Shown: positions 1 to 64,000 of the stretch, one piece after another | Layout of the letters: each line of letters begins with the position of its first letter | How positions within the stretch are numbered: the first letter of the stretch is position 1 | From: an uncultured cyanobacterium | GTDB taxonomy: Bacteria; Cyanobacteriota; Cyanobacteriia; Cyanobacteriales; Cyanobacteriaceae | Length of the DNA stretch: 64,000 nucleotides | Assembly: GCA_963710605.1 (NCBI GenBank) | Contig: CAVQBA010000001.1 | Coordinates: 160,001 to 224,000 of the forward strand | Direction of reading: 5' to 3' | Made by a program: the position numbers and the translations under genes | The notes under the pieces: generated by a model | The model's input: the letters and a program-made list of their open reading frames with translations, nothing else | What the model was told of the DNA's origin: nothing | Database searches by the model: none

Positions 1-128
1 TCTAATTCTTCGTATATTTCCTTATAATCAGGATTATTAAGGGTTTTTTCTATCCAATCTATTTTAATTTGTGATCTACCAAATTTTTTAAATTGTTGGT
101 CAGCGTGGTTAGTAAAATTATAATCCAA
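1..128 (-). CDS. DUF4258/BrnT-like small protein, 5' part (runs off window)
   Basis: Manual translation from TTG at 128: MDYNFTNHADQQFKKFGRSQIKIDWIEKTLNNPD; FTxHA...W.E.TL.NPD pattern; AGAGGT RBS upstream. Confidence 0.45.
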   Translation of the reverse strand, partial: MDYNFTNHADQQFKKFGRSQIKIDWIEKTLNNPDYKEIYEEL

Positions 129-323
129 TTAAATGTACCTCTATTTTAATAAATCTTTTGTAAAATAAGCATAAATTGTGAGTCTGAGGTGAATATTTTG
201 TTTAGTAAAAAAACAATAATATATTTCAAGAAGAGTTTGGAAGTAATCTTGCTTAAATCATTTTGTATTTTATATAATGTTTAGCTACTTGATATAATAC
301 GGTGGATAAAATCGCTTAAAAGT

Positions 324-615
324 CAATTTATGTTTTCATAGATTGTTGATTCTTCTCCTATTATTTGTTCAGGTTTAAACTTTTCTAACACTCTACTTTT
401 TATTCTTTCTAAGTCTTCCATCTTTTTAGGTTTATCTAAAGGACAATCGTTTTCAATCCATTGTTCAATAAATCTCCTTTACTCAGATTAGTAAAATCTT
501 GGATTTGCTCTAATTTGCACTTATTAGTTTTTTTTAGCCTAACACTAAGATTTTCGTCTCTTTTTTTGGAAGAACTAGAAATAAATCTTCCATTTTTATC
601 TCTTGTTTTCGTCAT
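324..615 (-). CDS. Possible small RHH/CopG-like DNA-binding protein, split by a 1-nt indel near 470
   Basis: Manual translation MTKTRDKNGRF...LSVRLKKTNKCKLEQIQDFTNLSKGD, continuing in another frame as IEQWIEND... Confidence 0.3.
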
Positions 616-686
616 AAAATTTAAGTAGTAATTTAATGTTTATTTACCAGACAAAAACCCACTATGTTTGACATAGTGGATTAACT

Positions 687-1445
687 TTAGAATGGAGCGT
701 CTATTATTTGATATATCTTTTGAGATCGTTGTAAGGCAATCTCAAAATTATGAATAAATATATCTTTTGTCTCACTAGCTTTGATAGCATTACTAGTAAT
801 TTGATTAGCAATTGTTAATCTTATCAACTCAGAATAAGAACAATTACGTCTCCAATCTTTACTTTTTTCTCTACGTTTATCAGCATCAGAAACTACTAAA
901 GATGAAATTTGGCGATTAAGATTACAAAGCTGAGTAACTCCATATCCTCGATCGAATGTCGAATCTTCCATTTCATGATACGAACTTTGATACGAAGCTC
1001 TAACATTGAGCCTATTTTTAGGAATTAAATCTTGTTGTAAATCATCAGGAGTTATTTGATAATTCTCTACAACTCGATCGACAGATTTTTGGACAATCGT
1101 GGCAAATCCTGCTTTATAGATTGATATAGGAACGAGATATTTCTCATTCTTAACCAGATAACTAATCAATAAAACTAGATCGGATTGAGTTAATGCGTGA
1201 ATAGCATTCGAGCCAATTCCTGTTGTTGTTTTTATCCAGGTGAAGGTAGTAGTACGACAAAACAATCTAAAAGAATTAGAAGCCAAAATCTTATTTAGGG
1301 AAGATTCGGAAATATCTAGAGCTTTAGCAATACCAACATTACTAAATATAACCTGATTCTTGTCATTAGAATTATAAAAAGCCTCAAAGCAAACACCGTT
1401 AATTGTAATTCCATTAGGAATTAACTTCAATATTTTCTGATCCAT
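687..1445 (-). CDS. Hypothetical protein, possibly a phage/plasmid-type DNA-binding protein
   Basis: 252-aa ORF; HTH-like segment SNVGIAKALDISESSLNKIL; family not recognised. Confidence 0.5.
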   Translation of the reverse strand: MDQKILKLIPNGITINGVCFEAFYNSNDKNQVIFSNVGIAKALDISESSLNKILASNSFRLFCRTTTFTWIKTTTGIGSNAIHALTQSDLVLLISYLVKNEKYLVPISIYKAGFATIVQKSVDRVVENYQITPDDLQQDLIPKNRLNVRASYQSSYHEMEDSTFDRGYGVTQLCNLNRQISSLVVSDADKRREKSKDWRRNCSYSELIRLTIANQITSNAIKASETKDIFIHNFEIALQRSQKIYQIIDAPF

Positions 1446-2433
1446 TAATTAGCCCTCTGTTTTTTCTTTGACATCTAAAGAATCAACCATCTGCATAACA
1501 TCAGAAAGATCGGTATTAGAATGAGATTTTTCGTCCAGTCTTGCTTTCAAATCATCTATTTCTTCTTGCATAGAAGAAATTTGCTGAGTCAATTTAACAA
1601 AAAGTACTCTGACTTGATCCTCAAAAGTTTTAGGAGCATTATCAAAAGTTAAAGGTAATTGCCCATTTTGAATCTGTTATCTCCTCAAAAAGCTCAGGAG
1701 TTGCTTTAGCTTTCATTTTCAAAAAAAGAACGCACTTTGTTGACATAAACGTTAGTAAGTTTAAATAAAGAGGTTGGATTAACATGGTTTTTAGTAGAAT
1801 CTAAAATTCCTTTATCTATTAAACCTAAATCCACTAACTCATTTATGTTAAGTCCGATTGTCGATCGATGAAGATACAAAGATTCAGACAAATCTAATGT
1901 TTTAAGTCTGTTGGGATACTCTTTGCCAAAATAGTTAAAATTTTGATTTGAGTGTCGTTGGAAACAAAAATTGTTGGATTTTGTTCTTTAAGGGAATTAT
2001 CTAGAATGAAGATGGTTGATTACTTTTAGATAATTTTTCATCTAAATCAACAAAGTCGTACCTTGACTCCCTACAGAGGTGTTGTTTATCATAAATTTAT
2101 AACTGAAATTGTTTATTAGGAAGAACTACTCTTTTCTTCGGCAAAAGAAAATATTAGGTAGTTCTTTGTTACTTCGACTAGTATAACTGTATTTTTATCT
2201 ATTGACAACCCTTGAAAACACTAGCTAGTGAGATATCCATGTCGTGCAAGGTTTTTTTATGATATTAAATATCAAGCGTAATACAAATACTAATTTCGTT
2301 GATAGTTAATGACGTATAATCTCGGATAAATTTTTTAATCTAATCGACTTTTGCTATTACAATAGAAGCAAAAAAAACTGCCTACCTTATCAGTTATTGA
2401 CAAGATAGGCAATTATTAATTATTGATTATTGA

Positions 2434-3924
2434 TTATTCATCGACATCGTGACTAAGATTTTTGAATAATTCTAAAAGACGATTGCCCCAATACTTAACA
2501 TCGTATTTAGTGACAATATCATACATTTTAGTCATAGTTTCTTTTTGTTCTTCTGCGGGCATATCTAAAGCCTTATCGATCGCTTTATCCATTAAATCAC
2601 TAGAATAAGGATTAGTCCGAATCGCATCAGGTAATTCAACCGCCGCCCCAACAAACTCCGAAAGAATTAAAGTACCATCATTACCCCCATGAGTCACAAT
2701 ATATTCTTTAGCTACTAAATTTAAACCATCTCTTAAAGGAGTTGTCCAACAAACATCAGCCGCTTTATAATAACAAAGTAAATCAGTAAAACTAAAAGCC
2801 TTAGTAAATAATAAAACAGGTGTCCATTCTAAAGTAGCGTGCTTACCGTTAATTTGCCCAGCTAACTGTTCAATTTGGTTTTGAGCATCTTCATAGATTC
2901 TCATCCCCGTTGCCGCAGAGACACAACTGACAATAAAATGTACCTTACCTTTCAATTCAGGGCGACGCTTTAACAAACGCTCAAAAGTCTCCAGCATCTC
3001 TTTATTACCCTTAACGTAATCAACTCTACCAGCGGCGATAATAAGTTTTTTCCCTGCCAACTCGTCCTTAATTTGTTGGTATCTTTCTTCAGATTCAGGT
3101 TTTTTCAACACTGAAAGTAAATATTCAGGATTAGTACCTACAGGAAAAGCATCCATTCTCACTGTTTGCCCTTTATACTTAACTTTAGTTACCATTTCAG
3201 GCTCAGCTAAAGCAGTACCAGTTGGGCATAAATGTCCTTCCACTTTTTTGGTTTCTACCACCTCAATCGGTAAAAGACTACGTGCCACATTAACAAAATT
3301 TTCTGAATAACGAGGAATATGGAAACCGACTACATCGCAACAAAGTAAGCTTTCGGCAATCTCTTTACGCCAAGGCAAAATATTGAAAATATCAACAGAA
3401 GGAAAAGGAGTATGGTGAAAAAACGCTATCTTCGCATCAGGTTTAATTTGCCTAATAAAATAAGGTGCTAACCACAAATTATAATCATGAATCCAAATCA
3501 AGGCATCATCAGCCGCCTCCGCACAAGCCGCCTCGGCAAAAAGTCTATTTACATCCTTAAAATTATCCCAGTCAGAAGATTCGTAAGTAAAGTGGTAAGG
3601 AAAAGAATGGAGAATGGGCGAAATAGCTTCTTTAGAGGTAATATGATAGAAGTTTTTAACTTGTTTTTTATTTAAAGGAATACGTAAAACAGAGTAGTTA
3701 GAATCTTCTTCTTGAACATCAACTCTTTCTTGAAAACTTTCTTGCTCGTTATTAGCGATTTGTTTCCACGCTACCCAAGTACCTTTTTCTGCATAAGCAA
3801 AGAAACTCCTAAGAGTTGGTACAATACCGTTCGGGCTTTTTTTCTGAACATACACTGTCTTACCGTCTTTAATTGCCTCATCATAAGGTTGACGGTGATA
3901 AAGAATGACTAAAGATGATTTCAT
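2434..3924 (-). CDS. ggpS: Glucosylglycerol-phosphate synthase (GT20)
   Basis: MKSSLVILYHRQPYDE N-terminus (start ATG 3924), WIHDYNLWL, FFHHTPFP, RVDYVKG, RDGLNLVAKEY. Confidence 0.92.
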   Translation of the reverse strand: MKSSLVILYHRQPYDEAIKDGKTVYVQKKSPNGIVPTLRSFFAYAEKGTWVAWKQIANNEQESFQERVDVQEEDSNYSVLRIPLNKKQVKNFYHITSKEAISPILHSFPYHFTYESSDWDNFKDVNRLFAEAACAEAADDALIWIHDYNLWLAPYFIRQIKPDAKIAFFHHTPFPSVDIFNILPWRKEIAESLLCCDVVGFHIPRYSENFVNVARSLLPIEVVETKKVEGHLCPTGTALAEPEMVTKVKYKGQTVRMDAFPVGTNPEYLLSVLKKPESEERYQQIKDELAGKKLIIAAGRVDYVKGNKEMLETFERLLKRRPELKGKVHFIVSCVSAATGMRIYEDAQNQIEQLAGQINGKHATLEWTPVLLFTKAFSFTDLLCYYKAADVCWTTPLRDGLNLVAKEYIVTHGGNDGTLILSEFVGAAVELPDAIRTNPYSSDLMDKAIDKALDMPAEEQKETMTKMYDIVTKYDVKYWGNRLLELFKNLSHDVDE

Positions 3925-4313
3925 GGATAGATTTTGTGAATTAAATAAGTTTGCAGTTATAAATTGCCTTAACAATTAATAATCAAGCTTAATGATTTTG
4001 TTAAAATTTTGACCTGTAAGATGCTAGAACTATTTTTACGTCTCAAGGAAGAGGTTAAATTCTTCTGTTTTTGATACCTAAATAAGTCCTAGATAATTAG
4101 TCAACTTTTATACTTAAATTTTGATTATTATGTTTTTTATCAACACCTAATAACTAGATATTTTATGTCAATCTTATCATAGGGTTGAAATAAAATTTCA
4201 TTTATAATTCTTAGCGATAAGAATAATCAAGAAAAAATTAGCTAGAAGAATACTTGATAAAGGATTCTACCACAAACTTAAAGGTGCTATTATCTATAAT
4301 AAATTGACAATTG

Positions 4314-4348
4314 ACTCTTAACTTTTAACTTTTAACTTTTAACTTTAC
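4314..4348. repeat. Heptamer tandem repeat (TAACTTT/TAACTCT)
   Basis: About 5 units immediately after the dnaG stop. Confidence 0.85.
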
Positions 4349-6268
4349 TTACTCCATTCTTAACTGTGCTAGTTGTTTTAGTTTTGTTTTGATTTCGAGT
4401 ATTTCTTGATAATAACTATTGATTTTACTTCTATCTTCTTGTCGATTTAATTGACTAATTTGTTGCTTGTAATATTGTTCGTATATTTCCAGATTTACAG
4501 CTTCTAGACAAGCGATTGCTGAGGTTATATAATGACTTGGATTAATCGTAATTGGTCGATTGTTTTCTTGTAAATTAAATAAATGATTGAGCTGATGATT
4601 ATATTCTGGATAACTAACCATATTTTCTTGCAAAATTCGTAATAGATAATTATCATTATCTTGCTCGGCTGAAGGTAAAGAAGTTTGATGAATTTGTTGC
4701 CATAAAAAACGATGATGAGCTAAACTAAAAACCAAATCTTTTTCTTCTAATAAATTGACAATATTTTCTCTTTCTAGAAGACAATGAAGATAAATTACGA
4801 GCAAAATAAATTCTGCTCGATTGATTTTCTTATTATTAGTTGGAGCAAATTTATCTATTTTTTTAGTCGATTTTTTAGATTGATATTTATGACTACGTTT
4901 AGTGGCTAACTGTAAGCTTTGATATATATTCTTTAACTCTTGAGAATTAAATCCTGAAAACTGATTTTTTTTCTGACTTAATACTTCAGCACAATGAGAT
5001 AAATAATAATTTTTAGTAGCATCATTACTAATTTTATTAATTAATTGAACTAAACTTTGAAAAGCTAATTCAAAATCAGCACTATTACTTAAATCGTAAT
5101 TATTAATTGATTCTTCTATTTGCCAATCTAACCATAAAGGAGCATTATTTATTAACTCTTGATATTGCTTAATAGCGTCATCACCTGATTGCAAAAATTC
5201 ATCAGCATCTTTACCATTAGGAATATTTAAAACTTTTAATTTTACTTGTCCATTATAAACTAAATTCTCTACTTCTTTAATTGCTCTTTTAGTTGCCTTT
5301 AAACCAGCTTTATCAGCATCGAAATTAAGAATTATTTGTTTTGATTCTGTATAACGAGACAGTTGATTAATATGTTGTTTAGTTAAAGCTGTACCTAGCA
5401 CTGCTACTACATTTTCAATTCCAACTAAGTGCAAAGCGATCGCATCAAAATAACCTTCAACAACAATAACTCGATCGTGTTTAACAATATTTTTACTAGC
5501 AAAATCTAAAGCAAATAAAGTTTTACTTTTAGAAAATAATTCAGTTTCAGGAGAGTTTAAATATTTAGGTTCATTACCATCTAAACTTCTCGCCCCAAAG
5601 GCAATAACTCGACCTTTTTCATCACGAATAGGAATCATTAAACGGTTACGAAAATAGTCGATATAACCTTCACCTCTATTTTTCTTTTTAATTAATCCTG
5701 CTTGTTCAACTAATAATAAAGAAAAGCCTTTTTTTTCGACTAAATAATGATATAGTGTATCCCAACCATCAGGAGCATAACCAAGTGCAAATCGATCGAT
5801 ATTTGCACTAGTTAAATGGCGATCTTTTCGTAGGTAATCTAAAGCAATTTTGCCTTCTGCATTTCTCAAACTATATTGATAAAAATTAGCCGTAACTTCT
5901 AAAATTTCGTAGAGTTTTTCTCTCAAAGACATTTGCCTTTGAATTTCTTCTTGTTGCTCGACTCCTAATGTTTTAATCGGAATTTGATAACGTTGGGCTA
6001 AATCAAAAGTTACTTGCCGAAAAGATTGTTTGCCAATCTCCATCATAAATTTGATTGCCCCACCACCTTCACCACAACCAAAACAGTAATATACTTGCTT
6101 AACAGGATTAACAGTAAAACTGGGAGTTTTCTCGTCGTGGAAGGGGCATAAACCGCTAAATTCACGCCCTTTCTTTTGCAAGACGACGTAATCTGATACT
6201 ACTTCTACTAAATCTACTCTATCTTTAACTTCGGCGATCGTATCTGGATGTAGATTAATATTTTCCAC
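4349..6268 (-). CDS. dnaG: DNA primase
   Basis: CPFHDEKTPSF zinc finger, KYLNSPET, VVEGYFD and DADKAG TOPRIM motifs. Confidence 0.97.
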   Translation of the reverse strand: MENINLHPDTIAEVKDRVDLVEVVSDYVVLQKKGREFSGLCPFHDEKTPSFTVNPVKQVYYCFGCGEGGGAIKFMMEIGKQSFRQVTFDLAQRYQIPIKTLGVEQQEEIQRQMSLREKLYEILEVTANFYQYSLRNAEGKIALDYLRKDRHLTSANIDRFALGYAPDGWDTLYHYLVEKKGFSLLLVEQAGLIKKKNRGEGYIDYFRNRLMIPIRDEKGRVIAFGARSLDGNEPKYLNSPETELFSKSKTLFALDFASKNIVKHDRVIVVEGYFDAIALHLVGIENVVAVLGTALTKQHINQLSRYTESKQIILNFDADKAGLKATKRAIKEVENLVYNGQVKLKVLNIPNGKDADEFLQSGDDAIKQYQELINNAPLWLDWQIEESINNYDLSNSADFELAFQSLVQLINKISNDATKNYYLSHCAEVLSQKKNQFSGFNSQELKNIYQSLQLATKRSHKYQSKKSTKKIDKFAPTNNKKINRAEFILLVIYLHCLLERENIVNLLEEKDLVFSLAHHRFLWQQIHQTSLPSAEQDNDNYLLRILQENMVSYPEYNHQLNHLFNLQENNRPITINPSHYITSAIACLEAVNLEIYEQYYKQQISQLNRQEDRSKINSYYQEILEIKTKLKQLAQLRME

Positions 6269-6339
6269 GGTGACATAGTATGAGTGAACTGATAATCAAA
6301 TTTTAACACTCACGATCGATCGTAATTCACAATCAACAA

Positions 6340-7201
6340 TTAATTTTCTATTTTCAATCCATATAATTTTGCCATTTTCCTAACTTCCTCAACCATTTTT
6401 TCTCTGACATTATCGGGAGAAATAATTTCACAGTTTTTACCGTAGGGTATCACTTCCCTGATTAACCAAAAAGGATTACTGACTTTTCTGATTACTTGAC
6501 GTATATCTCCTATCTCTTCGTTACTCATATCTTGGTCTTTTGCTTCGTAGGCTTTTACCATCCCACCATAAAAGTGTAAATACACTTTACAGAAGCCTAA
6601 TCCTTCTTTTCGCCATTTACTTTGTAATTTTTCAACACTTTTAATTCGATCGAGTCTCAAACAGCGATTATGAATAAGTTCTGGATAATCAGTATTTTTA
6701 ATATCTTCTGTTTCTTCACACCAAATGTTTAAGTAAGTACGCTTTTCTTGTCTTTTTATCTGGGCATACCTCACGGTATAAAGTAGTTTTTCTTCTTGAG
6801 CGTTTTCATAAGTTAAGCAAAAACATTGCTTTTGCTCAATATATTGTTCTAATTGCGATCGCCAACCGATTGCTGGTTGCTCAATGATACTTTGTAAAGA
6901 TAAAGCCATCGGGTTTTCTAAGTCACCATTGTTCAAAAGCAGATTAACTAGGGTTTTTGCTTCTTCAATCTCATCACGATTCGATCGAATTTTTAACTGA
7001 TTTTTCCAGTGCTTCTACTTGTTGTGGATTGAGTCTAAATAGTTTTTTAATTGTCGTAGAATCTGAAGCGATCGCTGTTATCAACCCAGAAATAGAAGGA
7101 CGATCGCCCCATGTAATATCTAATTCATCAGCTATTTTCTCTAATTTTTCTTTTGTCCCCGATGGTATTGACAAAGTAATTGTTTCTTTTTTTCTACCCA
7201 T
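6340..7201 (-). CDS. CRISPR-associated WYL-domain transcriptional regulator with N-terminal RHH-like domain (frameshift near 6975)
   Basis: Joined ORFs 6974-7201 (MGRKKETITLSIP) and 6340-6936 (YLNIWCEET, NRCLRLDRI, FWLIREV); divergent from the cas operon as in cyanobacterial I-D loci. Confidence 0.85.
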
Positions 7202-7213
7202 ACAAAAAATGTA

Positions 7214-7254
7214 TTGACATTTATAGTTTTTTTGTTATCATAGCAATATGATAA
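7214..7254 (+). promoter_or_regulatory. Probable cas-operon promoter with overlapping palindromic operator
   Basis: TTGACA 7214-7219, TATCAT 7236-7241; perfect inverted repeat TTATCATA-N4-TATGATAA 7235-7254. Confidence 0.6.
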
Positions 7255-7299
7255 TTACAATTATATCATTTTGATAAGACGATAAGTAAAGTAAACATT

Positions 7300-7506
7300 A
7301 TGACCTTAGCTGATTTACTGCCATCAATTAAACAATTAAAATCCGCAGAAAAAATTAAATTGATTCGGATTTTAGCGGAAGATTTGGAAATGGATAAAAA
7401 TATTGAGCCTTTAAAAACTAATCACACTTACAACTTAGCAACTCCTTATAACAGTTATAGTGCGGCTGAGATATTAATGGAAACTCTCAATCAAGCAAAA
7501 GAGTAA
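7300..7506 (+). CDS. Small hypothetical protein (antitoxin-like), partner of the downstream protease
   Basis: 68 aa, MTLADLLPSIKQLKSAEKIKLIRILAEDL. Confidence 0.65.
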   Translation: MTLADLLPSIKQLKSAEKIKLIRILAEDLEMDKNIEPLKTNHTYNLATPYNSYSAAEILMETLNQAKE

Positions 7507-7511
7507 ATGAA

Positions 7512-7919
7512 ATGCGTTTTAAATATTCAACAATCAATTCATCTCAAAACGAATTAGATAGTCTTCCTCGTCTTCCTATCACTTTAACTTATGAAAATAG
7601 AAGTATTGAGCTTTTAGGTTTAGTTGACAGTGGTGCAACAGTGAATGTCTTACCTTACGAAATCGGTATTGATTTAGGTGCTTTTTGGGATGACAGTCAA
7701 AGAATTATTAGTTTGTCAGGCAATTTAGGTAATCAACCAGCTATTCCTTTTATTGCTACTGCAAAGATTGCTGATTTTACTTCTGTAAGATTAGTTTTTG
7801 CTTGGACAAAAACAACTAATGCACCTTTGATTTTAGGGCAAACTAATTTTTTTTATGAATTTGATGTTTGTTTTTATCAATCGAAATTTGAGTTTGAAGT
7901 GAAACCAAAAACAAATTAG
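7512..7919 (+). CDS. Retropepsin-like aspartyl protease
   Basis: LVDSGATVNVLP catalytic motif and ILGQTNFF motif. Confidence 0.85.
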   Translation: MRFKYSTINSSQNELDSLPRLPITLTYENRSIELLGLVDSGATVNVLPYEIGIDLGAFWDDSQRIISLSGNLGNQPAIPFIATAKIADFTSVRLVFAWTKTTNAPLILGQTNFFYEFDVCFYQSKFEFEVKPKTN

Positions 7920-8114
7920 GAAAAGATTGAAAGATGAAATTAATGATTTTCTAAAAGAAAACAGGGAATTGATAGCATGATTGACATCAAGCGAAAACTA
8001 AGGAAAGACGGCTTTCCGATGTGGGAATATTCTAATAATAGTTGATTGTCGATCGAATTTTAAATTTGAAGTAACACCAATAACAGAATAAGTAAATTAA
8101 TTAAGGAGATTTCA

Positions 8115-8306
8115 GTGATGAAAAAAACACTTCCCATCGTGATGGTGAAATTAATGTCTGATGGTAATTGGCATTCAACAGATGAGTTAGTAGAAAAAAT
8201 TAGTCATCGTTTTTCGGCAACTAAACATATTTTGAAAAAACAAGGTTATCGATTTGAATCTCGTCGAATTGAAGGGAATAAATGTGAGTATCGTTTAGTA
8301 GTTTAA
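8115..8306 (+). CDS. Small winged-helix-like protein
   Basis: 63 aa, LMSDGNWHSTDEL...LKKQGYRFE; AAGGAG RBS. Confidence 0.6.
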   Translation: MMKKTLPIVMVKLMSDGNWHSTDELVEKISHRFSATKHILKKQGYRFESRRIEGNKCEYRLVV

Positions 8307-8350
8307 ATTTTTAAAATTAAGCCAAAATCTTAGTAAAGGAGGAAAAAATT

Positions 8351-8641
8351 ATGAATCTTGAATTACTTAAACAAAAACGAGCAGAAATTATTAATATTGC
8401 CAAAAAGCATGGTGCGTATAATATACGAGTATTTGGTTCGGTTGCCAGAGGCGAAGCCGATGAAAAAAGCGACATTGATTTTCTGATTGATTATGACATC
8501 GATAAAATTACCCCTTGGTTTCCTGTGGGGTTAATTCATGACTTGCAGGATTTCTTAGGTGAAAAAGTCGATGTTGTTACAGCCGATGGTTTAAAAGAAA
8601 GAATCAAACCAAGAGTTTTACAGGAGGCGATTACATTATGA
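8351..8641 (+). CDS. Minimal nucleotidyltransferase (MNT) antitoxin family
   Basis: VFGSVARGEADEKSDIDFL and KVDVVT motifs. Confidence 0.92.
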   Translation: MNLELLKQKRAEIINIAKKHGAYNIRVFGSVARGEADEKSDIDFLIDYDIDKITPWFPVGLIHDLQDFLGEKVDVVTADGLKERIKPRVLQEAITL

Positions 8642-11600
8642 CTAAACCAGACATTCAAAATATATTAAACGAATATATAGAGATTGTGATTCCAGCAATG
8701 TATGAGCAAAAATACCATCTAATATTAGCAAAAGGTGGTATTGATTATCCTTATCTGTGTGAGCAATCACATTTGAAACATAGTTTAAATGGTATTTTCG
8801 GTTTAATTGAAATACTTAAATTTATTCAATTAGAGAATCTTTTTGTTTATGGATTAAATGAGTCAATCATTCGTAAGGCTTTAGCATTGATTACTATTCA
8901 TGATGAGCACAAATTTAAAGATTATGAAAAAATTGGAAATTCAGAATTTGCAATTCCTTTAGAAAGACTTGAAAAAAAATATAAAACACTTAATTTAATT
9001 GATTTTGCAGGTGGATTGAATCCTCACATAATACGACATGGTAATGTCAGCAAAAGAAGTTCACATCACGGAGATTTATTATCTTCTGATGAAGAGCATG
9101 GAAGTTTACTGTGGTTATTAGTAAGAGTTGGAGATACTATTGCATCTGTTACCAGTGCTTCTGAAGCTGTAGTTTCATTAAGAAATTATTTAAGTGACTT
9201 AATTCCTGATTTTGCTAAAAAATATCAACTTTATTATCACGATTTGGGTGATATTCGGGGAGTTTTAACTAATTTAATTCATAGTACAGTAACTCAATAT
9301 TTAAGAAAACAATTTGGGTTTCAAGATATTGTTTATTTTGCAACAGGAACTCTTTATATAGGTAAAAAAGAAATTAATAATTTTGTAAGGAAATATTTTA
9401 TTGATAATCTTGTTAAAAATATTATTGATAATTTACAACCTTCAACAGAAATGGCTAAATCTGTTGCTAAAGATGGTGTAAGAGAAAAAAATTACGATTT
9501 TCAAGATTATATTTACAAATTATCTACTATCGAACTTTTACTAGAAATAATTTTAGAAACAACACAGACTATAAACAAACCTGATGGGAAAACTATAAAT
9601 AAAGATGTTCAAGCTATTGCTAAGAAAAAAACTACTCCTAATGGATGGTTAGATTCTTTTGAAGATAAATATAATGTATCATTAAATGAATCTGAAGATT
9701 TTCATAAAAGATGGTTTTTAGTAAGACGTTATTTATTATATGTTGACAATCTTTTAAAAGTACTTGTACCTGATTTAGATCAAGTTAGTTGGTTTTGTGA
9801 ATTATTTGAAATTTATCCTAATATAAAATTTAATATACAGGAAGAAAAACAATTATTTGCTAGTGGTGGTTTAGGTAAATATGTAATTATTTATGGTTAT
9901 CATTTTTTAAACGGCGTTGATTTTAAAAATAGATCAGCAGAATCTTGTGATTTTCCTAGAGTAATAGAATTACTTAATCAACGTATTGCTAATGCTGTTA
10001 GTAAAATTGATGATCGGGCTGGAAAAAACAAAATCATAGAAAAATTAGGTTTTAGAGAAGAACTAGGGAATTATTTGCAAGAAAATTTACTTTTATCTTT
10101 TTCCTCTAAAGTAAATTTAAGTGATGATTCATTTTCTGATTATGCTATCACTAAGAAAAAAGGACATTCAAATCAATTATGTTCTATTTGTAATCGAAAT
10201 AGTAAATATACCCAACCATTAAGAACAGGTATTTTAGGCGATTCAGGACAAAGTTTTTCCAATCGAGTTTTACCAGCTAAAAAAGTTCCTAATAATTTAC
10301 GTCCTTGGTGTCCAATTTGTCACTTAGAGTTTATTTTACGAAAAATCACAGGTTTGTCTTTACCTAAAGGTGCAGATTACAACAAATCTCGTCGCATCCA
10401 TCTTTATGTTTTGCCAACATTCTCTTTTACAGCAGAATCTATCAAGTTAATTGGCAGAGTATTAAAACCATTACAGGAAATTTCAGCCTTGCCCATCAGA
10501 GATTTTGGAGAAGAATCCCCGGATTACCTAATTTTTGGCTTAAAAATAGAAGTCTTGATCCTGAATGGATTGAGACGGTTATTGATGTATTTAATCGTGA
10601 AGCCCAAAGAATTGCTGAAAAACCTAATTATGTAGGAGAAAGATTACTTGCAACTCAAAATAATTTTAATCAAGAAGATGAAAATAATAAAGATGAAAAC
10701 AAAGCAAAACCACAACCTCATTATTATTTAATTCCTTGGGAGCGTTCAGTTTATGAAAGCGATAAAGATGATGCTAACATTCCCACTCGCACTGAAGCAT
10801 GGGCTAAGGCAACTTTTGCTGGTGTGATCATTTCTAGCTTAACCAGTAGTCGGGTTTATGTGACAGAACAACCATATTTATTTGTTGCCAATGCTTCTGA
10901 GTTAAAAGCCACTGTCACTCTTGATTCTCCACCACCGATTATTACTAAATTATTAGGTAGTGAACAAGACTCAAAACTTTGTAATCGTCCTGATACTATT
11001 AGTCTTTATGGAATGGAAAAGGGTTATAAAAGTGGCTTAGAGAGGGCATTAGATTTGTGTTCAGCTTTGTGGATGATTACCAGTAGTGTCCATCGTTCTA
11101 ACTCTCAAACTAAGGATAAACAGATAGCTCAAAGATTAGGCGACTTGCTAGTTAATCCCTTAGCCGGAGCTCATTTTTATAAAGAGTATGGGCGTTTAAA
11201 TGAGGATAAATCCCCATTTCTTTTACTTACTCAAGCTTGTGCAATTCTTTTAGAATATTTTGGAGGTGACTTAATGAATTTAGTGACAAAAAATTGCCGA
11301 GAAATCGTTACAAATTCGTCTTCCTTTTCGTGAATATGGAAGGGGAAAAGCTCATAATTATGAGTTAGTTTTACGAGAATCTGTTGATGCTATTCGAGGG
11401 GCTTTTCGGTTAATTTCTGAATTACGTCAAACAGCATTAACGGGTCAAATTCCTCCTGATGAAGCAATTACAGAGTTGAAAATCAAGCATCGGGAACGCT
11501 TCTAAAGGTATGGAAACACCGAAAAGCTACTAAACGAGGTGATGGTGTCATTAATCCTGAAGGCAAAGATTTAGGCGATTTAGTCGGAGAATTTATTGAT

Positions 11601-11790
11601 TTGATGATTGATGAAGTCTTTTTAGACCGTTGCGATCGAATCGTTTGCTCAATTCTTAAAACTAGAAAATAATCTTGCTGATGGTATTTATTATTACACC
11701 AATCGAAATGTTAATCAAAAATGGGAGGAATATAACGAGCTTAAAGCTAAAAACAAAGCTAAAAAAGATTCTGATAACCCCAATGATTAA
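8638..11790 (+). CDS. cas10d: Type I-D large subunit Cas10d/Csc3 with N-terminal HD domain (several frameshifts)
   Basis: AKGG...EQSHLKHSLNG, ITIHDEHK, CSICN, QSFSNR, CPICHLEFILRK; continues via 10824-11333 to DGIYYYTNRN...NPND* ending 11790. Confidence 0.88.
11274..11790 (+). CDS. cas11d: Probable internally translated small subunit Cas11d
   Basis: GGAGGT RBS at 11262-11267 followed by in-frame ATG 11274 in the 3' part of cas10d; internal Cas11d translation is established for type I-D. Confidence 0.65.
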
Positions 11791-11870
11791 GATACAAGCA
11801 AGATGCTTGTTTTACAAAACAATCTCAAAACTTGATTTAACTAATATTTATTCTTTAAGGAGAAACAACA

Positions 11871-12954
11871 ATGACTAGCAATAATAATCAATTTTCTACA
11901 CTTCAAAAATATGCTAAATATTTTGTATCTGAACCACCAAAAACACCTATGGGTAAATATGCAAGTATTCTTGTCTTACGAGAAACTAAATCCTACGCTA
12001 TTTTCACAACTGAAGGAGGTCAACAACAAGATATAGAAAGAACAAAAGCAGGTTTAAATAACTCGAATCCTGTAGATCGTTTAGTTATGTTTAAACGTAA
12101 ACAAGTTGCACCCGAAAGACGTACAGGAAAAGCATTGATGCGTCAATATAGTGTTTTTCCTTATGGCTTAGTCAAAAAAGAAAATAAATTTCAGAGTGTG
12201 GCTTATGGTGAAAATGCGATTGCAGAAGCAGAAGCTAAAAAGAAAGATAAAGTTAATATTAAATCTTATTCTGACTGCTATTTGACCGCAGGATTATGTG
12301 GACATTGCACTGATTGTATGACTTATGGTTATGCGGCGATCGAAGGTGAAGGTTCGCGCTCAAGTCGCATTATCACAGATTCATGTTTTACAGTGCGTCC
12401 TTATGCCTTAATTCAAAAAGGTTTGAAGTTTAATGTAATTGATGAAAAAACCCAAACTTCAGGGACAATAACTGAATATGATTATACTCAACCCGAAGTC
12501 TTTTTACCCTCAGTCGTTACTACCGTTGATTTAACCTTAGAAGAATTTGTTTATACTCTGATTAATCTTCTACGCACAACACGTTACGGGAAAGAAGCTT
12601 CACGTCAAGGTTTTATGCGGAATCACATTTTAGGAATTGCTTTTTCTGATGTGGAATTATTCTCAAATCTTGAATTTAGTCAAGCTTTTTATGATGTTTT
12701 TAAAGATGATGAAAATATTGATTTAATGAAGGGCTTTTTATCTTTACAACATTTTTCAGAATCATAAAAAGCAAATTATTCAAACATTAACAAGTAAGTT
12801 AAATGGACGGTTAAATATTATTAATAATTCTGAAGAATTAGAAGCTATTTTAGCTGAAATTCGGACATTAAACCAAGATGAAACTGCTTTAACAGAATTT
12901 TTACAAAATCTCAACACTCAATCTGCACGTTTTTCTATTGAACTTAATAATTAA
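11871..12954 (+). CDS. csc2: Type I-D Cas7/Csc2 (frameshift near 12765)
   Basis: LRETKSYAIFTTEG, FKRKQVAPERRTGK, CGHCTDCMTYGYA, LRTTRYG. Confidence 0.92.
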
Positions 12955-12956
12955 TT

Positions 12957-13767
12957 ATGGAAATTTATCGAGCCAAATTAGAGGTTTTGGATTACCTGTT
13001 TTATGCAACAACCGAGATTGGAAAAGTTTATGAAACAGGTGCATTTATTCATAATTACGCCTTATGTTATGGCTTAAAATTAGTAAATGCTCCTTATTCT
13101 CGTCAAATCCAAAAACCTACTTATGAACAAGACTTAAAGCCTTTAAAGGAATTAGGAATTTATATAACACCTGCTTATCCTTTGCAAATATCCTATCGTT
13201 TAATTCAATGGAATACCATTCAAGAAAGATATGGTTTTCACAGGGAAAGAGAAGAATATTGGTTATCCAGATTGGGGCTTTGCTCGTGTTATTACTCCTG
13301 AAAGTTTGTTTGAATTTTATATTTTAATTGCTGATATTCAAACACTAAAACATTATCCTCAACTAGAGCAATTAATAACAGAAAAAACTGGTTATATTCG
13401 ACTAGGTAAATTTTTAGCAAAATCAAGTTTGGCTTTAACAAAAGCTCAAGAAATAACCACAAAAAAAGGTTTATTTGTAGCAGGTATTACAGATGATAGA
13501 GGAAGATTACCATCAGAAAAAGGTCAATCATCTCTATTATTAAACTGGCGAGATATAACTCTTGATCCTTTTACTTGTGATATTTATCCTGCAACTTTAC
13601 CAACTCGTTTAATAGCTAATCCTAAATATGAAAATGCTAATTTTTATCATATTAATTTTGGAGATAAAGATGAAATTAAACTACCACAAAATATGAGTTT
13701 TGTTGCTCGTCCACTAACTAGCAATAACAAGAAAAATAAAACTGCTAAAAAGACAGAAAATGATTAA
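12957..13767 (+). CDS. csc1: Type I-D Cas5/Csc1 (frameshift near 13240)
   Basis: LFYATTEIGKVYETGAFIHNYALCYGL, YITPA, YIRLGKF. Confidence 0.9.
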
Positions 13768-15877
13768 TTTAAACATTTCTCCTGTTACTTTAAATCAAGT
13801 TAATACTGATCAATGGCTAACAGGAAAAAAACCTCATGAATATCAATGGAAAGCTTATCAATTAATTCAAGAAGCTTTTAAACAAAAAAAAACATTATGT
13901 TTATTCTTAATAACTCCTACCGGAAGTGGTAAAACTTTAGCTTCTTATGCTCATAGTATCAAAACAGGTTTACCCGTGATTGGAGCTTATCCTACCAATG
14001 AATTACTAGCAGACCAAGAGAGGGCTTTATCTGATGAATATAAACAAACAGGTACGAATATAATAGAACGAATAGATAGCGAAACTCTAGATAGATTACA
14101 AATAGAATATGAGTTAAATCGTCATAGTCAAACTTTAGAGAAAATTCTGAATCAAAGACCAGTAATTTTAACCAACCCAGATATATTATTTTATGTGATT
14201 TTTGGATTATATCCAGCTATTTATAGTTTAAGGGAAAGATTATGGTCATTAGTTGGTAGTTATAAACTATTTGTTTATGATGAATTTCATTTATATAATG
14301 TTAAACAACAAGCAGATACAGCCTTTTTTATTGGTGCTTTAAATACGATTAAATCTGATACTCCTAGAGTGTTTATTTTTGCTTCAGCTACACCTAATTT
14401 AGAAATAGTTAACTTATTAAAAAATAAACTTAATTTATGGGTAGAAACCGTTGCTTCAACACCATCAAATCAAGACTCAGCTTATACTATTGCTCATCCT
14501 GTTAATTTAACATTAATTCCTTCTAATTTGGACAAATGGCAAGGATTAAAAACTTTAGATGAATCTTTTGATATTATTACATCTTTCAATCAAAAATATT
14601 CTGATTCTCGTTATGTTGGAATTTTTGATTCTGTTGCAGGTGCTATTGGTGCAGCTAAAAGTTTTAAAAATTTTTTTGAATTTGCTCAAGTAGGAGAAAT
14701 ACATGGTTTAAGTTCAAAAAAAATGAGGGAAGAATCACTAGCAAAAAAAGTAACTATTGGCACATCAACTATAGAAGTAGGTGTTGATTTTAAAGGAAAA
14801 TATGAAAAAGATTTTTTAATCTTAGAAGCAAGGACAAGTAGTCAATTTATTCAACGATTTGGACGTATTGCTAGACATAATAAATCATTAAATATTCCCA
14901 ATCAAGTTTTAGCACTTGTACCTGATTATGTTTCTAACTATTTTGAGGAAAAACTTACATCTGAGTCAAATATTACTCGTCAAGAATTAACTAATTTAAT
15001 CGAAGAAGCCTACCGTGATTTAGAAAACTTTGAACGTTATTTGAGTAAACATGCTTTAGTTGAGATGATTGAAGCAAGTAATTTAGTAATGAGACTATTT
15101 CAGGCAGATGTTAAACCTAGAATTAAAGATGGGTTAGCTAATGTAATAAAAAAACTAACAGGCAAAAGTTATGAACAAGCACAGGCTAGAAGAAAAGAAT
15201 ATAAAAATGAAAAAATATTAAATCCATTATTAACATTTAGGGGAAGTGGTTTAGAAGTAGCAATTATCGATAAACGAGGTGACGATGTAGGGTTTCCTAT
15301 AAAAAGATATAATCTAATGTTTATTTTAAGACGAGGTATTTTTGACGAAATTAGTCAAGATACTTTTGTTAAAAAGTTAGAAAAAATAGAACAACAGGAT
15401 TCTCAATATAATTATGAAATTCATCGTGAAAAAAGATTTTCTGAACTTACTAAGCCTTCATCTGAAGAATTGCTTGGAGTCTATGGATTTTTTCGTTTGA
15501 AAGGATTAATTGATGATGGTGATAAAACTAGACGAGTTTGGTTTGAAATCAATCAAGAAGATATTGAAGGAAAGTCTGGAAAAGTTACTGTTTTAGAAAG
15601 ATTATCTATTCAAACTGAACCTAAAACTTTTATCAGATTACTTCAAAAAGTGTTTCGCAAAAAACAGATAGTTGCTTGGGTAATCGATAAACATCCACAT
15701 AGTATTAAATTTGGTCGTTCATTACCTCCTTTATTTGCTATTTATGAATTGCAAGTAATACTTGTAGGTGGTGGTCATAGTAAACAATCATGGAGTATTG
15801 CTTTTAACCAAGATGCTTTCTTTTTGGATAGTCTGTATTGGAATCTAAACAAGTCTAATGATTTTATGTGCTGTTAA
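13760..15877 (+). CDS. cas3: Type I-D Cas3' helicase (no HD domain)
   Basis: PTGSGKT, YPTNEL, LTNPDI, DEFHLY, SATP, QRFGRIARH. Confidence 0.93.
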   Translation: MINLNISPVTLNQVNTDQWLTGKKPHEYQWKAYQLIQEAFKQKKTLCLFLITPTGSGKTLASYAHSIKTGLPVIGAYPTNELLADQERALSDEYKQTGTNIIERIDSETLDRLQIEYELNRHSQTLEKILNQRPVILTNPDILFYVIFGLYPAIYSLRERLWSLVGSYKLFVYDEFHLYNVKQQADTAFFIGALNTIKSDTPRVFIFASATPNLEIVNLLKNKLNLWVETVASTPSNQDSAYTIAHPVNLTLIPSNLDKWQGLKTLDESFDIITSFNQKYSDSRYVGIFDSVAGAIGAAKSFKNFFEFAQVGEIHGLSSKKMREESLAKKVTIGTSTIEVGVDFKGKYEKDFLILEARTSSQFIQRFGRIARHNKSLNIPNQVLALVPDYVSNYFEEKLTSESNITRQELTNLIEEAYRDLENFERYLSKHALVEMIEASNLVMRLFQADVKPRIKDGLANVIKKLTGKSYEQAQARRKEYKNEKILNPLLTFRGSGLEVAIIDKRGDDVGFPIKRYNLMFILRRGIFDEISQDTFVKKLEKIEQQDSQYNYEIHREKRFSELTKPSSEELLGVYGFFRLKGLIDDGDKTRRVWFEINQEDIEGKSGKVTVLERLSIQTEPKTFIRLLQKVFRKKQIVAWVIDKHPHSIKFGRSLPPLFAIYELQVILVGGGHSKQSWSIAFNQDAFFLDSLYWNLNKSNDFMCC

Positions 15878-15978
15878 TTAATATGCCTCCTGTTAGTTTA
15901 ATTCGTAATGTGACCATGGAAGGAAAATATTACCAAGACTTTAATCTTCCTGTCAACATCAATTATCGCTTTCACTAA
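15877..15978 (+). pseudogene. 3' remnant of a second, canonical cyanobacterial csc1
   Basis: Translates INMPPVSLIRNVTMEGKYYQDFNLPVNINYRFH*, matching the recalled C-terminal NMPPVSLI.NV...G.YYQ motif of cyanobacterial Csc1. Confidence 0.75.
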
Positions 15979-16076
15979 TTCTTTTTGACGACAATCCTAA
16001 TCTCCCTACACCACACAATATTGATAATTATCAGTCTGCGAATGATATTCAACCCCTACGACAATACATTAAAAAT

Positions 16077-16895
16077 ATGCCTTACAGTCTCGTCATTAAC
16101 TTTACCAATACCACCGATATTCCTCGTGGTTATACCTCAGGAAAACACTTACACGCTCTATTCCTAACTCTTGTAAATTCGATCGATAATCAGTTAGCAG
16201 AATACTTACATCGATCGTCATCTAACAAAGATTTTACCATTAGTCCCTTACAAGTAGTAAATCATCAAAATCAAAATCAAATTACTTGGCAAAAACAAAA
16301 AAAAGATATCAAAAAAGGTTCAAACTGTTGGTGGCGAATTACCCTCTTAGACGATCGTTTATTTGGTTTATTAACTCCTTTATGGCTTAGTATTAATCCT
16401 CAAAAACCGTTTCATTTAGGAAGTGGCGAATTACAAATAACTAGTATTTTATCTAGTAATAATAGTCACCCTTGGGCTAATGCTTGTACTTATCAAGATA
16501 TTAATGAAAATGCTTCGCAAACTAATAGAAATCTTCAGTTTAAAATATACACACCAATGGCTTTTCGTCAAGGTAAATACGATATATCTTTACCAACTGC
16601 CGATTTAGTTTTTTCTAGCATATTAAGGCGTTGGAATAATTACAGTAATCTTCCTTTTGATAATGTCGATTTTAGCTCTATCTTTCCTGCTTATTTCGAT
16701 TTAAAAACCGAAGTTGTGATTAACGATAAGAATAAATTTATTGGTTGTGTAGGAGATATTAATTACAAGATTTTAGGTGAGATAGATTCGTCTTTAATTA
16801 AGACAATAAATATTCTTGCTGACTATGTTTTTTACTGTGGAATTGGCAGAAAAACCACTATGGGGATGGGCATAACTACAAGAGTTAAAAGTTAA
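16077..16895 (+). CDS. cas6: CRISPR endoribonuclease Cas6
   Basis: MPYSLV, GKHLHALFL, TPMAFRQG, G-rich loop YCGIGRKTTMGMG. Confidence 0.95.
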   Translation: MPYSLVINFTNTTDIPRGYTSGKHLHALFLTLVNSIDNQLAEYLHRSSSNKDFTISPLQVVNHQNQNQITWQKQKKDIKKGSNCWWRITLLDDRLFGLLTPLWLSINPQKPFHLGSGELQITSILSSNNSHPWANACTYQDINENASQTNRNLQFKIYTPMAFRQGKYDISLPTADLVFSSILRRWNNYSNLPFDNVDFSSIFPAYFDLKTEVVINDKNKFIGCVGDINYKILGEIDSSLIKTINILADYVFYCGIGRKTTMGMGITTRVKS

Positions 16896-16915
16896 GAGTT
16901 AAGAGTTAAAAGTTA
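16881..16915. repeat. Heptamer array A(G/A)AGTTA x5
   Basis: Runs from the last cas6 codons to the ATG of the next gene. Confidence 0.9.
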
Positions 16916-17262
16916 TGAAACGAAGTATTGTTTATGAAAAGGCTTATAAATTTTCTATTCGAGTTATTAAAGCCTATAAATATTTGACAAAAGAAAAAAA
17001 AGAATTTGTTTTGTCCAAACAATTATTACGCTGTGGTACTTCAATTGGTGCAAATATTGCTGAAGCAAATGGGGCTATTTCTCAAGCTGATTTTAAAAAT
17101 AAAATGTCGATCGCTTACAAAGAATCTTTAGAAACAATATATTGGTTATCCCTATTAAAAGACACAGAATATATTGAAGAAAAATCGTATCAAAGTATCA
17201 ATAAAGAGGTAGTCGAAATCAGCAAAATGTTATGTTCGATTGTCAAAAATACCAATTCTTAA
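16915..17262 (+). CDS. Four-helix-bundle protein (23S rRNA IVS protein / TIGR02436-like)
   Basis: KQLLRCGTSIGANIAEA, DFKNKMSIAYKESLETIYWL. Confidence 0.92.
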   Translation: MKRSIVYEKAYKFSIRVIKAYKYLTKEKKEFVLSKQLLRCGTSIGANIAEANGAISQADFKNKMSIAYKESLETIYWLSLLKDTEYIEEKSYQSINKEVVEISKMLCSIVKNTNS

Positions 17263-17299
17263 CTCTTAACTCTTAACTTTTAACTCTTAACTTTCAACT
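17260..17299. repeat. Heptamer array TAACT(C/T)T x5, inverted relative to 16881-16915
   Basis: Runs from the stop codon to the cas4 ATG. Confidence 0.9.
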
Positions 17300-17926
17300 A
17301 TGGACTATATTCCTATCGCATCTTTAAACCATTACAGCTATTGCCCTCACCGATTTTGGCGGATGTTTTGTGCTTCTGAATTTACAGACAATCAGTACAC
17401 CATAGATGGCACTACATTACACGATCGAGTTCATACCGTGGGGGACTTAAATAGAGAGGAAACTTGGCAGATTCGAGCAATATGGCTTAAATACGAGCGT
17501 TATCAACTTATTGGTAAAGCAGACTTAATTGAAGTGGAAAATGGTGAATTCATCCCGATTGAATACAAAAGAGGACGGAAAAACCAATGGACAAACGATG
17601 CCCTACAAGTTGCCGCTCAAGCCTTATGTTTGGAAGAAATGACCGACACAAGTATCGATATTGGTTATGTTTATTACGCTCAAACACACCAACGGCAAGA
17701 GGTAAAAATAGATCGACAATTAAGAGATTTGACAGTAGAAACGATCGATCGAATCAAAAATATTATGAATAACAACATCATACCACCAGCCCAATACGAC
17801 AAACGTTGCAAGGGTTGTAGTCTTTATTCTGCTTGTCTGCCGAGGGCGAGTAAAAAAATCGAATCGTTATCAAGAAGCAAATTAAACAAAAAAGTGTTTT
17901 TTCAAAAGAAATACTGTAGGGGTTGA
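17300..17926 (+). CDS. cas4: Cas4 (true stop possibly near 17885)
   Basis: YSYCPHR, GKADLIE, IEYKRG, QVAAQALCLEEM, CKGCSLYSAC. Confidence 0.95.
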   Translation: MDYIPIASLNHYSYCPHRFWRMFCASEFTDNQYTIDGTTLHDRVHTVGDLNREETWQIRAIWLKYERYQLIGKADLIEVENGEFIPIEYKRGRKNQWTNDALQVAAQALCLEEMTDTSIDIGYVYYAQTHQRQEVKIDRQLRDLTVETIDRIKNIMNNNIIPPAQYDKRCKGCSLYSACLPRASKKIESLSRSKLNKKVFFQKKYCRG

Positions 17927-17963
17927 ACATTGTTCAACCCTAAACCCTTATTCAACCCTAAAC
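17915..17963. repeat. REP-like hairpin GTAGGGGTTGAAC...GTTCAACCCT
   Basis: Related copies near 16040-16061 and 26910-26937. Confidence 0.7.
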
Positions 17964-17999
17964 CAAGAAAACAAAATATTTAACTTTAAGAGGATAAAC

Positions 18000-19014
18000 A
18001 TGGGAACAATTTACGTAACACACGAAGACGCATTTATCGGCAAAATAGATGAAAGAATACAAGTCAAAGCGGATAAAGAAAAAATATTAGACGTACCGCT
18101 AATTAAAACAGACGGCTTGGTAGTTTTAGGAAGAGCGACTATTTCTCCAGCTTTAATCAGTGAAGTTTTAGAAAGAAAAATACCCGTATCTTATTTAACC
18201 AAAACAGGAAAATATCGAGGACGACTAGAACCAGAATTAACCAAAAATATTTTTATCAGAAAAGCACAATGGTTAGCAGTAATGAATGAAGATAATACAC
18301 AAGTTATTCATGTTGTTCGGGCATTTATTCGGGGAAAACTAAAAAATTATCGTAACTTAATTAATCTTAGAAATAGACAGTCGAATAATCATCATTTAAC
18401 AAAAAGTATTACTAAAATAGAATCAATTATAAACTCTTTAGCTACCGCAGATAATGTTAATTCTTTAAGAGGATTAGAAGGTGCGGGAAGTGCGATTTAT
18501 TTTAGTTGTTTTAACCAGCTAATTAAAAACGATCGATTTAGTTTTAATACCCGCAATCGTCGTCCGCCAAAAGATCCCGTTAACTCGTTATTAAGTTTTA
18601 CTTATGCTTTACTCAGACACGATATTCAAAGTGCGGTAAATATTGTCGGGGTTCGATCCTTATTTGGGTTATCTTCATGTTCCTCATTATGGCAGACCAG
18701 CACTAGCTTTGGATTTGATGGAAGAATTTAGACCTTTAGTTGCTGATGCGGTAGTTTTAAATGCGATTAATAATCAAAAAATAACTCCTGAAGATTTTGT
18801 CAGCGAGCCTTTAAGTGAAGCAGTTTCTTTGACGAAAGATGGACTAAAAATATTTTTGCGTTTGTATGAAGAAAAAAAACAATCCAAGTTTAAACATCCT
18901 GTACTGAAAAGACAAGTTACTTATCAAGAATCTTTTGAAATTCAAGCACGATTTTTAGGTAAATATTTAATGGCAGAAACTCAGCAGTATCCACCTTTAA
19001 TTATTAAAAAATAA
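18000..19014 (+). CDS. cas1: Cas1 (frameshift near 18650)
   Basis: LRGLEGAGSAIYF, RNRRPPKDPVNSLLS, DPYLGYLH, LALDLMEEFRP. Confidence 0.95.
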
Positions 19015-19088
19015 AAAGCATAACGATCGATTTTTCGTTCGATACTGAGTAAAAAAAAGGAATAACCTATCAACTATCAATTAATTAA

Positions 19089-19361
19089 ATGTATGTAGTT
19101 ATCAGTTACGATATATCTGAAAATAAAAGAAGAACTAAAATACACAAAATTCTCAAGTCTTATGGAGAATGGGTACAATATAGTATATTCGAGTGTGAGC
19201 TAAGCCAAACTCAATACGCTAAATTACGCGATCGTCTAAGTAAAATAATCGATAACGAAACTGATAATATTCGTTTTTATTTTATGTGTCAATCCTGTCA
19301 AAAGAAAATCGAACGTATTGGCGGAGAATTACCTCGTGATAATACTGTCTTTTTTGCTTAA
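19089..19361 (+). CDS. cas2: Cas2
   Basis: VISYDI, WVQYSIFEC, DNIRFY, CQSC. Confidence 0.96.
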   Translation: MYVVISYDISENKRRTKIHKILKSYGEWVQYSIFECELSQTQYAKLRDRLSKIIDNETDNIRFYFMCQSCQKKIERIGGELPRDNTVFFA

Positions 19362-19538
19362 TTGGCGTAAGGGGTAGGGTGTAAAAATGAGGATTTGAGA
19401 AAAACCAGTTCAAATCTTTATTCTGTAAGAGTTTTAGCAATCGAGATATTCAACAGCCTTACGCCCTTTACACAGTAAAATTTTCAGCGTTTTGACTACC
19501 TTTTTCTTCTAGCTATAAGTTATAATATGAGTACCCTT
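19362..19538 (+). promoter_or_regulatory. CRISPR leader, distal part with probable promoter
   Basis: Inverted motif GGCGTAAGG (19364-72) / CCTTACGCC (19457-65); TATAAT at 19521-19526. Confidence 0.7.
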
Positions 19539-20368
19539 GTGCGACCTGAAAAGTTGCAAGAGAAAAGTCGAATTAAAACTCGCCAACGAGTCATCCGTTG
19601 TGTTATCACCCGAAGGGGCTACATGAGCAATTGTATAGTTTCACAGCTAGAGGGTAATGTCAAGGAAGAATATAGTTAGCAATTACTCCAATTGGCTAGA
19701 TAAAGATGATTATGAAGTCGAATATGTTGATTGAAGCCTCCTAATCATAAGTCACTTGAAATGCTAAATGATACGAGTGATACGAAGATTAGTTCCTTAA
19801 CTATTTATTTAAGGAAAAAAAAGTCATAAGATTAAGGGTTTTTTATGATGATGAACGACATATCTTCGGGGGTATAGACATCTTCTAAAATCATCGCATC
19901 TTAACTCTTGTAAAACAGGATAACTCCCATATGTTCCTATTAGGTAAGGAGAGAGCAATCTCAAATGATGGCATAGGGGAATTAGGATATTAAAGAAGCG
20001 AAGGCTCTCAAATCGCAAGATAACAGGAAAGACTTAACAGTTATAACTGGAGAGATAGGGAAATACCCAATCCGAAAGGATGCTGACTTTAAATGGTATT
20101 TACTAGTTTAGTAGAATCGGAGAAAATAATTAAACCATTATGGAAAAGATAGATGAGTCTAACAACTCAATCGTAACTAATGGGACTTTAACGTGGAACG
20201 ACATTAATTGGCGTAAAACCACAAACAAAGTTCAAGGATTGATGTACCGCATTTACCGAACAACTAAGAGAAAAAATCTTAGAGTAAGTGCTTGAGCTGA
20301 ATGCTTGGAAACTTGCACGTTCAATTCTTAGGGGAGAAAGGGGGAGAAATCCTTCTGCCTTACCCGAC
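19539..20368 (+). mobile_element. Group II intron with internally deleted ORF (non-autonomous)
   Basis: 5' GTGCG; EBS1 AAGGGT (19834-39) in a hairpin loop; domain V 20294-20327 GAGCTGAATGCTTGGAAACTTGCACGTTCAATTC; domain VI ending TTACCCGAC. Confidence 0.92.
20140..20295 (+). pseudogene. Remnant of the intron RT/maturase (RVT_N only, 51 aa)
   Basis: MEKIDES...TWNDINWRKTTNKVQGLMYRIYRTTK...SA*; W..INWRK....V..L..RIYR motif. Confidence 0.85.
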
Positions 20369-20419
20369 ACGCAATCGAACCTTGAAATTCAAATATATCA
20401 ATGCTTTCAATCGTGAGCA
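20369..20419 (+). promoter_or_regulatory. CRISPR leader, repeat-proximal 51 bp
   Basis: ACGCAATCGAACCTTGAAA motif typical of cyanobacterial leaders; directly precedes repeat 1. Confidence 0.75.
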
Positions 20420-21109
20420 GTTGAAATCGACTATAATCCCTATGAGGGATTGAAACTGGGCATAATCTTTTCTTTGATTAAAGGAATTGGGTTGAAATCG
20501 ACTATAATCCCTATGAGGGATTGAAACCTGTTTTCAGCCCTGACATATAAAATCTTAAAATGTTGAAATCGACTATAATCCCTATGAGGGATTGAAACTT
20601 TGTCTCCTTACAAGATAAGCGGAAGCTGAAAAGTTGAAATCGACTATAATCCCTATGAGGGATTGAAACGCTGTCGCAGAATCACAAAGCATATCTAAGA
20701 GATGTTGTTGAAATCGACTATAATCCCTATGAGGGATTGAAACTTAAAACTCCTCCATAGGTAAGCCAAAGCATCATATATGTTGAAATCGACTATAATC
20801 CCTATGAGGGATTGAAACATGTCAATGACGAGAACAGACGAATTTATAAATATCGTTGAAATCGACTATAATCCCTATGAGGGATTGAAACTTTTGTCAA
20901 GTTTGCTCATGAGTTTAATTTCATCAGTTGAAATCGACTATAATCCCTATGAGGGATTGAAACAATTATATAAACAATCGCACGAGAAAACCAATTAAAA
21001 GTTGAAATCGACTATAATCCCTATGAGGGATTGAAACTTTGACATATACTCCATTTACCGATAAAAGTGAACGTTGAAATCGACTATAATCCCTACGAGG
21101 GATTGAAAC
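20420..21109 (+). CRISPR. CRISPR array: 10 repeats of 37 bp, 9 spacers of 34-38 bp
   Basis: GTTGAAATCGACTATAATCCCTATGAGGGATTGAAAC at 20420, 20491, 20562, 20633, 20707, 20782, 20855, 20927, 21001, 21073; last copy has one T>C change. Confidence 0.99.
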
Positions 21110-21198
21110 GTACTAAAATAGAGAAAGTCTTATAAATTAGTAGCCAAAACTTGTGCTACAGAACAAAAACTATAGTAAATAAAAAAGAAAAGATAATT

Positions 21199-21486
21199 AT
21201 GACAAATTCTCAGGCACAATGGAAAATTGCAGACGAATCAGACAAGTATTTGATTTCTGAAGCTAATTCTTCGCTAGACATTCTCGTTAAAAAAGATACT
21301 AACCATACCGTTGACAAATCTGTAGCTAACCACGGCGACGCAAAAATTGTCTCTTACGCAGCAGGAGTATTAGAAGTAGTAATTATTGATGATGAAAAAT
21401 GTAGTTTACATTGTGCAGATATATGTACTTGGAAGATACCAAAAGAGTTTGCCACTCAAATAATTGATTTATTAGAGAAAGTTTAA
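21199..21486 (+). CDS. Hypothetical protein
   Basis: Likely ATG 21199 (MTNSQAQW) within track ORF 21151-21486; followed by a hairpin. Confidence 0.6.
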   Translation: MTNSQAQWKIADESDKYLISEANSSLDILVKKDTNHTVDKSVANHGDAKIVSYAAGVLEVVIIDDEKCSLHCADICTWKIPKEFATQIIDLLEKV

Positions 21487-21500
21487 AAATTTTTAAAACC

Positions 21501-21525
21501 TGATGTTAGGCTTTGTCTAACATCA
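21501..21525. terminator. Hairpin between convergent genes
   Basis: TGATGTTAGGC-TTT-GTCTAACATCA. Confidence 0.55.
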
Positions 21526-21627
21526 AAAATTTACCTTAAAACTTAAATAAAAAGAAAAGTAGCGATCGTTTTTAGATAAAAAATACTAAAAACGATCGTA
21601 ATTAAAAAAATAAATAGAAATTAATTG

Positions 21628-23358
21628 TTAATATTTTCTTTCTTTTGGTTGAAACATATTAACCACAACGGGCATATAATCAACATTTACCCCCGCCTCA
21701 TCAGAATAAGAAGCTAAAGTATGTCTGAGAAAATCACTATCATTTCGAGTTGGATAATCATCACGTGAATGAGCACCTCTACTTTCTTTGCGTTTGTAAG
21801 CAGAAGTTAAAATTATTTGCCCCACAATCATAATGTTTTGTAATTCCAGTGCTTCAACCAACTCCGTATTCCAACCTATTTCTTTATCATCAAGCCTTAC
21901 ACGATCGTATTTGCCTTTAATTTCACGAATTTGGTTTAAACCTTCATTCATGATCTCTTCTGTACGAAATACACCACAATGTTCGGTCATCGAATCTTGA
22001 AAATTTGTTTTGATTTGATGAATACGTAAATCACCTTCTTGGGCGAGTAAATCATCAATTCGTTGCTGAGCTTTTTCTAAATAATGTTTTTCATCGATTT
22101 TCGGTACAATCCGATTGACAACATATTCAGCGATCGCTTTACCAGTACGTCGCCCGTAAACCACACATTCTAGTAAAGAATTACTACCTAGACGATTAGC
22201 ACCATGCACTGAAACACAAGCACATTCACCAGCGGCGAAAAATCCCTCTACCAATTCATCTGCATTACGACGCACTCTGCCATCAGTATTGACAGGAATA
22301 CCACCCATACAATAATGAGCGGTTGGGCGTACAGGCATTGGCTGATAAACCGCATCGATACCTACTAAACGATGAGCTTCTTCCCAACAAAAAGGTACAC
22401 GACTCATGATTTTTTCTTTACCCATATGAGTCAAATCTAAATGCACATAATTACCACCGGCGGTGCCATCAGCATGAATACCTCTTCCTGCTTGTATTTC
22501 CAAAATAATCGCACGAGAGGTAATATCACGAGGTGCTAACTCCATTTGTTTCGGGGCATAATCTTCCATAAATCTTCTACCTTCGCTGTTACGTAGATAT
22601 GCACCTTCTCCTCTAACAGCTTCAGAAATCAAAACACCGACAGGATATAAACCAGTAGGATGAAATTGGACAAATTCCATATCTTCTAAAGGTAAACCAG
22701 AGGCGGCTGTCATTGCTAAACCATCACCTGTAGAAGCATAATCATTGGAAGTAGTATTAAATACTCTGCCGTAACCACCTGTTGCGAACATGACAACTTT
22801 CGCTCTAACTACTTCTAAATGTCCGTCAGCGATATTAAACATAACTACCCCTTTGGCTTGATTATCCTCAAGGATGAGTTGCATTACATACCATTCATCA
22901 TAAATTTGAACATTATTACAACGTAAATTATTAACTAATTCATGAAGCATTGCATGACCTGTTTTGTCTGCGGCATAACAAGTACGTTTGTGAGAATGTC
23001 CACCAAAAGCACGTTGAGCAATTTTGCCATCTTCTAAACGAGAAAATAAAACACCTAAATGTTCTAATTCGATAATCACCTCTGGTGCTTCTTTGGTCAA
23101 ATATTCAACCGCATCTTGATCGGCTAAATAATCTGAGCCTTTTACTGTATCGAAGGCATGGGCTTTCCAATCGTCTTCGGGGTCAACATTTTTTAAACTT
23201 GCGGCGATACCTCCTTGGGCGGCGACTGAATGAGAGCGTATTGGATGAGTTTTTGCGACTAAGCCAATATCTACACTACTGTTTTGTTTTTTTATTTCAA
23301 GGGCGGCACGACATCCTGCTAATCCACCACCAATAATAATTACGTCATGTTCTATCAT
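21628..23358 (-). CDS. sdhA: Succinate dehydrogenase/fumarate reductase flavoprotein
   Basis: GGGLAG, RSHSVAAQGG, QFHPTG, SEAVRGEG, HGANRLGSNSL. Confidence 0.96.
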   Translation of the reverse strand: MIEHDVIIIGGGLAGCRAALEIKKQNSSVDIGLVAKTHPIRSHSVAAQGGIAASLKNVDPEDDWKAHAFDTVKGSDYLADQDAVEYLTKEAPEVIIELEHLGVLFSRLEDGKIAQRAFGGHSHKRTCYAADKTGHAMLHELVNNLRCNNVQIYDEWYVMQLILEDNQAKGVVMFNIADGHLEVVRAKVVMFATGGYGRVFNTTSNDYASTGDGLAMTAASGLPLEDMEFVQFHPTGLYPVGVLISEAVRGEGAYLRNSEGRRFMEDYAPKQMELAPRDITSRAIILEIQAGRGIHADGTAGGNYVHLDLTHMGKEKIMSRVPFCWEEAHRLVGIDAVYQPMPVRPTAHYCMGGIPVNTDGRVRRNADELVEGFFAAGECACVSVHGANRLGSNSLLECVVYGRRTGKAIAEYVVNRIVPKIDEKHYLEKAQQRIDDLLAQEGDLRIHQIKTNFQDSMTEHCGVFRTEEIMNEGLNQIREIKGKYDRVRLDDKEIGWNTELVEALELQNIMIVGQIILTSAYKRKESRGAHSRDDYPTRNDSDFLRHTLASYSDEAGVNVDYMPVVVNMFQPKERKY

Positions 23359-23759
23359 TACGAAGCTCTTCTCAACTAATAACCATAATTGTCTATCTAT
23401 ATCCTGTTACACCTTAATAGGAAAATTCGACGATCGTTGATAATTCTTAACAGTTAAGAGTTAAAAGTCAGTAACAGGGTAGTTTCCGTTATCGGTAATT
23501 TAGTTAAGGGTATCTCCTCTAAATTCTTGGTTATCTACTAACTATTTAGCAGAGGGGTCGGAAATTTAGGGGGCTATTTATAGCGTTGGTTTGCCCCTCT
23601 CCAATTATCAGTTGCTTTCCTCCAACGATGGTTTGCCCCCCTAACCCCCCAATTCTGGGGGGAACAAGATTATATTATTGTCGTGGTTACTTACAGTTGT
23701 GGACACAATGTCCGTTATTATGGTCGCATCCTTCGTGGTTCAAACCGTATTTTAAATGG

Positions 23760-24779
23760 AGAGTCGATCGTTATGATCATGATTATGGTAATGGTGGCTT
23801 CTGCTAGTTGTCCTGTTGGTAAATCTTTGATTTCATAGGTGATGTCGATGTCAGTTTAAGGTAGGAGGGTTGACCAGATTTGTTTTACGCTACTATTAAG
23901 TTGATTAATTATTTGAGTATTTGAGTTATGGACAGAGAAGAATTGATCAGAAAATACGCTGGAACCGAAAGAGATTTCACGGGGCAGCGATTTGGAGTAG
24001 GATTGACCGACCAAATCATTAGAGGAGGAATCTACAGCAGAACTAATTTTAACGAAGGATTTTTTGAAAGTAGCTCTTTTATTGAAGTTGATTTGAGTTT
24101 TGCTGATTTCTCCCTTATTCGTATGTACGAAAGTTCCTTTATGAATTGTTTCATGGAAGGGACTGATTTTACTGCTGCTGAGTTTGGACAAGTGATTTTT
24201 AAAAATGTCAATCTTACTAAAGCTATTTTTAGAGGTGCTGTTTTTAGTGAGTTCGATTTTTCTCGTACCGATCTCAGTTATGTCGATTTTAGAGGAGCTA
24301 AAGATTTTGATTGTGTTGGTTTCAATGACGTCATCTTTTACGAAACTATTATGCCCGATGGTAGCATTCGTACTGATAATGTTTGAATTTGTATTATTAA
24401 TTTGAGAATTAGTGCGATCACGAAGTGGCAGCCGAAGGCTGATCGACGATCTTGTAGGGAACGGTTGAGCCTTGGAAGGCTTAATATAAATACGATACAT
24501 AAAACAAAAGCGAAACCCAACATTGAATACGATAAAGACATAAATTCGCAAAAGTAACATTCTCCCAAACTACTACGGAAGGTGCATTAAAATCAAGATA
24601 CTCACCAGAAACGAAAGGTATATCGGATTTCACACTCTCTTGATAAAAGTCATGAGGTATCGATCGTTGTCATTTGTAATAAATCCTTGACCAGCCAAAG
24701 CCGATAGATAATTATCATCCGTAGGGAGTAAATCAACCGTAAAATCAGTTAAAATTCGATATTTTTCAACTGTTGTCAT
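23760..24779 (-). pseudogene. Degraded 5' part of a large cyanobacterial protein gene, overlapping the pentapeptide gene antisense
   Basis: Fragments LAGQGFI, VWENVTFANLC, DRRSAF, QIWSTLL, DITYEIKDLPTGQLAEATIT in several frames. Confidence 0.45.
23928..24386 (+). CDS. Pentapeptide repeat protein
   Basis: MDREELIRKYAGTERDFTG start, A(D/N)LxxAxF repeats, ETIMPDGSIR end. Confidence 0.9.
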   Translation: MDREELIRKYAGTERDFTGQRFGVGLTDQIIRGGIYSRTNFNEGFFESSSFIEVDLSFADFSLIRMYESSFMNCFMEGTDFTAAEFGQVIFKNVNLTKAIFRGAVFSEFDFSRTDLSYVDFRGAKDFDCVGFNDVIFYETIMPDGSIRTDNV

Positions 24780-25028
24780 TATTTATTATTCATTGTTGAT
24801 AATTTTTTTTCTCATCTTACATAGATGGGCGAATCAGACAGAGTATTCTTCTAAGAAATGCTAAAATAGGTTATCTCAACACTTTATGACAGCAATTACC
24901 AAAAAAATAAACTAAAAATTCGTAACATAAGTTAACATAGATTTAAGAATACAAAAAAAATTAGCTCGTCATATTAACAAAAGTAATTGATAAAATAATT
25001 ATATATAGATAAGGAGACTGTAACAAGC

Positions 25029-26876
25029 GTGAGCAAAAATAACAAAAAATGGCGTAATGTAGGACTCTATGCAATTTTAGCAGTAGTGGTAGTAGCTTTG
25101 GGGACAGCGTTTTTAGACCGTCCACAAACTAATCAACTAAGCTGGAAATACAGTGAGTTTGTCAATGAAGTTGAAACAAATAAAGTAGAAAGAGTAAATC
25201 TAAGTGCCGATCGTTCTCAAGCGATCGCAACTTCTAGAGATGGACAACGTTACTTAGTTAATTTACCAAACGATCCAGAATTAATTGATATTTTATCTGA
25301 GAATAAAGTTGATATTTCCGTCTTACCTCAAAGTGATGACAGTTTTTGGTTGAGAGCATTAAGTAGCTTATTCTTCCCTGTATTGTTGTTAGTCGGTTTG
25401 TTTTTCCTTCTACGTCGTGCATCTAGTGGCCGTGGTTCACAAGCGATGAACTTCGGTAAATCGAAAGCACGGGTACAAATGGAGCCTCAAACACAAGTAA
25501 CTTTTAGTGATGTAGCGGGTATCGAACAAGCTAAATTAGAATTAACTGAGGTTGTTGACTTCCTTAAAAATGGCGAACGTTTCACAGCCATTGGTGCCAA
25601 AATACCTAAAGGTGTCTTATTAGTAGGACCTCCCGGAACTGGTAAAACCCTTCTAGCTAAAGCAGTTGCTGGTGAAGCTGGTGTACCTTTTTTCAGTATC
25701 TCTGGTTCTGAATTTGTCGAGATGTTTGTCGGTGTTGGTGCTTCTCGTGTTCGTGATTTATTTGAGCAAGCAAAACAAAACGCCCCTTGTATCGTCTTTA
25801 TTGATGAGATTGATGCAGTTGGTCGCTCTCGTGGTGCTGGTTTAGGTGGTGGTAATGATGAAAGAGAACAAACTCTTAACCAATTACTTACCGAAATGGA
25901 TGGTTTTGAAGGCAATACAGGTATCATCATCGTTGCGGCAACAAACCGTCCTGATGTATTAGATTCAGCTCTTCTACGTCCGGGAAGATTCGATCGTCAA
26001 GTAGTAGTCGATCGTCCTGATTATTCTGGTCGTGCCGAAATCCTTAATGTACACGCTCGTGGCAAAACTTTATCCGCTGATGTCGAGCTAGAAAAAATTG
26101 CTCGTCGTACCCCCGGATTTACAGGTGCAGATTTATCTAACTTACTCAATGAAGCCGCTATTTTAGCCGCTCGTCGTAATCTAACTGAAATCTCGATGGA
26201 TGAAGTTAATGATGCGATCGATCGTGTTGTAGCAGGGCCAGAGAAGAAAAATCGCATGATGAGTGACAAACGTAAGAAATTAGTCGCTTATCACGAAGCA
26301 GGACACGCTTTAATCGGTGCTTTAATGCCTGATTATGATCCGATTCAAAAAATTAGTATTATCCCCCGTGGACGTGCAGGTGGTTTAACTTGGTTTACTC
26401 CTAGTGAAGACCGTATGGAGTCGGGTTTATACTCTCGTACTTATTTACAAAACCAAATGGCAGTTGCTCTCGGCGGACGTATCGCTGAAGAAATTATCTT
26501 TGGTGAAGAAGAAGTAACTACAGGTGCATCTAATGATTTACAACAAGTTGCTCGTGTTGCTCGTCAAATGATTACTCGTTTTGGTATGAGTGAGCGTTTA
26601 GGACCTGTTGCTTTAGGTCGTCAAAATGATAACATGTTTATGGGGCGTGATATAGCTTCCGATCGTGACTTTTCTGACCACACAGCGGCAACTATTGATG
26701 AAGAAGTGACTCAATTAGTTAATCGTGCTTATGACAGAGCGAAACAAGTTTTAACCGAAAACCGTGATGTATTAGATAAATTAGCTAATATGCTCGTTGA
26801 GCAAGAAACTGTTGATGCTGATGAGTTACAAATCTTGTTAAGTAACAACGATGTCAAAATGGCAACTATTTCTTAA
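25029..26876 (+). CDS. ftsH: ATP-dependent zinc metalloprotease FtsH (FtsH3-like)
   Basis: [22 protein letters not shown], cyanobacterial [11 protein letters not shown]-terminus. Confidence 0.97.
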
Positions 26877-27324
26877 TCGTTAATTTGTTAATTCAGTTCA
26901 TTCAAAGTTTTGGGTTGAATGGTATTCAACCCCTACAATATTAAAGACAAGAACGATCGTTTTTTACCTTAATCGGAGAAGACGATCGTTTTTTTGTTTG
27001 AAATGTCTAAATAAATCTTTAGATATAGTCATTTCAACTGGCAACTAACACAGTAATTATACTATTTCAGATGTGAGTACCCAAACCGCCTTGAATTATC
27101 ATTACATAGCACTCGTGCAAAGGTAAAATTCTTATATGGTAAAGATGAGTGTTTTTATACCATGTCCTAACCAACTCATTTTCTGCTCTAGTTTATTTTA
27201 ATAAACGTCACCTGTTAGCCTTGACAATTCATTGCAAGGCGGATTATAGGTACAAAAATAGCAAATTTTATTCTTTTTCTTGCCTGTATTTTTTTCTTGG
27301 CTGTAAACCCATTCATTATTAAAA

Positions 27325-27455
27325 GTCGAAGGGTGCAAACCTTCTTGGTGGACGTTCCCTTCTTGGTGAGCGTTCCCTTGCGACTTGCCGTCGTCGCGGG
27401 GTCTCACCGCTTGCGTCTTACGCCGACGCGGGCTTCCACCGCTTGCACCCCTACA
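27325..27455. repeat. REP-like hairpin with nested GC-rich small dispersed repeats
   Basis: GGGTGCAA...TTGCACCCCTACA arms enclosing CTTCTTGGTG..CGTTCCC x2 and CGCGGG..CACCGC x2. Confidence 0.7.
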
Positions 27456-27475
27456 TTTATTAATTATTAATTCTC

Positions 27476-27527
27476 AATTCTCACCGAAGACGTGCTTCGA
27501 TAAGGGATTCATCACGGGTTCTCAATT
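27476..27527. repeat. Small dispersed element CCGAAGACGTGC...AGGGATTCATC
   Basis: Copies at 54203-54260 and inverted at 48562-48650. Confidence 0.85.
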
Positions 27528-28972
27528 ATCCGACTGCCATCTTGAAGATAATTAACACCTTTAACAGCGATCGTATCTTGTGGTTGAAGCCCTGACTTGA
27601 TTTCGATCGTGTTATTATCAATAATCTCCCCTAACTCCACTTGTTGAGCTTTCACCGTCTGATTGTCTTGAACTAGAAAAACCCGACCGATACCATTATT
27701 TTGAGGAATAACTGCCTCTATTGGTACAGTTAAACGAGCCGATGTAGTCGTAACAATATCCGCCTGAACAAACATACCGGGTTTTAAACCCGCACCTGTA
27801 GGTAAATCAACATTAATAATTGCCTGACGAGATTCTTGCTCAATCACAGGATTAATATCTCTGACAATACCTGTCAAATTTAAGTTAGGGTTAGCAGTTG
27901 TTGAAATCTGTACTTTTTGTCCTGCCGTAATATTTTGTAATTGAGTTTCAGGTACTTTTACCTCTAACTCTAAACGACCATTTTGAATAATAGTTAATAA
28001 TTCCCTGCCACTAGAACCTGATACAATATCGCCAACTCTGGCATTACGCTGGGCAATAATACCGCCGACAGGAGCAGTCACGATCGTATCTTTTAGTCTT
28101 GTTTTAATTAAATTTACCCTAGCTTGTGCTTCTGCTACACTAGCTTGTGATTGAGCAACCACCTCAACTCTCGCTCCTTGTTGTAGTTGTTGTAACTGTT
28201 GTTGGGCTTCTCTTAATCTAGCTTGATTTCTTTGTAAAGACGATCTTTTCACTAATTCATCATTAACCACTTCATCGAGTCTATCTCGAGAAATAGCACC
28301 TTCTGCTTGTAAAGTACGATTACGTTGTAGTCTTACTTTAGCCAAATTTAAGTCTGCTTGGGCTTGAGCGATTTCTGATTTGACTACATTAATGTTTTCT
28401 TTTGCCCTTGCTATCTCTTCAATTCTTGAACCTGCTTTTATTTCTGCTAACCTTGCTTGTGTTTGCTGTACCCCCGCTTGGGCTTGTCTTAATTCAGCTT
28501 GTAGCACAGCGTCATCTAAACGCATAACGACTTGTCCTTGTTTAACACTATCTCCTTCATCCACTAATATCGTCTTAATTTGTAAACTGTTGGCTTGAGA
28601 CATAACAGGTACTAATTCATAAGCTAAAACTGTTCCTGTTGCCTCTACTTTGCTCTCTACATCCATTACCTCAGCAGTAGCGGTGGTGATGCTTTGACTA
28701 ATATTTGTTGAGGTGGTTTCTGACACTACTGGGGTTGATGACTCAGAATTTGGTTGCTGTGGGTTGATAAAACTCATTGCCACGATCGTACCTACAATAC
28801 CAACAATCATTCCGATCAGCAAATTATAGCTTTTTTTCGCTGGTTTATCAGGTTGAGGTTGTTCAATCAAACTATTCTGTGTCTGAGTTGGCGTTGGGGA
28901 GTTTTGTTCAGAAACAGCAGAATTAGTATTATTATTAAAATTAGATTGCTCGATCGGGGGTTGCTGACTCAT
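27512..28972 (-). CDS. Efflux transporter periplasmic adaptor (HlyD/MFP)
   Basis: TM anchor, VDEGDSVKQGQ, coiled coil, APVGGII, LKPGMF. Confidence 0.92.
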   Translation of the reverse strand: MSQQPPIEQSNFNNNTNSAVSEQNSPTPTQTQNSLIEQPQPDKPAKKSYNLLIGMIVGIVGTIVAMSFINPQQPNSESSTPVVSETTSTNISQSITTATAEVMDVESKVEATGTVLAYELVPVMSQANSLQIKTILVDEGDSVKQGQVVMRLDDAVLQAELRQAQAGVQQTQARLAEIKAGSRIEEIARAKENINVVKSEIAQAQADLNLAKVRLQRNRTLQAEGAISRDRLDEVVNDELVKRSSLQRNQARLREAQQQLQQLQQGARVEVVAQSQASVAEAQARVNLIKTRLKDTIVTAPVGGIIAQRNARVGDIVSGSSGRELLTIIQNGRLELEVKVPETQLQNITAGQKVQISTTANPNLNLTGIVRDINPVIEQESRQAIINVDLPTGAGLKPGMFVQADIVTTTSARLTVPIEAVIPQNNGIGRVFLVQDNQTVKAQQVELGEIIDNNTIEIKSGLQPQDTIAVKGVNYLQDGSRIIENP

Positions 28973-29459
28973 TTGTGGTATTTACTGTTAAATTAGTTTG
29001 AATCTGCAAAATTTTATACTTAGCAGTTGACTATTAATAAGATATAAGCACCATAAAAGAAACATTGAGATAATGTCTGAGTAACAAAGTAATTTATCTA
29101 ACAAACCGATTGTCAATTGTCAATTACTGTGTTTGTTTTCTTAAAAAGCAAATATTTTCAATCAACTTTTTTTTGTAAACTTTCATGTACTTATACTTAC
29201 TTATATTACACGAAAAAATTGGGGTTTGATGAATAAAAGGCGATCGTTTTCTATCTATAATTTGATAAGAATGAGTATTTAAAACTAAGAAAAGATCTTT
29301 GACGAGTTGAATTATCTAAAAAATAAGCAATTTAATATTAGACAAATTAGTAGGAAGAAGGAAGGAAAAAACAATCAGGAGATAGAAAGACAAGAAGTAC
29401 AAAAGTAAAAACGATCGACTATTAACCACTTGCCCATTGACGATAATTTATAGATTTTT

Positions 29460-29927
29460 TTATCCTTCAACCGTTTTGATATTTGTCTTAATAGAAGATA
29501 CGTTTTCATCCTCGTCCATAATTTCAGAAGGTTCGGTATATTCACCTGTCAAATGCTCACGTAAAAGAGCGGCGTTACGTAGATTCGCTTTGAAAGTAGC
29601 ATCAAAAATATCACCAAGAACAGGCACTGTACCGATAAAATAATCTAAAGCTGTATTCCCTGCCATACGTAAAATTTTACCATTAGGCATTTGCAGTTGC
29701 CATGCTTTCCAAATCATCCAAACAGAAGGAATTAAAACAAGTGTATCACCAGCCACAGGAACTAAACCAATAATAAAATCCCAACCGAAACGAAAAGGGG
29801 TAAAAGGAATACGATACTTGCCATCAAGAAGGCGGGCAACTCGTTCGACACTCTCTAATTCAGGATTTGTCGTAATTTTTTTTAGTTTGGTAGCAGAGGT
29901 GATTTTTGGTTGAATTTTTTTCTTCAT
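29460..29927 (-). CDS. DUF4112 family protein
   Basis: LLDGKYRIPFTPFRFGWDFIIGLVPVAGD, VPVLGDIFDATFKANLRN. Confidence 0.85.
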   Translation of the reverse strand: MKKKIQPKITSATKLKKITTNPELESVERVARLLDGKYRIPFTPFRFGWDFIIGLVPVAGDTLVLIPSVWMIWKAWQLQMPNGKILRMAGNTALDYFIGTVPVLGDIFDATFKANLRNAALLREHLTGEYTEPSEIMDEDENVSSIKTNIKTVEG

Positions 29928-30040
29928 CTTATTTACGGTGAGGTTTTGTCACCTTCTTATTATAATTTTTGCTCACACTTGACAAAACTACCAAAAGTAT
30001 GAGTTTTTGAAGAAAACAAACAGTGGAAAATAATTACTAT

Positions 30041-30098
30041 AACCCACATTGAATTGGGTCATTCAATGCTGACAAAATTCGTTTAATGAATTAAACTT
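30041..30098. repeat. REP-like flank of the Y1 transposase (left)
   Basis: CATTGAAT...ATTCAATGCT.ACAAAA hairpin; direct copy at 30718-30775. Confidence 0.7.
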
Positions 30099-30127
30099 AA
30101 AAAAATCAAAAATATAATCGATCGATT

Positions 30128-30558
30128 ATGCCGTTATGGAGATTACATTATCATATTGTCTGGGCGACTAAAAACCGAGAAGAGTTAATTGAGCCATCAC
30201 AAGAAACTCTCTTTATACAATTATATCAAACATCGATCGTCAGAATTTGGTTGTATTGTTCGTGCCGTTAATGGTATGTCCGAGGATATTCATGTAGTTA
30301 TTTCTATTCCACCGACGATCGCGCAGTGCCACATCTTTGATGTGATCGCTGTTTGTGAATATATCAGAAAAATTAAAGCTGGTAGTTCGACTTTTTTAAA
30401 TAAAGTATCGACTGAAAAGTTCGCTTGGCAAAATGGCTATGGTGTTTTTTCTAAAGTGCAAAAATAATTTATCTAAGGCTATTAATTATGTTAAGAAACA
30501 AAAAGAACATCATCAAAATAGTACGATTGTTAAAGTTTTAGAAAGTAGTCAACCATAA
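30128..30558 (+). mobile_element. tnpA: IS200/IS605-family Y1 transposase (TnpA/RAYT-like), disrupted
   Basis: LHYHIVWATKNRE, DIHVVISIPP, KAGSS, FAWQNGYGVFS, YVKKQKEHH; two frameshifts and a 27-bp insert. Confidence 0.85.
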
Positions 30559-30717
30559 TTTAGAAATGCAATTTTTAGTTCATGACAATGAACACTTCGA
30601 CTCTTGAGCGAGAGTGCGGGGCGACTCCTGTTAGCGATGACAATGTCAATTCAAGGTAGGTAAATAATTCAACATGGATGATTTAAAAATACTTATGTTA
30701 TTTTAGCTTTAATTCAT

Positions 30718-30775
30718 AATCCCGCATTGAATGAAGAATTCAATGCTCACAAAACCCTTTCAATAAATTGAACTG
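30718..30775. repeat. REP-like flank of the Y1 transposase (right)
   Basis: GCATTGAAT-GAAGA-ATTCAATGC hairpin followed by AATAAATTGAACT. Confidence 0.7.
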
Positions 30776-30802
30776 TATCAAGATTGTTTTTCGTTCAATA
30801 TT

Positions 30803-31438
30803 TTGATACACTTAAATAGTACTTTCTTACTACAAAAGAAGTGGAAATTTATGAATAGCAACATTCAAAAAATTAAACAGTTTTATTCTCAAGGTTATGA
30901 ACGCGTATATGACCAAGGAAAAGAATTAACTTTTACCCCTAAAAAATGGTCTTTTCATATTCATAACTTAGATTCAGAACTTGTCGAAGAATTATCAAAT
31001 GATGAACGGGTTGATGAACAGCTTGAGGAATATATCAATGCTTTAAGGTTTAATTTTGATTTAGAATTGATTTTAAACGGTATTAGCGGATTTGGTCTTA
31101 GAGACATTTTAGGGGAATATTTTGAAGATTTGGGAGGATATCGTTCGATAGCAGAAGTATCAAATGATACAACTGACTCTTTTGACTTTTATTACACGTA
31201 TGTGCAAGAAGAAGACTATGGAAATGTTTATGCTTTAACAATTATGGTAGAAGACCAAGAAACATTAATGATTAGAACTACTACAGATGGTAGTGACGGA
31301 TGGTTAGAAGTATTTGATGGACAAGGAAATTTTCTTGCATCTGCACGAACTGAAGGGTTTGGTATCGCTTGGAGAAGTTTAGATGAAGTTCGTGGATATG
31401 TTTTAGGAAAACCTCGGTATCCTGAAGAATTACAATAG
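30803..31438 (+). CDS. Acidic hypothetical protein (start probably 30851)
   Basis: 211-aa ORF, family not recognised. Confidence 0.65.
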   Translation: MIHLNSTFLLQKKWKFMNSNIQKIKQFYSQGYERVYDQGKELTFTPKKWSFHIHNLDSELVEELSNDERVDEQLEEYINALRFNFDLELILNGISGFGLRDILGEYFEDLGGYRSIAEVSNDTTDSFDFYYTYVQEEDYGNVYALTIMVEDQETLMIRTTTDGSDGWLEVFDGQGNFLASARTEGFGIAWRSLDEVRGYVLGKPRYPEELQ

Positions 31439-31507
31439 ACATAGTATCGATCGTATCTCAATAGCAAAATACGTTTTTTTAGTTCATTGTCATGAACTAA
31501 ATTAAAT

Positions 31508-31824
31508 TCAAACAGATTTTTCTAATGTTTTTTCAATTAAATTATTAACGCTAATACCTTGTTGTTGAGCTAATTGTAAAACTCGATTGTGTAAATCTGA
31601 AGAGATAGAAATATTTAATTCTTTTTTAGAGGGTTTATTCGGTATTTTATTTGACTTTTGACAATCTTCTAAATATTCATCAATTACATTCTGAAAAGAT
31701 TCTTCTAACTCATCACCGAAACACCATCAAACATAATAATATCTTGGATATTTATTACTCTACCAACAAAAATACGATCGATTTGATCGTATTCAATAAC
31801 CGCTTCATATCCCTTATATTTCAT
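31508..31824 (-). CDS. hicB: HicB antitoxin (frameshift near 31712)
   Basis: Manual translation MKYKGYEAVIEYDQIDRIFVGRVINIQDII...IDEYLEDC...GISVNNLI; ATGA overlap with hicA. Confidence 0.85.
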
Positions 31825-32075
31825 CGTTCAATTCCTCCGCTAATTAAAAATTCACGAACAGCTTTCACTTGATACAATTTTAATTCTTTTTGCGGGTGAG
31901 GCGAGTGAATATTGAGAGAAACATTATTCAAGTCAAAACGAACTCTAGAGCCATTGCCTTCGGTAATTGTACCACCAAGAGCCTTAACTAAAGTAACTAC
32001 ATCATCCCAGATAATATTACGCTTAATCGGGTTAGCAAATATGGCATCATAAGTTTTACGTTGTTTTTTATTCAT
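31821..32075 (-). CDS. hicA: HicA toxin
   Basis: EGNGSRVRF, HSPHPQKELKLYQVK. Confidence 0.9.
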   Translation of the reverse strand: MNKKQRKTYDAIFANPIKRNIIWDDVVTLVKALGGTITEGNGSRVRFDLNNVSLNIHSPHPQKELKLYQVKAVREFLISGGIER

Positions 32076-32147
32076 TATCTCATTACCACTATTTCTCTAG
32101 TGATTTTAAGAGATAATATCATATAGACCTATATAGATAATTTTTTT

Positions 32148-34796
32148 ATGACTAACTTACCTCCTTCCTTAAGCGGTGACGAAATAAGAGATAAATTTTT
32201 ACAATTTTTTGCCCAAAGAGATCATCAAATATTACCTAGTGCGTCCTTAATACCTGAAGACCCTACAGTATTATTAACTATAGCAGGGATGCTCCCTTTT
32301 AAACCGATTTTCCTCGGACAAAAAAAATCTGAGTTTCCTCGTGCGACTACTTCCCAAAAATGTATCCGTACCAACGACATCGAAAACGTCGGGCGTACTG
32401 CTAGACACCATACCTTTTTTGAGATGTTAGGTAACTTTAGTTTTGGTGACTATTTTAAAGAACAAGCGATTCGCTGGGGATGGGAATTATCAACGCAAGT
32501 ATATCAATTACCGCCAGAAAAAATTGTTGTTAGTGTCTTCCGTGATGACGATGAAGCCTACGAAATTTGGCGAGACAAAATTGGTGTACCCGAAAAAAGA
32601 ATCATCCGCATGGGTGAAGAAGATAACTTCTGGAAATCGGGGGCAACTGGTGCTCGTGGTCCTTGTTCTGAGTTATACTATGACTTTAAACCAGAGTTAG
32701 GCGATGATGATATCGATCTAGAAGATGACGATCGTTTCATCGAATTTTATAACCTCGTCTTCATGCAATACAATCGATCTGCTGATGGTAACTTAACCCC
32801 TTAGAAAATCGTAACATTGATACGGGTATGGGTTTAGAAAGAATGGCTCAAATCCTACAACAAGTACCAAACAATTACGAAACCGATCTTATTTTCCCGA
32901 TTATTAAAACAGCGGCTGATATTGCAGATATTGATTATCATACAAGCTGATGAAAAAACCAAAGTATCTCTTAAAGTAATTGGTGATCATGTTCGATCGG
33001 TCGTACAAATGATCGCTGATGGTGTTTCTACCTTCTAATACCGATAGAGGATATGTCTTAAGACGTTTAATTCGTCGAGTAGTTAGACACGGGCGTATGA
33101 TTGGGATTGAAAATAAATTTATCAATCAGGTTGCTGAAACTGCAATTCAACTTTTAGAAGGCGTTTATAGCAATACCAGAGAAAGAGAAGAATTAATTAA
33201 AGCTCAACTAGATAATGAAGAGACAACATTTTTGGCTACCTTAGAAAGAGGTGAAAAACTGCTAAGTGATGCGATTGTCAAACTCAAAGAAACAGGTAAA
33301 ACGATCGTTTCAGGAGAAGATGCTTTCACGCTATACGACACCTATGGTTTTCCCTTCGAGTTAACCCAAGAAATTGCCGAAGAAGAAGGGCTGGTAGTGG
33401 ATGAAGAAGGTTTTAAAGTCAAAATGAAAGAGCAACAAGTGCGTGGTAAAAACGCTCATAAAACGATCGATTTAACCTTACAAGGAAGTATCGAGCAGTT
33501 AAGCGAAAGTCTGCAACCAACCCAATTTTTAGGTTACGATCAAAATCAATTATCTGCTCGTGTAGAAGTCTTATTAATTGATGGTAAATCAGTAGAAACC
33601 GCCGAAGCAGGAGACAAGATACAATTAATTTTTGACCAAACTCCTTTTTATGCTGAATCTGGAGGGCAAATTGGCGATAAGGGTTTTCTAGCTGGAGATG
33701 ATGCTTTAATCTCGATCGAAGATGTGCAAAAACAATCAAACTTTTTTGTTCATGATGGTATCGTTAAAAGAGGTACAGTAGAAGTAGGACAAGAATTGAA
33801 CGCAACAATCGATCGTAGTTGTCGTCGTCGTGCTCAAGCTAATCATACCGCAACCCATTTATTGCAATCAGCCTTAAGAAAAATTGTCAGCGATTCTATC
33901 TCTCAAGCAGGCTCACTTGTCGATTTTAATCGTTTACGTTTCGACTTCAATTACCCTAAAGCTGTTACAAAAGAACAATTACAGCAAATAGAAGAACAAG
34001 TTAATACTTGGATTGCTGAAGCACATACTGCTCATATTTCTGTGATGGGAATTGATGAAGCTAAAGCAAAAGGAGCGATCGCTATGTTCAACGAAAAATA
34101 TGGATCAGAGGTACGTGTCATCGACATACCCGAAGTTTCGATGGAATTATGCGGGGGGACTCATGTCAAAAATACCGCTGAAATAGGTGTCTTTAAAATC
34201 GTCTCAGAGAGTGGTATTTCTGCTGGTGTCAGAAGAATTGAAGCTGTCGCTGGTGCATCAGTATTAGAATATCTTCAAGTACGTGATGATGTTGTTAAAG
34301 AGTTATCTGATAAACTCAAAGCCAAACCCGAAGAAATACCCGATCGTTTTACTAACTTACAAACTGAGTTAAAAAATACTCAAAAAGAAGTAGAAAACCT
34401 CAAACAACAATTAGCGTTCATTGAAATCTGACAGTTTGATTAATGAAGGCTATTACAGTCGGAGACTTTAAAGTATTAGTTGCCAACATGGGCGAGTTAG
34501 ACGCTAAATCATTACAAACCGCAGGAGAAAGACTACAGCAAAAACTGGGTGAAAGTGCGGTGGTTTTGGCTTCAATTCCAGCAGAAGGTAAAGTTAGTTT
34601 GGTGGCGGCTTTCAGTGAAGGTGTTTATAAAGATAAAAAGTTACCCGCGGGTAAGTTTATCGGTGTAATCGCCAAAATCTGCGGAGGCGGAGGCGGAGGG
34701 CGACCAAATCTGGCTCAAGCAGGTGGTAGAGATGCGTCTAAGATTGATGAGGCTTTAGAAACTGCGATGGCGACGTTAAAAGATAATTTAGCTTAA
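32148..34796 (+). CDS. alaS: Alanine--tRNA ligase (3 apparent frameshifts)
   Basis: [51 protein letters not shown] across ORFs 32148-32804, 33019-34431, 34443-34796. Confidence 0.96.
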
Positions 34797-34804
34797 AAAT
34801 AAAA

Positions 34805-34829
34805 TGTAGGGTGGGTATTGCCCACCTTA
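34805..34829. repeat. REP-like hairpin / possible terminator
   Basis: TGTAGGGTGGGTATTGCCCACCTT. Confidence 0.6.
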
Positions 34830-34927
34830 AAAACACTGTAATTCACCGCTTAATTTTTACGTTTTAACGCTTAATTATCAAATTTCAAGAGAAAAATAAT
34901 ATAATCAATATTAATCAAAAGATTAAT

Positions 34928-35191
34928 TTGAGAACTAATGCGATGAATGTTAATTTTCCCATACCCCAAGAACTTGAACATTATGTTAAATTACAGGTTC
35001 AATCTGGCGATCATGCTAGTGTAGCAGATTATTTTTTAGCATTATTACATCAAGATCATCAAAAGAAAATAGCACAGGAAAAATTAAAAGAATTAATACA
35101 AGAAGGTTTAGATTCTGAAGGTGAATTAGTTACTTCAGATTATTGGCAAAATCTGCGAATGTCAGTTTTAGAAGCACCGCCAGAAGTATGA
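34928..35191 (+). CDS. ParD-like antitoxin
   Basis: ELEHYVKLQVQSGDHASVADY...LIQEGLDS. Confidence 0.8.
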   Translation: MRTNAMNVNFPIPQELEHYVKLQVQSGDHASVADYFLALLHQDHQKKIAQEKLKELIQEGLDSEGELVTSDYWQNLRMSVLEAPPEV

Positions 35192-35517
35192 GTTTATCAT
35201 TAATTATCCGTAATCGAGCTACTAAGGATATTAGACAACAAGCTAATTATATATTGACCCAAAGGAATCGTAATACAGCCGAAAAATTTTTATCTTCTGC
35301 TGAGTTAACCTTTTCTCAATTAGTCAAAACACCCCATATAGGGAAAGTTGTCTCATTTGGTTTGTTCGATATTGGCGAAATTCGTCAGTGGTATATCAAG
35401 AACTTTAGAGATTATTTGATTTTTTATCAAGTAGTAGATGAGAGAATTGAAATTCTAAGAGTTTTAAATGGTAGAAGAGATTTGAGAGATATTTTGCCAT
35501 TTTTAGATGAAGAATAA
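35188..35517 (+). CDS. ParE/RelE-family toxin
   Basis: ATGA overlap; ATKDI, PHIG, YLIFY, IEILRVLNGRRDL. Confidence 0.85.
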   Translation: MSLSLIIRNRATKDIRQQANYILTQRNRNTAEKFLSSAELTFSQLVKTPHIGKVVSFGLFDIGEIRQWYIKNFRDYLIFYQVVDERIEILRVLNGRRDLRDILPFLDEE

Positions 35518-35634
35518 GTAAATTTTGATAATTATAGATCGAATGACACGATCGGTTTCAAAATAACATAAGTATGAATCAATTCGAGTGATAGTACAAT
35601 ACAACTATTATGTATTGTTTAAAAAAATATTATT

Positions 35635-36268
35635 ATGTCTATCTTAAAAGACGCATTAAACAGAATTGACTTATGGCTTGAGAATAACCAAGAAAAATTA
35701 TATGCACAAAGATTAAAACAAAGTTTGTTACCTGGTGTTTCTCGTGAAGAAATCGATCGAGCATTTCACGATATTGATTCATTTTATTATTTACCAGAGG
35801 AATTATATGAGTTGTATGAATGGCACGATGGTAGTATGAATTCGGTTATACCTCTGAGTAGCGCAATGGATGCCTTTTGAAGACATAATGTGGGCGACAA
35901 CAGATGAAGTGTCATTCACCTTATTTTCGTTTATTTTAGGAGATGATTATGTAGCATTTGTTATTCGAGGCAGTGAACAAAAAAGCGAAGAGTATTCATC
36001 TGTTTATTATTACAGTAAAGACGGATGGACAGATTATTCAGTAGAAGTAGCACCAAACATTACAAGCATTATGTGTGCTGTAGCTGAGTGTTTAGAAACT
36101 TATGGTTATACTTCATCATCAGAAGCAATCTTTGATGATACAAGACTTTGTTGGGATGACAAAGAAAATTTTAATCGTACTATGAGTAATCTTGAGGCAG
36201 AATACCTACCTTTATTTTGGAAAATTTATCGAAAATACGACATTGATGTAGAAAGTATTTGGTGGTAA
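35635..36268 (+). CDS. SMI1/KNR4-like immunity protein (split near 35875)
   Basis: ALNRIDLWLE..LLPGVSREEI..LPEELYELYEWHDG; second ORF has NITSIMCAVAECLE. Confidence 0.7.
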
Positions 36269-36395
36269 ATAAAATTATCGGTGAATAACGACTTATCGGA
36301 TGACACAGGTTTAAAATAGATGAGACAAACCAAATGCTTGTTAAGATAGAAGCTAAAGTCTCGCTCTTCTTCTCATTACAGTTTTTATTCAATAG

Positions 36396-36749
36396 ATGTC
36401 TTATACACCAGTCATTGAGGGTAGTTTAGTCGCATTTGGAATTATCGGCTTAACTATAACTGCAATTTTTTATAGTATCAGCAAACCTGAATATCGTAAT
36501 GGTAATTTAGCTAATCTTATTTGTTGGTTAACTGTAGCTTTAGCTGTTTTGACTCTTGCTCTAATTTTATTAATGGGAAAAACAATTACAGCAATTAGCT
36601 TCACTGTTATTTATATCTTGCTAACTTTTATTCAACCAATTATAGATACGTATGTTGTATCCACTTTATTTATTACCTCTATCGTAATGATTATTGGGTT
36701 AGTATGTTCACTTTTAATTATTTCCTGTTTTTCCTTTCTTCCTATCTAA
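36396..36749 (+). CDS. Small hydrophobic membrane protein
   Basis: 117 aa, about 4 hydrophobic segments. Confidence 0.55.
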   Translation: MSYTPVIEGSLVAFGIIGLTITAIFYSISKPEYRNGNLANLICWLTVALAVLTLALILLMGKTITAISFTVIYILLTFIQPIIDTYVVSTLFITSIVMIIGLVCSLLIISCFSFLPI

Positions 36750-36796
36750 AAAACCATCAATGCAAAAATGCTAACATTAAATAAGATGTTAATTTA

Positions 36797-37153
36797 ATGC
36801 AGGAATACATGATGATTAATTTAAGTCGAGATATTCAATCTTTGTCAACTTTTAAACGTAATACTAATGAGTTGATGAAACAAATAAAAGAAACAGGAAA
36901 TCCTCTTGTTTTAACTGTAAATGGTAAAGCCGAATTAATTGTTCAAGATGCTGTTTCTTATCAAAAATTATTAGATTCAATCGAAGAATTAAAAGCTATT
37001 ATCAAGCAAAAACAATCTCTTGAATCATTAGAAAACTACACTATAGATGATTTTAATCAAGAAACTCAACAAGCAATTATCAATACTGAAATAGGAGAAA
37101 ATCTAACTGTTTGCCAAGATAAAGACGATCTTTATAGTCAATTAGGTATTTAA
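36797..37153 (+). CDS. Phd/YefM-family antitoxin with DinJ-like tail
   Basis: IQSLSTFKRN...PLVLTVNGKAELIVQD. Confidence 0.85.
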   Translation: MQEYMMINLSRDIQSLSTFKRNTNELMKQIKETGNPLVLTVNGKAELIVQDAVSYQKLLDSIEELKAIIKQKQSLESLENYTIDDFNQETQQAIINTEIGENLTVCQDKDDLYSQLGI

Positions 37154-37173
37154 TGTTAACATCAGTAAGAAAA

Positions 37174-37485
37174 TTAATCATCGGATGATAGAGGTTTAAA
37201 ATCAATCGATAAATCAAGCACTTGTAAAATAGAAGCCAAAGTTTCAACAGTAGGATTACCCTTACCACTAAACAAAAGATGTAAATGTTGTCTTGATATT
37301 TGAGATTTATTAGCTAATTCAGATATAGACACTTTAGCATCAACAATATTTTTTAAAGCTAAGAGAAAAGCCTCCATATTACCATCATTAAGAGTTTCAT
37401 CAAAAGCAGTTGTGAGATATTTTGAAGCGTAATTTGAATCACGAAGTCTTAATAACTTATCTTCTTGATAACTTTTTACTGGCAT
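37174..37485 (-). CDS. Addiction-module antidote (HigA-like HTH)
   Basis: AFLLALKNIV...ISRQHL...GNPTVETL. Confidence 0.85.
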   Translation of the reverse strand: MPVKSYQEDKLLRLRDSNYASKYLTTAFDETLNDGNMEAFLLALKNIVDAKVSISELANKSQISRQHLHLLFSGKGNPTVETLASILQVLDLSIDFKPLSSDD

Positions 37486-37488
37486 TGT

Positions 37489-37827
37489 TTAATTTTCTCC
37501 TACTTCTTTTTTATAATCAAACCAATATTTTTGAGCAATTTTAATATCTTTATTTTGACTCTTTTTCGATCCTCGTGTAAGTAAGAGGACAATTCTTTTT
37601 CCTGTTATTCCATAATAAACTCTATATCCTGAATCGAAAAAAAATCTTAACTCATAAACACCTTTTCCTACACTTTTATAATCGCCAAAATTACCTAATA
37701 CTAGTCGATCGAAACGAACATCAATACGTACTTGAGTTTTTACTGAAAGATTTTTAAACCATTCATCAAATGGGCATATATTATTATTGGTAACATATTT
37801 CTGAATTTCCCATTCTTTTTCACTCAT
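37489..37827 (-). CDS. Addiction-module killer (HigB/RelE-like)
   Basis: GNFGDYKSVGKGVYELR, GYRVYY, GSKKSQNKDI. Confidence 0.88.
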   Translation of the reverse strand: MSEKEWEIQKYVTNNNICPFDEWFKNLSVKTQVRIDVRFDRLVLGNFGDYKSVGKGVYELRFFFDSGYRVYYGITGKRIVLLLTRGSKKSQNKDIKIAQKYWFDYKKEVGEN

Positions 37828-38099
37828 AAATTATTATACTAAGTCTTTTATTTTATTCATTTTGTCAGATAAATATGACATTAGTAATTATAGACTAACG
37901 ATCGTCAAAGATAAATATACGATCGAAGTTATAGCGATTAAACAGAGAATTAATAACAAATATTAAGTTTCAAGCTAAATATATCATTGAGCCACATACT
38001 TCAGTAAATTTGAATTAAGATAAAAAAACTAATTCGATCGTTAGATAAAATAACCAATATCTCTAAGTTAGTTCAATTGTTATAAAGTACTATCTAATA

Positions 38100-38975
38100 T
38101 TGAAAACAGACAGTCAATTTATCGTCTTTAGTTTAACCAACTCCTATTACCGCTTATTTGCGATGACTAATAATATTATTTCGAGTGACAGACTAAAAAA
38201 CCGCCGTAATGTACTTAAAAAACAACGTCAATGGCGTATCTTCATTTGTTCTATTCGTATTTTACTAATAACATCTTTGTTTGGTAGTGTTTTTTGGCTT
38301 TTTACTTCACCTAGATGGGTGCTTAGCGATAGTAAACAAATTGAAATAGAAGGAAATAATTTATTAACAGACGATGAAATTCGTAGTTTAGTGGATATTA
38401 GCTACCCTAAGTCTTTATTACAACTCTCAATTGATCAAATCAGGAATGATTTAGAGGAAGATATTCCTGTACGTGATGTTATAGTTACCAAAAAGTTTAT
38501 TCCTCCTGGTTTACAGATTCAAGTTACCGAAAAAAAACCAATTGCTGTGGCTTTGGCACCAAGATTATCACCAAAAACTAAAAAGGTGCAGGTAGAAACG
38601 ATCGGTTATATTGATGAAGATGGTAAATTTATTTCTAGTAAGTTGTACCAAAACTTGAAAAAAAATCCTGAGCAAATACCTAAATTAAAAATTACTGGTA
38701 ATCCGCAAATATATTTAGCTTATTGGTCAGAATTATATAATTTATTAACTCAATCTCAAGTAGAAGTAAAAGAACTAAACTGGCAGAATCCTGCTAATCT
38801 AATTCTAACAACTGACTTAGGAAAGGTACATTTAGGTAGTTATACCTCTAAATTTGCTGAACAATTAATGATGTTAGAAAAACTAAAAATAATTACTCAA
38901 CAAGTACGTAGAGAAGATATTCTTTATATTGATTTGACTGACCCTCAAATACCATCTATTAAAAAACGAAATTAA
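38100..38975 (+). CDS. ftsQ: Cell division protein FtsQ (start probably 38163)
   Basis: Basic N-tail, TM, POTRA region (IEGN, EKKPIA), YIDLTDP. Confidence 0.85.
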   Translation: MKTDSQFIVFSLTNSYYRLFAMTNNIISSDRLKNRRNVLKKQRQWRIFICSIRILLITSLFGSVFWLFTSPRWVLSDSKQIEIEGNNLLTDDEIRSLVDISYPKSLLQLSIDQIRNDLEEDIPVRDVIVTKKFIPPGLQIQVTEKKPIAVALAPRLSPKTKKVQVETIGYIDEDGKFISSKLYQNLKKNPEQIPKLKITGNPQIYLAYWSELYNLLTQSQVEVKELNWQNPANLILTTDLGKVHLGSYTSKFAEQLMMLEKLKIITQQVRREDILYIDLTDPQIPSIKKRN

Positions 38976-39349
38976 AATTGCTTATCTTATTTTTATCTAT
39001 TTAATAATATTATAAATTATTCTCGTTTCAAATTAGTCTAGGAAATAAACATCAGTTGTCGTTATCCTTTTTTTAATTGTGATTGCATTAATCATCTGCG
39101 ATCATCATCAAATGGGATGATTTTTTGACTCTAGAATGAAACGATCGAGTCATATTAGGATATAATCATATTAGGTTTAATTAAAAAGTCAATTCTTATA
39201 AATCACGATCGTTTTTTATATTTGTTACAATTAAAAAGCAAATACTTTATTGTAATTCAGAAAAAATATTAGCCATTAATGTTATGATTAATAATGGTAA
39301 TAATCTGAAAATAAATATAAATTTAAAGATCATAATTTAACTGGTAAAA

Positions 39350-40585
39350 ATGCCCATAGAAGTAATTAATTGGTGGCGAATTGTTTTACCTCCTGTAGCA
39401 GGTGGTTTTATAGGTTATTTAACTAATGATTTAGCAATTAATATGCTATTTCGTCCTTACAAAGCTCGATACATATTTGGCAAAAGAGTACCGTTTACCC
39501 CCGGTTTAATTCCCCGTAATCAAGAGAGATTAGCAAAAAGAGTCGCCGATACTATCATGACTTCTTTGTTAACACCAGATGAGTTACAAAAGTTAGCCAA
39601 AAAATTATTAGCCGTAGAAAGGGTACAAAGTGCTATTTCGTGGCTTTTGCAATTAGCATTAAAGCAAGTAAAAGAAGATAAAGAAAAGAAAACAGCTAAA
39701 ATTTTAGGCAATGTACTTAAAGATTTGTTCGGTGATTCTTTACCTAAATTACTCAAAATATTAGTCAGAAAAGATGATTTATTAGAAGGGCAAATCAATC
39801 AAATATTCGATCGTATTTTGTTAGAATTTCAATTAACGGAAGTACAAGCAAGACAATTATCAGATTGGGTATTAAAAGTTGTTTTGGCACCTAATTTGAT
39901 TAGACAAACATTAATTGATTTTTTAACTGATCGTAATATTAGCGTAATTGATGAAGGTTTTCGGGAAAAAACTAGTGGTACTTATTGGGTAGTTGCCAAT
40001 TTATTCGGTGTCAGAAATACTTTGCTCAGATTACGTAGTTTTTGTTTAGACGAAAAAGAAGTTGCGAATACTCGCATTCAAGAATTACTATTGTCTTTAG
40101 AAGCCAGAAATAGACTCAAAGAATTTTTCCTATCTTTATCATTACAAAATTTACCTGTAGGCACTGTTAAACAATTAAGAAAAACTACTAATACCGCAGT
40201 CAGAGGTTATCTAAAAGATAATGGCTCGGAAGTTTTACAACAATTTAGCTCTATGATAGAGTGGGATAAAATATCGATCTTAATTATTAATCGTTTACAA
40301 GCATCTAATGTCGTTAATAGCTCTTTAGGTTTGATTAGTGAAGAATTAGCTTTAATCTTAGAGCGTTATTTAGAAAACGATTTAGAAAAAATTGTCGCTC
40401 AGGTTATCCCTATTTTATCGATCGATGAGGTAATTGTCGAGAGAGTTAAAGCAACTTCTCCTGAAGAATTAGAAGTAGCAACCCAAAGTATTGTCAAAAA
40501 TGAATTACAAGCGATCGTTAATTTAGGTGGTATTTTAGGTATAGTTATCGGACTATTACAAAGTATTCTGTTTTTAGTAACTTAA
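39350..40585 (+). CDS. DUF445 family protein
   Basis: [38 protein letters not shown]. Confidence 0.9.
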
Positions 40586-40817
40586 AACGAAAATTGACAA
40601 AAATTGGTACTTGCAATAATGAAGAATGGAAAATAAAGAATAGAGAATTAATTTTATTATAGTCGTAAAAAAAAAGAATTGAGATAGTATTAATAATCGT
40701 AAAAATGTAAGTAGCAAACCCGCCGTGTAATAAATTACAAGGCTAATAAATACCGTTTAATAAATTAAACTCAAAGAAAATATATCAGATTGTCTCATTC
40801 TTATTTTAATTAGCTAT

Positions 40818-41192
40818 ACAATCAAAAGTAAATTGTCAATTTTCGCTACGAACACTATCGTATTACTAGATGATTACACATATCATCGCCAATTGAGCAT
40901 AAAGGGAAGTCACGATCGAATCTTAGGTTAGTATAAGTATCACAATCAGAAGTAAATTGTCAGTTTTCGTTACGAACACTATGGTATTACTAGATGATTA
41001 CGCATCTTTATGTCTAAAAAACGATCGTAGTTTAATCAGATAATTCTTAATTCTCTTACTGAACAATTCTCAATTATCAATTCTGTAAAGTTCTATGGTA
41101 TTACTAGATGATTACACATCTTAAGAGTTAAAAGTTAAGAGTTAAGAGTTAAGAGTAAAATAATTCTTAATTCTCTTACTGAACAATTCTCC
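40818..41192. repeat. Degenerate direct repeats with about 114-124 bp period plus a heptamer array
   Basis: CTAT(C/G)GTATTACTAGATGATTAC(A/G)CAT at 40855, 40979, 41093; TAATTCTTAATTCTCTTACTGAACAATTCTC at 41041 and 41161. Confidence 0.85.
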
Positions 41193-41205
41193 ATTCTCAA
41201 TTATT

Positions 41206-42873
41206 ATGTACCCATTAACAGAGTTTTTAACCGAAGAAGAGATAGACAATATATCCTCACCCTACTATCAGACTATCACTTATAGTTATGAAGGTATTTG
41301 TCCGCAAACAGGAGAAAAACTAACCTTACCTCGTACTATAGTTGCTGAAAAAATAGCGATTCGTTTAAGTAAGCAATTGACACAACGAGGATGGGAAGCA
41401 AAAAAAGGAAAAATGTTGGGGGTATTGATAATAAAAGATAAAACAGGTAAATTAGGCGTAATCAAAGCCTTTTCTGGCTCAATGAAAGAAGAGAAACAAC
41501 TGACAGGATGGGTAACACAAATACCAGGGCATTCAGTAATCGCCCTTGCTGAAAAACTAACTTTACAAAAATTAGAGCAAATCAAAGAGCAAATACTAGA
41601 ATTACAACATTTACCGATTAGACAAGTATATCCACAATTACAAGCCGAATTTACCCAAGAAAAAAAACAACTAAAGCAAATTCATCGTCAACGCAAAAAA
41701 GCTAGAGATAAACAAAGACAAACACTTTTAGAGAATGAAGACACTCAATCTTTAGAAACACAAATGTACCAACTACAACAGCAAAGTCGTCGTGATGATT
41801 GGGAAAGAAGAAAACTAAAGCAGAGATGGCAAGAAAAACTTGAGCCTATTGAAAAGCAAATTAATGAGGCTGATAAACAAATTCAACAACTCAAGCAAGG
41901 AAGAAAACAAGCCTCTCGACAGTTACAAGCACAAATGCAAACAGCTTATACTATCACTAATTTTGCAGGGGATAGTCTTAGTGTGGGTAAATTGATGGGT
42001 AAAACTTTCATCCCGACAGGTACGGGCGATTGTTGTCTGCCTAAGTTATTACATCATTGTGCGACTCATAATCTACTACCTGTGGCGATGGCAGAAATTT
42101 GGTGGGGAAAAACATCACCTAACGGTTTGATGGTAGCTGGTAATTTTTATCCTGCTTGTGAAGAACGTTGTCAACCTTTAATGGGTTTTCTTTTATCTGG
42201 TTTACAAGTCAAAAATAAGATCGATCGATCGTTATCAATGCCAATTATTTATCAAGATGATTACTTAATTGCTGTTGATAAGTCAAGTGGTTTACTATCA
42301 GTTTCAGGTAGAGGTAGTGACAAGTTTGATAGCGTTGTTTCTCGTTTTAGACAGATTACTGGTAATGAAAATCATTTATATATTAACGCAGTCCATCGAT
42401 TAGATCAAGATACATCTGGACTACTATTATTAGCCAAAGACGATCGAACTTATATTCATCTTTCACAACAGTTTGCACAAGGCAAAGTCAAGAAAATCTA
42501 TGAAGCGATCGTCTGTGGTATCGTAACTAATGATGATGGTGAAATCAATTTACCTTTATGGGGTAACCCTTTGTCTCGCCCTCGACAAGAAGTAAATTAC
42601 CAGTATGGAAAACCGAGTTTAACTTATTACCGTGTCTTAGAAAAAGATACACAAAACAAAACGACTAGGATTGAATTTATACCCCATACAGGAAGAACAC
42701 ATCAATTAAGAGTACATTCGCTTTTTGGTTTAGGTTTTGCTATCAAAGGGGATAAGCTATATGATAAAGCAGTTGACGGAGACGATCGATTATTTCTTCA
42801 TGCTCGTGACATCACATTCACTCATCCTATAACCCAACAAACTATTCACCTTAAAACAAAAATACCCTTTTGA
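41206..42873 (+). CDS. RluA-family pseudouridine synthase (long form)
   Basis: HRLDQDTSG, TGRTHQLRVH, N-terminal GKMLGVL and coiled coil. Confidence 0.92.
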   Translation: MYPLTEFLTEEEIDNISSPYYQTITYSYEGICPQTGEKLTLPRTIVAEKIAIRLSKQLTQRGWEAKKGKMLGVLIIKDKTGKLGVIKAFSGSMKEEKQLTGWVTQIPGHSVIALAEKLTLQKLEQIKEQILELQHLPIRQVYPQLQAEFTQEKKQLKQIHRQRKKARDKQRQTLLENEDTQSLETQMYQLQQQSRRDDWERRKLKQRWQEKLEPIEKQINEADKQIQQLKQGRKQASRQLQAQMQTAYTITNFAGDSLSVGKLMGKTFIPTGTGDCCLPKLLHHCATHNLLPVAMAEIWWGKTSPNGLMVAGNFYPACEERCQPLMGFLLSGLQVKNKIDRSLSMPIIYQDDYLIAVDKSSGLLSVSGRGSDKFDSVVSRFRQITGNENHLYINAVHRLDQDTSGLLLLAKDDRTYIHLSQQFAQGKVKKIYEAIVCGIVTNDDGEINLPLWGNPLSRPRQEVNYQYGKPSLTYYRVLEKDTQNKTTRIEFIPHTGRTHQLRVHSLFGLGFAIKGDKLYDKAVDGDDRLFLHARDITFTHPITQQTIHLKTKIPF

Positions 42874-43010
42874 AAGAGTAACGAGTAATGAGTAACGAGT
42901 AATGAGTAAGAGATACCAATTATTAATTCTTCTAGATAGATGAGTGCCTGTTGCCTTCCTAACTCCGAATTCCGACTTCCGAATTAATTGTTCATTCTTG
43001 GCACTGTTGA

Positions 43011-43409
43011 TTATTTGTTGCCAATTACTTGTTTGATTTTGTTGACAAATTCGTTATGATCAACTATTGGTTTAGAGATATAAGTATCAGCACCACTTTG
43101 GGATAATAAATTTTCTCGATCGCCCCTCATAGCATGAGCGGTTACAAGTATAATGGGTATATGCTTAGTTTTCTCGTCATTTTTGAGCATTCGAGTAATT
43201 TTGACACCGTCAACTGGTTGCCCTTGATAATAGCTATTAGCTAAAGATATATCCATCAAAATCACATCGACTTCAAGTGAATGAGTTATGGAGATAATTT
43301 CCTCAACATTTTCTGTACCTCTAACATCAAATCCACCTCTTTTAACAAGAATTTTAGAAAAAACTTTTAAATTGATCGGATCGTCTTCTACAATCAATAC
43401 TATACCCAT
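43011..43409 (-). CDS. Single-domain response regulator (DivK-like)
   Basis: LIVEDD, ILMD, VTAHAM, YISKP. Confidence 0.9.
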   Translation of the reverse strand: MGIVLIVEDDPINLKVFSKILVKRGGFDVRGTENVEEIISITHSLEVDVILMDISLANSYYQGQPVDGVKITRMLKNDEKTKHIPIILVTAHAMRGDRENLLSQSGADTYISKPIVDHNEFVNKIKQVIGNK

Positions 43410-44866
43410 TATTTATTACTTAAATATACTTTCTCATTATGTTTGATAGAGGGAAAGAAATCTACGATCGGATTAGAATAATCAACTCCTAATTGTACAC
43501 CAAACTGTTTTTGTTCGGAAGAAGATAATTTCCAAGGTTGATGTATTTTGTCTCCCTTAATCGAGGCGATTTCAGGTAACCAATATCTTAAGTAATCTCC
43601 TTTTGCGTCATATTGTTGTGACTGTTTAGGAATATTAAAATAACGAAATCCACGAGCATCATTTCCAATTCCTGCGGTGTAATTCCAATTACCCCAATTA
43701 CTACAAACATCATAATCAATCAACAAAGACTCAAACCACTCAGCACCCATTTGCCAATTAACACCCAAATTTTTAGTCAAAAAACTAGCGACGTTTTGTC
43801 TTCCTCGGTTAGACATAAAACCTGTAGCTTTTAATTCTCTCATATTAGCATCAACTAAAGGGTAACCTGTTTGTCCCTCGCACCATACTTCAAACAATGA
43901 CCAATTTTCTTGCCAAGGTATCTCAATATTTTGTAAACCAGATTGATAAAATAAGCGGTTACCATATTTGAGTGCGGTAAAACGGAAAAAGTCACGCCAA
44001 ATTAATTCAAAGATAAGCCAATAAGTAGAATCGTTGGCAACTCTTTTGTCTTCGTATTCTTTTACTTGTTGATAAATAAAACGAGGGGAAATACAACCAA
44101 GTGCTAACCAAGCTGAAAATTTAGATGAGTAATCTGCACCTAACATCCCGTTACGAGTTTCTTTATATTTTTTCAGGCAATCTTTTTCCCAAAAATAATC
44201 TTTTAGCCTTTGAATGGCTTGAGTTTCTCCACCGACAAAATTTAATACTCCTCGTTGCTCTTGATCATGCTCATCTTTTAATCCTAGTTGTGATAAAGTA
44301 GGTATGCTACCTCGATCGATTTCGATCGTCGGCGGTAATTTAGTAGGTGTTTTAACAGTGGGTTTAACTTCACTATGTTTTTCTACTTTTTTACGAAAAC
44401 TGGTATAAAGATCGGGAATATTACTTGTTTCAAAAGGTAAATCTTCAGGGTGATATAAAGTAGATTGCCAAATAGATTCAACTTTAATATTTGCTTTATT
44501 TAAACTGTTAATTATTCTTTTTTCTACTTGTGTTTCTTCTGAAGTTACTTCTTCACTAAAAAGTACTAAATCGATATTGTTATCGATCGCAATTTGAGTT
44601 ATAATATCTTCTGTTATTCCTTTTCTTACTATTAAATCACTACCAATTTTTTCTAAGTTTTGCCTCAAATCGCTAACGCTTTCTAACATAAATTTAGCTC
44701 GATGTATTCCTGTTTTAGGAAAGCCAAAAGAAGTAGTCGTAAAAACACGATCGTCAAAACAATATATAGGCGTAATCTTTTGAGGATTAAACTCGATCGC
44801 TTTAGTTAGTAATTGTTGGTCGTGTATTCTTAAATCGTTTCTAAACCAAATTAAAATATTATCCAC
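43409..44866 (-). CDS. DASH-family cryptochrome
   Basis: WFRNDLR, YKETRNGMLGADYSSKFS, GFMSNRGRQNVASF, SNWGNWNY. Confidence 0.93.
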   Translation of the reverse strand: MDNILIWFRNDLRIHDQQLLTKAIEFNPQKITPIYCFDDRVFTTTSFGFPKTGIHRAKFMLESVSDLRQNLEKIGSDLIVRKGITEDIITQIAIDNNIDLVLFSEEVTSEETQVEKRIINSLNKANIKVESIWQSTLYHPEDLPFETSNIPDLYTSFRKKVEKHSEVKPTVKTPTKLPPTIEIDRGSIPTLSQLGLKDEHDQEQRGVLNFVGGETQAIQRLKDYFWEKDCLKKYKETRNGMLGADYSSKFSAWLALGCISPRFIYQQVKEYEDKRVANDSTYWLIFELIWRDFFRFTALKYGNRLFYQSGLQNIEIPWQENWSLFEVWCEGQTGYPLVDANMRELKATGFMSNRGRQNVASFLTKNLGVNWQMGAEWFESLLIDYDVCSNWGNWNYTAGIGNDARGFRYFNIPKQSQQYDAKGDYLRYWLPEIASIKGDKIHQPWKLSSSEQKQFGVQLGVDYSNPIVDFFPSIKHNEKVYLSNK

Positions 44867-45250
44867 GTCTGATAGTTAATAGTTAATAGTTAATAGTTAA
44901 TAGTTATCAAGACAATAATTAATTAGCAATTGCTATATAATTTATCTAATTACCTATTATAAAACAAATAAAAGCAATACATAAAAGTTACAAAATGTCA
45001 ACTATTTTAGCTAGTTATTTAATGTCTTAAAATTATGATTATCTTAATATTATAAAATAAACGATCGTTCAATATTTAGTATAATAGTTAAAAATTTAAA
45101 ATATTCATCTTTATCAAAAAACGAGCCTATAAAAAAGAGTCAATAAATCTTTGTTTAGTAAACAATAAAAGTAATTACAATTAACGTTTAGATTTCACTC
45201 TTCATCTTTTATTCTCAATTCTCAATTCTCAATTCTCAATTATTAATTCT

Positions 45251-46126
45251 ATGGTAGAGACAAAATCAGATTTTTTTCATCAATCGGTATTACCCCAAGA
45301 AATAATTAGCCATCTTGAGATTAAAAACGATGGTCATTATTTAGATGCGACATTAGGTGCGGGAGGACATTCTAATCTTATTTTAGCTCATTATCCGCAA
45401 GTTAAATTAACCTCGATCGATCGAGATATTAATGCCATTGATTTTGCTAAACAAAAACTAGGCAAATACGGTAACAGAATCAACTTTTGGCAGGGAAATT
45501 TTGCTGAATATAAACCATTCAATAATCTGTTCGATGGTATTATAGCCGATTTAGGAGTTAGTTCACCACAATTAGATCATCCCGAAAGAGGTTTTAGTTT
45601 CCGCTTAGAAGGAGATTTAGATATGCGGATGGATTCTTCTCAATCTTTAACCGCCGCCAAAATAGTTAATCATTGGCGAGAAAAAGATATAGCTGATTTA
45701 ATTTATCTGTATGGAGAAGAAAGATTATCTCGTCGTATCGCTCGTAATATAGTTGAAAATCGTCCTTTTACTACTACTATACAGTTAGCCGAAATAATAG
45801 CCAATTGCGTACCAGGAAAATACCGTCACGGTAGAATTCATCCTGCAACACGAACATTTCAAGCCTTAAGAATTAGGGTGAATGAAGAATTAGAATCGTT
45901 AGAAAAATTTATTCAAGTTGCCCCAAACTGGTTGCAACCAGAAGCAAGAATTGCTATTATTAGTTTCCATAGCTTAGAAGATCGAATTGTTAAACATCAG
46001 TTTAAAGGTCATGAGCAATTAAAAGTTATTACTAAAAAACCGATTATACCTACAGAAGAAGAACAAAAACAAAATCCTCGTTCTCGATCGGCTAAACTTA
46101 GAGTAGCTTATCGTATCCCCACATAG
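45251..46126 (+). CDS. rsmH: 16S rRNA m4C1402 methyltransferase
   Basis: [48 protein letters not shown]. Confidence 0.96.
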
Positions 46127-46240
46127 AATCATGGAAAATATTTATCTTGTCGTAATTGAAATAAAGCGAATAAATTATCTTATTTTAATTATTGACAATT
46201 AGATATACAGTGATAATTAGATAAACTGTTAAGTAAAATA

Positions 46241-46816
46241 ATGGCATATATTTACGTAATTGCAGGAGCAAATGGAGCGGGAAAAACTACTACTGCATTA
46301 GAGATATTACCAGAATATTTACAAATATTAGAATATGTTAATGCTGACGAAATAGCAAAAGGAATTTCACCTTTTAATTCTGAATCTGTTGCTATACAAG
46401 CTGGAAAATTAATGTTAAGAAGATTAGATTATTTGAAAAATAAAAAATCTGATTTTGCTTTTGAAACTACTTTATCTTCCAAGCATTATGCCCGTTTTCT
46501 CAACCAATGTAAACTAAAAGGATATACTATTAATTTGTTATTCTTTTGGCTAGATAGTCCAGAATTAGCTGTTTTGAGAGTTAAGCAAAGAGTAAAAGCT
46601 GGAGGACATAATATCCCTGAAAAGGTAATTTATCGACGCTATTACCGAGGATTAACTAACTTGTTTAATATTTATTTATCTTTGTGCGATAATTGGTTTA
46701 TCTATGATAACTCTGAGTTTCCAATCAGTTTAATTGCTAAGTTTACTCAAACTAGTAAATTAGTTATCAACGAGCGACAAAAATGGCAAAAAATGAAAGG
46801 TAATGATTATGAGTAA
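46241..46816 (+). CDS. Zeta-toxin-like P-loop protein
   Basis: AGANGAGKTT, VNADEIA, FAFETTLS, RVKAGGHNIP. Confidence 0.88.
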   Translation: MAYIYVIAGANGAGKTTTALEILPEYLQILEYVNADEIAKGISPFNSESVAIQAGKLMLRRLDYLKNKKSDFAFETTLSSKHYARFLNQCKLKGYTINLLFFWLDSPELAVLRVKQRVKAGGHNIPEKVIYRRYYRGLTNLFNIYLSLCDNWFIYDNSEFPISLIAKFTQTSKLVINERQKWQKMKGNDYE

Positions 46817-46985
46817 AAAGGATTTAAATTTACGATTAATAAACCTTGATGATAAAATTAATTTATCAGTTAGAAAGGCTTTAGAAAAACATCAAAAATT
46901 AGGAGAATCAATTGTTGTTTCTGAACATGGAAAACCCAAAATTTATACTGGCGAAGAAATTAAAACTTTATTAGATAAAATCTGA
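46803..46985 (+). CDS. Small partner of the zeta-like protein
   Basis: VRKALEKHQKLGESIVV; overlaps the upstream stop. Confidence 0.7.
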   Translation: MIMSKKDLNLRLINLDDKINLSVRKALEKHQKLGESIVVSEHGKPKIYTGEEIKTLLDKI

Positions 46986-47206
46986 GAATTTGACTAATAA
47001 TCTAAGTAAAAAAACTAAATATAATAAAGAAAGTAGGTAATAAATTGTTAGTAATCCAACAGTAAGATTGGTAATGTGATGGGTTAAGGCTAAGTTGTTA
47101 GTTTATTTATTGAAGATAACAATCTATAGTTATCTAAAATATTTTATGAGAATAATTACTGAATTATTATATACTTTTGAGAAAATCAATTCGTTAGTTC
47201 GATCGA

Positions 47207-47446
47207 TTGAATATGAACTTAAATAAATTAACTAATCTCGAACAAGAAGAGTATTGGATAGAAAAATGGTCTGAATTATATGAATTAATTGAAGTTGAAT
47301 CAGATATAGTTTTCCTTACATCGGATTGGAGAGAAATTACTTTAGATGAAGCTTTAGGTATTATACAAGATGAAGCATATCAAGACTATAAAATTAAGTT
47401 TAGAAAAGTTTGGTATAAAGGTAAGAAAGCACTTCAACTTTATTAA
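47207..47446 (+). CDS. Hypothetical protein
   Basis: 79-aa acidic ORF. Confidence 0.5.
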   Translation: MNMNLNKLTNLEQEEYWIEKWSELYELIEVESDIVFLTSDWREITLDEALGIIQDEAYQDYKIKFRKVWYKGKKALQLY

Positions 47447-47743
47447 TCAAAAAACAAATTTATTTTTCGATATTTTAGTACAATTACGGTAATTTGTAGG
47501 AAATGGTTAAGCTTGAAAAAATTACCTACCAAAACTATAGCTTTAGATAAAGCGTAACCTAATCGTAAAATTGGTAGTGTAAGGAATTGCGTTTAAGTTT
47601 AAATCGATTGATTTTAACAAATAATTAATTGTTGTTTAACCTAACCTATCTTACTAATATTAATCGTGATTGTCTTGAGAATAATCACAGATAGAATTAA
47701 ACTGACAATACCGACAAACCATACCTGGATTTGGGGGGAAAAC

Positions 47744-48478
47744 TCAATCGAATTCTTGCTTATAAAAACGATAGCTTTTTAATTCTGATTGATGTTTCTG
47801 AGCAATTTTTTTCAGTCTTTCCTGTAATAACATTAACTCATATTGTGTAGCGGTTAATGTTTCTGACCAAATTTCTTTTTCGAGGTTATAAAATGAAGCA
47901 ACAGCTTGACGATAAGGATATAAATATTGAGCCGCCAACAAATAAATATATCCTTGTCTGGTATCAAAATCAGAAGTACCAGTTTTTAAATCAATAATAT
48001 TAATTACACCGTTATTTTCTTCAACAATACAGTCAACAGCGGCATAAAGATTAAATTCAAAACCGTTATCATTAATTACTATAGGTTGAGGATAACCTTC
48101 ATCACCACGACTTAAACTAAGTATTTCTTTATCTTTTAAAACAGGATTTTTTTGATACTTTTCTAAGATTACTTCAACTCTATTTTGTACCTCTGGTAAT
48201 TCTTCAGCTAATTTTATTTTTTCTTTGACTTTTAAAATAGAATTAACATCATCTAAATCGCAATCTGGTTGATGAAATTCATAGACTGCTTCTTGGGCTA
48301 ACAAACCGATACGTTGAGGAATACTTTCTATATTTAATAAAGCCTTGACTTCTTCTTCTTTTTTTCTGGCTTTATAAAAACCTCTTTTCATATCACAATG
48401 CCATACTTCTTGCCCGACAGCGGGAGAATGAAGGTTGAGCAAATTGTAACTAGCAAAATTATAATTTTTCTTCTTCAC
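47744..48478 (-). CDS. PD-(D/E)XK nuclease family protein (C-terminus probably extends to about 47650 after a frameshift)
   Basis: AAVDCI...IIDLKTG, Cys near N-terminus, downstream PNPGMVCRYCQFNSIC in another frame. Confidence 0.8.
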   Translation of the reverse strand: MKKKNYNFASYNLLNLHSPAVGQEVWHCDMKRGFYKARKKEEEVKALLNIESIPQRIGLLAQEAVYEFHQPDCDLDDVNSILKVKEKIKLAEELPEVQNRVEVILEKYQKNPVLKDKEILSLSRGDEGYPQPIVINDNGFEFNLYAAVDCIVEENNGVINIIDLKTGTSDFDTRQGYIYLLAAQYLYPYRQAVASFYNLEKEIWSETLTATQYELMLLQERLKKIAQKHQSELKSYRFYKQEFD

Positions 48479-48561
48479 TATATTTCTCTATTTCGTCTTA
48501 TTTTTCTATTATATAAGTGCCAAAATTAAATCTATCTCTTATCGATAAGAGGGTGTCAATC

Positions 48562-48650
48562 AGAATGGAGAATGGAGATGAATCCCTGCTTCGCACGTCT
48601 TCGGGGAGAATGGAGATGAATTCTTGCTTTGCAATTATTCGGGGAGAATT
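48562..48650. repeat. Two tandem inverted copies of the CCGAAGACGTGC element within GAGAATG heptamers
   Basis: GATGAATCCCTGCTTCGCACGTCTTCGG 48577-48604 and a degenerate copy at 48615-48642. Confidence 0.8.
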
Positions 48651-48907
48651 ACCTTTACACTCAAGTATGAGGCTTGAAATAATGAATTAATTATTTTCTT
48701 ATTTTCACGCTTTTAAGAGGAGGCTTGTATCCATATTTTTCGGTAAACCTTACACCCCTACATTAGAATTTTTTACTTAAATTTGCACTCTTACTTACCT
48801 TTACCGATTATACTAATTTATCAACACTGGAAAAAACGATCGTTTCAATTCTTCTTTTATTTTCTTCACTCTCCATTATTGTTGCCCATTCTTTATGATA
48901 GTAATGT

Positions 48908-50623
48908 GTGTCGTCATTATTAATCTATATATATTCAGCCTTTATTCTCAATTCTTCTATGATGTCCTTATCTCGTATAATTACGATCGTTGTTGGTATT
49001 AGTGCTATCTTTGGCTTAATGCTATGGTTAGTAAGTGCCGTATCTAGACTTTATAGCGAAATAGCATGGACTAGCCCTTTTTTAGCTAACTTCCTTGTTT
49101 TTATCCTCATTGTCTTACTTATTTGTTTTATTGCTTTATTTGTCTATTATTTATTCATTCTCCCGAATCAAAGTAAAGGTAAAGGAGGAAGAAGAAGAGG
49201 AATAAATCGTATTTTACCTACCTTACCCTCAGGTAAAAATGAAATTGCCACTGAAACTTTAAAAGCAGTCAAAAAACAAGTAGCTCAAATTCAGGATGAA
49301 GTCGCCCAACAAGCACTAATAGAAAAATCAGTCGAAATCGAAACCAGTTTAACGACAGGAAGATTACAAGTAGTAATATTTGGTACAGGTAGTGCAGGTA
49401 AAACTTCTTTAGTTAATGCGATTATGGGTGAAATGGTAGCTGATGTACAACCGAGTATGGGTACAACTACCGAAGGTACAACTTATCGTTTAGAATTAGT
49501 TGGTATTGCACGAGAAATATTAATTACTGACACCCCCGGTATTCTAGAAATGGGTGCATCAGGGGAAACAAAAGAGCAATTAGCCCGTGAATTAGCAACC
49601 TGTGCGGATTTACTTATCTTCGTCTGTGATAACGATTTGAGGGCATCTGAATTTAAACCTTTAGAAGCATTGGCAAGTATTGGTAAACGATCGTTATTAG
49701 TACTTAATAAGATAGACTTATACTCACAAGAAGAGCAAGAAATAATTGTTAAACAACTCAAAGCTAGAGTCAAAAATTTTATCGCCCCAGTAGATGTCTT
49801 AACCGCTTGTGCAAATCCTCAACCGATACAATTTTCCGCTGAGGAAACAATTCAACCTGATGTCGAAATTTTGTCTGTCATCAAACGTTTAGCCGCAATT
49901 TGCCGTGGTGAAGGAGACGACTTACTCGCTGATAATATCTTATTACAATCTCAAAGACTTGGTGCTGAAGCCCGTAAATTAATTAGTAAACAACGTAGCA
50001 AAGAAGCTGATAAAATTATTACCCGTTATCAATGGATTGGTGCAGGGGTGATTGCTTGTACACCTCTTCCTGTTGTTGATATGTTAGCTACCGCCGCCGT
50101 TAACGCTCAAATGGTAGTCGAAATTGGACAAGTATATGGATGTGAATTAAATAGCGAAACAGGCAAAGATTTGGCTTTATCTTTAGGTAAAACCCTAGTC
50201 AGTTTGGGTGTAGTCAAAGGGGCGGTGGATTTAGTGGCTAAGGCATTACAATTTACGGCGACGACTTATGTCGTAGGTAAGGTAATTCAAGCAATTAGTG
50301 CGGCGTATTTAACTAGAATTGCTGGAAAAAGTTTTATTGAATATTTTAGTCAAGATCAAGATTGGGGAGATGGAGGTATCACTGAAGTCGTCCAGAGACA
50401 ATTTAAATTAAACCGTAAAGACGAGTTTATCAAAGCTTTCGTACAGGATGCCATAACTCGTGTTATCGATCCAATTAAGGACAATTTTGAGGAGAACATA
50501 GACGATCGTTTAGAACCAATCGAATTACCTCAGCAAATGAGTAACGATGTTTATTTTAATGATACTGCTGAAGATGATTGGCATAATGATGGTTATAGTA
50601 AGACTAATGATGAATGGCAGTGA
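48908..50623 (+). CDS. Membrane-anchored GTP-binding protein with DUF697/YcjF domain
   Basis: GTGSAGKTS, DTPG, NKID, PLPVVD. Confidence 0.88.
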   Translation: MSSLLIYIYSAFILNSSMMSLSRIITIVVGISAIFGLMLWLVSAVSRLYSEIAWTSPFLANFLVFILIVLLICFIALFVYYLFILPNQSKGKGGRRRGINRILPTLPSGKNEIATETLKAVKKQVAQIQDEVAQQALIEKSVEIETSLTTGRLQVVIFGTGSAGKTSLVNAIMGEMVADVQPSMGTTTEGTTYRLELVGIAREILITDTPGILEMGASGETKEQLARELATCADLLIFVCDNDLRASEFKPLEALASIGKRSLLVLNKIDLYSQEEQEIIVKQLKARVKNFIAPVDVLTACANPQPIQFSAEETIQPDVEILSVIKRLAAICRGEGDDLLADNILLQSQRLGAEARKLISKQRSKEADKIITRYQWIGAGVIACTPLPVVDMLATAAVNAQMVVEIGQVYGCELNSETGKDLALSLGKTLVSLGVVKGAVDLVAKALQFTATTYVVGKVIQAISAAYLTRIAGKSFIEYFSQDQDWGDGGITEVVQRQFKLNRKDEFIKAFVQDAITRVIDPIKDNFEENIDDRLEPIELPQQMSNDVYFNDTAEDDWHNDGYSKTNDEWQ

Positions 50624-50799
50624 AGCAATTAATAATTAATAATTAATAATTAATAATGAAATAAACTGACTGGTAGTTAGTTACCTTGATGTTTAATGCT
50701 CGAACCTAAAAAGAGTTTTGTTGATGAAAAAAGATGCTCTAAATATAGAACATCTTAAAATACAGACTAAAGATTAATAATCAATAGTAACTAATGAAA

Positions 50800-51813
50800 T
50801 TATTTCCAGTTAGAAGCAACAATTTCAGCTAAATCAACAACTCTTTGAGAATAACCCCATTCGTTGTCATACCAAGCAATGATTTTAATCATATCTCCGC
50901 CCATAACCATGGTGTAGTTACTGTCAAAGATAGAAGATACATTAGCACCACGAAAATCACAAGAAACTAAAGGTAAATCGTTATAACCTAAAATACCTTT
51001 CATACTTTTTTCACTAGCTTCTTTCATCACTCTGTTGACTTGCTCAGCGATTGTACCTTTTTCTACTTGTACTACTAAATCAACTACAGAAACGTTAGGA
51101 GTCGGTACTCTTAAAGCAATACCATTCAACTTACCTTTTAACTGAGGTAATACTAAAGCAACAGCCTTAGCCGCACCAGTACTAGTAGGTACAATGTTAA
51201 GTGCCGCCGCACGCGCTCTACGTAAGTCACGGTGACTTGCATCTAATAAACGTTGGTCTCCAGTATAACTGTGAGTGGTAGTCATTGTACCTTTGACGAT
51301 ACCAAAATTGTCATCAATTACTTTCGCTACAGGTGCTAGACAGTTAGTGGTACAACTTGCATTACTGACTACATTAAATTTATCATGACTATACTCACTG
51401 TCATTAACACCAACTACATAAGTACCAATCTCACCACCTTTACCCGGTGCGGTGATTAAGACTTTTTTAGCACCTGCTTGAATATGTTTAGAAGCACCTT
51501 CCTCGCTTACAAATACACCAGTTGATTCAATTACTAAATCAATATCCCATTCAGCCCAAGGTAAATTTAAAGGATTACGATCGGATACACATTTAAGAGT
51601 CTTACCATTGACAGTAATGGAGTTTTCATCCGCTTCAATATCTGCATCTAAAATTCCTAACATGGAATCATATTTTAGCAAGTGTGCATTGCTTCTTGGA
51701 TCAGAAGTATCATTAATTCCAATTACTTCTAAACCACTATTCTCACGTCCTAACCAACAACGTAAAAAGTTACGACCAATACGTCCAAAACCGTTAATAG
51801 CTACTCTTACCAC
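50800..51813 (-). CDS. gap2: Glyceraldehyde-3-phosphate dehydrogenase (NAD(P), Calvin cycle type)
   Basis: [40 protein letters not shown]. Confidence 0.95.
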
Positions 51814-52261
51814 AGTTTATTCCCTCTTTTATTTAAGATTAATAATGTAAATTTTTCTAATTGTGCCTAATCATATCGTAAATAACGTACCATGCGATAC
51901 CCATATTTAAGTTTTTTTTAATTTTTTTAATTTTTTTCTGATTCACATTTCACTCTTTTTCTTGTTTTTACTCTCAACTGAATTAATGGTTAAATAATTG
52001 ATAGTTGTTAATTATTTTTTATCTTTGTTATCACTTGATTGTGACTACTTTCGGTTAACTAATAATTGCTATACTAATGGCTAGATTTTGTTAACAAGAT
52101 CAAGGTTTGAAGATGGCTTTTGCCTTGGATGGCTTTGTACTTAATTAGATATTTATTCGGACTCAAACTATTGATTTATCTCGTGTTGTAGAAGATCATA
52201 ATATATCAAGCCAAAATAGACTCGATTGAGCGAAATTAAAAAATAAAGAATAGCAAAAATT

Positions 52262-52927
52262 ATGACAAGCAAAAAAGCAATTGTTTTATTATCTGGTGGT
52301 TTAGATTCAGCAACTAGTGCAGCGATCGCCATCTCTCAGGGATATGATACGATCGCTCTATCATGTAGTTATGGACAAAAACACGCTAAAGAATTAGAAG
52401 TAGCTAAAGCCCTCGCCCCACGTTTAGGTATTAAAGAGCATCACATTATTGATGTTAATCTTTCATTATGGGGAGGCTCATCTTTAACTGATGATAATAT
52501 GGCAATTCCAGATACTGGTGTCGAATCAGGTGTTATACCTTCAACCTATGTACCCGGCAGAAATACTGTTTTTATTTCGATCGCACTTTCACTAGCAGAA
52601 GCAAGACAAGCAGAAGCGATTTTTTTAGGTATCAATGCGGTGGATTATTCTGGTTATCCTGATTGTCGCCCCGAATATTTACAAGCATTTCAACAATTAG
52701 CTAATCTTTCTTCTAAAGCAGGAATAGAAGGTAATGCACCTGAGTTAATCGCTCCTTTAGTTACTTTATCCAAAGTAGATATTGTCAAAAAAGCAATTAG
52801 TTTAAACGTACCGATACAAGATACTTGGTCATGTTATCAAGGAGGAGAAAAACCTTGTGGAGTTTGTGACTCTTGTAGGATTAGAGATGAAGCCTTAGTT
52901 AAAGCAGGTTATTTCAGTGAACAATGA
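52262..52927 (+). CDS. queC: 7-cyano-7-deazaguanine synthase
   Basis: LSGGLDS, YVPGRN, YPDCR, SCY..CGVCDSC. Confidence 0.96.
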
Positions 52928-53048
52928 ACAATGAACAGTGAACAATGCTAACAGTAGTCTTTATTAATTAATAGATTAATTGTCTTTATTTGATTTGGTT
53001 ATTAATTAAATTAATCTGAATTAGGATAAGAAGGGTTTTTTTAATAGT

Positions 53049-53597
53049 TTAGATACTAACTAAAGAGTTTGTCTGAGCTAAAATCTGAGGGTTGGCAAAC
53101 TTATTATCAAGATTGATATTAATATGTCTAGCTAATGTAGCAACATCCAAACATTCTTGAGTAACTTTATCTTGATGACCATTGTTAATAAACCACTGTA
53201 AAACTGTTTCTAAGTACCAAATTGCTTGTGAACCTCGATAAAATGGTTTGGGGAAGGTAGCTCGCTCAACAAATTTCCTAATATTTTGTCTTGTACAGTC
53301 AAAAAGTAGCGAAAGTTCTCTAACTCCTACAATATCTGGTGAAACATGAGCTAAAGTTGCATCAGGAATAGCATCACGAACATCATTGATAGCACTTGAA
53401 ATAGCATCGTAAGCAGATTCAGATTCACGAATAAAGTCTAAAGCTATAGAGCCTTTTTCCCCAATTCCAATACAAGCATCACTACATCCGCTTTCATATA
53501 GCTTATCCACATAAATAGCAGGATTTAGATTAGAATCACCAAGTTTAAATATCAAAGCAAAATCATATTCATTCATATAGCAAAGGGCAAAGTTCAA
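53049..53597 (-). CDS. Putative DNA-binding antitoxin-like protein (start probably 53576)
   Basis: LYESGCSDA..GIG..G.IALDFIRE, PDIVGVREL..TRQNIRK, FPKP. Confidence 0.75.
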   Translation of the reverse strand: MNFALCYMNEYDFALIFKLGDSNLNPAIYVDKLYESGCSDACIGIGEKGSIALDFIRESESAYDAISSAINDVRDAIPDATLAHVSPDIVGVRELSLLFDCTRQNIRKFVERATFPKPFYRGSQAIWYLETVLQWFINNGHQDKVTQECLDVATLARHININLDNKFANPQILAQTNSLVSI

Positions 53598-53645
53598 AGG
53601 TCAAAGGGCAAAGGTAAAATGCTTGTATCTTAATAGCTTTACTTC

Positions 53646-53759
53646 TTACATTTTTCCCCAAGCGTGAGAATGGGCAGAAGCAATTTCAACTCGCCACTTT
53701 TTTTCAATTGCATATTCAATAGCATCATTAATATCTTTATTAGGATGACTTTTAACCAT
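53646..53759 (-). pseudogene. Truncated HicA-like partner of the 53049-53597 gene
   Basis: MVKSHPNKDINDAIEYAIEKKWRVEIASAHSHAWGKM*. Confidence 0.6.
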
Positions 53760-53970
53760 ATTTAATCGTAGGTTGTCACTTGACAACTTGATCTAATCTA
53801 ACAAAAATAAAAAATAATTAAGTAAAATAGGATACAGCTAAAGTAATCAAAGATGACGAAACCGAAGCTCTTTTTGAGAGTAAGTTTGGTATAAAGCCTT
53901 GTTTGTTCGATCGATTAGCTATACCGTATGACTCAAAAATAGACACACGATCGAGTAAAATTTATTTATT

Positions 53971-54195
53971 ATGGCACAATCAACAATTAAAATAGGCGAT
54001 CGTATTCAAGTTACCGAATTACCACCATACCTCAAAACAGCAGACCCTATGCCTATGTTACGCTCTAGTAGCTTACTTACCCTAGGAGAAGAAGGAATAA
54101 TAATCAAAGCCAATCCAGCAGGTTACTGGAGTATTCGTTTTACTCAAGGTGCATATTTATTAGAAAGTAAATTTTTTAGAGTAATAGAATCTTAA
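53971..54195 (+). CDS. sipA: SipA (DUF3148) regulatory protein
   Basis: LPPYLKTADPMPMLR...GEEG...YWSIRF..GAYLL. Confidence 0.85.
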   Translation: MAQSTIKIGDRIQVTELPPYLKTADPMPMLRSSSLLTLGEEGIIIKANPAGYWSIRFTQGAYLLESKFFRVIES

Positions 54196-54202
54196 AACTA
54201 CC

Positions 54203-54260
54203 AATTCTCACCGAAGACGTGCGAAGCAGGGATTCATCACGGGTTCTCAATTCTCAATTA
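54203..54260. repeat. Small dispersed element in ATTCTCA heptamers
   Basis: CCGAAGACGTGCGAAGCAGGGATTCATCACGGGTTCTC. Confidence 0.85.
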
Positions 54261-54751
54261 TTTAGTCGTAGTATCACCAAACAAAAGATAGTAAAAACAA
54301 ACCAACAGTTACAATTATTTCAATAGTAAGATATAATAGTAAAGAACATCACCACGAACACGGAAAGCAGATGAAATTGTTAATCGAAAATCAAAGTTTT
54401 TTCTCAACGAAACTTAGTTTTAGATTGATCTGTTTAATTCTTAAGTTGTTAATCAAATAAGCTAGTTGTTATATTGACTAGCGGAAAGGTAGTATATCTC
54501 AAAATCTAGATAAATGCAACGATCGAAAATGATTTTGAGAAAAAATATTAACTTCTTTCACATTTTGTTACAATGACTTATCATAACTTATCAAGAGTAA
54601 TAGACACTTTTTTAAGATAAAGACTTAGGATTTGACAAAACCTAATTTTTATCCTCAAACCCTTGTGTTTAAATAGCCTCTGATAGATCATACTGCATCG
54701 ATCGTAAGGTAGTTGATTCTAAACCCTTAAAAACTTATACAAAATCGAATT

Positions 54752-56845
54752 ATGAAAAAAGACCTAAGTAAATATAGAAATATAGGCATTTTTGCTCACG
54801 TTGACGCGGGTAAAACTACTACAACAGAAAGAATTCTTAAATTAACTGGCGAAATTCACAAAATTGGTGAAGTACATGATGGTGCGGCAACTACCGACTT
54901 CATGGAACAAGAGCAAGAAAGAGGTATTACAATTCAATCTGCGGCTACCACTTGTTTTTGGAATGACCATCAATTCAATATTATTGATACTCCCGGACAC
55001 GTTGATTTTACGATCGAAGTATATCGTTCATTAAAAGTGCTTGACGGTGGTGTTGGTGTATTCTGTGGTTCTGGTGGGGTTGAGCCTCAATCTGAAACTA
55101 ACTGGCGTTATGCTAACGATTCTAAAGTTTCTCGTATTATCTATGTCAACAAATTAGATCGTACTGGTGCTGATTTTTACAACGTTGTTAAGCAAGTTGA
55201 TGAAATCTTAGCCGCTAAACCATTAGTGATGGTTTTACCAGTTGGGATTGAAAATGAATTTAAAGGTGTAGTTGATCTTCTTACCCGTAAAGCATGGATT
55301 TGGGATGATTCTGGAGATCCGATGAATTATACCATTGAAGATGTTCCTGAAGATATGAAGGAAGATGTCGAAATGTATCGTGAGCAGTTGATTGAGACTG
55401 CTGTGGAGCAAGACGATGACTTAATGGAAAAATATCTAGAAGGTGAAGAAGTAACGATCGAACAGATCAAAAAATGTATCCGTAAAGGAACATTAGAACT
55501 CGCTTTCTTCCCTACTTATTGTGGATCTTCATTTAAAAATAAAGGTGTACAACTAGTATTAGACGCTGTGGTAGATTATCTACCTGCTCCTGATGAAGTA
55601 CCTCCTCAACCTATTGTTGACTTAGAAGGTAACGAAACAGGAGAAGTAGCGAAAGTAGATCCAGAAGAGCCTTTACGTGCTTTGGCATTCAAGATTATGG
55701 ACGATCGTTATGGTGCTTTAACCTTTACTCGTATCTACTCAGGTACGATCGCTAAAGGTATGACCATCCTTAATACCGCTACAGGTAAAACCGAGCGTAT
55801 TGGTCGTTTAGTCGAAATGCAAGCCGATGACAGAAAAGAAATTGAATCAGCACAAGCAGGTGATATTATCGCTATCGTTGGGATGAAAAATGTCCAAACA
55901 GGTCATACTCTTTGTGATAAAGATCACCCCGGTACTTTAGAACCAATGGTATTCCCAGATCCAGTTATATCGATCGCTATTTCACCTACACAAAAAGGTG
56001 GTAACGAAAAAATGGGTCTTGCATTAAGCAAAATGGTACAAGAAGATCCTTCTTTCTATGTTGAAACCGACCAAGAAAGTGGCGAAACAATTATTAAAGG
56101 AATGGGTGAATTACACCTTGATATTAAAGTTGATATTCTTAAACGTACCCACGGAGTTGAAGTTGAAGTTGGAAGACCTCAAGTAGCTTACCGTGAATCA
56201 ATCACTAAAGTTTATCAAGATAGCTATGTCCACAAAAAGCAATCTGGTGGTGCTGGTCAATTTGCTCGTATTGATTATACGATCGAACCGGGCGAACCAG
56301 GTAGTGGTTATCAGTTTGAATCCAAAGTAACAGGTGGTAACGTTCCTCGTGAATATTGGCCTGCTGTAAATAAAGGATTTGAAACTAGTATCCAAAAAGG
56401 TATTCTTGCAGGTTTCCCTTGTGTTGACCTTAAAGTAACCTTAAAAGATGGTTCATTCCACCCTGTTGACTCTAGTGCAGTAGCATTTGAAACAGCGGCA
56501 AGAGCGGCTTATCGTCAGTCTTTACCTAAAGCAGGACCTCAATTACTTGAGCCTATCATGAATATTGATGTCTTTACTCCCGATGATTATATGGGTGATG
56601 TAATTGGTGATATTAACCGTCGTCGTGGCATGATTAAATCTCAAAGTACCAATCCTATGGGTGTCAGAATTAAAGCTGAAGCACCTTTAAGCGAAATGTT
56701 TGGTTATATTGGTGATTTACGTACTATGACTTCTGGACGTGGTCAATTCTCCATGGAATTCTCTCATTATTCAGCTTGTCCTCGTAATGTAGCTGAAGAT
56801 GTAATCAAAGAAGTGAAAGAGCGTGAATTAGCAATGGCTAAATAA
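54752..56845 (+). CDS. fusA: Elongation factor G (stand-alone paralog)
   Basis: [38 protein letters not shown]; not in an rpsL-rpsG-tuf operon. Confidence 0.95.
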
Positions 56846-56936
56846 CATTATTCATCGCTATAAATTAGTTCGTTTTTAATCTATTCATCAATCCCCTTCT
56901 TTTTGTAGCAGGGGTAAGAGTAGGTTAAAAAATAAC

Positions 56937-56980
56937 AAAAGGTTGGGTTAAACACTAGTGGTTTTTGCCCAGCCTTTTTT
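56937..56980 (+). terminator. Intrinsic terminator
   Basis: AAAAGGTTGGG...CCCAGCCTTTTTT. Confidence 0.6.
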
Positions 56981-57026
56981 ATTGTTAATTGTCAATTATC
57001 AATTATCAATTGTCAATTTGTACAAT

Positions 57027-57779
57027 CTATTTTTGTTGTTCTTGTAATTGTTGTTGTTGTTGAATGATGCTATTTAGAACTTCGACTGAATCTTTAGCAG
57101 GAACAAATTCGATCGGTAAAACATCTTCATTACCTTCTTTTAGTCTGCCTAACATTACTTCTAAAGGAACAATGACTTGTATTTTAGCATCCGTAGCTAA
57201 ATCAGGTTGTTTTTTCTTCATCTCTGAAATCATTATCTCTCCTCTTTCTTTCTCAAAGAAAACAGGCATAAATTCTACTTCTTCGTTTTGTTCATTTTTA
57301 ATTGTTAGATATAAAGGTTTATCTTCTGAAAAAATAGCGAATAAAGGAACACCATTATATTCAGGATTGAGTTTTTTCGCCTCTTCAATTTGTTTGTTTT
57401 GCCCGATGAATTGAAAAGTGATTTGAGGATTTTCTTTAAATGCTTCGTTGTAAATATTTAATAAATTAGTTGGTTGTATGCTTTTATCTTGTAAAGCATT
57501 AGGATTACTTTTACCTAAATCCTGAACAAAAGATTGAGCTTCTTCCCTAGCCATAAAAATAGGTGTAATTAGTTTTCCTGTTTTTTCGTCTTTACCAACT
57601 AGAGGTACACCTTCTTGATTAGAAATAGTGAAAACAAATATCTGACCAAGTTTTTGATTGATTGCTTCTTGAGGAAGAGCTAATACTTTAGTACTCTGTG
57701 TGTACCAACAACCCAAAACGGTTGTACCGACTAAAGCTAAACTTTGTATTTTACTTAATAAAGATTTTTTTCTTAACAT
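57027..57779 (-). CDS. tic22: Tic22 family protein
   Basis: Signal peptide, ALPQEAINQKL..VFTI...G.PL, YNGVPLF, PVFFEKE. Confidence 0.85.
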   Translation of the reverse strand: MLRKKSLLSKIQSLALVGTTVLGCWYTQSTKVLALPQEAINQKLGQIFVFTISNQEGVPLVGKDEKTGKLITPIFMAREEAQSFVQDLGKSNPNALQDKSIQPTNLLNIYNEAFKENPQITFQFIGQNKQIEEAKKLNPEYNGVPLFAIFSEDKPLYLTIKNEQNEEVEFMPVFFEKERGEIMISEMKKKQPDLATDAKIQVIVPLEVMLGRLKEGNEDVLPIEFVPAKDSVEVLNSIIQQQQQLQEQQK

Positions 57780-58193
57780 AATAGTTTTGCGAATGTATGT
57801 GATTGAAGATGACGATTAAATACACTAATAGTTTCGGTTCTATCTTAGTGTAATAATAAAGATATTTACAATACGTGTGCTAAGGTTGTGATTATACAAT
57901 TGAATTTTTGTCGCTACAAAACAAAAGTTAGACAATAGATGCTTCAGCTAAAATATTCGACATATTTTTTAGCTACTTAATTATCAGACATACTAACATC
58001 TTATTAAAAATTTGGTGAGCTGAAGACTCGATGCTTAACGTAAGTTATTAGAAATAATCTCTTCAATGCCACATTTTGATTAAAGTAATAATTATCTCAC
58101 CAATGTAATTAAAATGGTATAATATTTATGCTTACCTATGGTATCAATTTTTAATCAACAAACCAAAATGTGATAGTTAAATAAGTGAGTATT

Positions 58194-58280
58194 GGAGAGG
58201 TGGCAGAGTGGTTGAATGCGGCAGTCTCGAAAACTGTTTGGGCTTTATAGCTCACGGGGGTTCGAATCCCCCCCTCTCCG
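58194..58280 (+). tRNA. tRNA-Ser (CGA)
   Basis: GGAGAGG/CCTCTCC acceptor stem, anticodon arm GCAGT-CTCGAAA-ACTGT, long variable arm, GTTCGAATC; CCA not encoded. Confidence 0.96.
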
Positions 58281-58673
58281 TAACAAAAGTAATGAGTAAG
58301 AAGCCTTAATAGTTAAGAGTTAAGAGTTAAAAGTTAAAAAACATTGTCAATTGTCAATTATTTCGTTGTTAATTCTTTCCCTCCGCCATCGATCGTTTTT
58401 AACTAATTATAAAATTATTGATATTGATATTGATATTTATTTATTTTGTAATTTTCCGATGACAACTCTAACATTAATAATTATGTTAACGATTAAATAA
58501 TATATATGTCTAAAAAATATAGTTATATATAATCAAAAAAATAATTATTTACTGTATCTAAATTAATAAAATTTACTAACAAGTAAACTATCAAAAAATA
58601 GTTGAAGATGCCGATCTAAATAATGATAAAATATATCTGTGTTATTAGATAAAGTGAACATCAGAGTTATTAT

Positions 58674-60429
58674 TTGTCGATGATTGAAAAATTAAGAGCT
58701 ATATTTAATCAAGCTATAGTTGAAGCATTTGGAGAAGATTTACCTGATTGTTCTCCTTTAGTTGTACCTTCAACTAATCCTAAATTTGGTGACTATCAAT
58801 GTAATGTCGCTTTGTCTTTGGCTAAAGTTTTAAAAGAAAAACCAAGAACGATCGCTACAAAAATTGTCGAAACAGTTAAATTAGATGATTGGATAGAACC
58901 ATTATCGATTGCACGACCGGGTTTTATTAATATTAGTATAAAACCAGAATATATAGCTCAACAAATTCAATTTGCCCAACAAAATGAACGTTTAGCAGTC
59001 ACTAAAACTGATTATCCTGAAAAAATAGTAGTTGATTTTTCAAGCCCTAATATCGCCAAACAGATGCACGTAGGACATCTACGATCGACTATCATTGGAG
59101 ATACGATCGCTAGAATATTAGAATTTAGAGGGCATCAAGTTTTAAGACTCAATCATGTTGGTGATTGGGGTACGCAATTTGGTATGCTGATCAGTTATTT
59201 GCGTACTGAGAAACCAGAAGTTTTAACTACTGCTAATGCGGTCGATATTGGCGATCTTGTTACTCTTTATAAACAAGCTAAAGCTAAATTCGATCGAGAG
59301 CCAGAATTTCAACAACAAGCCCGAACTGAAGTAGTAAAACTACAAAGTAAAGATTCTGAAAGTATCAAAGCATGGCAACTACTTTGCGAACAATCTCGTC
59401 ATGAATTTGAAATTATTTATGATTTATTAGATATAGAATTAACTGAAAGAGGAGAATCTTTTTATAATCCTTTTTTACCTGATATAATTGATACTTTAAA
59501 AGCAGAAAATATACTTGAAGAAAATCAAGGTGCTCAGTGTGTTTTTGTCGATGGTTTTATTAATAAAGAAGGTGAACCTTTACCTTTAATTGTGCAAAAA
59601 AGTGATGGCGGTTATAACTATGCTACGACAGATTTAGCGGCAATCAAATATCGTGTTAATCAAGACCAAGCTACCCGTATTATTTATGTAACAGATGCAG
59701 GACAAGCTAATCATTTTACGCAAGTTTTTGAAGTAGCAAAGAAAGCAAATTTAGCACCTAGAAAATATTGATTTAGTTCATGTACCTTTTGGTTTAGTTT
59801 TATCAAAAGACGGGACAAAAATTAGTACTAGAGAAGGGGAAACAATTCGCCTTCAAGACTTGTTAGATGAAGCAGTAATTAGAGCAAAACAAGACTTAGA
59901 AAGTCGGTTAGAGAAAGACGAAAGAAGCGAAACACCTGAATTTATTAATCATGTTAGTCAAGTGGTTGGTTTAAGTGCAGTTAAATATGCTGATTTAAGT
60001 CAAAACCGTACTACTGATTATCGCTTTAGTTATGATAAGATGCTGAATTTTCAAGGGAATACAGCACCGTATCTTTTGTATGCTTATGTCAGAGTTCAAG
60101 GTGTTAGTCGTAAAGGAGAGATAGATTTAGATAATTTGAATAGTAGTGAGACTATTATTTTAAATGAAGAAAGTGAATTAGTTTTAGCTAAACATCTTTT
60201 GCAACTAGATTATATTATTAAACAAGTAGAACAAGATTTATTACCTAATCGTCTTTGTTTGTATTTATTTGAACTTAGCCAAAAGTTTAATCAATTTTAC
60301 GATCGATGTCCTATTTTGGATGCGGAGGAAAAAGTAAAAATATCTCGTTTAATTCTAGCTGATTTGACAGCAAAAACAATTAAATTAGGTTTATCTTTAT
60401 TAGGTATTTCGGTGCTACAAAAAATGTAA
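58674..60429 (+). CDS. argS: Arginine--tRNA ligase (frameshift near 59760)
   Basis: [47 protein letters not shown]. Confidence 0.96.
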
Positions 60430-60566
60430 GTAACCAAAAAACAATTAAGTGGTCAGCCATTGTAAATTAAATTAAATAAGAACTTTTGTAAAAGCTAATT
60501 ATTACTAAATTTTTTTTATTTGAGCAAGATTACAATTGCTGTGGTTAAAAAAACATTAATTATCGT

Positions 60567-60712
60567 CTTGGTGGACATTCCCTTGCGGAAAAGTGTGGTC
60601 TTGGACGGGGCGTACAAGCACCTGAAATGAATTCAGGTGTCAGCCCCTCGGTTCTCCCCCATGAACAACTTTTTCAAGAAGCGACTTGCGGTCGTCGCGG
60701 GCTTCCACCGCA
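60567..60712. repeat. Nested GC-rich small dispersed repeats
   Basis: Shares TCTTGGTGGAC.TTCCCTT and GCGACTTGC.GTCGTCGCGGG with the 27340-27445 cluster; internal hairpin CACCTGAA-ATGAA-TTCAGGTG. Confidence 0.75.
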
Positions 60713-60738
60713 ATTATCAATTATTAATTATCAAATGT

Positions 60739-61701
60739 ATGCGTGTTTTTATTACAGGTGCAAGTGGTTGCGTTGGGCATTATATAACTGATTTATTAAT
60801 CAAAAATACAGATTATGAATTATTTTTATTAGTCCGAAATCGTCAAAAACTAAAACTAAAAAATTACGATCGTTCTAATGTTCAGATTATAGAAGGAGAT
60901 TTGAGCAATGTTTTAGCTCATCAAGAATTACTCAAAACAATAAATGCAGTAATTTTGATTGCTACTTGTTGGGGAGGAGAAAAAGAATCTTATCAAATAA
61001 ACGTCGAAGCAAATATTAATATCATTAATAGTCTTAATCCTGATATTTGTGAACGAATTATCTATTTCTCGACAGCAAGTATTTTAGGTAGAGATAATCA
61101 GCTTTTACACGAAGCAGGTGAATTTGGGACAGATTATATCAAAACTAAATATCAGTGCTTTACCCAATTACAAAAATTAGATTTATATCCGAAAATTATT
61201 ACTGTTTATCCAACTTTAGTTTTTGGTGGAGAAGAAGATAAACCATATTCTCATCTCTCAGCAGGATTACAAGACTTACCTCAATGGATGAATATTATTC
61301 GTTGGTTTAAAGCTGATGGTAGTTTTCATTTCGTTCATGCTTATGACATTGCTCAAATTGTGGTTTATTTACTACAAAATAATCAAGATGTCGTGCGAAT
61401 TTATAATAGTAAATTAGTCTTAGGTAATGAGCCTTTAACCGTCAATCAAGCAATTAAAGAGATTGGTGATTATTTAGATAAAAAAATATATTTCCAAATC
61501 AATCTACCAATTTGGTTGGCGAATATTTTTATTAAGGTTTTTAATATTCAAATGGCTAAATGGGATTATTTTTGTTTGAATTATCGTCATTTTACCTATC
61601 CTAAATTTGTTAATCCGCAAACTTTCAGTTTATCGACTCATGTTCCTAATATTGATAGATTAATGAAAGCGACTCAAGTATTAAATCAAAATGATAACTA
61701 G
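60739..61701 (+). CDS. NAD-dependent epimerase/dehydratase
   Basis: MRVFITGASGCVG start, FSTASIL, YIKTK. Confidence 0.88.
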   Translation: MRVFITGASGCVGHYITDLLIKNTDYELFLLVRNRQKLKLKNYDRSNVQIIEGDLSNVLAHQELLKTINAVILIATCWGGEKESYQINVEANINIINSLNPDICERIIYFSTASILGRDNQLLHEAGEFGTDYIKTKYQCFTQLQKLDLYPKIITVYPTLVFGGEEDKPYSHLSAGLQDLPQWMNIIRWFKADGSFHFVHAYDIAQIVVYLLQNNQDVVRIYNSKLVLGNEPLTVNQAIKEIGDYLDKKIYFQINLPIWLANIFIKVFNIQMAKWDYFCLNYRHFTYPKFVNPQTFSLSTHVPNIDRLMKATQVLNQNDN

Positions 61702-62381
61702 AGAAAAAGGTATTCGAGAATGGCTGGCTATTAAGTTTTGTAATTAGTATTATATTATATTTTTTAGTGTAAATATAAGTTAAAGCGATCGTTATCACCT
61801 GTCAATATCGATCAAGATAACAATAATTTAAATACATTTAGTATTTGATTCTTATCGTTATGTCAAAGATGGCTTTGTTATAATTAAAAAAATAATTTGA
61901 GATTTTATGAAAAATAAAATGCTTCACATAGCTCAAGTAAGTGATAAAATTAACGATCGTTGTAATTACTATTCCCGATTAGTAGTAGTCGGATTGTTAT
62001 CTGCTTAACTTTTTTCAAGAAACTAATCATAAGACTTGTTAATCACAAATGGTAAGATAAAGTTGTCAAAAAGAGAGCTTATTCTTAGCTTAATTTGCTA
62101 TATAATCAGAAAACTGATAAGTAAGTAGAGTTAATAATTTTAATTATTTTCCAGCTTTGTGAATCTTTGAGTGTTAAATTTAAGTATTATACCTATATAA
62201 TTAATATTTACTATTTGTAAATGTGGATAAATTTTTACATTACAATTAAGTAAAATATCTAATTACTTATATATAGCCAAATCAGGTAATATAGTTAGAG
62301 TAGATACGGTCAGACTGCTTTGAAAACTGCGGTGGACATAATATAAACCAATTATAATCTTTAACATTAGATAAAATATCG

Positions 62382-62771
62382 GTGATTACCTTAACTCTTT
62401 TGCACCCTTTAAAATCGATTCCAGTTCAAAAATGGAATTTTAAACCTAATACTGTGATTAGAGTCGGAAGAGCAAATAATAATAATGTAGTGCTTTATAG
62501 TGCAGTCGTATCTCGTCACCATGTTGAAATTAGACCGAGAGGAAATGACTGGGCTTTAATTAGTTTAGGATCTAATGGTACGTTTGTTAGTGGTCGAAAA
62601 ATTAATAAAGTTTTAGTCAAACACGGAATGGTAATTCGTCTGGCTAGCTCAGGTCCTAAAATTAGGATTACATTAGAAGAGAGTAATCTGTCACTTGAGA
62701 CACAAAATGAACAAAAACAAGCCAGAATAGCTAGAAGTAGAAATATATCGAAAGAGACTGTGATGAATTAA
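62382..62771 (+). CDS. FHA domain protein
   Basis: VGR, VSRHH, GSNGT. Confidence 0.9.
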   Translation: MITLTLLHPLKSIPVQKWNFKPNTVIRVGRANNNNVVLYSAVVSRHHVEIRPRGNDWALISLGSNGTFVSGRKINKVLVKHGMVIRLASSGPKIRITLEESNLSLETQNEQKQARIARSRNISKETVMN

Positions 62772-62861
62772 AGCAAGGGCAAATCAGTGAACAGTGAACA
62801 ATGAACAATGAACAGTTAAAAGCCTCTTGGTCAGCCTTCTTTGGGGGTTCTGACCGCTATA

Positions 62862-62921
62862 AGCTAAAGGCTAACAGCTAAAACCTAAAACCTAAAACCT
62901 AAAACCTAAAACCTAAAACCT
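62862..62921. repeat. Heptamer array (AAAACCT and variants)
   Basis: About 6 perfect units plus degenerate units after the tlyA stop. Confidence 0.85.
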
Positions 62922-62923
62922 GA

Positions 62924-63766
62924 CTATTTTTGATTAAGTGTTTTAAAGGCTTGATGAGTCAGTTGAGTGATACTTTCTAAGAATTTATCTTCTGGTTCGA
63001 GGTTTTGATTTTGATTTTTGCTTTGGTTTAACCACAATAGATATTCTATATTACCAGCCGGACCTGTGATTGGTGAATAAGTTAAGTTTTGATATTGCCA
63101 TCCTAATTCGAGAGCATCTTGTAGTACTTCATAAATAGCTTGAGCTTGTAAATCGGGATTTCTCACAACACCTTTTTTACCTACTTTATCTTTACCCACT
63201 TCAAATTGCGGTTTTACTAATAAGATAATGTCTTTGGGCGTAGTTAGTAATTCCCATAATTTAGGCAATACTTTTTTTAAGGAAATAAAAGACAAATCCA
63301 TCACACCTAAATCAGCTTGTGTATTGTTTTGATATAGTTTTTCAGGAGTTAAATGGCGAAAATTAGTTCTTTCTAGGAGAGTAACACGATCGTCTATTCT
63401 TAATTCCCATGCTACTTGCCCATACCCGACATCAACGCCATAAACTTGTTTTGCTCCTTTTTGTAATAAGCAATCAGTAAATCCTCCTGTAGAAATACCG
63501 CCATCAAGACAAATACGGTTTTTAACATCAATCTCAAATTCATCTAATGCTTTAACTAGTTTTTCTCCTCCTCTAGAAACAAAAGGAGGTTTAGCTTGTA
63601 CTTGAATCTCACTAGTTACATCAATTAAAGTACCGGGTTTATCAACAATTCTTTCTTTAACTTTAACCTTACCTGCTCTAATTAATTTTTGGGCAAGCGA
63701 TCGACTAGTACATAAATCTTGTTGAGTTAATAAAACATCTAATCTTTCCTTGGGCAAAAGTAACAC
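62924..63766 (-). CDS. tlyA: TlyA-family RNA methyltransferase
   Basis: S4 domain, FVSRGGEKL, STGGFTDCLL, KPQFE, GPAGNIEY. Confidence 0.93.
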   Translation of the reverse strand: MLLLPKERLDVLLTQQDLCTSRSLAQKLIRAGKVKVKERIVDKPGTLIDVTSEIQVQAKPPFVSRGGEKLVKALDEFEIDVKNRICLDGGISTGGFTDCLLQKGAKQVYGVDVGYGQVAWELRIDDRVTLLERTNFRHLTPEKLYQNNTQADLGVMDLSFISLKKVLPKLWELLTTPKDIILLVKPQFEVGKDKVGKKGVVRNPDLQAQAIYEVLQDALELGWQYQNLTYSPITGPAGNIEYLLWLNQSKNQNQNLEPEDKFLESITQLTHQAFKTLNQK

Positions 63767-63806
63767 CTCAAAAATCTAGTCATTACTAATTTACCCAAAG
63801 ATACGA

Positions 63807-64000
63807 TTAAACAGCAACCTTAACTGCTTCAGCTAGAGATTGCCAACGGAAATATCTTTCTCCACCTAATTCTAAGACTATTTTAATTTTGGGTTGTTCT
63901 TTAGCTAGATCAATCAAATATTGTTTTTCTTGGTTAGAAAGTACATAACCTTCAAGAATCCAAAGTACCAAACCTTTATAATTTTCAGGTAAACTTTCAA
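63807..64000 (-). CDS. ndhN: NDH-1 subunit N, 3' part
   Basis: Manual translation LPENYKGLVLWILEGYVLSNQEKQYL...ELGGERYFRWQSL. Confidence 0.85.
   Translation of the reverse strand, partial: ESLPENYKGLVLWILEGYVLSNQEKQYLIDLAKEQPKIKIVLELGGERYFRWQSLAEAVKVAV

Follow-up and report, generated by a model that had tools for sequence, protein, structure and literature searches.

Whether the effector genes of a CRISPR-Cas locus share the history of the cas6, adaptation genes and array beside them is the question raised by a subtype I-D locus in the 64,000-nucleotide stretch of cyanobacterial DNA analysed here (hereafter the window, with positions counted from its first nucleotide). A first-pass annotation had proposed that a divergent interference module replaced the original one in place, leaving a fossil csc1 tail, while a WYL regulator, cas6, cas4-cas1-cas2 and the array were kept.

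Shuffling of I-D effector modules is already published. In the part of it available to us, a review of type I-D systems describes shuffled effector genes with conserved adaptation genes and/or cas6, and distinguishes four lineages of Cas10d, two of them cyanobacterial (PMC10212523); the accessible part of the 2025 classification counts inter-module swaps (PMC12669027). Supplementary Figure S1 of the review, which sets out I-D gene orders between groups, may already contain the cas10d-first cyanobacterial arrangement. The locus is a clean example of this process, embodies no new principle and leaves the accepted picture of modular CRISPR evolution unchanged. The published statements come from whole-locus comparisons; here both crossovers are located to the nucleotide, and part of the gene that was replaced survives.

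Gene content and order of the locus

The cas genes were called from matches to NCBIfam models above their cut-offs. Components of subtype I-D that are present include Cas10d/Csc3, Csc2 (Cas7d) and Csc1 (Cas5d), together with cas6, cas4-cas1-cas2 and an adjacent array, all read on the forward strand. The first effector gene, cas10d (8638..11790), is spread over five frame pieces (8638-~10500, ~10512-11333, 11287-11505, 11463-11672 and 11626-11790) and matches TIGR03174 over 8638-10635 with 118.8 bits (cut-off 60). It is followed by csc2/cas7d (11871..12954), in two frame pieces (11871-12767 and 12730-12954; TIGR03157, 202.4 bits, cut-off 38), and by csc1/cas5d (12957..13767), also in two (12957-13301 and 13204-13767; TIGR03159, 75.9 and 25.3 bits, cut-off 41.4). 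Cas3' is encoded as a separate helicase gene (13760..15877), which is intact at 705 aa (TIGR03158, 175.7 bits, cut-off 69.1). In type I-D systems the HD nuclease resides on Cas10d and not on Cas3; an H-D pair is visible near the N-terminus of Cas10d and may be the catalytic HD motif.

Downstream lie cas6 (16077..16895; TIGR01877), a gene for a four-helix-bundle protein that occupies other positions in relatives (16915..17262; TIGR02436), cas4 (17300..17926; TIGR00372), cas1 (18000..19014) and cas2 (19089..19361). The cas1 gene is in two frame pieces, with an extra G in a G run near 18650 relative to the same-genus genome G001; because of this split the Cas1d-specific model stays below its cut-off (246.9 vs 385), and the generic Cas1 model reaches 186 (cut-off 71.7). 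The CRISPR array (20420..21109; Rfam CRISPR-DR5) consists of 10 repeats, each 37 nt long and terminating in the handle ATTGAAAC.

The effector order cas10d-csc2-csc1-cas3' is thus as had been claimed. In relatives, as had also been stated, cas3 usually comes first (11 of the 13 loci with Cas3', Csc1 and Cas6 matches on one contig). Hereafter, the canonical set cas3'-cas10d-csc2-csc1 is termed type A and the lineage of the resident set cas10d-csc2-csc1-cas3' type C. The exceptions among the 13, in G011 and G025, run csc1-cas3-cas6 and are cas10d-first with a Csc1 of canonical type, so the order is a minority one, not unique to the resident block, and proves little about replacement by itself.

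Conflicting histories of the effector genes and of cas6-cas2

Sequence identity divides the locus into two parts. The effector proteins are about 57-78% identical to those of the type-C loci L032-L037 (57-70% for Cas10d, 72-78% for Csc2 and 52-71% for Csc1), 34-65% identical to those of Chloroflexota and similar loci, and 18-45% identical to those of the organism's own family and order, where 12 of the 16 loci gave an effector-gene match. For Cas3' the values are 62-68% to Dapis, Roseofilum and Phormidium, about 50% to Chloroflexota and 24-31% to relatives. On the other hand, Cas6 identity is graded by kinship, being about 82% to G001 (genus), 63-69% within the family and about 50% within the order. 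Taken together, Cas6, Cas4, Cas1 and Cas2 are about 81, 79, 75-88 and 86% identical to those of G001 (79% for Cas4 and 86.7% for Cas2 taken singly) and 62-84% to those of the same family, and the cas6-cas2 DNA shares 77-81% of its nucleotides with G001.

The separate trees conflict in the same manner. Cas3' falls in a type-C clade of seven rows (SH-aLRT 95), and Cas6 and Cas4 each group with the G001 protein (99), nested in the family clade (100 and 98, respectively). Alternatives in which the histories agree are rejected by AU tests at p 3.3e-5 and 3.1e-4, the groups compared having been chosen after the trees had been seen. These trees and the kinship-graded identities bear out the proposal that cas6 and cas4-cas1-cas2 were kept. 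The array likewise stays with the native side, although its repeat is not the same as that of G001 and a group II intron remnant sits between cas2 and the array.

Composition also sets the block apart. The first-pass annotation had counted by eye about 2 CGATCG sites in the block and about 9 in cas6-cas2; the exact numbers are 2 in 8638-15877 (0.28/kb) and 10 in 16077-19361 (3.0/kb), compared with 126 in the window (1.97/kb) and 2.15/kb in the genome. About 15.6 sites would be expected in the block (Poisson P = 2.4e-5), and across the genome only 35 of 3883 windows of 7,240 nt contain so few. The type-A blocks of relatives lack such depletion (1.2-1.5/kb). GC content differs little (30.5% vs 33.4%).

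Junctions, csc1 remnant and left flank

On either side of the block, gene order agrees with that of same-family loci carrying the other module. On the left, a minimal nucleotidyltransferase (MNT) gene (8351..8641, forward; Pfam NTP_transf_2), native and now without its HEPN partner, is 77-83% identical in nucleotides and 77-89% in amino acids to that of the family relatives G017, G002, G018 and G009, and this homology stops at 8641. The junction is the ATGA at 8638-8641, which holds the MNT stop and, in relatives, the start of the HEPN partner. On the right it coincides with the cas3' stop codon (15875-15877), where native homology resumes.

What resumes there is the end of another csc1. The stretch 15877..15978 (forward strand), in a frame open from 15862, translates as the first-pass annotation had given it and is the 3' end (33 codons and the stop) of the canonical, type-A csc1 that was replaced, as had been recognised. 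At the nucleotide level, 15875-15980 is 88.7% identical over 106 nt to the last 105 nt of csc1 of G001 (E 5e-33, or 1.9e-30 against all of G001). Of the 33 residues, 29 are those of G001 Csc1; identity to G017, G002 and G018 is 56-58% over 43 aa, and the fragment matches the Csc1 C-terminus in 11 of 16 family and order loci. TIGR03159 applied to the fossil alone gives a weak match (model positions 181-210, E 0.04). In the Csc1 alignment, the resident protein has YPATL-PTRLI in the columns of the fossil, again as described. A search of 6900-16100 for other type-A remnants (cas3, cas10d, csc2 and HEPN) returned none. The 98 nt that separate the fossil from cas6 are not a second fossil and contain only a 21-22-nt palindromic element dispersed in the genome.

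Further upstream, and divergent, lies the gene for a regulator with Pfam WYL and WCX domains (6340..6936, reverse strand), syntenic with the WYL gene in family and type-C loci. It is probably native, as had been proposed, and its tree groups it with two family relatives, G017 and G006, with weak support (SH-aLRT 88); that part of the proposal stands less firmly, however, since the protein is 47-59% identical to those of type-C loci and 34-44% to those of its own family. For this reason the left limit of the imported DNA could lie further left, in which case the MNT gene would be a later arrival. Beside the regulator, a gene for a conserved 75-aa partner without a family name (6974..7201, reverse) has copies of 39-62% identity adjacent to WYL in 19 of the 32 tabulated loci. 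A conserved 63-aa protein encoded upstream of the I-D effector genes (8115..8306, forward) is 68% identical to that of G011, of the same family, 60-64% to those of L032, L033 and L037 and about 40% to those of five same-order loci. The 75-aa, 68-aa, 135-aa and 63-aa reading frames gave nothing above threshold in Pfam.

Frameshifts and assembly quality

The 7.24-kb block contains six frameshifts, four in cas10d and one each in csc2 and csc1, and a further one lies in cas1; the first-pass annotation had missed the breaks in all four genes. The later pieces of cas10d match Cas10d of L032-L037, where the same pieces lie in one frame. The source assembly is error-prone and 85% complete. Because models for rpoB and rpoC2 found no match in the genome, six other long genes were used as a yardstick, and three of these long essential genes are frameshifted as well (carB, uvrA and dnaE-n; 3 breaks in about 17.6 kb), which indicates that the assembly carries indel errors. 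The block has roughly four times the frameshift density of these six housekeeping genes (binomial p 0.022), and every cas break lies at or beside a short homopolymer or a CGATCG site.

Public reads offered one run, X1 (type listed as 'DNA?'), with low-depth contigs holding 0.16 of the words and covering only 15 of 30 bins; no RNA run was among those listed. An X1 contig spanning 11330-11738 has indels at 11483 and 11639 that coincide with two of the cas10d breaks, so that the frame is read through. Since carB, uvrA and dnaE are also frameshifted and X1 is without two of the six, most of the block frameshifts are probably assembly errors, and some decay of the block is possible. The three X1 pieces from the block show 0-1 differences in 261-359 nt and the flank pieces are 92.7-98.4% alike, a pattern that fits one organism or two.

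A model for the replacement and its alternatives

Breaks in homology, conflict between the trees, a deviating composition and the scar are all seen in the sequence itself. Together with the collinear flanks they make it very probable that a divergent type-C I-D interference module replaced the native type-A module in place. The ancestral layout would have been WYL(-), the 75-aa gene(-), MNT-HEPN, a type-A cas3'-cas10d-csc2-csc1 and cas6-cas4-cas1-cas2-array, an arrangement still present in same-family genomes and partly in G001. After the split from the G001 lineage, a 7.2-kb type-C cassette from a deeply different I-D lineage would have taken the place of the segment that began with the HEPN start codon and ended 102 nt short of the csc1 stop. 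No more than 3-4 bases are shared at the joints (ATGA at the left one, TAA at the right one), which suggests illegitimate or microhomology-mediated recombination with imported DNA as the substrate. The new Cascade may be able to use the old Cas6 and array, given that the 8-nt handle ATTGAAAC and the terminal hairpin are common to all the I-D repeats compared.

Four breaks in cas10d, with one each in csc2, csc1 and cas1, their density relative to the housekeeping genes and the intron remnant before the array could mean that the swap is real and the module now dead, with cas10d, csc2 and csc1 as true pseudogenes in a decaying relic devoid of interference. We regard this as doubtful, for essential genes are broken too, all the cas breaks sit at or beside short homopolymers or a CGATCG site, X1 reads through two of those in cas10d, and cas3' is intact. 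An assembly chimera, made by fusing contigs or reads from two organisms so that the block does not belong to the locus, would be in keeping with the quality of the assembly and with the lack of a junction-bridging contig among the X1 pieces listed. It would nevertheless demand two false joins that lead back into one native locus with order and strand preserved, one precisely at a start codon and the other at a stop codon, and sharing only 3-4 nt with no repeat; moreover, independent public assemblies show breaks at these gene boundaries too, so that a chimera is extremely improbable.

Replacement of the type-A module can also be set against the opposite direction of transfer, in which the type-C locus is original and cas6-cas4-cas1-cas2-array came from a relative together with the csc1 stub. 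By the logic of the sequence, an import cut inside csc1 would leave the same stub beside cas6. That course of events is highly improbable, since cas6-cas2 identity follows kinship and carries the native CGATCG density, the left flank with the MNT gene is native too, and it is the block that is the compositional outlier. As for a motive, the first-pass annotation had raised escape from anti-CRISPR proteins aimed at the old Cascade. New Cas10d, Csc2 and Csc1 proteins only 18-45% identical to those of the family, the spread of the cassette between genera and the modelled position of AcrID1 at Cas10d in Cascade, given in the available part of the review (PMC10212523), would agree with it, though only indirectly; the same pattern would follow from drift, from the mending of a defective module or from a shift in PAM or target range, and selection for such escape seems quite unlikely.

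Recurrence and relation to known systems

A search of genome contigs for a donor with the single Cas3' protein found no match; an alignment of 13 Cas3' homologues used as the query led to 32 loci. None of the sampled genomes holds a close donor (the best reaches 68% Cas3' identity). PLSDB offered no plasmid vehicle, its 27 records that match Cas3' all being below 60% identity (21.7-27.3% among the 15 matches listed).

The type-C loci of Roseofilum halophilum, Dapis sp. BLCC M229, a Lyngbya MAG, a Phormidium MAG and UBA2566, with a sister group in Chloroflexota and Bipolaricaulota, share the layout WYL(-)-75aa(-)-[63aa]-cas10d-csc2-csc1-cas3'-cas6-cas4-cas1-cas2. The resident locus differs from them in that its cas6-cas2 is of the host's own family and that a type-A csc1 stub lies between cas3' and cas6; none was found in L033-L037. 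It resembles the CRISPR1 locus on pSYSA of Synechocystis sp. PCC 6803 (PDB 7SBA/7SBB) in having Cas10d, Cas7d/Csc2, Cas5d/Csc1, a Cas3' helicase, Cas6, Cas4-Cas1-Cas2 and 37-nt repeats. In contrast to that locus, cas3' is last and not first, its product is only 25.9% identical, and the effector set is that of a different I-D lineage; against PDB 7SBA, the match of Csc2 to Cas7d has an E value of 2.8e-42 and that of Cas10d is weak (E 7.6e-5).

With the swap very probably real, the locus offers a base-resolved natural case in which the interference machinery of a class 1 CRISPR system was exchanged and its memory machinery kept. The direction of the event is set by the scar, and G001, of the same genus, still shows the prior state. 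The locus further provides a natural setting in which to ask whether a Cascade only 18-45% identical to its predecessor works with the old Cas6, the old repeats and spacers selected by the old Cas4-Cas1-Cas2.

Among Dapis, the Lyngbya MAG and Roseofilum, the type-C cassette is 84-93% identical in nucleotides and their WYL, cas6 and cas4-cas1-cas2 are 64-72% identical, with the breaks in identity at the cas10d start and the cas3' stop; such near-identity between genera with diverged flanking cas genes argues that the swap recurs. As the cassette is so little changed from one cyanobacterial order to another, exchange seems common enough to influence phage-host dynamics in mats and blooms. A wider and more tentative reading, which we hold to be rather unlikely as a whole, is that the type-C set is a discrete cassette now spreading in cyanobacteria and repeatedly displacing resident I-D effectors at exact gene boundaries, in hosts that keep cas6, the adaptation genes and the array. 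Its source would then be an unsampled lineage, low in GC and poor in HIP1, and selection would favour the cassette, for example through inhibitor escape or an altered PAM or range of targets. In the related loci of Chloroflexota and Bipolaricaulota, effector sets of type III-D, type IV or a second I-D system are nested within the same operon, and these would be other outcomes of the same process.

Organization of the type I-D locus

The type I-D CRISPR-Cas locus spans 6.3 to 21.1 kb of the window, on contig C1 of a cyanobacterial assembly of 3.93 Mb, 7 contigs and 85% completeness. It begins with a WYL regulator (6340-6936) and a conserved 75-aa gene (6974-7201), both on the minus strand, followed by two unnamed ORFs (7300-7919), a conserved 63-aa gene (8115-8306) and a minimal nucleotidyltransferase (MNT) gene (8351-8641). 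The effector genes cas10d (8638-11790), csc2 (11871-12954), csc1 (12957-13767) and cas3' (13760-15877) are succeeded by a 102-nt open stub (15877-15978) and then by cas6, a four-helix-bundle gene, cas4, cas1 and cas2, in that order. An array of ten 37-nt repeats (20420-21109) closes the locus. The ~880 nt (19540-20419) between the first repeat and the end of the cas2-proximal stretch alignable with the same-genus genome G001 (19538) contain a group II intron remnant (Rfam RF00029 at 20292-20368; RVT_N fragment at 20140-20295).

The first-pass annotation had considered the order cas10d-csc2-csc1-cas3 unusual, and it is indeed a minority one: of the 13 relatives' loci that have Cas3', Csc1 and Cas6 together on the same contig, cas3 comes first in 11, and the other two (G011 and G025) also show csc1-cas3-cas6. 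Several smaller elements of the locus are shared or mobile. The 63-aa protein, which has no family name, recurs as a conserved neighbour on the upstream side of I-D effector genes (68% identity in the same-family genome G011, 60-64% in three cas10d-first loci, ~40% in five same-order loci). The four-helix-bundle gene (TIGR02436, 16915-17262) changes position within otherwise collinear loci, lying between cas6 and cas4 in the window, between cas4 and cas1 in the same-family genomes G017 and G009, and, as a remnant of itself, between csc1 and cas6 in G001. A 21-22-nt palindromic element immediately upstream of cas6 (16040-16061), with at least 12 sites in the genome, is also found upstream of csc2 in the I-D locus of G001.

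A csc1 remnant and the borders of the replaced tract

It had been proposed that 15877-15978 encodes the C-terminus of a canonical Csc1, the resident protein having YPATLPTRLI at the equivalent position. The translation was reproduced, and DNA matches, protein matches and alignment agree with this identification. Positions 15875-15980 match the last 105 nt of G001 csc1 with 88.7% nucleotide identity (E 5e-33; 1.9e-30 for the stub against the entire G001 genome), and 29 of 33 residues are identical. The stub protein shares 56-58% identity with the Csc1 ends of three same-family genomes (G017, G002 and G018), and it matches the Csc1 C-terminus in 11 of 16 family or order loci. The Csc1 model by itself detects it weakly (E 0.04, positions 181-210 of 225). 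When Csc1 proteins of the canonical cas3'-cas10d-csc2-csc1 set (type A) and of the cas10d-first set (type C) are aligned, the stub falls on the type-A C-terminus, in columns where the resident Csc1 has YPATL-PTRLI. The junction alignment reads five synonymous and four non-synonymous codon differences from G001. This divergence is no greater than that of functional neighbours (77-81% nucleotide identity) and would fit a recent loss of function, with only 102 nt as basis. In G001 itself, the type-A csc2 (L021, C51, 11674-12512) looks short or split (ORFs of 180 and 99 aa), matching only residues 15-93 of the window Csc2; the contig ends within the locus.

Both borders of the foreign tract coincide with gene borders and share 3-4 bases. 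On the left, MNT homology to four same-family loci (77-83% nucleotide identity) extends to the ATGA at 8638-8641, whose ATG opens a HEPN partner gene in those relatives and cas10d in the window; type-C cas10d similarity starts within ~15-30 nt of this joint. On the right, type-C cas3' similarity reaches the stop codon TAA (15875-15877), and G001 csc1 similarity starts at the same TAA. The replaced tract is therefore ~8642-15874. A search of 6900-16100 for further remnants of type-A cas3, cas10d, csc2 or HEPN found none. The swap deprived the MNT gene (8351-8641) of its HEPN partner; in relatives, a tandem run of one to three MNT-like genes precedes cas3'.

Conflicting histories of effector and adaptation genes

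The window effectors resemble those of six cas10d-first loci (L032-L037: an uncultured bacterium, Roseofilum, Dapis, a Lyngbya MAG, a Phormidium MAG and UBA2566), with identities of 57-70% for Cas10d, 72-78% for Csc2, 52-71% for Csc1 and 64-67% for Cas3'. Identities are 34-65% to Chloroflexota, Bipolaricaulota and similar loci, and 18-45% to the own genus, family and order (12 of 16 loci, those with an effector-gene match). The pattern is the reverse for Cas6, Cas4, Cas1 and Cas2: identity to G001 is 81, 79, 75-88 and 86%, compared with 62-84% for the family and 46-79% for the order and L033-L037. In the Cas3' tree the window lies within a 7-row type-C clade (SH-aLRT 95), which has 10 non-cyanobacterial rows as its sister group and is remote from the family Cas3'. 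In the trees of Cas6 and Cas4, the window and G001 form a pair (99) nested in the family clade (100 and 98). With groups chosen after the trees were seen, AU tests rejected a window-family clade for Cas3' (delta lnL 720, p 3.3e-5) and a clade of the window with type-C cyanobacteria for Cas6 (delta lnL 202, p 3.1e-4). The stub matches Csc1 and the trees conflict, both congruent alternatives being rejected.

Composition points in the same direction. The estimate by eye of about 2 CGATCG sites in the effector block versus about 9 in the cas6-cas2 block becomes, by exact count, 2 in 8638-15877 versus 10 in 16077-19361 (genome mean 2.15/kb); only 35 of 3883 genome windows of 7,240 nt hold two or fewer (Poisson P 2.4e-5). 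Three family relatives show no such depletion in their type-A effector blocks (1.2-1.5/kb), so the deficit is not inherent to effector genes. By synteny, by graded identity and by CGATCG density the two flanks are native, leaving the middle as the outlier and hence as the imported part. Because G001 and three family relatives retain a type-A csc1 beside cas6, the event postdates the split from G001. Junctions, trees, AU tests and composition thus support the in-place exchange of a divergent interference module put forward in the first-pass annotation. The donor is unsampled, as the cassette is only ~71-73% identical in nucleotides to those of the cas10d-first loci. None was found among PLSDB plasmids.

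Recurrence of the exchange

The cassette swap recurs in other cyanobacteria. Between Dapis and the Lyngbya MAG, nucleotide identity is 84% in cas10d and 92.6% from csc2 to cas3', and 67-72% in WYL, cas6, cas4 and cas1-2. Between Roseofilum and Dapis, placed in different orders by NCBI, the cassette is 91.4% identical, WYL 66%, and cas6 gives no match. In both pairs identity drops where cas10d starts and where cas3' stops; in the comparison of the Lyngbya MAG with UBA2566, similarity continues ~600 nt past the cas3' stop. CGATCG is at least 2.5-fold below either flank in five of the six genomes, and cassette GC at least 4 points under both flanks in four.

A review on type I-D systems places Cas10d in four lineages, two of them cyanobacterial, and describes shuffled effector genes with conserved adaptation genes and/or cas6, as well as gene orders varying among groups (PMC10212523); the 2025 classification tallies adaptation/effector module swaps (PMC12669027). 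The present swap is a well-resolved example of this shuffling and is regarded as of a known kind, because such shuffling is already described; the titles and abstract openings of the papers listed yielded no description of a gene stub left by an I-D effector swap.

Other effector modules were found inside or directly beside four type-C operons. Type III genes (Cmr1, Csx11, Cmr4, Csx10-like) separate csc2 from csc1 in a Bipolaricaulaceae MAG (L043:1663-9215), and type IV-like Csf2 and Csf3 genes separate cas10d from csc2 in an Anaerolineae MAG (L056:3257-8095). A complete type-A-like cas3-cas10d-csc2-csc1 lies between type-C cas10d and csc2 in L045 (1121-7983), and a type-A cas10d-csc2-csc1 lies immediately upstream of the UBA2566 locus (L037:1-3703).

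Functionality of the hybrid system

A terminal hairpin and the handle ATTGAAAC are common to every I-D repeat compared, which makes it plausible that the new Cascade could use native crRNAs. In the assembly, cas10d is interrupted by four frame breaks and csc2, csc1 and cas1 by one apiece; the corresponding genes of L032 and L033 each read in a single frame. Genuine decay would agree with their density, 6 in the 7.24 kb of the block versus 3 in ~17.6 kb of housekeeping genes (p 0.022). Against decay, three of six long essential genes examined are likewise split at short homopolymers (carB, C1:328837-328843; uvrA, C6:96630-96634; dnaE-n, C6:605272-605303), and each cas break sits at a short homopolymer or adjoins a CGATCG site. 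Moreover, X1, the single public sequencing run containing this sequence, has a contig with single-base indels relative to the window at 11483 and 11639; these coincide with two cas10d breaks, which the contig reads through. True inactivation of the module is rather unlikely. Indel errors in the assembly run at about 0.2 per kb of coding sequence, a rate to be weighed in calling any pseudogene in this genome, and because of this assembly quality current function is in doubt.

In X1, pieces of the imported block show 0-1 differences from the window per 261-359 nt. Native-flank pieces are only 92.7-98.4% alike, and several of them stop at the borders of the four-helix-bundle gene (16801-16879 and 17259-17262). 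Either X1 contains two related organisms, or diverged backgrounds have the block in common.

Follow-up and report, generated by a model that had tools for sequence, protein, structure and literature searches.

An ORF-deleted group II intron in the leader of a type I-D CRISPR array, most likely a retroelement passenger

In Thermosynechococcus elongatus, group II introns that lack an ORF were reportedly described by Mohr et al. in 2010 as being served in trans. In the text available of a 2015 review, the helpers are given as the intron-encoded proteins (IEPs) of related introns, and a related IEP is said to be nearly always present in the genome of a bacterial ORF-less intron, C.te.I1 of Clostridium tetani being the sole known exception (PMC4424553). 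For the targets of bacterial introns, the same text lists no more than three specificities, namely homing sites, terminators and attC sites, with group IIC introns inserting after intrinsic terminators (PMC4424553), and outward-facing promoters are described for the IIC-attC introns in the available portion of another paper (PMC3001079). As far as the accessible parts of two further sources go, EcKTE56.groEL is a IIB1 intron specialised for the groEL stop codon (PMC12584367), and IS elements and group II introns occur within plasmid-borne CRISPR-Cas loci belonging to type IV-A3 (PMC7434947). For a group II intron lying between a promoter and the first CRISPR repeat, no description was found in the portions of the literature searched, the supplement of PMC7434947 being a place where the intron positions of the type IV-A3 loci may be listed. 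The locus considered here combines an ORF-less intron with such a position, and it lies within a window, i.e., the whole stretch of DNA analysed, of 64,000 nt.

The element occupies 19539-20368 on the forward strand (830 nt, domains I-VI) and is in sense to the CRISPR array. Its identity as an ORF-deleted group II intron with exactly these boundaries is confirmed by a match to the Rfam family RF00029 (Intron_gpII), an empty site in a related genome, a remnant of the IEP gene and identity to homologs; the first-pass annotation had proposed as much, and every coordinate that it gave for the 5' end, domain V, domain VI and the flanking distances holds. The 5' end reads GTGCGAC from 19539, with GTGCG (19539-19543) agreeing with the GUGYG consensus and being common to all homologs of the lineage. 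The RF00029 match (20292-20368, forward strand), the sole such match within the 64-kb window, covers domains V-VI and reaches 48.4 bits relative to a gathering score of 40, with E-values of 2e-6 for the whole window and 3.7e-8 for a 1.2-kb stretch. Of the two covariance-model searches suggested earlier, it was thus the Intron_gpII one that yielded a match, whereas the group-II-D1D4 models gave none to domains I-IV even at E<=10. Domain V (20294-20327, forward strand) spans 34 nt with the AGC triad, the GAAA loop and the AC bulge. As read from the alignment, it has a single C.A apposition beside the triad; two of its pairs differ from the homologs through compensatory changes, and the two U.U appositions of its upper helix are common to the whole lineage. 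The linker and domain VI follow at 20328-20368 (forward strand), with a bulged A (20362) placed 7 nt before the end, and a closing ACCCGAC at 20368 (3' end GAC, terminal AC).

Domains I-III share 66-70% DNA identity with the lineage homologs that carry ORFs. When the window copy is scored against the 166 pairs of an RNAalifold consensus built from three homologs, 130 pairs are kept, 5 are gapped and 31 are broken; 31 of the kept pairs are retained via two-sided changes relative to the homolog majority. The homologs' own scores of 156-159 out of 166 are inflated, since the consensus was derived from these very homologs. The sequence immediately 5' of domain V, common to the homologs, is kept in the window copy. 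The loop of hairpin 0, conserved among the homologs, has diverged in it; taken together with the 31 broken pairs and the C.A apposition in domain V, this indicates that the ribozyme may be decaying.

The leader that received the intron is split into a 5' part (19362-19538, forward strand), which forms the 5' exon of the intron on the DNA, and a 3' part of 51 nt (20369-20419, forward strand), which adjoins repeat 1, is left untouched by the intron and represents the most conserved leader block among relatives. A leader search matched 18 of 41 genomes, from which 12 loci, including the window's own, were taken; the window's two flanks were aligned as separate rows with the other 11. All 11 related leaders are uninterrupted and of equal length, with approximately 228 nt between the cas2 stop and repeat 1. 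The empty site proper comes from G001, a genome of the same genus, whose type I-D leader (L044, minus strand, junction 1501/1500) joins the equivalents of 19538 and 20369 directly; the alignment with it breaks at both boundaries of the intron, which are thereby independently confirmed. A TATAAT -10-like box (19521-19526, forward strand), separated from the intron by 12 nt (19527-19538), is kept in the leaders of the family: situated some 63 nt before repeat 1, it shows at most one mismatch in 7 family members and is looser in 4 leaders from other families. The conserved block after the box carries CTT/ACGCAAT at its 5' edge and is split by an intron only in the window. Hence, the placement asserted in the first-pass annotation, inside the leader, 12 nt after a TATAAT box and 51 nt before repeat 1, is borne out by the coordinates and by the 11-leader alignment.

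We infer that the box is the active promoter, with transcription of the array passing across the intron. A simple promoter scan found no -35 element 16-18 nt from the box, which is the reason that the scan does not list it; the scan returned 7 sites as against 5.7 in shuffles, i.e., no excess, and one weak promoter-like site on the forward strand falls inside the intron (20088-20117, 9/12 matches). Should TATAAT define the start of transcription, the 5' exon would be very short, an unproven arrangement that would nevertheless fit the lineage-wide pattern discussed below. The type I-D array of Synechocystis 6803 is credited with a 213-nt transcribed leader in the text available of its source (PMC3575380), and a start upstream of the TATAAT box is therefore also possible in the window. 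Such a start would lie near the cas2 stop and would give the intron a 5' exon of normal length.

In the window copy, the candidate IBS1, ACCCTT (19533-19538, forward strand), is a 6/6 Watson-Crick complement to the AAGGGT at 19834-19839, which sits in the loop of the second D-arm hairpin (19824-19848, forward strand; stem TCATAA/TTATGA), the candidate EBS1 hairpin. RNAfold also places AAGGGT in a hairpin loop, with a joint z of -2.2 for both D-arm hairpins, and the chance of an exact 6-nt match between a 13-nt loop and the six bases 5' of the splice site is estimated at about 0.002. The first D-arm hairpin (19793-19815, forward strand; stem TTCCTTAA/TTAAGGAA, loop CTATTTA) is the candidate EBS2 hairpin; its loop pairs with positions -12 to -6, needing two G-U pairs, and includes among its partners the weak candidate IBS2 ATGAGT (19527-19532, forward strand). 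EBS1 is expected in the last hairpin before the strand returns, and this place is held by hairpin 2, which, from the customary order of the domain I sub-stems, we take to be the canonical EBS1 hairpin; its stem is homologous across all lineage members. A comparison across homologs, drawing on listed ungapped complementarities and alignments, gives a mixed outcome. In L175 and L164, the 5' exon pairs via hairpin 2 as in the window copy, but for G018:C24, L154 and G013:C256 it is hairpin 1 that offers the best pairing extending to -1. G018:C24 and L154 are independent sites with the same nine bases before the intron. The EBS1-IBS1 pairing proposed at first pass fits the window copy, with six of six pairs and a loop position, but does not extend to a consistent assignment across the homologs.

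An intact RT/maturase was not found in domain IV, which contains only an N-terminal remnant of the IEP gene (20140-20295, forward strand) comprising an ATG at 20140, 51 codons and a stop codon overlapping the beginning of domain V. The remnant matches positions 1-30 of Pfam RVT_N (E 5e-5; 23.9 bits, under the 28.1 cut-off) and, in tblastn, the N-termini of the RT/maturase IEPs of other introns in its own genome, and it starts with MEKID, as does the intact 628-aa IEP of the L145 homolog from a related genome. This intact lineage IEP displays RVT_N, RVT_1, GIIM and HNH domains, the HNH domain lying in the C-terminal region after the maturase domain, and its nearest solved structure is the T.el4h maturase (6ME0_C, E 1e-108). 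The lineage is probably a group IIB-like one of the chloroplast-like type. Its ORF has been lost at least twice, as an ORF-less homolog of 796 nt has deletion ends different from those of the window copy. Both ORF-less copies retain the homolog-shared sequence just 5' of domain V.

Neither megablast-type nor word-7 blastn searches revealed further copies of the intron DNA in its own genome. The word-7 search yielded one 39-nt match, on C5. The same genome has 11 other RF00029 matches and several long stop-free IEP frames, all of distant kinds, and no cognate maturase was found in the 85%-complete assembly, in which the best IEP is 38-40% identical to that of the lineage. Given this low identity and the lack of related intron DNA, the usual arrangement with a trans-acting maturase is not encountered here. 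However, with the assembly 85% complete and lacking an rpoB domain, a cognate intron copy may be missing from it, and hence the orphan status of the intron is provisional.

The intron lies downstream of a type I-D cas operon (8638-19361, forward strand) in which, by Pfam and NCBIfam matches, all genes are present and which is accompanied by an array. On the forward strand throughout, csc2/cas7d (11871-12767), cas3' (13760-15877), cas6 (16077-16895), cas4 (17300-17926) and cas2 (19089-19361) are intact, with a gene of the 23S-rRNA-IVP family (16915-17262) between cas6 and cas4. Three genes read as split: cas10d/csc3 (8638-10635, and from there in another frame as far as 11333), csc1/cas5d (12957-13301 and 13231-13767) and cas1 (18000-18731 and 18643-19014), the last by a 1-nt insertion at a G4 run relative to G001. 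These splits may be real decay or assembly error, and on their account the locus itself may be inactive. A second, intact cas1 is found elsewhere on the contig; secA is likewise intact in the genome. The array (20420-21109, forward strand) comprises 10 repeats of 37 nt that match RF01318 (CRISPR-DR5), with 49.5 bits for each of nine identical repeats and 43.5 for the diverged last one.

Homologs of the intron are present in four other genomes of the family as elements of about 2.2-2.6 kb with intact or broken ORFs. Among 401 genomes sampled from the order, 5 have the 5'-end pattern of the lineage, with 8 occurrences between them and all in one family. The pattern was also recovered in 37 metagenome stretches; approximately eight of these are members of the lineage or of a sister subfamily, and three of the members repeat sites already counted or come without a flank. 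The domain V motif was rejected as a lineage marker, being common across phyla (73 loci). Few of these loci have a recognisable 5' end, and hence they add no insertion sites.

Thirteen distinct insertion sites of the lineage and the sister subfamily were sorted by the box upstream of them. An exact TATAAT at -18 to -13 or -19 to -14 precedes five (the window, L175, L156, L154 and G012:C174), a 5/6 match at -18 to -13 precedes two (TACAAT in G013:C256 and AATAAT in copy b of G002), and one, G012:C19, has TAAACT at -18 to -13; in two the box stands at another distance (G018:C24 and copy a of G002), and three show none (G018:C136, L159 and L164). Across the sites of the lineage, a TATAAT-type box hence recurs at a distance of 12-13 nt before the point of insertion. 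In the intron's own genome (33.4% G+C), the background over the two offsets is 0.0013 per site for an exact box and 0.028 for at least 5/6, and the binomial probability of at least 5 exact boxes in 13 is 4.5e-12, a value that leaves a large margin but is to be read with the offsets having been picked after viewing the data and the rule itself having been noticed post hoc on 13 sites. On the other side of the intron, a same-strand gene start follows after 27-47 nt in five of the seven informative copies, those with a readable 3' flank. Two of these genes code for an M50 peptidase and a pentapeptide-repeat protein; the other three code for ribosomal protein L9, a protein with the Rpb1_1 domain of RNA polymerase and an ABC ATPase, and their Pfam matches (L9, Rpb1_1 and ABC_tran) start from the N-termini of the profiles. 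Copy a of G002 and G012:C98 do not fit this layout, and two more copies run off their contigs. The box upstream and the nearby gene starts downstream suggest that the lineage occupies the very start of 5' UTRs, with a -10 box first, the intron 12-13 nt after it and a start codon some tens of nt further on. The window has the same layout with repeat 1 replacing the start codon.

The most interesting result is thus one that the first-pass annotation did not claim: homing of the lineage seems to take place a short way behind -10 boxes, the CRISPR leader being one of its promoters. It might follow a fourth kind of target rule among bacterial group II introns, namely insertion 12-13 nt behind a -10 hexamer, at about +5/+6 of the transcript, a proposal that we put forward tentatively and as nearly evenly balanced. 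Such a rule, if true, would be added to the long homing sites, the terminators and the attC sites; a host promoter would then drive the transcription of every copy, the 5' exon would measure only a few nucleotides, and nothing would be interrupted. The RNP might read the hexamer on the DNA or use the non-template strand melted at initiation. With the CRISPR leader, colonisation of a non-mRNA promoter would have been seen for the first time, and the pre-crRNA would have to be made through a ribozyme. In the portions of the literature searched, nothing relevant to promoter-linked insertion of group II introns was found; if confirmed, it would represent a new niche strategy for a retroelement and a case from nature in which splicing makes do with a minimal 5' exon. 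Recognition of the hexamer by RNA pairing was considered and rejected for the one candidate in the window copy, ATTATG at intron position ~172, which is not conserved in the other exact-box copies. Further, inspection of the homolog alignments by eye revealed no conserved intron segment complementary to TATAAT; hence the box is probably read by protein, or reflects the use of active promoters.

Bringing these observations together, we favor, with a probability of roughly 0.7, the reading that the intron is a tolerated, non-autonomous copy of its lineage that came to lie in the leader because of the box and a pairable stretch, and not because of CRISPR. It would have inserted in sense within the promoter-proximal region of a type I-D leader that offers the site traits of the lineage, i.e., a TATAAT-type -10 box 12-13 nt upstream and then a stretch able to pair with the exon-binding loops. 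In ordinary genes elsewhere, the same lineage would take up the opening few nucleotides of the 5' UTR, where a host promoter would transcribe the element and no coding sequence would be broken. The insertion presumably took place by retrohoming or retrotransposition with an RNP supplied in trans, or else the ORF was lost afterwards. Cas6 should cut crRNAs out at the repeats whether the leader is spliced or not, and therefore the production of crRNA would depend on transcription across the 830 nt rather than on splicing. Tolerance might hence be even greater in the leader than in the 5' UTRs of genes. The insertion would thus be tolerated without a dedicated function, and the element is most likely a retroelement passenger rather than a CRISPR regulator. 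A leader can thus take up 830 nt at a distance of 51 nt from repeat 1, which has a bearing on the leader parts that expression and spacer integration require.

Several other explanations of the arrangement deserve to be weighed against the tolerated copy. The first-pass annotation had raised the prospect that the intron homes specifically to CRISPR leaders, which would then be the natural home of its lineage. The window, with its exact IBS1 match, is the one case in its favor, and the wider sampling speaks uniformly to the contrary: a simple array finder, which did recover the window's own array, detected no CRISPR-like array beside the lineage loci (0/22), the loci sharing the domain V motif (0/73), the metagenome loci (0/37) or the other intron loci of the same genome (0/21). 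Moreover, the 11 related leaders are all empty, and the homologs with readable flanks lie before ordinary genes, none of them at an array, so that leader-specific homing is scarcely credible. A regulatory ribozyme, with splicing in the leader or its failure setting the level or timing of crRNA, would accord with an intron that lies in sense behind the likely promoter and before repeat 1, with the apparent presence of all six domains and with the intact 6-bp EBS1-IBS1 match. However, the insertion is unique and absent from those same 11 leaders, which gives no sign of selection for the arrangement; Cas6 cleavage should free the crRNAs regardless of splicing, and no maturase was found in the assembly. 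A role in crRNA output is in our view unlikely for the intron, and a dedicated regulatory one very improbable. It might, at the other extreme, be an inactivating relic. The intron would then be a dead insertion by which promoter and array are kept apart, or the precursor is terminated or destabilised, within a type I-D locus already in decay whose array is silent or nearly so. The split reading of cas10d, cas5d and cas1, the last by its 1-nt insertion versus G001, the second intact cas1 elsewhere on the contig, the missing cognate maturase, the 31 of 166 broken pairs and the C.A apposition in domain V all speak for this reading. Yet the splits may be assembly errors, with the cas1 indel at a G4 run in an assembly that is 85% complete, and cas3', cas6, cas4, cas2 and csc2 are intact. 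Additionally, no terminator-like sites were found in 19000-20600, the ten repeats are all intact and nine of them identical, and the 31 compensatory pairs with the kept pre-domain-V sequence suggest that the shape of the RNA was held for most of its history. We therefore consider a relic of this kind unlikely, though it is to be taken more seriously than the regulatory role.

The remaining alternatives concern what the box does. TATAAT at -18 to -13 might be a distal 5'-exon motif that the IEP reads on double-stranded DNA, with promoter activity irrelevant and the 5'-UTR position arising simply since such boxes are commonest before genes. The lineage IEP bears an HNH endonuclease domain at its C-terminus after the maturase domain, no intron segment complementary to the box was seen by eye, and DNA contacts of the D domain of IEPs add target specificity according to the text available of the review (PMC4424553). 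The variants of the box (TACAAT, TAAACT and AATAAT) are, however, degenerate in the manner of promoters. In -10 elements certain positions matter more than others, and these key positions are kept in the variants. On balance, we lean somewhat against an IEP-read motif of this sort, which is nevertheless quite possible. It parts from the tolerated-copy reading in mechanism only. Alternatively, the array could be driven by a promoter internal to the intron, for which the weak forward-strand site at 20088-20117 (9/12 matches) and the outward-facing promoters given for IIC-attC introns in the accessible part of PMC3001079 could be invoked. As the scan sites are no more than shuffles give and the conserved box upstream is intact, this is hard to believe.

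The tolerated-copy reading allows the locus to be placed among the described systems. Like the introns of T. elongatus, the window intron is of a cyanobacterial, probably IIB-like type that has lost its ORF and apparently kept all its ribozyme domains; in contrast to them, it is a single copy, has no close IEP gene in the assembly (38-40% identity) and resides in a CRISPR leader. As an orphan ORF-less bacterial intron, provisionally so given the incomplete assembly, it is comparable to C.te.I1, but its genome has 11 other RF00029 matches and stop-free IEP frames of distant kinds. With EcKTE56.groEL it shares the colonisation by a lineage of one particular genetic context, which in that case is one conserved gene and here consists of many unrelated promoters. 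Like the type IV-A3 cases, it is a retroelement inside a CRISPR-Cas locus; unlike the available passage on those cases, which states neither a leader position nor an orientation, the present insertion is defined to the base, in sense and between a -10 box and repeat 1. The group IIC and IIC-attC introns resemble the lineage in having sites that are set by a transcription signal and that are harmless and non-coding, as opposed to a long unique homing site. Unlike group IIC, however, the lineage possesses an HNH domain in its IEP, which class C IEPs to our knowledge lack, probably has a IIB-like domain I, and settles behind a -10 box, at the opposite end of the transcription unit.

Within the type I-D cas operon, three genes each read as divided between two overlapping open reading frames that lie in different frames, namely cas10d (window 8638-11333), csc1/cas5d (12957-13767) and cas1 (18000-19014). 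For cas1, comparison with a same-genus genome shows the cause of the split: a run of G residues carries one inserted nucleotide. The interrupted state of cas10d, csc1/cas5d and cas1 could be either true decay of the locus or an error of assembly. Another type I-D-like cas1, with an intact open frame of 336 aa, is present in the same genome (C1:302580-303563), approximately 124 kb downstream of the window cas1, which implies a second CRISPR-Cas locus. The operon and its immediate vicinity also carry two further genes: one of the 23S-rRNA-intervening-sequence family in the interval between cas6 and cas4 (16915-17262, + strand; PF05635, E 5e-32), and one for an MntA-like nucleotidyltransferase antitoxin directly upstream of cas10d (8351-8641, + strand; NF047752, E 1e-10, below the cut-off).

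With respect to group II introns elsewhere, the genome G002 of the same family carries two near-identical copies of the intron lineage (loci L146 and L147), whose 5' flanks are unrelated and which have 16 nt in common right after the intron 3' end. Alignment shows that both are missing part of the segment that links the D-arm hairpins to the ORF in the other homologs; one of the two lies between convergent genes, with no TATAAT-type -10-like hexamer at the usual distance from the insertion point. Two other cyanobacterial introns that share the domain V motif (L064 and L060), in which the 5' end is separated from domain V by just 776 and 1028 nt, respectively, are likely to be additional ORF-less copies belonging to a different subfamily. 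In the window's own genome, 5 of the 12 matches to RF00029 (Intron_gpII) fall within approximately 20 kb of contig C5 (~11-30 kb), together with several reverse-transcriptase/maturase frames, some of them broken or closely spaced; this cluster could be an intron-rich island or a set of nested introns.

Turning to the leader, a block immediately 3' of cas2, GGCGTAAGGGGTAGGGTGTAAAA (19365-19386), is kept in relatives of several families, and approximately 90 nt further downstream lies a partly complementary stretch, CCTTACGCC...TTTACAC (19458-19475). The pair may form a conserved stem that opens the leader, or may mark where the cas transcript ends. Within the leader, the block of highest conservation, as seen in the leaders of the related loci L044-L054, contains the motif ACCTTGAAAAC, the window version of which is CCTTGAAATTC (20385-20395); this leader motif resembles the 3' end of the CRISPR repeat (ATTGAAAC).
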